Assembly: GCF_009914755.1 (NCBI RefSeq)
Contig: NC_060945.1
Reading direction: 5' to 3' (one strand)
Source of the DNA: the human T2T-CHM13v2.0 reference genome, Homo sapiens
DNA length: 64,000 nucleotides
In this document: positions 1 to 64,000 of the stretch, one piece after another
Layout of the letters: every line of letters begins with the position of its first letter
Numbering within the stretch: position 1 is the first letter of the stretch
Notes under the pieces: model-generated
What the model was told of the DNA's origin: nothing
The model's database searches: none
The model's input: only the letters and a program-made list of their open reading frames with translations
Position numbers and translations under genes: made by a program

Positions 1-179
1 TCTCCAGGCATCCTCAATGACTTTCTGCTGCAGCCCCACTTCTTTCTCAGCCCCACTGATTCTCAGCACAGTTTCATCTTGCTACTCAGGATTCAGTGCT
101 GTTCCCCTGCAAACGTCACTGTCGAGATGGGTTCAGATCTCTTGTCTCCTGCCTACAGAGCAAGTACACCTCAGCTGTT

Positions 180-245
180 TCCTCCTCATCCCCCTTATCC
201 TTCTCCTCCTCCTCCTCCTTCTTCTCCTCCTCCCTATCTCTCTTC
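180..245. repeat. (CTC)n / CT-rich simple repeat
   Basis: Direct reading; accounts for the poly-Leu ORF 17..319. Confidence 0.85.
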
Positions 246-1234
246 TAGGATCCTCTGAGTATAAGGTCAGGAAGTTGGCAAGAAAGTGCAAGTGCCCCCC
301 GAGTGACTGGGTGAGATGACAGTCTGCTTTGCTGTGTATTGTGGCCTCGGTGGCTGACGCTGGCCTTTGGTGCTCTTGCTAAGCTGGAAATCCAAGGGTC
401 CATCATTGGTGGACACCCATATGGTTCTTTGGAGACCGAATGGAGATCTCCAACTCCTTAGCTCCCACTATAGGAAGTCATGCCCTCAGTTTTTGCTTCA
501 TGTCTAAAAGACCCCTCTTGACTGGGTATCCACATGCCAGAACAACCTTTGGTATTCATTCAATCCACAGGGAACTCCTGGATTCTTGCAACGTCTCATG
601 AGGAGGTTCAGGCTGCTTTGGGGTGCCCAGTCTTGAAGACCTCTCACTGGTCTTCGTGGAGGAGGAGTGCTGCTTTACCCCACTTTTCCTCTACTCCGAG
701 GAGAGCTGTGGGGAGCAGCAGACAGAGCAGTAGGGTGGGGCTAGTGGTATCTCAGGAGGGAGAGAGGCTTATGGGGGAATCTTCTGATTGGCTACAGGGA
801 CTCATTCTTCCAAGGACCCCATGGCTTCTAACTTCCTCATCAGGCTTGAATTGAAACACACCAGCTACCTAAATTTCCTGTCCAGAGAAATCCAATAAGG
901 CTGAAAAGACTGATGTTTTTCTCCTTTTACAGAAGAGAAAACATCCCAGCCTATGTTGCCCCTCCATTTCACATTTCTTCCTCACACACGTGGTTCTTGA
1001 GCATCTAGGTCTTTCCTCCATCATCCAAATCAGTCCTTTTAATACTGAGATAACTATGTCCTCGAAGGCTCCTATGGTTACCTTGGCCTTATCTTTCTTC
1101 CTGAATGCATAATTCAGCACTAAATTTAATCAGTTTTGTCTTATTATGTATGCGAAGTCTACTCATCTCACTTCTCTAATCAGATGATACAGTTTTAAAA
1201 GTGGGAATCATATTTTCCAGGACTTATAGTTGCC

Positions 1235-1328
1235 TCTTTATTGAGTAGGAAATGCTGAACATTTGATAGAGTGTTCTTTATTGAGTAGAAGATGCTCTTT
1301 ATTGAGTAGAAAATGCTGAACATTTGAT
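1235..1328. repeat. Local imperfect triplication of tttattgagtag(...aatgctgaacatttgat)
   Basis: Three copies of the core; two carry the 3' extension. Confidence 0.8.
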
Positions 1329-4300
1329 TGGGAGGGGCAGCTCAAACTAGTGGTAGAAGTTTGAGTTATTCTGATCTTTCTCTGAGTCCTTCTTTATTGG
1401 GAAACTGTGATGTGCTTGAAAAGATCCATAATTGATAGATGCTCCCCTTTTCCCTTATTTAATTTTATGTACAAATGTATGACCTTGGGCAGACTCAACC
1501 AAGTGGGGGCCCCATTCACAGGCTCTGATGGAGGAGACATCCCAGTTCCACCTATTCTGAGATCCAGAACCTTAACACCGGATGGTGGGTGACCTCTCCT
1601 GTTCAGCTTCCTTCCCAGTCTCCCTAGAAGGGGCCTCTCCATGGTGCCTTACAGAGGTAACCAAGGAAAAACTTGGGAAGAATCAAAATCATGCTAGGGA
1701 AGATGTATACACAGCTGGCTAGGCAGGAGACTTTGACTATAATATGTGCTTAAGAAACCAATATTCCTATGTACCCTAGAATAGCCTGGTTCTGGTACTG
1801 AGTGCAAATCCATTTCCCCCTGAGAGTTGGGGCCACTGAAGAGACCCTGTCTCTGCCCTCTTCTTTCCACTGGTGTGGTTCTGCGGCGTCCTTTTCTTTC
1901 TGGCCATTCACTGACTGCACTGGATGGACAACCACTTGTGTTCTGGCTGATTTAAAAACGGTAAGCCAGTCTCCAGCAATTATTCCTCAAAGTACTGACT
2001 CTGAAATATAGAAAGCTGTTCATGAATTGTACTCCTAGCTTCATTTGTGCTAAGACAGAGGTCCCTTAAAGTAACTCAGAGGTGCCGTTTTCTTCCAATG
2101 TGAGTTCCGCATAAGTCTCACTGCCACTCCTGACCTCTCCTCCCCAGGAATGGTTCTTGTTTCCTCCTGGTTATTTCAGTGGCTGGGTTGGTTCTAGAAT
2201 CCATTCTGGTTTTTGAGTGGACGAAAGCAGAAACTGGAGTCAGTGAGACATGGGTTCTGACCTCCACTTGGCTGCCCATTGGAGGTATGTGACTTTGGCT
2301 GACTCACCTGCACTCGCAGTATCTTCATGATGACTTCTGCCTCTGATCTTTTTCATTTGTAGAGAGCAGAATATGGATGTTAAACTATCAAAGGTCCCGT
2401 GCTTGCAGCAGCCCAAGAATGGGGTTGAGGACACAGACTGCTGTTGCTGCCAAAGGGCTTTGTGTCCACTTATGGTGGCTTACATTTGTATAACACACCA
2501 AAAATCATGTTGCTTCAGATGCAAATATCCAAATAGTGATGCCAATGATGAGGAAGCCTGACATCTGATCATACAGTATATTTATATCTACCATGAACTG
2601 GGTTGTTTTTTATTTTACTTTTTTTTTTTTGAGAGAATGTCATAATGTTTCCATGAAGGCATTCTGGTTGACATCTATGAACTTATAATGCCCCCTCACT
2701 TGAGTCTGAGGAAGGAACAAGGATGCGGGATCCTGGCGAGCCCTCCTTAAATTCAAGAGGCCAGGAGCCCTGCCTCCGGCGAATCTGGTATGGTGTACAA
2801 AGGTAGTATCTTGAATGCAGAGGACAAAGAGGAGTGGTTAGGAGAAGAAGCAGAAGGCATGCCAGCTTTGTAAGAGATAGTAATCAACCCAAGACCCAAG
2901 ATAAACAGGAAAAAAAAAAGTAAAAATGTTTTTAAAAATTCTCATTAAGCTGAACGCATTTGGGTCAAGTAAGTCTAAGTCTTTCACAAATTGTTCATTT
3001 GGGCCTAAACCCAAGAGCACCCTTTGGCTGAAAATATCAACTTGAAGAGTTACTTGAAAATTATGAAACATTAGCAGTGAAACTTAATTAAAAATAGCCA
3101 TTGCTTACCATGTGAGAGGACTTCCTGCTTAATGGGGACACGGTAGAGGATGTTTAAATTGTTTACAGCATAAAATTTGCTTTCATCCTAATGAGAAAAC
3201 TCAAAAACATTCAGAAAAGTAACTAAAAAAGAAAAAGACTTAATGGTCTTACAGGGCTTGGGCCCATGAATAGCCTCTTCTGCAAGGAGCAACTGGTCAC
3301 CCCAAGAAGCAATAAACCCTCCTGAAGTGACAAGAGGGGCAGCATTTCCAACGTTTATCAGCCTGAAATTTTTGTTAGTATGAATGTCCTTTCTGTTAAC
3401 CCTCGGGCTCTCTGTTAAGCAGGTGTCTTTTTTTTGTTGTTGTTTTGTTTATCAAGCTGTTGATTCTCTTTGAGGCTGAGGAGGTTCCCATGAGTTTGTA
3501 ACTCGACCTGACCCCAGCGTGTTAATTCCTACAATCCAGACCCTGGGAAATGCTCCCTCATTAAACAAGACCCTGCTAACTCCTAAGGGCCCTACACAGC
3601 AGCACAGCGTATTTTAGATAAGTTAACCCTTGCTTTGCCATGGATCCGAGAGCACAGCTTCTCATCTGCCGAAGGTGCAGGCTGGGTGCTCAAAGCCTTG
3701 CCTGGTCAGCCCTGGGAAACGCGTGGTGATGGAATCCAAGCCATGGAGCCCCACGCCTGGCTCAGCCACCCATGAGTAGCATGGGGGAAGTTATTACAGC
3801 TCTCCAGCTCTGTGCCACTGTTTCGGCATCTGTAAAATGAAGATTGCTGTTTCATAAGGATATTGGGAAGATCACATGAGATAATGCCTGGGAAGGGCTT
3901 TCTAGGTTCCTGGCATGTGATAAGGACTCAATCAATGTGCAGTTGCTGTTTCATCACTGTTTTCATTCCACAAAACTGTATTGAGCCCCCACTGTTTACC
4001 AGGCACTGGGCTAGACCAGTGGGGGGTGCCAAGATGAATAGATGAACCCATTGGACCCAGAAGCTCCATCTGGTAAGAGGAGAGACAAGTAGAGTAGTCA
4101 GAGAGCTCAGGGTGACCCTGGCTTTGATGGAGGTTTCCCGGGGTATTCAGGAGCATCTGTCCCAGATGTGGGCTCACGGGGTGACACCTGAAGGGACATT
4201 CTGAAGACTGGGTAGGAGTTAGGCATGGCAAAGTGTTCCCAATAAAGAGAAGCCCTCGAGCAAAAGCTCAGAGGCATGGAGAGCCATGGTGAGTTCTGGA

Positions 4301-4764
4301 GTTACTGCTGCAAGGAGCTGGGGAGTTGAGTCTGTGTAGTATGTAGAGCGAGACCAGGGGACCCTGAGTGTCATGTCCTGGGGCAACAGGAAGTCACCAA
4401 AAATGTCAGTGGAGGACTTATGTCATCAGATTCCCATTTCGGGAGAATGGAGTTTTCAGGAATATGAAGGAGGGGATGGAGGGAGAAGGACTGGAGTCCA
4501 AGTGCCTGGTTGGGAGAACACTGCATTGAGAGAAGGAGCACCTGGCCCCAGCAACGGCTGCAGAGATGGACAAGAAAACACAGAAACAAGCGGCGGTTGA
4601 GACACAGAGTAGACAGCATTGGCAAGCAAGGAGCTGAGGCGTCTGGAGGGGAGAAAGGCATTGAGACATGTTAGAATCTGGCAGGTGGTACAAGGTGAAG
4701 CCTTCTCACCTTGCAAGAGCAGCCCCTGAGACAGTGATAAGGAGTTCTGGGTGCTTCATACTCC

Positions 4765-4915
4765 AGCTTTTATACTTCATAAGTCCATGACCTTGGGCAA
4801 GTGGTTATTTGCAAGTCTTAGATTCCTCACTTGTAAAATGGGGGTAGTAACACCTTCCATGGGGGCTGTGGTGCACATCAAACAAAGGACTGTGTGCACT
4901 GAACACAGAGCCTGG
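4765..4915 (+). mobile_element. MIR SINE
   Basis: tgaccttgggcaagt...ttcctcacttgtaaaatgggg core. Confidence 0.65.
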
Positions 4916-7900
4916 AGCCTGAGGCATGGTCAGGGGGCCCAAGTCAAAAGCTTGTCATCAGAAGAGTCATTATATCGTTTGAGGACACGAACATTGCCAG
5001 GGGCCAGTCAATATCAACTGCATGGTGATTTGAGGTTTAATCAATTGCAGTTGTGGTCTCCATAAAAATGGGTCCTTTGCTTTGCACACAGGAAAAGGAT
5101 TTGAATGAATCCCAAGTGGGTTACTATTCTGTGCAAGCTACAGAAATAGTCAGCATGCAAGTGACACAGATAAGGCACAGTCCCTTTCCCTTGGGGAGCT
5201 GAGAGCTGGTGAGTAGGCTGAGTGTCAGCAGAGAGTCTAGGTTTCAGGCTCACATCACTGCCCCTTCTACTGCCATTGTCTCAGGTGAGTTTCCCATGTT
5301 CCCTGAGTAGTGTTCTCCACCTGGAAGAGGGGGATCATCATGCTTGCTTTCTGCCTGTTGGGAGAATTAGAGGAGATACAGGGCAAGATCTGGCCTGTCC
5401 TGGTTTAATTATCATTATTAGGGGAAATAAAATGTAATCACAAATGGTTATTATCTAGCATAAAGTGAAAAGTGCCATTAGAGAAGGATCAGGAAGTTCA
5501 GAGGAGAAAGGGGTCATATTCAGCTGAGATAATCAGGAAATGGAACTTCCACTGAACGTGGAAGAAAGGCAGGGATTGTGGTGGCTTCACACGTTGACTT
5601 GGCTACGCTGGAGTTACATTTTCCAGAATTCTGCTCCCCTTGGAGGGTGGGTTGGAGGTGGGCCACAGGGCATTTGCAGGAGGTTTTGAAGGTAAAGGAG
5701 AAGCAACAGCTATGTTCCTTCAGCCCTTGGAACATAGCAACAGCTATGTTCCTCCAATGCACAGGGCTGGGCTCTGAAACTGCCTGTGCAATTTGTCCTC
5801 ACCTGTGGCTCATCTGGCTGCTCAGCCTCCAGCTCCTGCTGAATGCCCACTCTGTTCTCCAACTCCTGGGCTGCAGGCAGACTCAGCCTCATGACAAGGA
5901 AAGCCAGCTTCTCCTGCAGAACCCCCAGCCCTGTCACTGAAGTTGAGGCCTAGAAGTGTGAGAGACTAGGGTATGAGGCCTAAAGCTACAGCCCAATATT
6001 ATGTGTGTGCCTTCACATCTGGGGAACCCAGCCTAATGGCAAATTCCCCATCGCACGGTGCTCCTGCAGAGAAGGTGTCCTGGCTAAGCCGCTCTCCCTA
6101 ATACCAGAGCCAGGCACAGTACCTGCTATTGTTGGTAGGGGACTCTGTTCTCTGCAGGAACCATCTCCTCCTGCAGAAGCCAAGGGGCACCCCATTCTCT
6201 TGATACCACAGAGCCTGCCTCCCTTAGCCTTTTCTTGTTCACTCAGCTCCTGGGTGAAACCCCTGTGTGGCACTGAATGGTATATGGTGTCCTCCTCCCA
6301 ACCTGTCAATTTTACCTGTTCAGTGTTGGGGTGTCCTGTGTTTGACCAGGCTCAAAATCCTGGGCAGGGAATCCCTCCTTTGCCTACAAGGTGAAGAGGT
6401 GATGTTCAGAACACAGCCCCACGCCAGGTTCCAGTCTGTTCTCCTGGATTCTGGCTCCTGCCTGTGGCCTCACTCTCTCCCACTTCAAGTCCCTCCCCTC
6501 TTCCTCACTGCCTCCCCATGGACTTTAAATCCCAGCACCAGACACAAAGACGACAGCCTTGCAGAGACCATTTAACTAGCTTCCATCATTATGTGGCATC
6601 AAATCCCTATAATCATATCATAAGGTATCAAATCCCATATCATAAGGGATTTATTATAAGGGAATGTGACCTCACACAGGGATGGAAGCTGGTTAAACAG
6701 TCAAGGATGGAAGCCGGTTAAATAGTCTCTCTCTGTCTCTCGGTCTCTATCACTCTGATGGTTTTGTTGCTCAGATCTAACCCTGATTTTTATAGACTCT
6801 AACTGGTCAATCAGGCTGAAGGAATAACAGGATCTGAAAAATCTAAAGATGGTGTAGAAAAAGGCTGCTTCTGTGACAGGCGGGAATTTCTCAATCCACC
6901 ACCTTCGGTGTGCTAGAAATGTGACTGACTTTCTCTCCGGAGGCCCCTTTCTTGCAAGGAGCAGAAATAGAGTCTCCCTAATTCACAGGAAGCACAATGA
7001 CTATTCAGATTCCTCTCCCACCACCTTCACTTCAGAGGGGACACATTCCTTCCAGGGACTGACATGGCGGCTTCTCAGTCTCAGCAGGGGAGAGACGGGT
7101 TTTCCTTGGCCTCGGTAGGCATTGGCCTCCTCTGCAGTGAGTGTTGTCCCATTGGCACTTATTGGTTCCACTGGCCAGTCCACCCTACCCAAGGACAGTG
7201 TCCCCTCCTCCATTGTCTGCTGCCATATTTGATTCCTCTCTACTCTATTATGGGTCAGCAGGGGCGGGGGCCCACTGTGAGCCTTCCTCATGCCCTTGGC
7301 CTCAGCCTTCTGAGCAGACACCTGTTCCTACTTGTCTTGGTGCCCAGGGTAGCAGGAGGCAAAGTGCACTCAGGACCCCTTAACTCTAAGATTGTCAAAC
7401 AACGACAATCCCCTTGGGGCCAGTCATTGGGTGGGTTCATGGTTCCTTCTGAGAAACCCCATATGCACTTCATTCTTTTCATTTCCCATGCTCTCTCTTT
7501 TGGCCTGAAGAGAGTATTTTTCCTTAGAAGAAGCAAGTAGTTAAAAAATATTTTCTTCTTTTCTTTGACCTAGAGCTTAACAAAAGACAAAACTCAGATG
7601 ATGAAGTACTTAACATCTTCCTTCTTTCTTTCCTGCTGACTTGATGACTCTGCTTTGGAGCAGTGGGGGCCTCAGGGTCGCAGTGGAGAAAGCCATGGGC
7701 CAGTGGGAGGTGAAACGGAGCCAAAGGTGGGAGAGGGCTCGAGGGAAGAGGCCATGGATAAAAGGAACACCCTTTACACAGAGGTCAGGGGAAGATGGCC
7801 TTAGGAAAAGCCATTTGATTTGATATTTGAGAGATGTTTGGTGACCTTCAAGAGCATATTTTTGGGAGAATGCCAGAAAGAAAATAAGGTTGTAAAGAGT

Positions 7901-9044
7901 AAGAAGGTCAGTGAAGACTGTAAGGACAGGAAATGTGGAAAAGCTCAGTATCAGCCACTTACTTTTATGGGATCCTAGTAAATAAAGGGGGAGACAGACG
8001 ATGGAAACTTTAGGGCATAAAGGGAACATTTAGGTCCAAGCAGGGTGGAGGAAAGATATTTTTAGGGTGAGGGAGACTTGGGTATCATGGTTGACAGAAG
8101 GGAAAGAGCGAGAGTGCAGGAGAGACCAAACATGTATAGTGAAAATGCTCAACCTCTTATGGAATCTTGGCTACACTTCTGCTAGCTTGGTGACCCTGGA
8201 AAAGATAATAAACCTCTCAGAGCCTCACATTCTTAATATATGGAACTTTTAGAGATGGCAAGCCTAAGTCAAAAGCTAGTTTTGTAATGTTATACCATCA
8301 ATATAGCAACAATCATGCACAGTGTGCCTCTACTTCCATAAATATGGAACACATATATGGTGCTTACTATGTGTCAGGCCTTGTTCTCCATATTTAATGC
8401 ATATGAACTCACTGAATTGCATGCAGTTAACATCTACTAACTCAATTCTTAAAGCAACCCTAGGAGCCCAATTTTTAAATGATCCCTGTCTTACAAATGA
8501 GGCAACTGAGGAACAGAGGGGTTAAATAACTCTCCCAAGAACATAGAGAAGGCAGTTGACAGGGAAATGGGCTTGACAACCTATGCTCTTAACCACTGTA
8601 CAACACTGTCTCATGCTGAATGAGCTTTCAATATAAAAACTGATTATTGATTGATTGATTGGCTGAGCAGAGAAAGATGAAGGAAATTGGTGGTAAACAA
8701 CCACAAAGAAGGAATAAAAGTGTAGAGCAATAGACCAAGTGAAAGGGTTGACCTGTGAAGAGCAAAGAACAAGCCCAGGGGAAAATACAGAGGTGCTGGG
8801 TAACAGCAATGCTGTTTGAGCCCCTGCATCCAGCTGCTCCTGAAGCTGATAAAATCCATTTTCAGACCTTTGGTTAAGCCAACAAATTTTCTCTCTTGCT
8901 GAAACCAAGATGGGGTGGGTGTCCACTCACTTGCATCTGAAAGATGATTCACTAATATGCTCATCTATTTTGAAGTCTGGTAGCAGAGAAGAGAGGTGGC
9001 GTAGGCTAGCAATTCATGATGGTACCAGCCTCTGGCTACCTCCT

Positions 9045-9450
9045 TGTATTAGTTTCCCAGGGCTGCCGTAGGAAGTGACCCCAACTGTGTGGCTTAAATC
9101 AGCAGACATTTATTCTCTTATAGTTGTGGAGGCCAGAAGTCTGAAATCAAGGTGTCAGGTCAGCAGAGCCATGCTCCCTCCGAAGGCTGTAGGTGAGAAT
9201 AATTCCTTGTGTCTTCCTGACTTCCAAGGTTGCCATGAATCCTTGGTGTTCCTTGGCTTGCAGATGCATTGCCATCTTCCCTGCTTGTCAGTCTGTGTTT
9301 CCTTCTTCTTATAAAGACACCAGTTTTATTGAATTAGGGCCCACCCTAGTTGAAAACAACCTCGTCTTTATTTGGTGGCAACTGCGAGAGCCTATTTCCA
9401 GGTCACATTCGCAGGTACTGGAGTTAGGGCTTCAACATGTCTTTCTGGGA
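9045..9450 (-). mobile_element. MLT1 (B/C-like) MaLR LTR
   Basis: tgtattagtttcc...ggaggccagaagtctgaaatcaaggtgtc motif. Confidence 0.75.
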
Positions 9451-9810
9451 GGCTCTCATGTCTATTGTACATGGCCATGCATGGCAGAGAATCATTTTGG
9501 TGTTTTCCCCTTGTTCCCTCTATCTTCCACTGGCATTCAGGCAGCTTTCTATCTCCCAGCCCTCAAGGGAAGGAATGATCATGTCTAGGATAAAGGCCAG
9601 ATTTTTGATTTTTGAGTTCCAAAGCAGGCTCTTGAAATTCACTCTACAGATTACAGTCTAAAAACTAAAGGATATAGATGAACAAGTGCTGGAGTTTGTT
9701 GAGAGACAAAAGGATTCGTGAGTTTCAGCAAGAAAGCTCAGAGGCCTGAACACAGAAAGCATAAAATAAGCCAGAAAGCTGGGGGCACACAAAGTAAGAT
9801 GCAAATGCAG

Positions 9811-10170
9811 TGATATGGTTTGGCTCTGTCCACACCCAAGTCTCATCTTGAATTGTAGCTCCCATAATTCCCACATGTTGTGGGAGGGACCCAGTGGGAG
9901 ATAATTGAATCATGGGGGTGGGTCTTTCCTGTGCTATTCTCATGATAGTGAATAAGTCTCATGAGATCTGATGGTTTTATACAGGGGAGTTTCCCTGCAC
10001 AAGCTCTCTTCTCCTGTCTGCTGCCATATGAGACATGCCTTTCAACTTCCATCATAATTGTGAGGCCTCCCCAGCCACGTGAAATTGTTAAGTCAATTAA
10101 ACCTCTTTCTTTTGTAAATGGCCAACTCTCAGCTATGTCTTTATCAGCAGCATGAAAGAGAACTAATACA
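9811..10170 (+). mobile_element. THE1 (ERVL-MaLR) solo LTR
   Basis: TGATATGGTTTGGCT...ACTAATACA termini, ~360 bp. Confidence 0.9.
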
Positions 10171-10914
10171 CACAGCTATTTACTTGCGAAGAAAAAGGGA
10201 GTTCAACGGGCAAGGGGCTCAGAAGGCAATGAGGCCAGAACTGAGCTTGCTGGGGGGAGTCTGAGAAGAGCCCTTCCACCCACCATGATTTCTGCCTCCT
10301 CCCAGAGTGAAGACTCTAATGAGGAGGAGTCACGAAGAGAGGTTTGGGGAGCTCCATAAGGAAGCCTGCAAGCACTGCAAACCCCTTAAGATGGGACCAG
10401 AGCTCATGGCCCTGGGGTAGCTGAAACCACAGCTGGGGGAAGCAATTAGCCAGAGAGGCCACAGGGTCCTGCACATCCTAGGGAGGAGCAGGCCTCCAAA
10501 GTGGACCTTGTGCCTGGAAGGTCAGTGTGAAATTCAGGTGCCACGGCAGACACCACGGACTTCAGCAATGACTGTCAACCAAGAATTCTCAAAGACCATG
10601 AGGGGTGACTTCACTGAGGCAGAGGTAACTGCAAGAGCTGTAGGCAGCCCTTGTGCCAGGAACCCTGTCCTAAACTGCGTGTAAGTTCTCTCCCCTGCTT
10701 CCCCCAGAACGTAGAATGCTGAAAAGTTAAGGAGAACAGAAAGGACAGGAGGGAGTGCTGCATTTGGAAAAACCTGGACAAGCAGTACTCTAGTGATTGC
10801 TAGAAAGGATTGCTTCCATGTGGGTGTACTGTATTTTACACTTTCATATGCCACTAGAGTCCAGCAGAATTGTTTCCTTTACTTACTGAAGTATTACTCA
10901 ATATAATCTGGCTA

Positions 10915-11212
<298 letters not shown>

Positions 11213-13130
11213 AATAATTTGGCTCTTGCAAAAGATATAACATTTGAGAAACTCAAACTTGCTTTTATTACTTATTATTAAGTCTAATACATAAGAAATA
11301 AATGAGAGCATGTAGCAACGGCAACAAAGACTATTTAAAACCTTAAACATGTTTCTTTTAGGCTGATAACAGAACAGTTTCATTTGAAGCTTAAGATGTA
11401 AATGCTGCCATTTATACATATTGGTAGAAATCCTTTAGAAGGTGGCTTTAATTAGCTGCTCTTCTCTTCTTTTCTCCTCCTCCTCATTCTTAAATAGATG
11501 TCAATATAATTAACTTTATTAATGAAGCTGGTTAAAATGAGCTGAAGACATGGTATCAGATCGGCAAAGAACTGCACAATTAAGCATTTGAACATGAGTA
11601 AACACATGCATATATGCTGTTGGGCTAGGAATTGATTTCAGGATACACGGGCTGTCGCCCAATCAAAAGTGCCGTGGGAGTGTGCCTTATGCTGATATGT
11701 ACAAATATAACAGAATGACCCTTTTCAGCCCAAATGTTGAGACAGTGCTTGGGATGACTGAGTGGGATGTTGGCTGAGACATTCTCCATGGGCAGGTGTT
11801 ACTAAGCATGCATGGTCTTATGTAAGTAGAATAAAAGAATGGCTAACGATCATCATTAATGCTTATTGGAGAACTTGTTATGTGCCACGCACTATTCTAA
11901 GCCCTTTATATGTCTTAACTCATTTGATAACTCAAAATATCCCTAAATGGAGTGAGTTACTGTTATTTCTCATGCCTTAAAGATAAGAACATTGAGCCAT
12001 GGTTAGTACCTCGTCCACGGTCAGAAGCTTATCTGTGGTGCAGCGCGGTTCTGAACTCAACCTCTGGCTCCAGATCCCACACTCTTAAGTACTGCATTTT
12101 AAGTTCCCTTCAGGGTTGGTGCACATGGGGAAGTCAGTGAAAAAGTCTTGAGATGGTTAAAGAAAAGCAAATAAGCCGTCTTTGGGCTGTTGAGTGAAAT
12201 CTCAGGATTAACTGCTTGATGAAAAGATCCTCGTGTGATGTGTGTTCAGGGTCTCAGAGTGGCTTCCATCTGTACAACAGGAAGGCTCCAATGAAGCTCA
12301 TTCTCCCAAATTTATTGTTTTTAGTCCAAAGATAAGCTTCTGTTAACTTTGTGTGCAATGCAATTTATTTTTGGCCCTCTTTTGAAATATTGTGCTCAGC
12401 TCAAGTCAACAAGCTCTTGCCCCAGGTGTTAGAAACATGGGCCACATCCTAGCAGGAAGCTGGGAGCATGAATCAGCCACAAAGAAGGGCTTCACAAAGG
12501 AACCTTAAAAGGAGGCCAAACTCAAATTTCTGGAAATGTGTTAAAGGTTCCACATGTATTCTGAGATCTATAAATGTCTCATCTTCTATCTTTGAAAGCC
12601 CTTACTTCTAGTCCAAATGTAAATCCTCATTAGGTTATAAACCCTGAAAGGATTTTGTCATCAAAGATAGTGCTAAAATTAGATGCTTCCTGGCTGAGCC
12701 CATTCTGCTTGCTTGAAGAAGCCAAATTACTTCCCCCTCTGTGAATTCAAAGCCCTGACGGATTCGCCTCTCCCTCCAGGCTGTCAATCCAGTTGAAAAA
12801 GTCATTTGCTGAGTACCTGGGTATCAGTGTCCTCTCAGGTCGTCCTCTGCAGGGGGGCTCACAAGGGAAGATTTGAACCCAGAGCAAGCCTGTTCTGACT
12901 GCTGTGGGATGCAGAGGCAGTGGCTATCATGCTGCTTCCCACTTCCTTCCCCTTGGCTCCTGGGCAGCTGCAGAGCAGACTCAGGCTGGCTCACGTCTCC
13001 TTGAAAGCATAGCAGAGACTTTTGCATTTCAGGAAGATTTGATCTTATACTTTCTCCTTTACTTTTTGCCAAGATTTACTTGCACTATGCATTGAGAAGC
13101 TCAGATAGTATTCAGTAAGCGTCGCCCTAG

Positions 13131-13444
<314 letters not shown>

Positions 13445-14137
13445 CCTAGAGAAACTTCACGGGGGAGAATAAGGAAGGAGATACTCACATTTACAATGTC
13501 ATCTACTCTTATTCATTCATCTACTTATTTATTTATCATCAAATATTTATTGAACATTGAATGTATACTAGGCACTAGGATAGGTACAGGGATAGAATAA
13601 AAGATAAGAACTTGCATTAGGTAGAGCTCCCCAGAAATAGAACTCGAGATGTGAATTTATATGCAGTGATTTATTAAAGTGTTATCAAGATAAATCAGAA
13701 AAAGGGTAGAGGAGGAAAGGTTGGAAAAATTCAGACTGTGCTCCATCTTGAGGCCAGGAAGCTGGGTTTCCATACACCTGCAATTGTCAGTCAGTCCGAG
13801 TGCTATGGCAATGCCATCTATTGCAATACAGACTCAGGAAGAGGGGATCCAGGAGCAGTGGGGTCACATGTAGTTATGAGTGTTGATTAGATTGAGTTTG
13901 AGCTTTACATGGGATGGGCAAGCAGAGGTGTCTGGAGGCTATTGAATGTGGACTGGAAGCTCAGAAAAGTTCAGGCTGAAGATTTAAATTTAGGAATCAC
14001 CAGAATATAGACGGTAACTAAAGCTGTGATTGAAGATGAAATGCTAACATTGCCCAGGGTGAGTAATGCACAGGACTGAGGTTGCAACTCTGGGAACATA
14101 CACCTTTGAAGGTAATTTGGAGAAAGAGGACCTTGCT

Positions 14138-14777
<640 letters not shown>

Positions 14778-14799
14778 GGAAGAGAGATCTGAGGTGATG

Positions 14800-14972
14800 C
14801 TCTGTTCTATCTCAAGACCCTTCAGAGAGTCCCCACCAGCAACACAGCTCTCACTGAATATAGCCCCTTGATCTTGGACTTCTCAGACTCTATAACTTGG
14901 AGAAATAAATTCCTTTTCTTCATAAACCAGTTTCAGGTATTCTGTTATGAGCAACAGAAAATGGACTAAGAC
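14800..14972 (+). mobile_element. MST-like MaLR LTR, 3' fragment
   Basis: ttgatcttggacttc...aataaattcc...aatggactaagac. Confidence 0.65.
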
Positions 14973-16488
14973 CGAAGGGGAGATGTAGGACAGTGTCTCC
15001 AGTGAGTTCAGGGAAAGTGGGTGGCGTTTTTATTGATGGGGGAGACTTGAATGTCTTCACACGTGGGTATGAGATAAGATCCAGGTGTAGAAGGGAGGGT
15101 GAGAGTTTGTAAAGTTGGGAGCAGCTGGGATCCAGAGTGTGGATGGAGGGAGGAGTTATGGATGGGAAGAGGCAGGGTCAGGAAGGAGGTGGCTGTGAGG
15201 AGTTTGGTGGTGGGAGCAGAACAGGAAAGATACACCATGGCCTTTGATGTCAGGGGTGTCTGTCTGCTGAGAGTGAGGGAAGGAGACGGGATGGGCATTT
15301 GGGAAGGTCCCTAAGGGTTTGCCTGGGTTGGCATCAGATGTGCTGGCTCCCCAGGAGCCTCAGCTGGCTCAGCTCTGGTCACCTGGTTCACATTTCCAAG
15401 GATGAGAAATGTGAGGTGCCTGCTGCCCGGTGTACTAAGGCAGGAGCAGGGCCTGGGGAGAGGGAGGGCCTGGGGAGAGGGAGGGACTGGGCACACGCCC
15501 CCTACGGAGAGACCCTCAGACTTTTTACCAATGATGGCAACAACAGAAAGCAGTTTTCTGCTGACTGTCACGCAGGGGCCACCAGCATGAATTTAGAAAT
15601 CTACTCAAGAGGATGTTCAGGTAGAGCTTTGCCTAAAGAGAGGTTTTTATTTAGAAGGACCTGAGGGAAGGTCCATCTTTTCAACAGCAGCATGTGAGAA
15701 TTTGTGCAACACACATGTAGTATCGGAAACCTACAAATAATCAGGTTGGTCTTTTAAACTTCCTTTTCCCTCTAGGATAAAATGCAAACACAACAATAAT
15801 TAGGTGAGTTTAGGAGTTTATTAAAAGGATAAAAGTCTGCCTTACACACTGAGCTCACAGACATGGAGAACCTCCCTTTTTATGTTCCACGACACATCTA
15901 TGCACACTGACTTTCATGTCACATCCTTCTTAAACAGTCACCAATTCACCACTTTGGGCTGATGCCTGTGCAGGGTGCTAGGGGTACAAAAAATAAATGG
16001 AGGGCAGCCTCAACTTACCCCCCACCACACACTTTTAAGGAGCTCAAATATCTGCCCAGTGAGGTTGGTACTGAGAAAGGTCATCTCCTTGTTGGGCAAG
16101 CAGGGCCTTAGCGTCCTCCTGGTCCACTCAGGTCTGTTTACTGATGTCCAACCAGATGGCCTTTTGTGAGACCTCCTGGCTTGTTACCGAGGAGCTGGTG
16201 CTTGGACTAAGCCTCTCAGTGCAGTGTTCTTCCTATTAGGCCACGTCCCTTGCTCGCCCCAAATTTTCCTGTGATCCTAGGTCATTGAATAAGCCCAATT
16301 TTTACATGCTGCGGAATGGACACGCAAACACATCTAAGAATGGACCTTGACCAAGACGGACATCAGAAGCTTTTCCAGTTACTTCCATAGCAACAAGAAT
16401 GTCCCCTTCCCAGGTGCTCTGTAACTCCTTTTGGAAGCGTCTTCATTATTCTTGGCTCCATGCAAAGAACTCCCAGTCCTCTTCCTGG

Positions 16489-16575
16489 AAACGTCAGCAC
16501 CTTGGTGTTGAGGGTAAACTTTTGCTACAGAAAACGTCAGCACCTTGGTGTTGAGGGTTAACTTTTGCTACAGAA
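16489..16575. repeat. 43-bp tandem duplication (2 copies, 1 mismatch)
   Basis: aaacgtcagcaccttggtgttgagggt(a/t)aacttttgctacaga x2. Confidence 0.95.
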
Positions 16576-18069
16576 GTGGACAGAATGCCATCTGCTAACT
16601 CGAAGATGATGAGAGACCTTTCAAAGAGTATCAACTGGAGAAGAGAAGTAGAAGTTTCAATGAGGAATGTTCTGTCATCACATGACTAAACAGAGGAACA
16701 GACACAGGATTGGGTTGATACTAGATGGAGGTAAAATCAGTTCTAGTGGCTGTATCTTTCTCTGGCTGTTGCTTCACTTGGCATGTGCAAAGTGTATCTC
16801 TTAGAACTGTCATCAGTCACCTTGCTGGGCTGTGACGGAACCACCTTTCACCCTGGATGGGGAAACAGATGTTGAGGGTTGTTGGCGTGCTGCAGGCGTG
16901 TAGTGGATTTGTGTTCTACCAAGTGTGAGCAGTGGTTGCATGGACGACTGTGCTTCCACTCAGGGTGAGGGGCCTGGTTTTCCATACCTGGGGGTTGAAC
17001 CAGGATACCACACCATCAGTTTGCCATCTAGGAAGTTGCACCTTTATAAGACACTTATACTTTCGGCTCTGGAAACAGAAGCATCTTTTTAATACACTGC
17101 TAAAACATTTCTTCACAGAGTAGCAAGGGGACGTCCCCTCTATTTAGTGAGGTGGTCACCCTTAGGGGAACCTCAGAGAATGAAAGATTGAGGGAAACAT
17201 TGAATTAATTAATTGCTTGAGAATAAAACCCTTGTAGGCACACACAGCATGATAGGGAATGGCACCTCTCCTTTGGCTGTGATGCCCTCTGATGTCCAGT
17301 GGGCTTGGTGACCCACCTAGGTTGCGGTCTGGTCCAGGACTGCCATCCCCAAGGATCTTGGAGCAAGGACCCTTGCCCCTGGTGCCACCACACACATGAA
17401 TGTATGTGGCAGGTATTTTCTTCTCCATGGAAAGATGACCTCCTAGAGGCAGAGTCCAGCACTCTCTGGGTGATCCAGTGCTGAAGATGATAAACATTAT
17501 CTTTTCTTCTTAGAGTGGGGTTGAAGTTTCTGGGACACAAAGGGCTTTCTGGCTTTGTCAAGCTGGTCTTGAGAGATGAAACAGGCACCCCGCGCCATGT
17601 GCTAACAGTCACTTTTACCAAGTTTTCCATTTTTCTTCCTTTTTGATGGTGAGAGATTGAGAAGAGAGAGAAAGAAAAAAAATACCGTTCCCACCAAATT
17701 GCAAAAAGTTTGTGAGTCTAAGCTGTGACTTGTCCCTCTGGGGAGTCAGGGAGGGAGCTGGTGCTGCCCATGTCTGGTTTGTGCTTGTTGAGGATGGTAG
17801 AAAGCCTGGGATTTATACTTTTCTTGTGAGTTACCAAGCTGGCTTGTCTCAGTTTCATAGATGCTGGCAGAAGGCAGCATCAGAGATTGAGAATATCATT
17901 ACTCAAGTTATAGCAATGAGCGTGAGAGCCATATTCTCACCAGCTACCCATCCCTGCAGGGCCCTTGGGGTGAGGCAGAGCAGTCCAGTGGATGCTGTGT
18001 ACGCAGTGGGTTTGTGTCATAGCTGAGGAGCTCTAAGCTTAGGAAACCCTAAACTTTTTTTTTTCCAGT

Positions 18070-18380
18070 CGACAAATACTTGTAAGATGGCTATTGTGTG
18101 CCAGGGACTTTTCTAGGAACTATGGGCACAAGTAAACAAAACAAAGAATTATGTTCTTGTGAAGCTGACATCCTTGAGAGGAAAGACAGACAACAAAGAA
18201 TAACCATTATGAATAAATAAATTCTAGAGTGAGTTAGATGATAAGGGTATGGACAAGAGCTAAAGCAGATGTGGGGGGCAGGAATCCTGGGGGAGTTGTG
18301 GCATTGAATAGGGTGCTCATGGAGGCCCTCATTGAAAAGATGAGCTTGGACCAAAGATGAAGGAGCTGAGGGAGGCTGCC
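18070..18380. mobile_element. L2 3'-end fragment
   Basis: ctattgtgtgccagggact...gctgacat...gaggccctcattgaaaagatga pattern. Confidence 0.5.
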
Positions 18381-20226
18381 CCAGACCACCCAGATTCTAG
18401 GCAGAGACCAGAGAGGCTGTGACTCCTGATTGGCTGTGTCTAATGCCTAAGAAACTCTGGAAGGGGGTTGCTGGTACACCTGCCCAAATTTTGCCTCAGA
18501 TGGAGATGCTGTTTTTATTATCTAGGTCAGCCAACAAATCTGCCTTCTGCCCAGCAAGGAGACACTATCTCTATCTTCCAAGGCTATCTGCTATGCAAGC
18601 ATCCTTGAAAAAACAGCACAGAACAGAAACCATCAAAGCCTCTGCTCAAGAGACAGGCACAAATGCAATGACCCATGGGGGATGGTCTCCCCACAGGTAC
18701 ACTGACTCCCTTGATGGCACTCAGGTGACCCAAGTTAGCATCAGGCCTATCCAGTCTTCAGTCCCTGCTTGCCAGGGGGTGAGGAGATCAGCGAGGATCC
18801 TGTCCGCAGTTGCCATCTGACCCTGCTGTAGCTCTGGCTTGTCACTGCCACATATTCTTCAGGCTACTCAGTGACCCTGCCATCACAAGTCTCCTCCTCA
18901 AGCAAACAAACATCCCACAGCAAACAGACACAGCTTTTATGCAGGCCTGAAGATTCCTTCCTGGCTTAAACTCTTGTTAGGGATTACAACAGCTTGGTTT
19001 CCAAGACCTGCAGAAAATCTTTCTTTCACTGCAGCCACACTCTGCTGCCTCTCATGGACCACTTTGGAATAATGGGTGGAGAAGCAACATGGGCCTCGGG
19101 TGCCCTGGATATTAAACTGAGGATATTTAGTCTTTCCAGGTGCTCCTCAGAGAGCTGAGATACTCTCTACCACGTTCTTTAGAAAGTTAAAAGAGGACTT
19201 TTATGGACAAACTGTTAGTTTCCTTTGAACCTTTGGTGGGTAAGTGGTCTATAACACACTAGTCCTTTGGTTCCCAGTCTTATCCCAGTTTCAGAAGGCT
19301 GTGTGTCATTGCTGGAAATTGATTCATAGAGTTTCAGAGCTTCTCTAGAAGGCCTCAGCCATGTCCTTAAAAGTTGCATAAAACTTTTGGCATATGAGTG
19401 ATTCAGGGATCCTGACACCAGACCAGAGGGACCTCTACTGAGTGGTGATCTCCTGCTTGCGTAAAGAGCAATTTAAGCAACAGTGTGTTTTCTGTGTCGT
19501 AAGATAGTATCAAGGGTCTCTGCAGCAAGGGCCCAAAGATGATGGGTGGAATAAAAGCTTATCCGGTGTAGCTGGTAACCAGCTTCATGTCATGGCACTG
19601 GTCCATCTTTTCCCATCTCAACTGTTCCACCTTCTTCTCTTCAAGGGTAGACATGGTGGACGTGGATGCAAGATAGCAGGCATCAGGCAGATGTGAATGG
19701 CATGGAAAACCAGGCTCCTGGAGACATTGTGAGTGCTGAGTCCTGCGAGGCTTACTGGCTGCGTATTAAGAGAAGGCCTTGCTTAGTCCAGGAGGGTGGG
19801 CATTTTCCAGGCTGCCAGCCAGATGGATGCTGAGGAGGAAACCCAGTCCACTGATTCAACAGCTATTGTCCATGTACCCTATAGATATTGACCAGAGGAT
19901 AGAGAATTTATTTGAGTTTCACCATTCCAACATAGAATAATCTGTGTGCAGATTTGGGCTAATACGGTGACTTCCACAAAACAAATCAGACAGGTAGAGG
20001 TCTAGAGGAAGATTAATTATTATTACTGTCAATAACAGTCGTTTTAGTATACACTACCCTTTAATCTGCAGCCCCTGGAAGACAGCAATAATAGACCCCT
20101 ATCTGAACTGGAAGGAGGTGATCTTTTGAGACAATTGTTTGTGTGTTAAACTGATTTTAATGAGTATTTTTAAGGCAGGAGTCTTGAAAGCAATCCATTC
20201 TAGAGGCAGACATAATGTAGAATTTT

Positions 20227-20232
20227 TTTATT
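20227..20232 (-). terminator. Distal polyadenylation signal AATAAA
   Basis: Minus strand reads TGTACAAAAATAAA: a UGUA (CFIm) motif directly upstream of the hexamer. Confidence 0.65.
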
Positions 20233-21123
20233 TTTGTACAGGTTGAGAGAAAAATGTTAAAAAGGTAAACTTCTATGTTTGGGGGATATAGAAGTTTTAG
20301 GTTGATGAAAGATAGACTTTTAATTTTTTCCCCCAGAAAGTAACATTTCTTTTGCATAAAAAAAAAACAGTCTGAGAGTATGCAAACAGTACACGTCAAC
20401 ACGGATTACATTCTGAAACCATGGATGCACACCTCACATTCCTGGAGTCATCTAACACTAGCATCAGCAGGTGGTCTTGACATGGTCCTGGACCCATTCT
20501 GTGTCACTGAATCTAAGCAGACAAATGGGCCTGCCTGGAAAATAAATAGAAGGAAGAAAGGATGGGAAAGAAGGAGGGAGGGAGGGAAGGAAAGACATTT
20601 CTGAATATGTTCCCAAGATGGTAATAACTGGCACCAGTCTATGTTGGTGGCCTTAATGGAAGCCTGTAGAGAATCTTCAGCCTGGGAGACTGAGCAGCTG
20701 TGGATATTTGATCATGTTTTCTGGTTAATGCCAAATCTCTGACACAAAGACCTGGTTATCTTTCCATTTTATGGAAGTGAGCCTGGAATGGAGTGTTGCA
20801 GCCAGGGGAGGATTACATCCTCTTTCAAAAGCAAACCCTGTGAGGGTTGTGGGATAAAGAATGCAGTTCCGACTATTTATGAGTAAATTCTCTCTTAGGA
20901 TGAGCCACATGGGAGATAAAGTGAGGGAAAGGAAAGTAAAAACTTAGATTTTAGAGGAACATCACTTTCCTCTGGTTACAGAGGATTCAGGCAATGTTTA
21001 TTAAGATGGTCTATCACAAATTTGCATACCAGGCATAGTGGAGATAGGAAAAGTCATGGAGGGTAAGACGCACGATCTTGCCCCTTGTCACGCAAGCTGG
21101 GGCTACATTTCAGACTCCAGAGC

Positions 21124-21342
21124 AAGGGTCTGGCAAATGTTTCCTGTAATGGGCCAGGTAATAAATATTTTAGGCTTCATGGGCTATACCATCTCTGCTG
21201 CAACTATTCAGCTCTACCATTGTGCCATGAAAGCAGCCATAGACAATAGCAAATAGTGCATGTGGCCTTGTTTCAATAAAACTTTATTTAAAAAACAGCA
21301 GGAGGCTGGATTTGGCCCATAGGCCACAGTCAGTTGAACTCT
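21124..21342. mobile_element. MER58A (hAT-Charlie) inside the long DSCAM 3' UTR
   Basis: ggccaggtaataaatattttaggctt...aaagcagccatagacaata...aataaaactttattta. Confidence 0.85.
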
Positions 21343-21648
21343 GGCCATGGGCAGGCAAGGGGCAGAGCTTTGCGACGGGCTTCGAATACTTGGGCTGGCC
21401 TCTGGTTGCGGTGGAGACCAGCCTGCATTTTGTCCTCTCCAGCTTGAGAGCAGGAGCTGCACCTTCTTTGTGCTTCCTGGAGATTCCTGAGGAGTTCAGG
21501 GTGTTAGTATCGACTCTGGTTTATTGAATTGGGCTCTGGGTTCAGGCCTGGTGTTTCCAAACAGAAGTGTCAATGGGAAGGAGGACCAGGCCACTGGCAG
21601 AAGACGAGAGAAGCAGACATGGAAATAAAGGCAGACAACCTTTTCTTT

Positions 21649-21654
21649 TTTATT
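21649..21654 (-). terminator. Proximal polyadenylation signal AATAAA
   Basis: tttatt on the + strand about 600 nt after the stop, followed on the minus strand by GU/U-rich sequence. Confidence 0.7.
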
Positions 21655-22247
21655 TCGCTTAGACAAAATGCAAAGAGTGTCTCATTAAATTAAAAAAGAA
21701 ACAAGAGAGAAAACCAAATTGATTCCCCCCACCCCTTCACTGACGGCACTCATCCTAATTAACAACAAAAGAAGACCAAATTGAGAACCCGGTTTCTAAT
21801 GGGAAAGAAAGGTGTGCAAACGTGACTGAAGTTTTCCCCTGCCCGCAAATCGGTGTTCCTTTTAAATTCACAAATAGGCTGATTTCCCACCCACCCTGTT
21901 TTCTTTCTTGCCTCTTGTGTGATAGAACTTCCAGTCAGAAGGTTTAATTAATCCCCCCATGCACTTTTGTAGAAAATCAGTAAAAATGCAATAGCCTGTG
22001 AAGATCATAAAACTGGACTTCTTTCCCAAAAAATCAGATGCCCAGGCGGATGGAGCTCACACTCAGACAGAAAAAAAGCAGGAGAGTCTTTGCACTGTCT
22101 GTGGTTTCAGTATTTTCTCTTTTTTTTTTTTTTAATATATTTTGGCAATTTTCTTTAATTATAAATATTGGAATTCCGTAAAAAAAAGGTAGCTTTGATT
22201 GAATTGTTTGAATTGTATTTACAACCGCTGTCCAGTCATGCTGTCTG

Positions 22248-22634
<387 letters not shown>

Positions 22635-23320
22635 TCATTTGGTAAACATGGGCAGAATGTCCTGTGTGCACACGGGAAGCCATGCGGGCTTTAGAGATGA
22701 GAATGCCGCTGCACACAGGTGCCTTTCTCAAGATCCTCCTTCAGCGCTCACCACAAAGACAGGTGGAATCGTCCTCCTACCTCCTCCCTGGGCGCGGGAG
22801 GAGCTCATTTTCCTACAGTACTTACTTACTTGTATTAACTTACTTGTACAGAAATGGAGGAATGGAGGTAACAGAATCCTTCAACACACCATCGTTGAAA
22901 GAAAAACATACATCAAAGGCATCAGTGTCCACTGGGTACGAACGGTGATAGACCAAACCCCGCATGTGATTGGAAGTACAGGGAGAGCACAGGGTTTGAG
23001 GAGAGAGCCAGGGACGCCAAGCGAAGATGGACAGCTGGCTCTCGTCCTGGCAATTCTATGAAACCTTGTGACCTTGGCCAGCCACTTAGTTATGGGTCTT
23101 CATGATGGCTTTGGGTGAAAGCGCCACAGCTTATGGCCTTCTTACCAGGCCCTGCCTACCTGCTAACTTCTGCGTGGCTCTTCTGTTTCAGCCATGCTGT
23201 GTATAGAGATGACAGCAGCTTAGACCAGAATTCTAGTGTTTCTACTTCCTGCTTATGGTCACTCTGGCTTCTGTGGTGCCACGCAAACATAACCTCAGGT
23301 CTCCTTCAAGAGCATCTGCT

Positions 23321-24029
<709 letters not shown>

Positions 24030-24631
24030 GCTTCTTTCACCATCAGCTACTGAAAGGTCACCCTGACCTCTCATTGCCAAATTCTCTGGTTTCCTCTTCG
24101 TCCTCTTCCTACCTGTATTACTATAGCATTTGATGCCGTTGATATTTTTGTTGTTGGCCCTTTCAGCTGCCAGGGCACTGTGGTCTTCCAGATCTCTGCC
24201 TACATTTCTGGCCACCCTTTCTCACTTTCCTTGACTGGATCCTTTTCTCTGTCTTTCCTCTAAATACGGAGTGTTCAGTGGCCTGCTCTCAGGCCTCTCT
24301 CGGAAGGCTTGGCTGCTTTCCTCATTGCTTTATAAATAACATTCCCATCTATCTTTTCCATTTTGCTCTTTCTCCTGAGCCCTAGATGTGAATTTTAGGT
24401 GCTTTGCTAGGCATTTCCACACGAGTGTCCATCTGGAATTCTGAAGGCCACAGTCTACCAATTCAGTTAATGAAGGCCAACCCCATCCCCTCCCAATCCC
24501 AAATACTGCTTCTCTCCTGTGTGCTCCATCTTGTGTAACATTATCACCATCCTTCCATCCTTGAAACCTCAGAGGTTTCACTGACACCTTTCTCTCCAGG
24601 TTAATTCTACCGGCAAAATATCTCTTGACTC

Positions 24632-24942
24632 TTTTTTTTTTTTCTTTTTTAAACAAGAAGAGATAGAGTCTTGCTCTGTTGCCCAGGCTAGAGTGCAATG
24701 GTGCATTCATGGCTCACTGTAGCCTCAAACTCCTGGGCTCAAGCAAACCTTCCACCTCAGCCTCCAGAGTAGCTAGGGCTACAGTTACATACCACCATGC
24801 CTGGCTAATTATTATTCTTAAAATATTCTGGAGACACAGGGTCTTGCTTGGTTTCCCAGGCTGGTCTCAAACTCTTGAACTCAAGTGATGCTCCTGCCTC
24901 AGCTTCTCAAAGCACTGGGATTACAGACATGAGCCACCTGGC
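24632..24942 (-). mobile_element. AluJ
   Basis: Diverged reverse Alu with J-type ctcctgggctcaagc. Confidence 0.88.
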
Positions 24943-26063
24943 CTTGACTCCTTCTCATTCCCATCTTCAGGGCCCTGTTTCAAGGCTTTAATATATCCCA
25001 TCACCTCCTTGCAAAGCATGAGCACAATTAGGGCCCAGCCACCAGGTCCACTTTGCAACCAACACTGCCTGACTTGAGCTGGACTGACGCTGGGTCTGAG
25101 TTTCTGCTGTTTTGGTACAGACAGTGTGCCTTATCCAGCCCAGTGCTTCCCACTTTTTGAGGAACAGGCAGACAAGGGGTATTTGTGCAGTACACTGGGA
25201 TGAACCCAGGGAGCTGTTTCTGGCCACCTTGAGGTCTGAAGGACTCACCATCTTGGCACACCTGTAACTCGTGACATACCAGGTGCAAAACTCTGTCTAG
25301 AGAATGGGCTGGTGGTGTGTGGTCCTGGAGCGAGGGCCCAGGGTAAAGGATGTGCAGGGAGAGAGATATGATGATGGTCTGAGCTCAGGAGCAGCTGTGG
25401 GATGTGAGAGAGGGAATTAAATTGTGAGATATGAAGGGGGTCCAAGGAAGGTGGCTTCAGAGTCAATGACAAGTGGGAGTGGTGACAGAGGAGAAGGGGT
25501 TAGGGGTGACTCCTTCCCAGGCTCTAAGCTCAGGAAACTGTGTGGACAGTGAAATCACTAACTGTGAAAGGGTGTATAGGGGAAAGATCGTACTTTGATG
25601 ACAAAAGATGAAGGGTTTAGTTTCAGACCTGCTGAGTTTGATGCAGCTGGGGACATTCAAGACAAGATATCTAGTAGGTATTTTTATCATAGAAACGTAG
25701 CTCTAGGATGACTCACTGCTCGTTTTCTGAGTCTAAAGTAACTGAACATTCTTGTTTCTTTTGCTTCAAAATATCCCCTGCTTTCCTTATGTTACTGTAT
25801 GCTAACAATAATTAATTGAGCCTTCCTCATCCAGCCCCTTTGGACCCATAGGCCCCGAAGGTGCAGGCTGAGGGGATCTGAGACCACCTGAGCCAAGTGA
25901 GGGCTGCCATTAGCCAGCTGCTCTGCTAGCGGGGCAATGAAAGTGATATGTGTTTAGACAGTGTTTAAAGCCTGAACCTTAGGAAACACCTTCAAGTTTA
26001 CCCACAGAAAAAGAACAACCAGCATAACAGAAGGAAAGGACTATTCAAGAGTATAAGAGAACT

Positions 26064-26332
26064 GGCCTGTAATCCCCGCCCACTTTGGGAGGCCTAGGCA
26101 ATGGATCACCTGAGGTCAGGTGTTCGAGACCAGCCAGGCCAAAATGGGGAAACCCCGTCTCTACTGAAAATAGAAAAATCAGCTGGACGTGGTGGTACAC
26201 GCCTGTAATCCCAGCTACTCAGGAGGCTGAGGCAGGAGAATCTTTTGAACCTGCGCATTGGAGGTTGCTGCACGATTGCACTCTATCCTGGGCAACAAGG
26301 ATGAAACTCCATCTCAAAAAAAAAAAAAAAAA
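26064..26332 (+). mobile_element. Alu (AluS-like), 5'-truncated
   Basis: TSD agtataagagaact on both sides. Confidence 0.9.
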
Positions 26333-26776
26333 GTATAAGAGAACTAAAAATAAATATGGCCAAATCAAGCCCTAAAAATGCATTTTATACAATTTAAATG
26401 AGCATACAAATTTTCAAAATGTTATTACCCGTCTTGAAAATTTTTTTCCGCGAACAACAGGAGCAATGACCTTATTTTTGGGAAATGCAGCAAATGATTT
26501 CTTTGTCATTGTGTTATTACATTGTTGCACCACTTGGGATTTATGATTCAAAACTCCATTTAGCTTTTTCAGGATATCTTTATTCTACTAAGTGATGATG
26601 AGTAGTTATATGATTTCACTGGGAATGGCAGCATGTAATTCACTAAATGACCCCAGCGACACTGGACTGGGCTCACTGAAATTAAAGGCATTCTAATTCA
26701 ACGTTGGCTTCCTACTGTCAACTGGATCCAAGGGAAGCTCAGTAATAAATACCTAGACAATAAATGGGCCATAACA

Positions 26777-27062
26777 TTTTTTTTTTTTTGAGATGGAGTT
26801 TTGCTCTTGTCGCCCAGGCTGGAGTGCAACTCGGTTCGCCACAACCTCCACCTCCCGGTTCAAGCGATTCTCCCCCCTCAGCCTCCTGAGTAGCTGGGAT
26901 TACAGGCATGCACCACCACGCCTGGCTAATTTTTGTATTTTTAGTAGAGACAGGGTTTCTCCATGTTGGTCAGGCTGGTCTCATATTCCTGACCTCGGGT
27001 GATCCACCCGCCTCAGCCTCCCAAAGTGTTGGGATTACAGGCGTGAGCCACCGCACCTGGCC
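26777..27062 (-). mobile_element. Alu (AluSp/Sq-like)
   Basis: Reverse Alu; TSD ccataacatt. Confidence 0.92.
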
Positions 27063-29217
27063 CATAACATTCTTATAGGAAGGAATTACATAATTTGGCA
27101 TTCTTGTAAAAAGGGTTTTGGTAACTTGATGCATCTGAACTTTGGCTTAGAAAAATATAATGGCATGAGGCCTACCCATTATAGACACTAATGTGGAGGG
27201 TTCAGGAATCTCTTGCCATATAGAATAGCTTTGTTCCTGAAAGAATTTGAGTTTTTAAAACTTTATGAAACTTGATGGCATTGAAAATTACTAATGTTCG
27301 TTTATGGTAGTTATTCTTCAGTCTTCTCTAACCAGGGATTATTTGCAAAAAAAGTGATGAAAGCATTAACAGAGCTGTCATTAAGAAAAAATTGAATAAT
27401 TCTTTTGTAATGTGAACATCCTTTTGTATGTGAATCAATACACCTTAATTGACCAGTCTTGCGATTTGTAGTTTTATACATTCAATCTCCTGAAAGTGAT
27501 TATGTCTTTATTCCTAAGAATCTGATAAACAAATTGTTAATTTTATTATTTATTTATTTTAAATTTTAAATTATTTTTATTCAATATTATTTTTATCATG
27601 TTGTTTGTATATTTGAGGAAATGGGACAGACATTTACCTCCAGGGTTCTTTAAATATATAGGTCAAGAATGCCTCATGCTCTTTCTGAGACCCGACTCAA
27701 TCACGAACGCTTGACATATTTGTAATGTGTTGCAACAGATTTGGGGATAAATCTCTATTTTAGTGACTCCCCATTGAATGCACAGGGCTTATTAAACCTC
27801 CACAAAGTAATAGCATTGTGGTCCCGGCTGGACTGCAGAATGCGCAGGTCTTAGATTGGAAGGAAGAAACGTGTTTGAAATCAAAAGATAGGACTCATAA
27901 TATCTGCATCCTGCCTGCAGGGGCTCCCACTTCAGATGTAGTTATCAAGAGGGCTCCAGTCACTGAAATGGACAGATGAGAAATAAAAATCCTTCCTAAT
28001 GGAAACAGCTCAGTGTTACATCTTTACATGCAATGCCTACATGTATTTGTTTATTGCAGGTCTGACAAGTATCTCTGAATATCCAATATCTCTGATTGAT
28101 CCAGTTTTTCAGGCAAAGCTCTACAAAGTTGTGTGATTCTCTAATTAGCTCCCTTCAACAATGTGTATTTTCTGATTAGCGTCCAAAGTAGCCCTTTCAA
28201 CTGTGTGCGTGCTGCAAATGAGTTCTCTCAATAATTAATGCACTTACAGAGAAGAGAGCACCAGAGTAGTCAGCGGTAAGCTCTGTTATTACAGGCACTT
28301 ATGTTCTTTAAAACCCCAGCCCATGTGCTCATCAACAAAGCCTCTGAGGACCTGGATTCTCTAATTGTCCTCCTATATGCTTAAGATGCCTACACATAGC
28401 AAGACAACTCATGCAGTTATTGATCCAGAAAGAGACACATGATGTGTGAGACTGTGGTGACCATGGGGACATTGGCACAGCATTCCCCAGTGCCCTGCCT
28501 GCCATCTGCCTGTGTCACATGGGAGAAACCAGCCCTTGGCTTTAATTGTGGTGATGAGGAATAGAGGCCAGGATAACATTGCCTGCATTTATCTGACAGG
28601 TCTAGATCTGGGCTCAGTTTCCTTATCCATAAAATGGGAGTAATAGCAGAATCTAGCATAGAGGGCTGTGGTGAAGAGTAACTTAGATAATGCATGTGAA
28701 AGCTTTCCCTGGATTAAGGAATCTGTTTCCACAGGGAGCAGGGCCTTCTTGGGTGTGTCTGGTACTCCCCAGCTCACCTGCCCCACAGCTTACCATTCAG
28801 GACCCTCTCCAGTTCTCCCATGCAGTGAAAAGTAGCAGGGATCCAGAAGAAGTCCAAGGATCCTTTGTGCTTTGAACTCCAGGGTCACCATATTGGGTCA
28901 CCATGTCATGGGTACTCACCTCCACTGGGTGCAAATGCCCTCGGCATCCCTGTGTGTAAATCTATCATTGCCATAAACACTGGCAAAGGCAAATGCCCAG
29001 TCTTAGTACTTGTTTCAGTAAAACCAGCTATGACAAAATTCACTTATATTTTTGGCAATGATTTCCATACTCTATGGTGTCACTTCACTTCCTCTGCTTT
29101 GCTTCCCTCAACCTTTCTCCACATTTCCCCCCTTCCCCTTCTCCCTCCTTCTTTCCCTTCCTCCTGTCTCTTTATCTCTTTCTCTCATTCCCTCCATTCT
29201 TTCCTTTATTTTCCTTC

Positions 29218-29556
29218 TAATATAGTTTGGCTGTGTCCCCACCCAAATCTCTTCTTGAATTGTAGCTCCCATAATTCCCATGTGTTGTAGGAGGGACCCA
29301 GTGGGAAGTAATTGAATCATGGCAGTGGTTTCCCCCATACTGTTCTCATGGTAGTGGATGAGTCTCACAAGGTCTGATGGCTTTATAAGGGGTTGCCCCA
29401 TTCACTTGGCTCTCATTTTTCTCTTGCCTGCCACCATATAAGATGTGCCTGTCACCTTCCGCCATGATTGTGAGGCTTCCCCAGCCACATGGAACTGTGA
29501 GTCCATTAAATCTCTTCTTTATAAATTACCCAGTCTCAGGTAACATGAAAACTAAC
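29218..29556 (+). mobile_element. THE1 (ERVL-MaLR) solo LTR
   Basis: tagtttggctgtgtccccacccaaatctc...ataaattacccagtctcagg; similar to the 9811 copy. Confidence 0.88.
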
Positions 29557-29721
29557 TTCCTTCCTTCCTTCCTTCTTTTCCTTGTTTTGTTTCCCTTGTG
29601 CTAAAACTTCTATCCACGAAATCAAAGGCATAGAAAAGGGGTAAAAACATGAAGCAGGGGAGGGACAAAGAGGTAGCTGAGTGCAATAAGACAGCAAGCA
29701 GGGCATACACATCAAGAAAAG

Positions 29722-29725
29722 TGTG

Positions 29726-29763
<38 letters not shown>

Positions 29764-29766
29764 AGA
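29722..29766. repeat. Compound (TG)n(AG)n microsatellite
   Basis: Direct reading. Confidence 0.9.
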
Positions 29767-30380
29767 TATGGGAGGGAAAATCTAACTGGAAGAGCAGCAT
29801 ACTGAAAGGGGAAGTTGAGGCATGGAGAAGGAAAGGACTAGCGCTGGTAGGAGGATCCAGCTCATGGTCTGACGGCAGGAGGAACTGAGCTTGAACTCAC
29901 TTCCATGCCCTCCTTCTGCCCTGCTCACCTACCTGCCCGCACTGCCGGTTCCTTCCCAGTGAGCTAAACCCAGTTAGTGTCTCCAGCCCAGGCCCAGCAT
30001 GAATACAAAGGCTCACAGAGTCCTGCCTGGGCCTTTGGGACAGGGTCCCCCTGCTGACTTCTTTGGGCTGTAATGGTGGATTTGCACACCATGAACCCAC
30101 TGTGCTCTGCCCTGAGGCCAATGCCCTTCCTGTCAGAGACCCTAAGTGAGGGTGAGGGATGGAGAAGGTGGAGATGGCCAAGCACAGAGAAGGGCTCTGG
30201 GAAACTGAGTTCAGGGACTGAGATGCAGGAACATACCAGGGTCAGGGGAGGCTGAGATGAATAAGGCTGGGGGGGTGTGAGGGAGGATGGATGAGAGAGA
30301 GGGGAAGAGACACACAGAGAGAGAGAGAGGGATCAGAGAGATGGAAACACACACAGGGAGGCAGAAAGAAAGAAACGTAG

Positions 30381-30437
30381 CACTCTAACCTGGGCGATAG
30401 AGCGAGACTCCGTCTCAAAAAAAAAAAAAAAAAAAAA
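30381..30437 (+). mobile_element. Severely 5'-truncated Alu (last ~35 nt plus A-tail)
   Basis: cctgggcgatagagcgagactccgtctc(A)n flanked by aaagaaac(g/a)tag. Confidence 0.8.
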
Positions 30438-31387
30438 GAAAAGAAACATAGCTACGCAGGTCGGTAGACAGATAAAAATTAGAGACAGAGTCACAAATAG
30501 AGAAGGGAAAAGGGGAACATGGTAACCATCTGGGACAGTGGTAAGGAGCAGTGGAGGAAGAGGGCACCAGAAAGGTGAGTACTATGAGAATAAATGTGTA
30601 CCACCCACTTTGAACGGCCCTTGTGGAGCTTTAAAGATGTGTGCACCATACAAGGACCACTGGCCCATCCATCACTGGGGCACCCATTTCTCATTCTTTT
30701 CTCATCAGCCTCACCAAAACCCAGTGCAGATCACAGGCTGCACCCATCACTGCCTTTCTGGAGGGAACCCAGGCAGCTGCTTTGACTTCCGCCTTGAGGA
30801 TGAGACGCTTTACCCATTATTGCAGCATTTTGCTTTCTTATTTGACATCATGCTTCATTTCTCATCCTTCTGTTGCTGCCCTCTGGGGACCTTCAGTGCC
30901 ATTAATGTCTCCAAAAGTTCTGATTAAATAGGTCAGCATTGATTTCTCTCTCTTTCTCTAACCACTTTGCATACTAGTATCACAAGCTCCTCCTTGCCTC
31001 TGGTCCTGAAATGTACAGATTCCTTCTGCAGGCCCCACATCCATCAGCAGATTCACACTCAGAGCTTGTCCCCCTCCACTAACGGTGCATTAGAACCATG
31101 GTTGGCCTGACTGTGGGAAAACTGCTGAACTAAACCTGCCTCCTTTTAGCTGAAACCTAGGAAAGCAAAACTTCCTGAATTTTCTCAATCTATTCAGACA
31201 CACGCAAGGTTTGAATGTATTTCAGTTCTTGGAAGAAGGATGGCAAAATCAATACTGAAATAACAAGAATGAAGCAATTCAGAAAATGGATGTGCATTCC
31301 ATTAATCCATCATCAAACAATGGTTCTTGCTATGGTTCTTGCTATCTCCCAGGCACCACACTAGGGGAAAATATCTGAACACTAGAT

Positions 31388-31604
31388 CAGAGGCTCTCCA
31401 CTGAGGGTGGCTTTGTCCCCAGGGGACATGTAGCAAAGTCTGGAGACATTTTGATTGTCATAACACAGGGGAGGGTGACACTATTGATACCTATTGGTCA
31501 GAGGCCAGGGGTGCTGCTCAACATCATCCAATGCTCAGAATAGCCCCTGCCACGAAGAATGATCTGGCTTCAAATACTAACGGTGCTGCTGTTGAGAAAC
31601 TCTG
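31388..31604. mobile_element. MER20 (hAT-Charlie)
   Basis: ccccaggggaca...tctggagacattttgattgtca...gaggccagggg...gttgagaaactctg. Confidence 0.85.
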
Positions 31605-32002
31605 TTTTAGATGATCAGAATTCATAAGGCCAAGTGTTCCTTATTTCACTTTAATTCTACTTATAAAGCATTGAATTCAACCAGGATAAGCAGTTGTACC
31701 CCTCAGCCTCAGAATACTAGTCCACAAGGAGTTACGACCTCAGTTCTTCATGGAAGAAAATAAGAGATGGTCCAATGGAACTGTAATCAGAAGGCAAAAC
31801 CCCCAGGTCTTTCTCCATTGGCACCCGCTGAGGCAGGAGCTGATTCCAGTGGAAAGAGCAGTAGTTACAGAGTGCAGGGCTTGGTGTTGAAATCCTGTCT
31901 CTGCCTCTGCTTCTGCCTCCAGGTAGTTTTGTGACCCTTTTGAGCCTTGGTGCTCTTGCCTTTAGACAAATGAATGAGGCACAATACATTCTTTTTTTTT
32001 TT

Positions 32003-32075
32003 CTTATATCTAAACTTTTTATTAGCAACAAGTAATATTTACCAAAAGTATTGAGTTGGATGTATTTTAGCAGTA
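32003..32075 (-). other. 3' transduction carried by L1 copy A (~73 bp, own AATAAA at 32018-23, second poly(A) at 31993-32002)
   Basis: Non-L1 sequence between the L1 tail and a second A-run, inside the TSD. Confidence 0.8.
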
Positions 32076-32300
32076 TTTTCTTTTCTTTTTTTCTTTTATT
32101 ATTTTAAGTTTTAGGGTACATGTGCATATTGTGCAGGTTAGTTACATATGTATACATGTGCCATGCTGGTGTGCTGCACCCATTAACTAGTCATCTAGCA
32201 TTAGGTATATCTCCCAGTGCTATCCCTCTCCCCTCCCCCCACCCCACTACAGTCCCCAGAGTGTGATGTTCCCCTTCCTGTGTCCATGTGATCTCATTGT

Positions 32301-36137
<3,837 letters not shown>

Positions 36138-36185
36138 TTATTTTGCTCGTTAGTTGATGCAGTTTCTTCCTAGTCTTGATGGTCT

Positions 36186-37188
36186 CTACATTTTGGCATG
36201 ATTTTGCAGTGGCTGGTACCGGTTGTTCCTTTCCATGTTTAGTGCTTCCTTCAGGAGCTCTTTTAGGGCAGGCCTGGTAGTGACAAAATCTCTCAGCATT
36301 TGCTTGTCTGTAAAGTATTTTATTTCTCCTTCACTTATGAAGCTTAGTTTGGCTGGATATGAAATTCTGGGTTGAAAATTCTTTTCTTTAAGAATGTTGA
36401 ATATTGGCCCCCACTCTCTTCTGGCTTGTAGGGTTTCTGCCGAGAGATCCACTGTTAGTCTGATGGGCTTCCCTTTGAGGGTAACCCGACCTTTCTCTCT
36501 GGCTGCCCTTAACATTTTTTCCTTCATTTCAACTTTGGTGAATCTGACAATTATGTGTCTTGGAGTTGCTCTTGTCAAGGAATATCTTTGTGGCATTCTC
36601 TGTATTTCCTGAATCTGAACTTTGGCCTGCCTTGCTAGATTGGGGAAGTTCTCCTGGATAATATCCTGCAGAGTGTTTTTCAACTTGGTTCCATTCTCCC
36701 CATCACTTTCAGGTACACCAATCAGACGTAGATTTGGTCTTTTCACATAGTCCCATATTTCTTGGAGGCTTTGCTCATTTCTTTTTATTCTTTTTTCTCT
36801 AAACTTCCCTTCTTGCTTCATTTCATTCATTTCATCTTCCATCACTGATACCCTTTCTTCCAGTTGATCGCATCGGCTCCTGAGGCTTCTGCATTCTTCA
36901 CGTAGTTCTCGAGCCTTGGTTTTCAGCTCCATCAGCTCCTTTAAGCACTTCTGTGTATTAGTTATTCTAGTTATACATTCTTCTAAATTTTTTTCAAAGT
37001 TTTCAACATCTTTGCCTTTGGTTTGAATGTCCTCCTGTAGCTCAGAGTAATTTGATCGTCTGAAGCCTTCTTCTCTCAGCTCGTCATAGTCATTCTCTGT
37101 CCAGCTTTGTTCCGTTGCTGGTGAGGAACTGCATTCCTTTGGCAGAGGAGAGGCGCTCTGCTTTTTAGAGTTTCCAGTTTTTCCCCAT
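36186..37188 (-). pseudogene. L1 ORF1 of copy A, frameshifted by a ~14-nt deletion just after the ATG (only a 248-aa C-terminal frame is open)
   Basis: ATGGGGAAAAACTGG lacks the consensus AAAAAACAGAGCAG segment. Confidence 0.9.
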
Positions 37189-37646
37189 CTTTGTGGTTTT
37201 ATCTACTTTTGGTCTTTGATGATGGTGATGTACAGATGGGTTTTTGGTGTGGATGTCCTTTCTGTTTGTTAGTTTTCCTTCTAACAGACAGGACCCTCAG
37301 CTGCAGGTCTGTTGGAGTACCCTGCCCTGTGAGGTGTCAGTCTGCCCCTGCTGGGGGGTGCCTCCCAGTTAGGCTGCTCGGGGGTCCGGGGTCAGGGACC
37401 CACTTGAGGAGGCAGTCTGCCCTTCTCAGATGTCCAGCTGCGTACTGGGAGGACCACTGCTCTCTTCAAAGCTGTCAGACAGGGACATTTGAGTCTGCAG
37501 AGGTTACTGCTGTCTTTTTGTTTGTCTGTGCCCTGCCCCTAGAGGTGGAGCCTACAGAGGCAGGCAGGCAGGCCTCCTTGAGCTGTGGTGGGCTCCACCC
37601 AGTTCGAGCTTCCTGGCTGCTTTGTTTATCTAAGGAAGCCTGGGCA

Positions 37647-37904
37647 ATGGGGGGCCCCCCTCCCCCAGCCTCACTGCCGCCTTGCAGTTTGATCTCAGAC
37701 TGCTGTGCTAGCAATCAGCAAGACTCAGTGGGTGTGGGACCCTCCAAGCCAGGTGCGGGATATAGTCTCGTGGTGCGCCGTGTTTTAAGCTCGTCAGAAA
37801 AGCGCAGTATTCGGGTGGGAGTGACCCGATTTTCCAGGTGCCGTCCGTCACCCCTTTCTTTGACTAGGAAAGGGAACTCCCTGACCCCTGTGCTTCCCGA
37901 GTGA
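37647..37904 (+). CDS. L1 antisense ORF0 of copy A (85 aa, MGGPPPPASLPPCSLISDCC...), splice donor SD1 after 37752
   Basis: Matches the primate ORF0 peptide; CAG|GTGCGG at nt 106; expression unknown. Confidence 0.55.
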   Translation: MGGPPPPASLPPCSLISDCCASNQQDSVGVGPSKPGAGYSLVVRRVLSSSEKRSIRVGVTRFSRCRPSPLSLTRKGNSLTPVLPE

Positions 37905-40900
37905 TGCAATGCCTCGCCCTGCTTCGGCTCGCGCATGGTGTGCACACCCACTGACCTGCGCCCACTGTCTGGCACTCCCTAGTGAGATGAACCCGGTACC
38001 TCAGATGGAAATGCCGAAATCACCCGTCTTCTGCGTCGCTCAGGCTGGGAGCTGTAGACGGGAGCTGTTCCTATTCGGCCATCTTGGCTCCTCCCCCCCA
38101 GGCACAATACTTTCTAAAGGCACCTTGAAGCCTAAAAGAGCCCTTCTTATACTCTGAGGTATCTCACCACTGAAACTGGTTACATACATCTGTATTGGGA
38201 ATTAATGGATAAGGGTGGAACAAATGAAATGCATTTCTGGGGGCCAGATATTCCAAAGCAGTTTGGGGTAGCCTTCTTCCTCCTCCTCTGCAATGCTTTG
38301 TTAGTTGGAGGCTGTAAACATGCCGATGCTTTCCCAAATTTGTGGGAATGAATGTGAATCACAGTTTTTGGGGCTTCAATCTCCTCTGCGGACACATAAA
38401 AAGGAACTTTCATCAATTTCTAACAAGGTTTGAGATCTATGCCTGGATAGAGCTGGATATTGATGCAAAAGTAAGAAGCAAAAGATGATTTCCTTGAGTT
38501 CCAGCAATTTCAATAAAAAACACAGAGACCAGACTTGCAACAACACTATAGTGTCAAAGAGCTGGTTCCCAAAGGGGAGCATAGAGTCCACCCATACCAG
38601 AGACAGACGAGATCTAACACTTTTTGAGTTTAATATTAATGTTGCAGCATGGTAATGAAAACTAGTAAAAGAATCTCTCTTGGTAAATGAATCTTCACTC
38701 CCAAACGGCAAGCAGGAAAAACCCTAAATAAATAATGTGAGATTGATATCAGAGGCCCATGTGCAGGGACTCGATTACAATTCTTGGCTTGTACTCAGGG
38801 GCCCTCATGCATTTTTTAAGAGCTCATCAATATTGTGATCCTTCTGCTTGCTGGTGAACTTTAAAAACTACACCGAGGTATAAAAGTAGGGCTTTGACTT
38901 TGTTGAGGCTTATGATTCTTCTCAAATAAAGTAGATCTGAATAAAAGACGGATTGGAAAATCTTCCCTGGCCTTTAGGCAAGCACAGAACTTAGCAGTGG
39001 TTTTGGAGCACCCACTATGGAACGATCCATGAGATCCAAAGATGGATACAGTTCCCACACAACAGCCACAAGGAACCACACATTGGGGACCACCTGAAGC
39101 AGAACCCTAGCTGGGGGCTTGGCCTTGTTCTGCCATGAAGCTGACAGAGCTGTTTCTACAACAATGTGCATCTTGAATCATCCCACAGAAGGAGCTGAGT
39201 TAGGCTGGAAATGAGAGAATTCCAGACAGAGGGAAGGTATATTTGTGGAGTTGTAGGAGGCCAGAAAGTTGAAGGCTGGAGACTAGGGGCAAGGTTGGAG
39301 GCTGGAGACCAGGGGTCAAGGCAAGGAAGACAAGGCTGACCCCTCAGACGCTAGTAAGTCTCTACTGTGAGAGCAGCAGGAAGCCATGGAAGGGGGTTAA
39401 ACAGAGGAAGGTTGACTCTTACTGGAAATGATGGCTTGTCTCCCATTTCTGGTTTGGGATACAGGATGCCTTAGGCCCTGGTGCCAGCAGAGTGTACAGG
39501 AGGCCACATTGGAAGACGATGGTCTTTGCTGTCTTCTTACCTTTCTGTATGCTCCCTGGGCCTTCGTGTGGCTTTAGCTTCTCACAAGGCCTCACTGGGC
39601 TGTGTATGTGTGTGCGTGTTTGTGTGTGTAGGTGGTGACTGACCATCTTCTATGAGCTGGGCTTTGTATTATTTCTTGACCTTCTCAAGATTTGCCTGTC
39701 TCATGTCTTCAGAACCCATTGCCTGCAGTCTTTGATACACACTATTCTGATAAATGAATGAGACTGTGAGGAGTGTTAATTTAAGATATTAACCCTTTTA
39801 TGTGTTAGGGTAATACCCAGTGTCTTTTTACTCAGGAGATATTCAATCAGTAGGGATTCAATACACGAGTGTCGTATATTTGTGTTTTAACCGGGTCTGT
39901 CTGAGATGCAGTGAACGTTCAGTTAGCCTGGGCAGCCTTCTTTCTTGTCATCTGTAGAGCTGGAATCTGGGAGCTTCCTTCTGGTCACTCAGCAGGGACA
40001 AAGAGGCCTCTACCCCCACATCACTGTTCTCTAAGGTACATGCCTCCCCCATCACTTTCCACCTCTCGAGGAACTGGCACAGCCCAGGATTTCGCAATGA
40101 TTAGAACTGAACCCCAATAAGCTACCCAAGAAAAACAGTGAGCCTTTTAAGGGGCTCAGAAGTCAGACAAGAGAATCAGAACACAGGGAATACATGTTCT
40201 GGAACAAGAGGACACAAACACCAGCTTAGCAACTGCAGCAAGTACAGTGAACCAGCCAGACCACTGGACAAGGTCAGAGGTACAGGGGATGGCCTCTTGA
40301 ACACAGTGGCAGGAGGATGGTTGCAGGGTAGTGGCTGCAGAAGACCCCATGTACATACATGCTAAGCTTTTATTTCAGGCAAAGGGCTTAGAGTTCTAAG
40401 CTTGAGAACCCCTCAGAACAGGTCCTACTGTCACTTTCTGAGTCTGAGGGAGAGTTACTAAGAAGACACTGAAATTCTATAAGAGCCCTTAAGAAGCTAA
40501 AATTGCAAATACTCCTCAGAGAGACCTGGATTTCCAGCAGAAATCAGGATTAGCACATGCCAATATTTAGGTCGACATCGAGTGGGCGTGAACAGCAGTA
40601 TGTGGAGGCTTTGTTGGATGGCCCCAGGGTTCTTTTAACCTAAAATTCTATGGGAGTGTTTGAAGGGTCGTAGTTCAGAGGGAACTCTTGATCCCTGTTG
40701 TGAACGCCAAGCTCATTCCTATCTCCTGGCCTTTATCTTTGCTCAGCTCTCTGGACCACCAGAAGGATCTTTGCAGGGCTCCTTCCATCCCATCATTTAC
40801 GTCTCATTGCCTGAGAGGCCTTTCCGGGCCATTCTTTCCAAAATACTCCCCTCCCACGTTTTATCCCCTTCCTGGATTTGCTTCTCCACCCAGCACTCAC

Positions 40901-41119
40901 CACAGTCGGGAACGATACTATTTGTTTGTTTACTTGATCAGTGGGGATCTCTGTGGGTCTTGTCTATCAATCACTGCATCCTCAGTTCCCAAAACAGGAC
41001 CAGTCATTTAGTGTCCACTCAACACACGCATGGCAAAAAAAGACAGAGGAGCAGGGAGGCTGAGAGGGAGGGAGCAAGCCTTCCTCTAGAAGGGTGGAAC
41101 GCAGAGCAGTGCAGTGAGA

Positions 41120-41272
41120 ATGTGTGTGTGCCTGTGTGTATCCATGCATGGGAGCATGTGCTTATGTATCCACGTACATGTGCATGTGTGTCAACATATA
41201 TGTGTCCATGCATGTGTACTTGTGTGTGAATGTGTATGTGTGCACGCATGTGTGTGCGCAAGCACACGTGTA
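41120..41272. repeat. Degenerate (TG/CA)-rich purine-pyrimidine alternating tract
   Basis: tgtgtgtgtgcctgtgtgtatccatgcatg...gcacacgtgt. Confidence 0.85.
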
Positions 41273-42410
41273 GGCATCAAAGAGACTTGCATTTGAAAGG
41301 AGACCCTTAGTATAATATTTATGATAAACATTTCAAAACTGAGTTTTAGTGATGTGCAGAACAGAGGAGGAAGATGCAAGCCCCGAGGCTTGGCACCCCA
41401 GCTGCCTGAGCCAAGTCCTCAGGCAGTGAGGGAGATATAGGTAAGTGAAGCTGGGGGTGGGGGTTATTTAGCTCTGAAGATTGGACTGCTGGTGTCTTGT
41501 TTTGATTTCAGAGCCAACATGACAGATACCCAGACTTCAGAGAGGGAAAACAGCATGGTCAAAATGACAACTGAGAATACGGTGGCCAGCCTTGGTCAGA
41601 ATAGTGCTGACCTGTGCAGAGGTAGGCTCTTTCTTCAGGTAAGGGCTCCTGGCCTCTCTGCATGCCTTGGGGCCCGCCTCCTACTCTCCACCCTCACACC
41701 CTCAGGAGAGAGTGATGCAAGATGAATGGATCCTAAAATTAAAATCCAGTAACTCTTTCGAATTACTGGCAATTTAGTGAATTAACAAGTTGGCACCAGG
41801 CAGTGGCCTTTTCCCACTAAAAAAAAAAAAAACAACCTCAAATGCATTCCCCAAGGAAGGGGCTGAAACTCATAACCTTGTGTCTGGGGCCCAGAGGGCA
41901 TGAGCACAGAGATCCAAAGGGGCTGATGCTTTCCCTACCACTAGTGGGGCAGGCTGTGTTAGGGTGCATGTCTGAAACTTGAAACTGAATTAAGTAGCTT
42001 CATGTAATGGCTTCTCTTGACGGCACAGGATAAACATCATAAGAAGAAGAAGCAGTAATCCAAGAAGGTTTGCAACTGGCTCAAAATGCTACCTGAAACC
42101 AAGAATGGGTACTGTAATCAAAGAATTGGAAGCCACCTTGACCCAGAGGAAAAAAAATTGTTAAACTTTGCAGCTATTTCTCAAAAGAATAGAGAATTTT
42201 GTTTTCTGTTTGTAGAGATGGGAATAGTCATCCCTTATGGAAGAAGACAATAATTTGCTGCATTTTTAGGACTTGTAATTGTACAGGCAAATTCAAAATT
42301 CAGGTAGCATTAAAATTACAGCTAGATAATGCTGCCTGCTTTGTGGATAGCTATCCTCATTTCAAGGGAGAGCACCCCTTTATCTGTTGAAGAGATGTCT
42401 TTTTGATTTG

Positions 42411-42854
42411 CTAAGGGCAAGAATGGAAAATAAGTGCGAATAGGAACAGCTCCGGTCTGCAGCTCCCAGCGTGAGCGACGCAGAAGACGGGTGATCTCGG
42501 CATTTCCATCTGAGGTACCGGGTTCATCTCACTAGGGAGTGCCAGACAGTGGGTGCGCACACTGTGCGTGAGCCGAAGCAGAGCGAGGCATTGCCTCACT
42601 CGGGAAGCACAAAGGGTCAGGGAGTTCCCTTTCCTAGTCAAAGAAAGGGGTGACGGACGGCACCTGGAAAATCGGGTCACTCCCACCCGAATACTGTGCT
42701 TTTCTGACGGGCTTAAAACATGGCGCACCACGAGATTATATCCCGCACCTGGCTTGGAGGGTCCTACGCCCATGGAGTCTCGCTGATTGCTAGCAGAGCA
42801 GTCTGAGATCAAACTGCAAGGTGGCAGCCAGGCTGGGGGAGGGGGGCCCGCCAT
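42411..42854 (-). CDS. L1 antisense ORF0 of copy B, extended to 147 aa and running out of the element into flanking DNA; SD1 after 42749
   Basis: MAGPPPPAWLPPCSLISDCSASNQRDS... within ORF 42411..42995; expression unknown. Confidence 0.55.
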   Translation of the reverse strand: MAGPPPPAWLPPCSLISDCSASNQRDSMGVGPSKPGAGYNLVVRHVLSPSEKHSIRVGVTRFSRCRPSPLSLTRKGNSLTLCASRVRQCLALLRLTHSVRTHCLALPSEMNPVPQMEMPRSPVFCVAHAGSCRPELFLFALIFHSCP

Positions 42855-43295
42855 TGCCCAGGCTTGCTTAGGTAAACAAAGCAGCCTGGAAGCTCGAACT
42901 GGGTGGAGCCCACCACAGCTCAAGGAGGCCTGCCTGCCTGCCTCTGTAGGCTGCACAGACAAACAAAAAGACAGCAGTAACCTCTGCAGACTCAAATGTC
43001 CCTGTCTGACAGCTTTGAAGAGAGCAGTGGTCCTCCCAGTACGCAGCTGGACATCTGAGAAGGGCAGACTGCCTCCTCAAGTGGGTCCCTGACCCCGGAC
43101 CCCCGAGCAGCCTAACTGGGAGGCACCCCCCAGCAGGGGCAGACTGACACCTCACAGGGCAGGGTACTCCAACAGACCTGCAGCTGAGGGTCCTGTCTGT
43201 TAGAAGGAAAACTAACAAACAGAAAGGACATCCACACCAAAAACCCATCTGTACATCACCATCATCAAAGACCAAAAGTAGATAAAACCACAAAG

Positions 43296-44298
43296 ATGGG
43301 GAAAAACTGGAAACTCTAAAAAGCAGAGCGCCTCTCCTCTGCCAAAGGAATGCAGTTCCTCACCAGCAACGGAACAAAGCTGGACAGAGAATGACTATGA
43401 CGAGCTGAGAGAAGAAGGCTTCAGACGATCAAATTACTCTGAGCTACAGGAGGACATTCAAACCAAAGGCAAAGATGTTGAAAACTTTGAAAAAAATTTA
43501 GAAGAATGTATAACTAGAATAACTAATACACAGAAGTGCTTAAAGGAGCTGATGGAGCTGAAAACCAAGGCTCGAGAACTACGTGAAGAATGCAGAAGCC
43601 TCAGGAGCCGATGCGATCAACTGGAAGAAAGGGTATCAGTGATGGAAGATGAAATGAATGAAATGAAGCAAGAAGGGAAGTTTAGAGAAAAAAGAATAAA
43701 AAGAAATGAGCAAAGCCTCCAAGAAATATGGGACTATGTGAAAAGACCAAATCTACGTCTGATTGGTGTACCTGAAAGTGATGGGGAGAATGGAACCAAG
43801 TTGAAAAACACTCTGCAGGATATTATCCAGGAGAACTTCCCCAATCTAGCAAGGCAGGCCAAAGTTCAGATTCAGGAAATACAGAGAATGCCACAAAGAT
43901 ATTCCTTGACAAGAGCAACTCCAAGACACATAATTGTCAGATTCACCAAAGTTGAAATGAAGGAAAAAATGTTAAGGGCAGCCAGAGAGAAAGGTCGGGT
44001 TACCCTCAAAGGGAAGCCCATCAGACTAACAGTGGATCTCTCGGCAGAAACCCTACAAGCCAGAAGAGAGTGGGGGCCAATATTCAACATTCTTAAAGAA
44101 AAGAATTTTCAACCCAGAATTTCATATCCAGCCAAACTAAGCTTCATAAGTGAAGGAGAAATAAAATACTTTACAGACAAGCAAATGCTGAGAGATTTTG
44201 TCACTACCAGGCCTGCCCTAAAAGAGCTCCTGAAGGAAGCACTAAACATGGAAAGGAACAACCGGTACCAGCCACTGCAAAATCATGCCAAAATGTAG
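43296..44298 (+). pseudogene. L1 ORF1 of copy B, with the same 14-nt deletion as copy A
   Basis: Same ATGGGGAAAAACTGG junction; the 248-aa translation is identical to copy A. Confidence 0.9.
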
Positions 44299-44361
44299 AG
44301 ACCATCAAGACTAGGAAGAAACTGCATCAACTAACGAGCAAAATAACCAGCTAACATCATA

Positions 44362-48193
<3,832 letters not shown>

Positions 48194-48420
48194 ACAATGA
48201 GATCACATGGACACAGGAAGGGGAACATCACACTCTGGGGACTGTAGTGGGGTGGGGGGAGGGGGGAGGGATAGCACTGGGAGATATACCTAATGCTAGA
48301 TGACCAGTTAGTGGGTGCAGCGCACCAGAATGGCACATGTATACATATGTAACTAACCTGCACAATATGCACATGTACCCTGAAACTTAAAGTATAATAA
48401 TAAAGAAAAGAAAAGAAAAA

Positions 48421-48540
48421 GAATATGAACTAAGAAAAACTAAAGTCTAACAGGGGAAACGTGTCAGAAAAAAATACCAATGTAGGTTTTTGAATATGTG
48501 AAGGAAAAACTGATTAAATTATGCAGATGAAATAAAAATC
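48421..48540 (+). other. 3' transduction carried by L1 copy B (~120 bp, ATTAAA at 48513-18, second poly(A) from 48541)
   Basis: Non-L1 sequence between the L1 tail and a second A-run, inside a perfect 17-bp TSD. Confidence 0.88.
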
Positions 48541-51043
48541 AAAAAAAAAAAGAATGGAAAATAAGTCACTTTGATTAAAGCTACTGAAAGTTGGAGTAGA
48601 TTTAAATGTCCTTTTGTATTTATTTGACTATAATTTCTATTAATTGAAATATTTTAACCAATTTAACCAGTTGGTTTTGTTGTCACAAGCATGATATATT
48701 CATTCATACAGTAAGGTTTATGAAGCATCTACTAATGTGCCAGACACAGTCTGGCCATATATGTGTATATTATAAACACACACAGGAGATATATATATTT
48801 ATGTATAGAGAGAGAGTTTTAAGTATGTAGTATTGAGTATTCAATACTATTAATTCATTTAAAAATAATTCTTGCATGATAACTACTTGGCTATCAGGTA
48901 TCTGCTAGACCTTGAGAAGGAAGTATGAAGATAACTAAGACATATTTCCTATTTTTCTGAAGCCACAGTCTGGCCAAATTCATGTAACTTGATGGCAATT
49001 TGCAGAGAATTTCAAAGTCTGGGGATCATAACTATTTGTACTGAAGACAGAAAAAATAAAAAGGGAAAGAGAAAAAAAGGACCATCAGAAAAGAAGCTCT
49101 AAAGTTGAGGAGGAAGAAATTGAGAGATTTGGAAGACTATAAACAGAAACAGACATGACGAATATCATCTAGCGTGAAGAGGGCATATAGGGAAAGAATG
49201 TGATGTAAAAGCACAGCTCTAGGAGCTGCTAATTGTATCACAAGCTCTAGTTAGCAGAATAGTAAACTGCAACCTTGTATTTTGTGCCCAATGTTGAATT
49301 TAGTTGAATTATAAAGGAGCGACGGAAAGGTTTCCAAAGGCTGAAATATTTTCTAAAGCATATCAGATGTTCAGTAATAATGCAGTCATCTAGGGTAGAC
49401 AAAACAAAGTTTGTGGACATTTGAACTTGCATTGATTTAAGAGATTATTCAAACCTATATTTATAAAATCATTTTACTCTGAATAGTCTATGAAGACAAT
49501 AGTAACTTAGCTATGATCTTCCATTGCTCTAATGGGTCCAGGTCACAATATCATGAGCAAAGGTCAAATTTTTAAGAAACAATCCAACAATATGAGCAGC
49601 GTGCCATCAAAAACAAGCTTCAACCCTGTAATTATGTAAAGGCCTGCACAAATAGGACAGTCTTTTAACCTAGAAGCTCATTCTGTGCCCTAAATCACAC
49701 ACAAAGGGAAAATGACGGCATGCTATCTCAGGTGGAAACATAAAGTACTTAACTGGGTGACACACAATTGAGGTGGGTACCTGCTAGGACTTCAGTGGTC
49801 ACTGGAGAAAAATAAAAGCAAGAAGGAAGAGGAGGTCAGCAGTACAGCTGGAGTCACAGTGGGGATTCTAGCAACCCAGTGCCAGAAACAATGGCTAACA
49901 TGGCTGAGTGCCTCCTCTGCTGACCCCTTCACCTGTATAATGCTATGTGCATCTAACAGAAGCCCAGTACACAGTCACCAACGCCATTCCCATTTTACAG
50001 ATGCAGGAACTGAAGCTGAGAACGCCTATACAACATGCCCACAGGCTTATGGTCTTCTCTCCAGTCCTCCTCACCTTCAGGCTGAAGAGCTGCAGAAAGT
50101 CATGGCATTTATCCTGCATTTTTCTCCATTTGCCTTGCAAATAAATGCCAACAACACGAAAAAAAAAATAGTTGAAATAAAAACACCCACAAATAACAGC
50201 TTGTCTTTTCCCCTAAGGAGGTAGACAGAATGAAAATAAAGGAAGCCATCATTCTTTATTGGATGCTGGCATGAATCTTGAGCTGGTATGGAAGATTATT
50301 TGCTGGATAAACTATTCTTATTTTATATATTTTTATGCATTTATAAAGCTCATTTCAGCTAGGCCTTGTCCCATAAAACCCAAGGGAATTGTAGTAATTC
50401 AAAAGTGAAGATACTTTTTGAAATGGAACTAGAACAGTGGTGTAGAAAATGGGTAAAATGAGAAACAAAACTGGATTCAATAAGATTGGATAGATCAGTC
50501 TGTGAAGGAAAGTCTACAGGCAACTATTTCAGGGTGAAAAAGAAAAAGTGGTTCTTCAGATGAGAACTACACTTGGCTGCCATAGGTTGGATTCCACCTA
50601 AAGATGGGTTTTATTTGCCCTGTACAATGGTTTACAAATATCCAAGCCAACACTAAAAAGCTGTGAATTTCCATATAAAACCAAGTTTTCCGGCTTCTCT
50701 TAAAACACAAGTCCATACTAAGACCCCATTTCCACTTGCGATCAGTTGGCAGGGCCTTGCTAGAGTCTTTTCTTTTAGACAGTAGTGAACCCTGAAATGG
50801 CCCATGTCCGCCTCGCTCCTTTGACCCTGTTCTCTAGCCTCTGCATTCTATTATCTGCCATGCCTTGCTGACCTCAAAATTTGCAGCTTTCACAACCCGG
50901 ACGATTCACAGGTGTTCAAGTTGAAGACCAAACTGCTGGCTGACTTAATGTTAGCCAGTTACCATCACCTTGTGTAATTCAGTGAGGCCAAGTCCCAAAC
51001 ACTGACTATATAGTAAGACCTCTCCCCTTTCAGAAGCCCTCAG

Positions 51044-51495
51044 TGTGGCAGTTTTAAAATACAGCCCTCACATTTTTGACAGTCTTCTCATCAAGCAGTG
51101 GGGGCCTCTTTCTCTGGAATCAGGGTTTCTTGGGCTCTGTGACTGCTTGCCCAATAGAATATGACAGAAATGATAGCTGTGTCAGTTTCCAGGCCCAACC
51201 TAAGGAAACTGGCTATTTCCACAGACTGTATCTTGGACCATTTGCTGCTAGAACCCAGCCACCATGCTGTGAGGAAGCTAAAGCACCTTGTGGAGAGGCC
51301 AGCACAGGGAGAACACAGCCAGGTCGGTGAGCCACTTTGGAAGTGGATCCCCAGCCCCAGGAGAGCCTCTGCAGCATGGTACCCTCACTAGGTCCCGCCC
51401 AAATTTCAGATTCATAAACAAAGTAAGTGACTGCTGTAGTTTTAATCCAGTGAACTTTGGGATGGTTTGTTATGCAGCCATCCATAAACAGAGCA
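51044..51495 (+). mobile_element. MLT1 (F/G/H-like) LTR
   Basis: gccaccatgctgtgaggaagc...tttgttatgcagc motifs. Confidence 0.65.
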
Positions 51496-51594
51496 CCCAT
51501 TTGGTCTGAACACTGAGAAGGGCTTTCACAGCAGATGAGGGAGGACCAGGAAGGTGCACTTCCCTAAGCGACGGCCCCCAGGTGGCCTTGCTCA

Positions 51595-51936
<342 letters not shown>

Positions 51937-53298
51937 TCACCATCAGAAGTCTGAACCAACGGCATGGCCCTTCCTGGCTTGGGGCTGTTTTCTTCCAGAT
52001 CATGGTGGGACCTGGTAGGAGTTCTGGCTCCTTGGCGGAGGCTCCTGCCTTAGGCACTCTGAGGCCAGCTTCACAAGTCTCAGCAGATCCGGTTAAGGGA
52101 AGCTTTGTTGCAACCAAATTGCTGTAGTCAGATGTCCCAGCTTGGGACATTTCCATAAATAAATAACGCCTTCCCTTTAAAAAAAATCCTGCTTTTAGTG
52201 AAAACAGTAGGAGCCAGGCAGCAGCCCCCTCTCTGCTCCAACCTGCAAATGGATCTATGCCCTAGAGACTCTTTAATTGGCATGAATGATTTGAGCTGCA
52301 GTTCAGCTTCTGGGGCCTCAGCTCAGGAAGGAAGATGTGATGATATTTAGAAATAAAGATGTCATGTTGCACGGAAATTGGCCACAAGCCAGAATGGCCC
52401 CCGACCCCTGGGATGCGTCTTCTGTTGTGATTACCCTTTATGGGGACTAGAAAACCATCAGGACAAAAACTGGTGCCCACATGCCTTTGAGCTGGGCCAC
52501 GCCATCTTGGTCAGGGAGATGTCTGCGTTTCAAATGCACTAAAAAGTTTTAGGGTCTCCTCTGTGTGGAACTCTGAGACTCTTCTAAGAGAAATCACAGC
52601 CTTAAAAATAAATTCACATGGCGACGATCCTCCTCTGGAACACTGTTTTTGAAGTATATCATCAAGAACAAAAGAAAAATGAGTATTAAAATTTCCTACA
52701 GCTATTAGATTCAGATGTAATTTCTTTTCAAAATTTAAGAGGGGGTGGTGGGCAACCCGGTGCTATTCTTAGGGCCTGTCTTCTCTCTGAAGTGAAAACT
52801 TGGTGGTTGATGGCATAGACTGGATGACTTACCTTATAACCAACCCCTGTTTAATTGTCAAACGGATCAGCCTGTGTTCCCTATAGAGGGTGCTATGACC
52901 TCATCATGTAACTTCAAGTGCTGTGTCTTAATCTTGGAGATGGTAATGGGTCAGACGCCCTCAGAGTGTAATCAGCAATTACTGCAATCACGGGGGTGAA
53001 AATTTAAAAATGTCTCTATTTCTCCCAGTGGGGTAGGAACTAAATGGAGAAATAAGCTTGGGTCTAAGATTCAGGACACCTGCAGAATAGATGCAGTTTG
53101 GCTCTGTTTTGCCCTGTGTGGAGTAAAGGCTGTGCAGTTGTATTAGTAACTGTTAGATAAACCGCGTAACAATTTGAAAGTGACCTTCAAAAGAACATAA
53201 GTAAGAGGGAGGAAGCCCTCTCTCCCCTCCCCAAGGAGCCCATGAAGCTCAAGGTGCGGGGGCCGTGCTGGTCCCCAGGGACGGAGGAGGCAGCGTCA

Positions 53299-53574
<276 letters not shown>

Positions 53575-54101
53575 TCAGTGCCACCCACCCAGCACTGCCG
53601 ACTCGCCCACGCCCTCCAGGAAAACTTCCTTGACTTCTCCTGTGCAGAGGATACTTTCCCTTTCCTTTATGGCTTGAAACCTTCATCTGATACTTACGTG
53701 TTTAATCAGCCCTGCAGGGAAAAGAACACCCTACTTGGATTCAGAAGTTACATATTTGAGTCTTGCTCTTGGCCTTTAATAATGTTATGACCCTTCTAAC
53801 ATTAAAAGCTAGAAATGGAATGAGGGGAGACTGACAACAATTACAGGACAAAACAAGAAAATTTCAAACAGTGATGAAGATTATAAAGAAAATGAAACCA
53901 ATTACTGTGCTAGAGAATGACTTGAGAGAGGTACTTTGGTTACGATGTTTGCAACTGCAATTAAATGGATGATAGTACAAAAAATAATGTTATGACCCGA
54001 TGCACATCATTTAAACTTCCTGGGCATCGTCATATTCTGTAAAACAAGGAAGCTCAGCCCAGTGTGTTCTAACATGACCTCCTTTCTACATCCTTAGGTG
54101 T

Positions 54102-54420
54102 TGTTATGCGTGAATCACGTCCCCCCAAAAGACATGTTCATGTCCTAACCCCCAGGACCTCAGAATGTGTGATCTGGTTTGGAAATAAGGTCATCACAGA
54201 TGAAATTAGCTAAGACAAGGTCATATTGGAATAGGGTTGGCCCTTAATCCACTGTGACTGGTGTCCTTTTAAGAAGAGGACACAGACACAGGAGGGGAGA
54301 GGGCCATGGGATGATGCAGGTGGAGACTGGAGTGCTACAGCTGCAAGCAAATACATTTCTGTGCTGTGAAGCCACCCATTTGGTGGTACTACGTTAAAAC
54401 AGCTCTAGGAAATTAATACA
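54102..54420 (+). mobile_element. MLT1 (B/C-like) LTR, internally deleted
   Basis: cctaacccccaggacctcagaatgtg...gcagctctagga-like end, aattaataca terminus. Confidence 0.75.
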
Positions 54421-57400
54421 GATGTTGCCTGTATTTTTGTTTCTCATATTACTACTCATTGTTTTAATGATGACTGTTTTATTCATTAAGTTGAAAGCTC
54501 CTAAAGCAGAGGGACCATATTTTTATGTCCCAACTCTCCTTAAGGCCTTGCCTATGATAGCACATCTCTTCAATAGAATTGTCCTAACTTTAACAGAGAC
54601 AACTTGGGTTATTTAATATGGAGAACAAAGGGTTAAGCTGGTGCCAGATGGGTTTCATTTTCTCTAAATCTGGAACCAAAGGCAGCAAGTCTATGGGGTG
54701 GACGGAGTTCTTAGCTCAACCCTTTGGTGAGGTAAGAAGAAGGATGTTCCACCAGCAGAGACTGTCAGGTACCAGAATGGGCTACAACATCGCCTCTTCT
54801 GGAATTCTGTGGAAAATGAGAGAGGTTCAGTTACCTGGAATGATTTTTCTGGGGCTCCAGCCTGGAGACAGCTTAAGGTCCTAGATGGGTCTTTTCTACC
54901 TTTGAATTCTCTGCTTCTCAAAGAGCAGTTTGATACAGTTATATTTCAGTATGGTCTGGCCACTTCTAAACCCAGCAGACTGTATTCACTGTTGGGCTCT
55001 CACGAAGTTTCAAAGGAGCAAAACTGACAGGGCCGGCCTGTAATGTTATTGCACCGATTTATTTATGTGCTTTCATGAGCCTGGCAGTGTCTCCAGGGCA
55101 GGGGCAATGGTATCCCTCTGTGGATCCATTCATAGAGCCTACAATAATCCCTGACATACAGAGTTTTCTGAAGGAATTCATAGACCTAGGGTCACTTTAT
55201 GAAGGCAATGGAAGCTCAGAGAGAAGTGACATAGCTGTTACGTGATAAAACTATAACCCAAACCTTCTGCCTTTTCAGTTCAGATAACGCCTGTTACTTG
55301 ACCACATATGGCCAAATCCTGAGTGTCTAAGTTTCCTAGTGCTGTGTCTACATGACCTTGGCTTGCTTATAATTCCATGTTGGAATGTGAAAGGCTAACA
55401 CTGGGAAGGTGCAATGACTTTGTTTTTAAACGGGAGATTTCCTCACTGCAAGTTTCTAGTTAATTCGACTTTGAATCTAATCTATCATTCTGTGTCGCTG
55501 GAGAGGTGCGTTAAGATGGCAGCCAAAGAGATAGATTTTAAGATCTCCTAAATCATCAGAATACTCAATCTTGGTAAATATTCTCTGGGGCATTGATTTT
55601 AAGACACATTTCATCCCTTACTTGCACAATTCCACGGAAGACTTCATTAGATTTTTTTTGTCCTTGATGAGAATGTAAATGAGTTATGTTGGAGCTCTAC
55701 ACAACCAGGTATGAATGATAATTGGGTTTCTTCACCGAAATGCTAGGAAAGAGGCCCTCAAAAAGACAGAAAAACATTATGATGGGGAAGAGGCTAAATG
55801 TCTTCCAGGCACTATCGACTTGATAAGTGGAGCTTAAATAAGTGAAGCTTGTTATTTAAATGCTAATGAGTCTTTTCCAGAAAATTACCCAGTCCCTTAC
55901 ATAAGTTTTGAAAATTCTCATTTTTATTCTTCTTTAAGTTTCTTGCAACTACAACTGTTGTAGCTCATTCTGAGCAGGTTTACTTCTGGCATGGAAGTTG
56001 GGGGGTGGTTGGGGGGTATAGTTTGCTAGTCCCACTTCAAGGATACAGTCATTTCCTCCAATCCCCCAAACCTTGACCCTCATTTCTTCTGCTTGAGCTC
56101 ACTCTCCAATGGTGGGGCAAAGATCTTCACTGTCATAGCCCCTTTCCTCATTGAGATCACCCTACTTGGAAAATTCCATGGGAAAGTCGCACATGCAGCC
56201 TTGATTCAAAGCCTGGTCTCTTTTCAAGTTAATTTTGTTCATAATCTCTTTTTTTCTAGATGAGGACAGTTTTACTGGTGGCCTGATAATGTTGAAAATT
56301 TAGGTCATGATATTAGTTTCCTTAAACCACAGCCCTCAGTTCTGTACTGCGCTAGGCAGGCATCCTAGGGTCAAAATTGCCTCAGTATGTAGAATACTGG
56401 GGTATTTGACACATTTATTTTTTAATAATTTGGTTTTTGGAGCCATTGTTTTGTACCTGAACTGAACTCTGCTGTATGATAATGACTAAGATAGCAGCTA
56501 AAATATAATTTTTACTTGGATTCCACAGGAAGCCTTTTTTGTGTAACTTACTAGCTCATCTACTGAGCAAATAAACGCTGGGATTTACTGCTCCTTCATG
56601 GAAAGTATTTTGTTAGGCTCCCAGCATTCTAATATAAATAAAACTCGGTGATTAAGCTTCATGCCTGCTCAGCAGCCCATGAGTTGGAGGGCACAGGATA
56701 TAAATAGCTCATGGCCTTTCAACATGGGGTTTGAACCCTAATTAAGCTTCTGCCCATTGAATCAGATTATTTTAATTATCCTGAGTTTGGGATGAGAGAG
56801 GATTTTGTAGATAATATAATAGGTTACAGAACATGTCATGCGTACTGTGATCATGGTATTAATCTGCTTTCATCTGTGCCATTGGTTTCCATATCTTGCA
56901 GTTGTGGAGGTCCAGCTTTACATAACGAATTTACTAGTTGTCTCAGAGAGAGGATGAAACTGGGAGATCTGAACACTCCCTCATGTAACTAAAAAATATT
57001 TATCTAGCACTTATTACATCCTGGACCACTGGATGCACCTCACCCACCCCAGGTATTTCCCTCAGGGCCACTGCTAGTCCCATCCTGGGTAACAGAGGGC
57101 ATTTTTTCTTTCAAAGTCTCAGCAATAAAGATTCAAGTCCATGTTGTAAGCTCTTGTCATTGAATGTGCGTACATGTGAAGTCTATTCTTTAGTCTCTAC
57201 ATATTCTATATGTAGTATCTCTACCTAAAGGCCATGTAGAATGACTGAGAGTGAGAGCTTTGGAATTAGGCTGCCTGGGCTGGAAGTTCATATTCACTAC
57301 TCCCTGGCTGTGTCGCTGGCCAAGTGACCTTGTCAGACAGACCTGACTAATCCCCTAGTCTCTGAGACTAGGTGATGTCATCACCCACGTTAAGAGCTGT

Positions 57401-59310
57401 CCTGAAGTTTAAATGAGATTAATGTGCCCAAGTGCTCCGGGCACATGGCACAGGCACAGCTGGCCGTGCCCATGATTCCTATGCAGCAAACATGACTCAA
57501 TGTCTTTTCTTTTCCATTCCCATTGTTCTGATCTCAGAACTTGATGGCTGATTGGTATTTATCCACTACATGCCTGTGTCAGACACTGTGGCTGGTATGG
57601 GGATGAGGACATGGATAGAGTCCTAGTTTTCCAGTGTATTATAATCCACAGGAAAGACAGAGAAGTAATCAGTGCAGCAGAACCAGCCAAGGGATGTGTT
57701 TTCACTACTGACAGAGATAAATAGCAAATTGTTATGATTTCTTCCATCCTCATAAGAATCTGTTGCAACCCTCTGGCAAACTAATAAAATGCCTAGAAAC
57801 ATAACTTCTACAATGCAGTCATTCTGGTATGCAAGCAACATGTTTTAGATGCTTTTCTTAAAAATAAAGAATTCTTGCAATGACAACACAGTCCTAACAT
57901 ACAAAATAGAATCACGATGTGTTCTCTAGCTGAGAAAATAGAGAATACAAATGATTCTCTGCAAGTATGCCAAACTGTGGTGAGAAGAACCGGCTCCATG
58001 GAATTCACAGAGGTATAAACACCTGGGCAGAGGTGAGAAGCTCTGGTGCAAGAAGCTAGTGGGGGACTGTGCTTCAGAAAGTTCATGGGTTTCAGACTCT
58101 TGAACCCACTGTGGGGCCAGTCACCTACCATTTCTAACTCTAAATAAAACACGGAGTGTTGTCAGTCCCTCACACTGTGGTTTTTGAGGAAGATTTAATG
58201 AAAAAAATGATCCAGCAGATCTTTTACTAATACAGAGGGTTCTGCAAATGCTAAATTAATACGCTCAATTTGGAGAGTGAGGGGGGAACCAGAGACTGAT
58301 GCATGCATTTGAGTAGATTTGCTTGATGTTGGTAAACATCATTTAGTGAAATTCAGCACAAAGGACAGAAACATTGTTCTATAAGCTATAGTGTTTCCCT
58401 GTGATCATCAGGCTAAGCCCCAGGGACAGCATCTCAGCACTCTCAGAATGAAATGCACCTGCCAGGCACTGGCTTAGGGGACCCTGAAAGATGAGGACAG
58501 CTGTTTCTCTGTCTCACCTTTTCCCTGCCTTTCACTGTGCTCCAGTGCCACTTCCATCCTCATCATGCGGGGAACCTTGGGAGCTTTTCCCTGCTGCCCC
58601 CTCTGCTCCTGCTGTGACTCTGATCTTGTTTCATGTCTTCCCCTCACTGGAAGTCCTCCTGAATGACTTGGACCCAAGAGAGCCCCTCCCACTGCTCCAC
58701 ACGCCCGCTGACTCACCATGGCTTCATTCTCTTTCTGTCTAGGACTTACTGAGAAATGAAAACTACTTTAGTTCCATGTCTAATGTCTGCCCCCTGACTA
58801 GGATGAAATGAATGTCTTTTTGCATCTTACTCATGGTGTATCTCCATCATACAGCACTGAGCCATATACGTAAAGTGAAACCTGAATAAATACTTTTGAG
58901 TGCTGAATGAACGCATTAACATTCCCAGCCCTGCTTCCAACTTTATAGCCATGAGATACACACACGTCCCTCCCATGTGCGTCCTGCCTGGCACTCGCTG
59001 ACCACTGGTTTACAGTATCTGCTGTGACTCCGGTTCATGTCTCTGTTGATATTTTACATGCCAACAAATCAACTTCCCCATTATTCTGGGGCTGACCATG
59101 AAGCTGGAAGGTTGCCAGTGCTTTTGTTTTGGGCTGCTGCTTCTCCTGTCTTAACTATTTATGACTAGCTTTATGCATTCTCGGCTGCTAGCTGACCATT
59201 GACAGGGAAGCAGAAATGCATGTTGCTTTTTACCTGGCAGGAAGAACTGATGTGCCGGAGGGGTCCTGCCCTGCTGCGTTACATGCAGGAAACATTTCTA
59301 ACCCTTGGGG

Positions 59311-59470
59311 CAGTGTTTCTCAATGTGGGGTCCAAACGGCCAGCATCAGAATCACCCAGGGTGTCTGTTACCATGCGGATTCCTAGGCCAGAATCTCTGG
59401 GTGGAGGCCTGGAATTGATATTTAAATAGGCACCAGGTGATTCTGATGCATGTAAAGGTGGAGAACGAGA
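59311..59470. mobile_element. MER5A (hAT-Charlie)
   Basis: cagtgtttctcaa...gcatcagaatcacc...ggtgattctgatgca internal inverted repeats. Confidence 0.85.
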
Positions 59471-59716
59471 CCCAGGGCATCTGCTCTGTTGTCTCTTTTG
59501 CCTGCTCTTCTGCCACCGTTTCCAACAGAATGCTGAAGCCAATGCTGCATCACTCTAAAAATCTAATCCTTTCAATATCTGTAACTTTTTCTGATTTAGC
59601 AGCAAAAAAGTGGCTCTTAAACCCATTGGAGCAGTGTCTTGGAGTAGCAGCAAGCCACACCAGGCAGTTCACAAGGGAGAAGCCAACGGCTGAAGAGATG
59701 TCAAAGCCCTTGAATC

Positions 59717-60000
59717 TTTTTTTTTTTTGGAGACAGAGTCTCGCTCTGTCGTCCAGGCTGGAGTGCAGTGGCGTGATCTCAGCTCACTGCAAGCTCTGCC
59801 TCCCAGGTTCACGCCATTCTCCTGCCTCGGCCTTCTGAGTAGCTGGGACTACAGGTGCCCGCCACCAGGCCGGCTAATTTTTCTTATTTTTAGTAGAGAC
59901 GAGGTTTCACCATGTTAGCCAGGATGGTCTCAATCTCCTGACCTCGTGATCCGACCGCCTCGGCCTCCCAAAGTGCTGGGATTGAGCCACTGCGCCCAGT
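59717..60000 (-). mobile_element. AluY
   Basis: gcaagctctgcctcccaggttcacgccattc, aggatggtctc. Confidence 0.92.
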
Positions 60001-60644
60001 CTGGATCATTTTTTAAGAGCAAGGCTCTGGCACACACCCCTTTGCAAAGCTAATTCCCACTCATATCCCGTTTATGTCTTCAGAATGTATTAATGTGATC
60101 AAAGAAGAAAGGCGGTAAGAAGATTAGACAAAAGGAAGAGGTAAAAGACTTCTTTAGAATGTAGAATATTCTTGAAAACATTTTTTAAATGAATTTCAAT
60201 GCCTGCTGAAACTGTTTTCTGTATATTACAATGTTATTTCGTAGGCAATGGGTTTACTTCATAAAGCTCACTGCATTTCGCAAATGCTTCCCAAGCTAGG
60301 ATTTATGAAGAATAGCTTTTAACATTATAATAGTTATTTTTCTAATAATAACACACTATTCTAAGAATGTAAATTTTTGCAAAGAAATTGATTAGAGATT
60401 TGAAAGCTAGACGTCAAAGTTTCCAAAATGATAATAATCAGGACATCAATTTCTCAGTCTTTAAAGAGATTTAGGAACGATTCCAATTATGAAGAAATAA
60501 GAGTATCTAATTAATAAGCTCTAGATACATATTAGGGGATTCACCTTCATTGCAGTAATTAATTTCCATATATTATGGATGCAAATATTAATAACAAAAT
60601 CCAACATAATCTTCACATTAACTAGAATTATAATTTTTCTCAAA

Positions 60645-60890
60645 CAGTGTGTTCAGGGGCAAAAGCATAAGCTTTGGGGATAGATGGGTCTGTTTCTGAA
60701 TCTTGGTTTTACTACTTATGTGTGCAACTTTATACTGTTTGCATAATTTATCTGAGGCTGCAGTTTTCTCATCTGCAGAATAGAGGCTATGATACCTGCT
60801 TCACGAGTAGGTATCTTACAGGATTGTTGCAAAGATAACGTGCATGACATCATCGTTCTATCCCAATACTGGCATACAGCAGATACACAC
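60645..60890 (+). mobile_element. MIR SINE
   Basis: tctgaggctgcagttttctcatctgcagaatag core. Confidence 0.6.
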
Positions 60891-61151
60891 TAAAGTAGAT
60901 TACTTTTTTCCTTTTCTGTGTTGCTTAAATTAAAAAAATAAATACATGTACCTGAAATTTCTAGCACTTTTTATAGTAACCAATACTAACAGTAATTCAA
61001 CTGACATAATAATAGCCAAGATCCATCAATAACAGCTCATTATCCCAATTAGGGATGTTATTATACCCATTTGTTTCTCAGGCATAGGTATGAAAAGCCA
61101 CACATTTTCATTTGAGAGAGAAAGAACATTACTATGTTTTCAGCATTGTTA

Positions 61152-61457
<306 letters not shown>

Positions 61458-64000
61458 CTAAAGTGACAAAAATGATTGAAAATTCAAGCACTGAATTAGC
61501 ATTACTCTAGAGTGCTAGGAATAGAAGCTTCTTCCTAGGGGTTGGCTTTGGGAGCAATGAGCTAAGAAGAACCATGACTATGCAGAGAAGGAGCTCTCTT
61601 TTCTCTTTGGGCTTGGCTTTTCATTAAGCTAACATTGATTTGAACTCTGGATTTATGTGTTTGTCAAAAGCTTCTCTGAGACATCATCTGCGATGCCAGC
61701 CCCCTCACCAGTGATGAGGCTGTCAATGAAGACAGGTCCCTTTGGCTGCTGGGAAGCTCTGTTTGCAGGACTAGAAAATCGCCACTACAGTTCTCTCTAC
61801 TGAGGTTTGCTCTCATTCTGAACTTGGCTAATGTTTGGAGGGGAAATAAAAGAGAAGAAAACATGCCAGTCTTCAGAGCTTATTGATTGCTCTATTTTAA
61901 AGGACTCAAGGTATGTTCCTTTTCTTCCCACCTCCTGTAAGCTTTAAGCACTCTAGAACATCCATTAACTGACTTCTCCTACATGATTCACTTGTCAGAC
62001 TTCCCAAGTCCTACTGCCGTGGGCACTTGAAGGTGAGCGAGGCAGGAGCCTGGGTTTGGATGGGTTCTGGGCATCTTAGTGCTTGGAGCAGGAGCTGCTG
62101 TTTGAGCTGGGTCATTATTTGGTGGGCCAGGATTCTCATTACTACCTTGTGATATGTTTCATACTTTTTAAAAAGCTTTTTTACTCCAAGGGAGACTTTG
62201 GCTAGGATATACAGATTTTTCATAAATTTTCAAAGATTGCAGCCCAGGATGCTGTTGCTAAGAGTTTATCAGTCAGCAGGGACCATACTGCAGCCCTGCC
62301 CTGACACTGCAACAGGGATGCGAAAGTCGTAAACAACACAGCTCGACTTCTGTGCCCAAAAAAGGCTCTGAACAGAATGAACCTTACAAAATCCAATTAC
62401 TCAGTCTCTGGCAGGAAAGGAAAGCCTCTCAAAGTTAGAATAAAATTTCCTGGCAGAGAAATAGAGGAAAGGCTGCCAAGATGTCTGTGAGTATCCCAGC
62501 GCATGGTGCGGTGAGGTTGGCACCACAGCAGGCGCCTGGGCTTGGCTTGGAGGTCCGGCCCCGTGGCGGTCACTCGACTCCTCAAAGAGGGTGGCTCTTC
62601 CACAGAGACAGCTTCCTACAACTGGACCCAGCACGAGAGGCTCCGTGTCTACATTTGTTTTTCATTAATGATGGGATATGTCACAGTTTCTAGCAGGCAG
62701 GCCCTTTTAGATCACACCAGATGATCTGCGGGGCTAGGTTACACACTTTTCATGGAAAATTTTGGGCGCCTGTCTGATCATGAGGTTAACCATTCATTCT
62801 AGCTGGAAATTAATGTCACTGTAATATTGGATTCTTGTGGTCAGAGCCCAGAGCATTTTGAAGCACCACAGTTCCACTTCCCAGTAATTAGAAAATGCCA
62901 TCGACCCATTGTCAGGCATCACAAGGAGGTCAAGGGCTCTTGCTGATACATGATCCTGCATGGACTGGGATGGATCTCTGGCGAACGGTCATATTTACAA
63001 ATGGAAATGACTGGCAGGCTTCCTCTGGTGTTAAGCCCCCCAGTGACCAGCTCTTGGAAGGCCATAGACCACTCATGGCATCTGCCTAGCTATCTATTTT
63101 CATAGCCATATGTAGGATTATTGTCTAGTGAGACGCATTTAGCAAATATTGTAACGTGTTATATAACCATGGTGACCTCCACAAACTATGTAACCTCTCT
63201 GTGTCTCAGTTACAAAAGAAACTTTTCCTATGTTGGCTGGAAGGGTTAAATTAAATAATGCATATAAATGGCTTATAAAATTATATGGTCAAAGGAATTA
63301 CATTCTAATTTTTGAAATTTTTTCAAAGGAAATTTTCAGTTTTAATGCCCAATCTACTGGGTGAAACAAAAGAGATTCCAGGTATACCTTCCCCTTTCCC
63401 AAAAAAAGATAATCAAAAGCAAAACATAGTAGCTTATCCCTTGTCCTGATACAAGCAAGCTAATAAAATCTTGTGTACTTTAGGGCAGGTAGTGCCACCT
63501 CACATACATGGTTTAACTGAAGTGTTTCACTGAAGTTAGCTGATCAAGAGCCACTTTGCACTTGACCAATCTTTAAGTGCTGCTATGCCTGGACCAAATG
63601 TGACTTCAGCCAGGAGAACCCAGGCCTTAGAATTTAGGAGCCATTAGGTCAAGATGTCTCCAGTGGTGGGTGGGGCAGCAGAAGGGTGATGGTTGATGGA
63701 GCAGGTGTTCTGCCCACCTGGTCTCTTACCACTGCCTTCCCGGCAGGAGGCAGCTGGGCTATGTGCTGAGAGTCAGGCAGTTTATCCAGACCACAAGAAA
63801 GGGTTGTCCTGGGACTCATGCCAGCAAACACCTTCCAAAACAAACATAGCCAGGTTTGAAAAGAGGCAGCCTCGGAGCCTGCCTCAGGGTGTTTCCATGG
63901 GCACTCAAAAGCTTGGATAACTTCTGGTTGAGGGTTTCTTGGAAGCAGCCTGTTGGTGTGGAAGCAGGTGGCCTGCTGCTGTGCTAGCTGTCATTGGAGA

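What the first reader, a model, noticed from the sequence alone, without database searches (positions are those of the whole stretch)
31977..48566. Head-to-head pair of ~6-kb young L1s forms an invertible cassette in the last DSCAM intron
Seen: copy A (minus, 32076-38099) and copy B (plus, 42436-48420) are highly similar inverted repeats around a 4.3-kb unique spacer. Established: long, close, highly identical inverted repeats drive recurrent inversion by non-allelic homologous recombination. Inference: the spacer plus both L1 5' ends can flip. A flip would swap which 5' UTR (YY1-intact A or YY1-less B) sits on each arm and faces each direction, acting as a promoter switch inside a dosage-sensitive neuronal gene. 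An inversion here may already be catalogued; the promoter-swap consequence is my inference.
Basis: partly seen in the sequence, partly recalled or inferred. Interest (0 to 1): 0.8.

Follow-up and report, generated by a model that had tools for sequence, protein, structure and literature searches.

The report
Inverted L1 pair in DSCAM intron
Two dead L1 retrotransposons face each other in the last DSCAM intron; the flip they could cause is already catalogued and is judged an error of the older human reference, not a working switch.

Summary
L1 copy A (minus, 32076-38099) and copy B (plus, 42436-48420) lie head-to-head around a 4.3-kb unique spacer. They are 97.7% identical over 6,016 aligned columns. 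Each has its own target-site duplication and its own 3' transduction, so they are two separate insertions. Both are coding-dead.

The inversion idea is not new. Exactly this spacer differs in orientation between GRCh38 and CHM13 (PMC11874961). It appears in DGV and in the Ebert and Porubsky call sets. Pooled Strand-seq of 41 samples (82 haplotypes) supports the CHM13 orientation, and the site is classed as a GRCh38 misorientation (PMC10150506). A gibbon study calls it a misassembly of the human reference (PMC9712629). In this window each L1 keeps its own matching duplications. That is the original, unflipped arrangement, or an even number of flips.

One possibly new detail: a 1,486-bp stretch has no differences between the arms, where 28 are expected (P about 5e-13). 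It holds a shared ORF1-disabling lesion, so the arms have exchanged sequence by gene conversion.

No call or paper passage gave evidence for the promoter-switch idea. Verdict: already known, low interest.

The parts
31977..31991 (-). 3'-side target-site duplication of L1 A
   Evidence: Read on the minus strand, it matches 38100-38114 at 14 of 15 positions, with an 11-nt perfect core GTATTGTGCCT.
31992..32075 (-). 3' transduction of L1 A (73 nt, 32003-32075) plus an 11-A tail (31992-32002)
   Evidence: Non-L1 sequence follows the A-rich L1 end. It contains AATAAA shortly before the A tail, and the duplication follows. It has no match in B's 3' flank.
32076..38099 (-). L1 copy A: full length (6,024 bp), same strand as DSCAM, complete 5' end
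   Evidence: ORF1p, EN and RT domains found. The ORF1 start is out of frame. ORF2 frame breaks lie near 34168, 32860 and 32475.
38100..38114 (-). 5'-side target-site duplication of L1 A
   Evidence: pairs with 31977-31991.
38115..42419 (.). Unique spacer; this is the segment whose orientation differs between GRCh38 and CHM13
   Evidence: No masked repeat of 100 nt or more (supplied annotation). Only small tandem repeats, no Rfam hit, and no ORF of 100 aa or more lying within it. Porubsky 2023 Table S4 region T2T chr21:38416077-38420437 equals window 38077-42437.
42420..42435 (+). 5'-side target-site duplication of L1 B
   Evidence: AGAATGGAAAATAAGT is identical at 16 of 16 positions to 48551-48566.
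42436..48422 (+). L1 copy B: near full length, antisense to DSCAM, lacks the first ~21 nt
   Evidence: ORF1p, EN and RT found. Same ORF1 lesion as A. Private ORF2 frame breaks at 44454-44457, about 47129 and about 47528.
48423..48550 (+). 3' transduction of L1 B (118 nt, 48423-48540) plus a 10-A tail (48541-48550)
   Evidence: Non-L1 sequence with AATAAA at 48531-48536, then the A tail, then the duplication. Unrelated to A's transduced stretch.
48551..48566 (+). 3'-side target-site duplication of L1 B
   Evidence: pairs with 42420-42435.
36046..37531 (-). Zero-difference (gene-conversion) tract, arm A: last ~340 nt of the 5' UTR, all of ORF1, the inter-ORF spacer and the first ~25 codons of ORF2
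   Evidence: 0 differences in 1,486 alignment columns against 28.3 expected (P = 4.9e-13). 0 of 20,000 permutations reached a gap that long.
42953..44438 (+). Zero-difference (gene-conversion) tract, arm B
   Evidence: Same calls. It contains the shared out-of-frame ORF1 start at 43296.
42292..42791 (.). RefSeq 'enhancer' feature, spanning the spacer end, B's duplication and the first ~356 nt of B's 5' UTR
   Evidence: Supplied annotation only; not tested here.

Best explanation
Two L1PA-type retrotransposons of similar age, older than L1HS, inserted independently and head-to-head into DSCAM intron 32. Both are now coding-dead. They form a 6-kb, 97.7%-identical inverted repeat around 4.3 kb of unique DNA. 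The arms have interacted by homologous recombination at least once: a non-reciprocal exchange (gene conversion) made about 1.5 kb identical and copied an ORF1-disabling lesion from one arm to the other. By inference this happened within roughly the last 1-2 million years. The CHM13 arrangement in this window is the original one, and it is fixed or nearly fixed in humans. The opposite orientation in GRCh38 is most likely a misassembly of the clone-based reference, or less likely a very rare allele. By inference, a misassembly is made easy by the 1.5-kb perfect inverted repeat, which is longer than a Sanger read. The structure is a passive recombination substrate, not a regulatory switch. Shown: anatomy, independence of the insertions, dead ORFs, the identity tract, and the catalogue entries. 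Inferred: the timing of the conversion, why GRCh38 was misassembled, and the absence of function.
For: Independent insertions: each copy has its own duplication (A 14/15, B 16/16), and the two 3' transductions are unrelated. Similar age and subfamily: CpG-decay sites split 7 (A keeps CpG) to 9 (B keeps CpG). Over ORF2p residues 32-652 against human ORF2p 8uw3_A, A and B share 9 replacements, with 6 private to A, 11 private to B and 1 three-way difference (read by eye; the 18 A/B differences agree with 97.1% over 621 aa). Not L1HS: the three bases after GATGAC in the 3' UTR are TAG (A) and CAG (B); the L1HS state is recalled. Dead: the ORF1 ATG is out of frame with the ORF1 body and meets a stop after 7 codons in both copies, and each ORF2 has three private frame breaks. 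Conversion: 0 of 107 difference events fall in 1,486 columns, 28.3 are expected, P = 4.9e-13, and the longest gap in 20,000 permutations was 782. The tract is not a mutational cold spot: its ORF1p differs from crystallised human ORF1p at 12 of 224 aligned residues before the chain's His tag. Original orientation: a crossover inside the L1s would separate each copy's two duplications, and here they are together. Population and outgroup: pooled Strand-seq reads of 41 samples are 1397 Crick to 9 Watson on CHM13 and 13 to 1397 on GRCh38, class 'GRCh38.miso'. The text says all 82 haplotypes support CHM13. The T2T-based call set has no chr21 call near 38.41 Mb. The gibbon table calls the site a misassembly artefact of the human reference.
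Against: The misassembly verdict is taken from papers. I could not see GRCh38 or its source clone, and Porubsky 2023 itself allows that such sites could be very-low-frequency polymorphisms. PMC11874961 describes the site as an inversion 'segregated' between GRCh38 and CHM13. A 1.5-kb perfect tract is also an excellent NAHR substrate, so real flips are mechanistically plausible. Matching duplications are equally compatible with an even number of past flips. A 1.49-kb conversion tract is at the long end for mammals ('rarely longer than 1 kb', passage in PMC3961182). The two primary sources for the misorientation (Vicente-Salvador 2017, Audano 2019) were not held.
Confidence: 0.85

Rival explanations
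1. It is a true NAHR inversion polymorphism, possibly recurrent. GRCh38 carries a genuine rare allele produced by a crossover between the L1 arms, most likely inside the 1.5-kb identical tract.
For: The architecture matches published L1-flanked balanced inversions: 22 L1-flanked cases, 6 of 22 with full-length pairs, median identity 97.2%, median size 5.6 kb (Porubsky 2022 preprint, passages). The arms have demonstrably recombined. Porubsky 2023 does not exclude very rare alleles. PMC11874961 treats the site as an inversion.
Against: 0 of 82 haplotypes carry the GRCh38 orientation. There is no call at the locus in the T2T-based set. The gibbon paper's table labels it a misassembly, citing two earlier studies.
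Confidence: 0.1
2. It is a functional invertible promoter cassette. Flipping moves the complete (YY1-box) 5' UTR from the DSCAM-sense arm to the antisense arm and so changes DSCAM expression or splicing.
For: Only A has the AAGATGGCC motif. A crossover in the identical tract would swap the first ~570 nt of the 5' UTRs. A RefSeq enhancer feature overlaps B's 5' UTR (supplied annotation).
Against: No orientation variation is seen among sampled humans, so there is nothing for selection or regulation to act on. In either orientation one L1 is sense and one antisense to DSCAM. Both elements are old and dead. No expression data link either 5' UTR to DSCAM. No paper found reports an effect.
Confidence: 0.02
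3. The zero-difference tract is not gene conversion. It is either an assembly or polishing artefact of CHM13, or inheritance of the same defective segment from a common source element.
For: Only one haplotype was examined here. Both copies share the ORF1 lesion.
Against: A common source would give uniform similarity, but the flanks differ at 5.7 and 1.9 events per 100 columns. The two copies carry different 3' transductions, so they came from different source loci. From general knowledge, an element without an in-frame ORF1 start is a poor source. Also from general knowledge and not tested, CHM13 is effectively haploid and built from reads longer than a whole L1.
Confidence: 0.03

Closest known systems
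The catalogued 'DSCAM intronic inversion' / GRCh38 misorientation chr21:40028842-40033181
   Same: It is the same locus. Porubsky 2023 Table S4 gives T2T chr21:38416077-38420437, which is window 38077-42437. PMC11874961 describes it as lying between exons 32 and 33 and mediated by two inverted 6.0-kb L1s. DGV, Ebert and Porubsky entries are listed in PMC12229492.
   Different: The passages and tables I read mention neither the identity tract, the shared ORF1 lesion, the two transductions, nor the duplication argument for polarity. The full texts of Audano 2019 and Vicente-Salvador 2017 were not available.
L1-flanked NAHR balanced inversions in humans (Porubsky et al. 2022 class)
   Same: Inverted L1 pair with more than 90% identity, kilobase-scale unique spacer, full-length elements.
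   Different: Members of that class show both orientations among sampled haplotypes. Here only the reference differs.
[quoted passage not shown]
   Same: Non-reciprocal homogenisation between inverted arms on one chromosome.
   Different: Only one tract covering about a quarter of the arm is homogenised. The rest keeps about 2-6% divergence, and there is no sign of selection maintaining identity.
Programmed invertible promoter switches (bacterial fim/hin type, recalled)
   Same: A promoter-bearing segment lies between inverted repeats.
   Different: There is no site-specific recombinase, no evidence of switching, and the repeats are decayed transposons.

Membership tests
Full-length LINE-1 (L1PA-type) insertion by target-primed reverse transcription | ORF1p (trimerisation, RRM, CTD) and ORF2p (endonuclease and reverse transcriptase) in the L1 order | tested here: met
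   Pfam PF17489, PF02994 and PF17490 in ORF1. PF03372, PF14529 and PF00078 in the ORF2 pieces of both copies. PDB hits to human ORF1p and ORF2p with E = 0 to 1e-136.
Full-length LINE-1 (L1PA-type) insertion by target-primed reverse transcription | Poly(A) tail and flanking target-site duplication for each copy | tested here: met
   A: 11-A tail and a 14/15 duplication. B: 10-A tail and a 16/16 duplication.
Full-length LINE-1 (L1PA-type) insertion by target-primed reverse transcription | Subfamily assignment (L1PA2 or L1PA3 rather than L1HS) against a repeat library | not testable with these tools
   No Dfam or RepeatMasker library was available. Indirect evidence: 9 replacements shared against L1HS ORF2p, a non-L1HS 3'-UTR trinucleotide (the diagnostic is recalled), and 1.9% arm divergence.
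Retrotransposition-competent L1 | Intact ORF1 and ORF2 | tested here: not met
   The ORF1 start is out of frame in both copies. Each ORF2 has three frame breaks.
NAHR-mediated inversion polymorphism | Long, highly identical inverted repeats at the breakpoints | tested here: met
   97.7% identity over 6 kb, with 1,486 bp perfect.
NAHR-mediated inversion polymorphism | Both orientations present among independent haplotypes | tested here: not met
   From the literature: 82 of 82 haplotypes read like CHM13, and only GRCh38 differs. It is classed as a misorientation.
NAHR-mediated inversion polymorphism | Hybrid arms (swapped duplications) on the derived arrangement | not testable with these tools
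In CHM13 the duplications are not swapped.
Interlocus (ectopic) gene conversion between repeats | An identity tract much longer than the background divergence allows | tested here: met
   0 events observed against 28.3 expected, P = 4.9e-13, and 0 of 20,000 permutations.
Interlocus (ectopic) gene conversion between repeats | A shared derived lesion inside the tract while lesions outside it are private | tested here: met
   The shared out-of-frame ORF1 start lies inside the tract. All six ORF2 frame breaks lie outside it and are private.
Programmed invertible regulatory switch | Observed switching and a dedicated recombination system | tested here: not met
   No orientation variation in population data. 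No recombinase-like ORF in the spacer.

The most novel reading that the evidence does not exclude
The arms are still recombining in the human lineage. On this reading the 1.5-kb perfect tract marks a recent exchange, the GRCh38 orientation is a real, very rare NAHR allele rather than an error, and the two states place different L1 5' UTRs on the DSCAM-sense and antisense arms, with a measurable effect on local transcription or on the 3' end of DSCAM.
Probability: 0.02. Interest if true: 0.55.

Novelty: already known. Interest (0 to 1): 0.1.

Why it matters
The main value is for interpreting the reference. Anyone working on the 3' end of DSCAM in GRCh38 coordinates sees 4.3 kb, plus the inner L1 parts, in the wrong orientation. 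Inversion callers will report a homozygous 'inversion' in every sample, as the repeated DGV entries show. The conversion tract is a small, clean example of two unrelated L1 insertions homogenising each other. It also offers a concrete reason why a Sanger-era clone assembly could not orient the segment. Nothing here suggests a consequence for DSCAM dosage.

Tried and rejected
Inverted segmental duplication instead of two insertions: rejected, because homology stops at the L1 ends and each copy has its own duplication and transduction.

Different ages or subfamilies of the arms: rejected on CpG decay of 7 versus 9 and on 9 shared ORF2p replacements.

Other recent conversion tracts: none. The next-longest identical run is 295 columns, within the range of longest gaps seen in the uniform-placement permutations (mean 291, maximum 782).

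PRDM9-type 13-mer as a hotspot cue: 4 matches in the window against 2.0 expected, and only one lies in the pair (B 3' UTR, 48254-48266). This is uninformative.

Rfam on 31000-49500: no family.

Spacer: no ORF of 100 aa or more lying within it, and only small tandem repeats.

Literature that gave nothing for this locus:
- The searched supplement files of Giner-Delgado 2019 gave only HsInv0045 on chr21; 6 of its 18 files were not searched.
- Puig 2020 main text had no chr21 or DSCAM term.
- The supplements of PMC13629690 and PMC13721702 had no hit.
- A search for 'DSCAM' with 'HsInv' found 0 papers.
- Audano 2019, Vicente-Salvador 2017 and the PMC id I tried from memory for Porubsky 2020 were not held.
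- bioRxiv supplements are closed, so Table S2 of the Porubsky 2022 preprint was not seen.
- Earlier findings of this scan were not open.
Full report
**Observation**

The window holds a long inverted repeat. The repeat finder returned seven collinear inverted blocks, 95-100% complementary, between 32076-37887 and 42614-48418. blastn joined them into one alignment: A 38077-32076 against B 42437-48419, 97.69% identical over 6,016 columns, with 92 mismatches and 12 gap openings. There is no similarity beyond the elements. Pfam finds the three ORF1p domains and the endonuclease and reverse-transcriptase domains in both copies. PDB searches hit human L1 ORF1p and ORF2p. So these are two full-length L1s, 5' end to 5' end, with 4,336 bp between them. 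By the supplied annotation they lie in the last intron of DSCAM (exon 33 at 20213-22600, exon 32 at 51600-51902). A is on the gene's strand and B is antisense.

**Anatomy of each copy**

A begins at 38099 with the complete L1 5' end, including AAGATGGCC at 38077-38085. I recall this as the YY1-box core. The window's only other copy of that 9-mer is at 7792-7800, and B has none. The A-rich 3' end of A at about 32076 is followed by:
- 73 nt of non-L1 sequence with an AATAAA,
- an 11-A tail,
- a duplication (31977-31991) that matches 38100-38114 at 14 of 15 positions.

B begins at 42436, about 21 nt into the element. It ends at about 48422 and is followed by:
- 118 nt of different non-L1 sequence with AATAAA,
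- a 10-A tail,
- a perfect 16-nt duplication (42420-42435 and 48551-48566).

Two separate duplications and two unrelated 3' transductions mean two independent retrotransposition events from different source loci. This is not an inverted duplication.

**Age and state**

CpG-decay sites that distinguish the copies split 7 (A keeps CpG) to 9 (B keeps CpG). I compared ORF2p residues 32-652 with human ORF2p (8uw3_A) by eye:
- A and B share 9 replacements.
- A has 6 private replacements.
- B has 11 private replacements.
- One position differs three ways.

The 18 A/B differences agree with the 97.1% identity over 621 residues. The three bases after GATGAC in the 3' UTR are TAG (A) and CAG (B), not the L1HS state as I recall it. 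So both belong to the same or neighbouring pre-human L1PA subfamilies. I think L1PA2 or L1PA3, but no repeat library was available to test that.

Both copies are coding-dead. The ORF1 ATG (B 43296, A 37188) is out of frame with the ORF1 body and meets a stop after seven codons in both copies. ORF2 has three frame breaks in A (near 34168, 32860 and 32475) and three in B (44454-44457, near 47129 and near 47528). Each break is private, because the other copy reads through that point.

**The identity tract**

The 107 difference events (97 substitutions, 10 indels) are not spread evenly:

| Segment | Columns | Events | Events per 100 columns |
|---|---|---|---|
| First part of the 5' UTR | 547 | 31 | 5.7 |
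| Tract (A 37531-36046, B 42953-44438) | 1,486 | 0 | 0 |
| Rest of the element | 3,985 | 76 | 1.9 |

At the lower rate, 28.3 events are expected in the tract, giving P = 4.9e-13. In 20,000 random placements the longest gap never exceeded 782 columns.

The tract is not a mutational cold spot. Its ORF1p differs from the crystallised human ORF1p at 12 of 224 aligned residues before the chain's His tag, some of which may be engineered in that construct.

The tract contains the only inactivating lesion the copies share. It is bounded by a 17-nt indel on one side. On the other side there is a substitution, followed 15 nt later by a 4-nt indel.

Independent insertions from different sources cannot share 1.5 kb of perfect identity and a disabling lesion while differing by 2-6% elsewhere. 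The arms have therefore undergone gene conversion after insertion. With a mutation rate of 0.5-1e-9 per site per year (recalled), zero differences in 2 x 1,486 bp puts a 95% upper bound of about 1-2 million years on the event. That bound is an inference. I could not determine which arm was the donor.

**Polarity of the arrangement**

A crossover inside the L1 bodies would invert the spacer together with both 5' ends and their inner duplications. Each arm would then carry one duplication from A and one from B. In this window each arm has its own matching pair. CHM13 therefore carries the original arrangement, or an even number of flips.

**What is in print**

- PMC11874961 (section 11, read in full) presents 'the DSCAM intronic inversion' between exons 32 and 33. 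[quoted passage not shown]
- PMC12229492 (supplementary file 3, rows found by search) lists seven DGV inversion entries over the locus, for example 21:40022914-40039149. It also lists one from Ebert (21:40023257-40038716) and one from Porubsky (21:40028842-40033181).
- Porubsky 2023 (PMC10150506) Table S4 gives that last region as T2T chr21:38416077-38420437, which is window 38077-42437, exactly the spacer. Its class is 'GRCh38.miso'. Pooled Strand-seq reads of 41 unrelated samples are 1397 Crick to 9 Watson on CHM13 and 13 to 1397 on GRCh38.
- The text of the same paper (passages) defines 26 such regions in which all 82 haplotypes support CHM13. It says they might be very-low-frequency polymorphisms but are more likely misorientation errors.
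- Its T2T-based call set (Table S1) has no chr21 entry near 38.41 Mb among the nine chr21 rows of that table.
- The gibbon Strand-seq paper (PMC9712629, Supplemental Table S3 rows and main-text passages) excluded chr21:40025040-40029190 / 40035740-40039812. [quoted passage not shown] 2017 and Audano et al. 2019). [quoted passage not shown] So a gibbon also reads opposite to GRCh38, which agrees with the duplication argument.
- The two primary sources were not held.

**Interpretation**

The pair matches the published class of L1-flanked NAHR inversions: 22 cases, 6 with full-length pairs, median identity 97.2%, median size 5.6 kb (Porubsky 2022 preprint, passages). But every sampled human haplotype and the gibbon have one orientation. 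The single exception is a clone-based reference that others have judged misassembled.

My own addition, by inference, concerns why that could happen. The 5.4 kb between the two copies of the perfect 1,486-bp tract can be placed either way by an assembler whose reads are shorter than the tract. This assumes that the sequenced haplotype also carried the tract.

The same tract would be a good crossover substrate, so a rare true allele cannot be excluded. I give it about 10%.

The promoter-swap idea follows geometrically, because a crossover in the tract would exchange the first ~570 nt of the 5' UTRs. No data support it. In both states one L1 is sense and one antisense to DSCAM, and there is no orientation variation on which any regulation could act.

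**Verdict**

The invertible-cassette reading is already catalogued and is most likely a reference artefact rather than a live polymorphism. The functional switch is unsupported. The gene-conversion tract with a shared ORF1 lesion, the two transductions and the duplication-based polarity are small details that I did not find in the passages I could read. Interest is low.

Noticed in passing
31992-32075 and 48423-48550: Both L1s carry a 3' transduction (73 nt and 118 nt). Each has its own AATAAA and A tail, and the two sequences are unrelated. They could be traced to two source loci.
   Followed up: partly
37532-37548 (absent in B at 42952/42953) and B 44454-44457: The zero-difference tract is bounded on both sides by indel differences between the arms: 17 nt on one side and 4 nt on the other (the latter 15 nt past the first substitution). 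Indels may have stopped heteroduplex extension, or this may be chance.
   Followed up: no
37532-38077 versus 42437-42952: The outer 5' UTR parts differ at 5.7 events per 100 columns against 1.9 in ORF2 and the 3' UTR. Only 10 of the 28 substitutions there are in CpG context, so CpG decay alone does not explain the excess.
   Followed up: partly
ORF2 of A (34167-36137) and of B (44456-47161): Private ORF2p replacements are clustered. 5 of A's 6 lie at residues 486-603, and 8 of B's 11 lie at residues 226-349 (by eye). No test for chance was done.
   Followed up: no
42292-42791: The RefSeq 'enhancer' feature spans the spacer end, B's duplication and the first ~356 nt of B's truncated 5' UTR. The matching part of A has no such feature in the supplied table.
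   Followed up: no
37236-37904 (+); 42411-42854 (-) and 42868-43248 (-): There are long ATG-initiated open frames antisense to the L1 5' UTRs: 222 aa in A, and 147 plus 126 aa in B. They are probably chance frames in G+C-rich sequence.
   Followed up: no
32076-38099 with 42436-48420, minus-strand transcript: In the DSCAM pre-mRNA the two arms are complementary, so intron 32 could fold into a ~6-kb imperfect double-stranded stem with a 4.3-kb loop. That would be a possible RNA-editing substrate in either orientation. Not tested.
   Followed up: no
48254-48266: The only match to the 13-mer CCNCCNTNNCCNC within the pair lies in B's 3' UTR. A differs at the matching site.
   Followed up: partly
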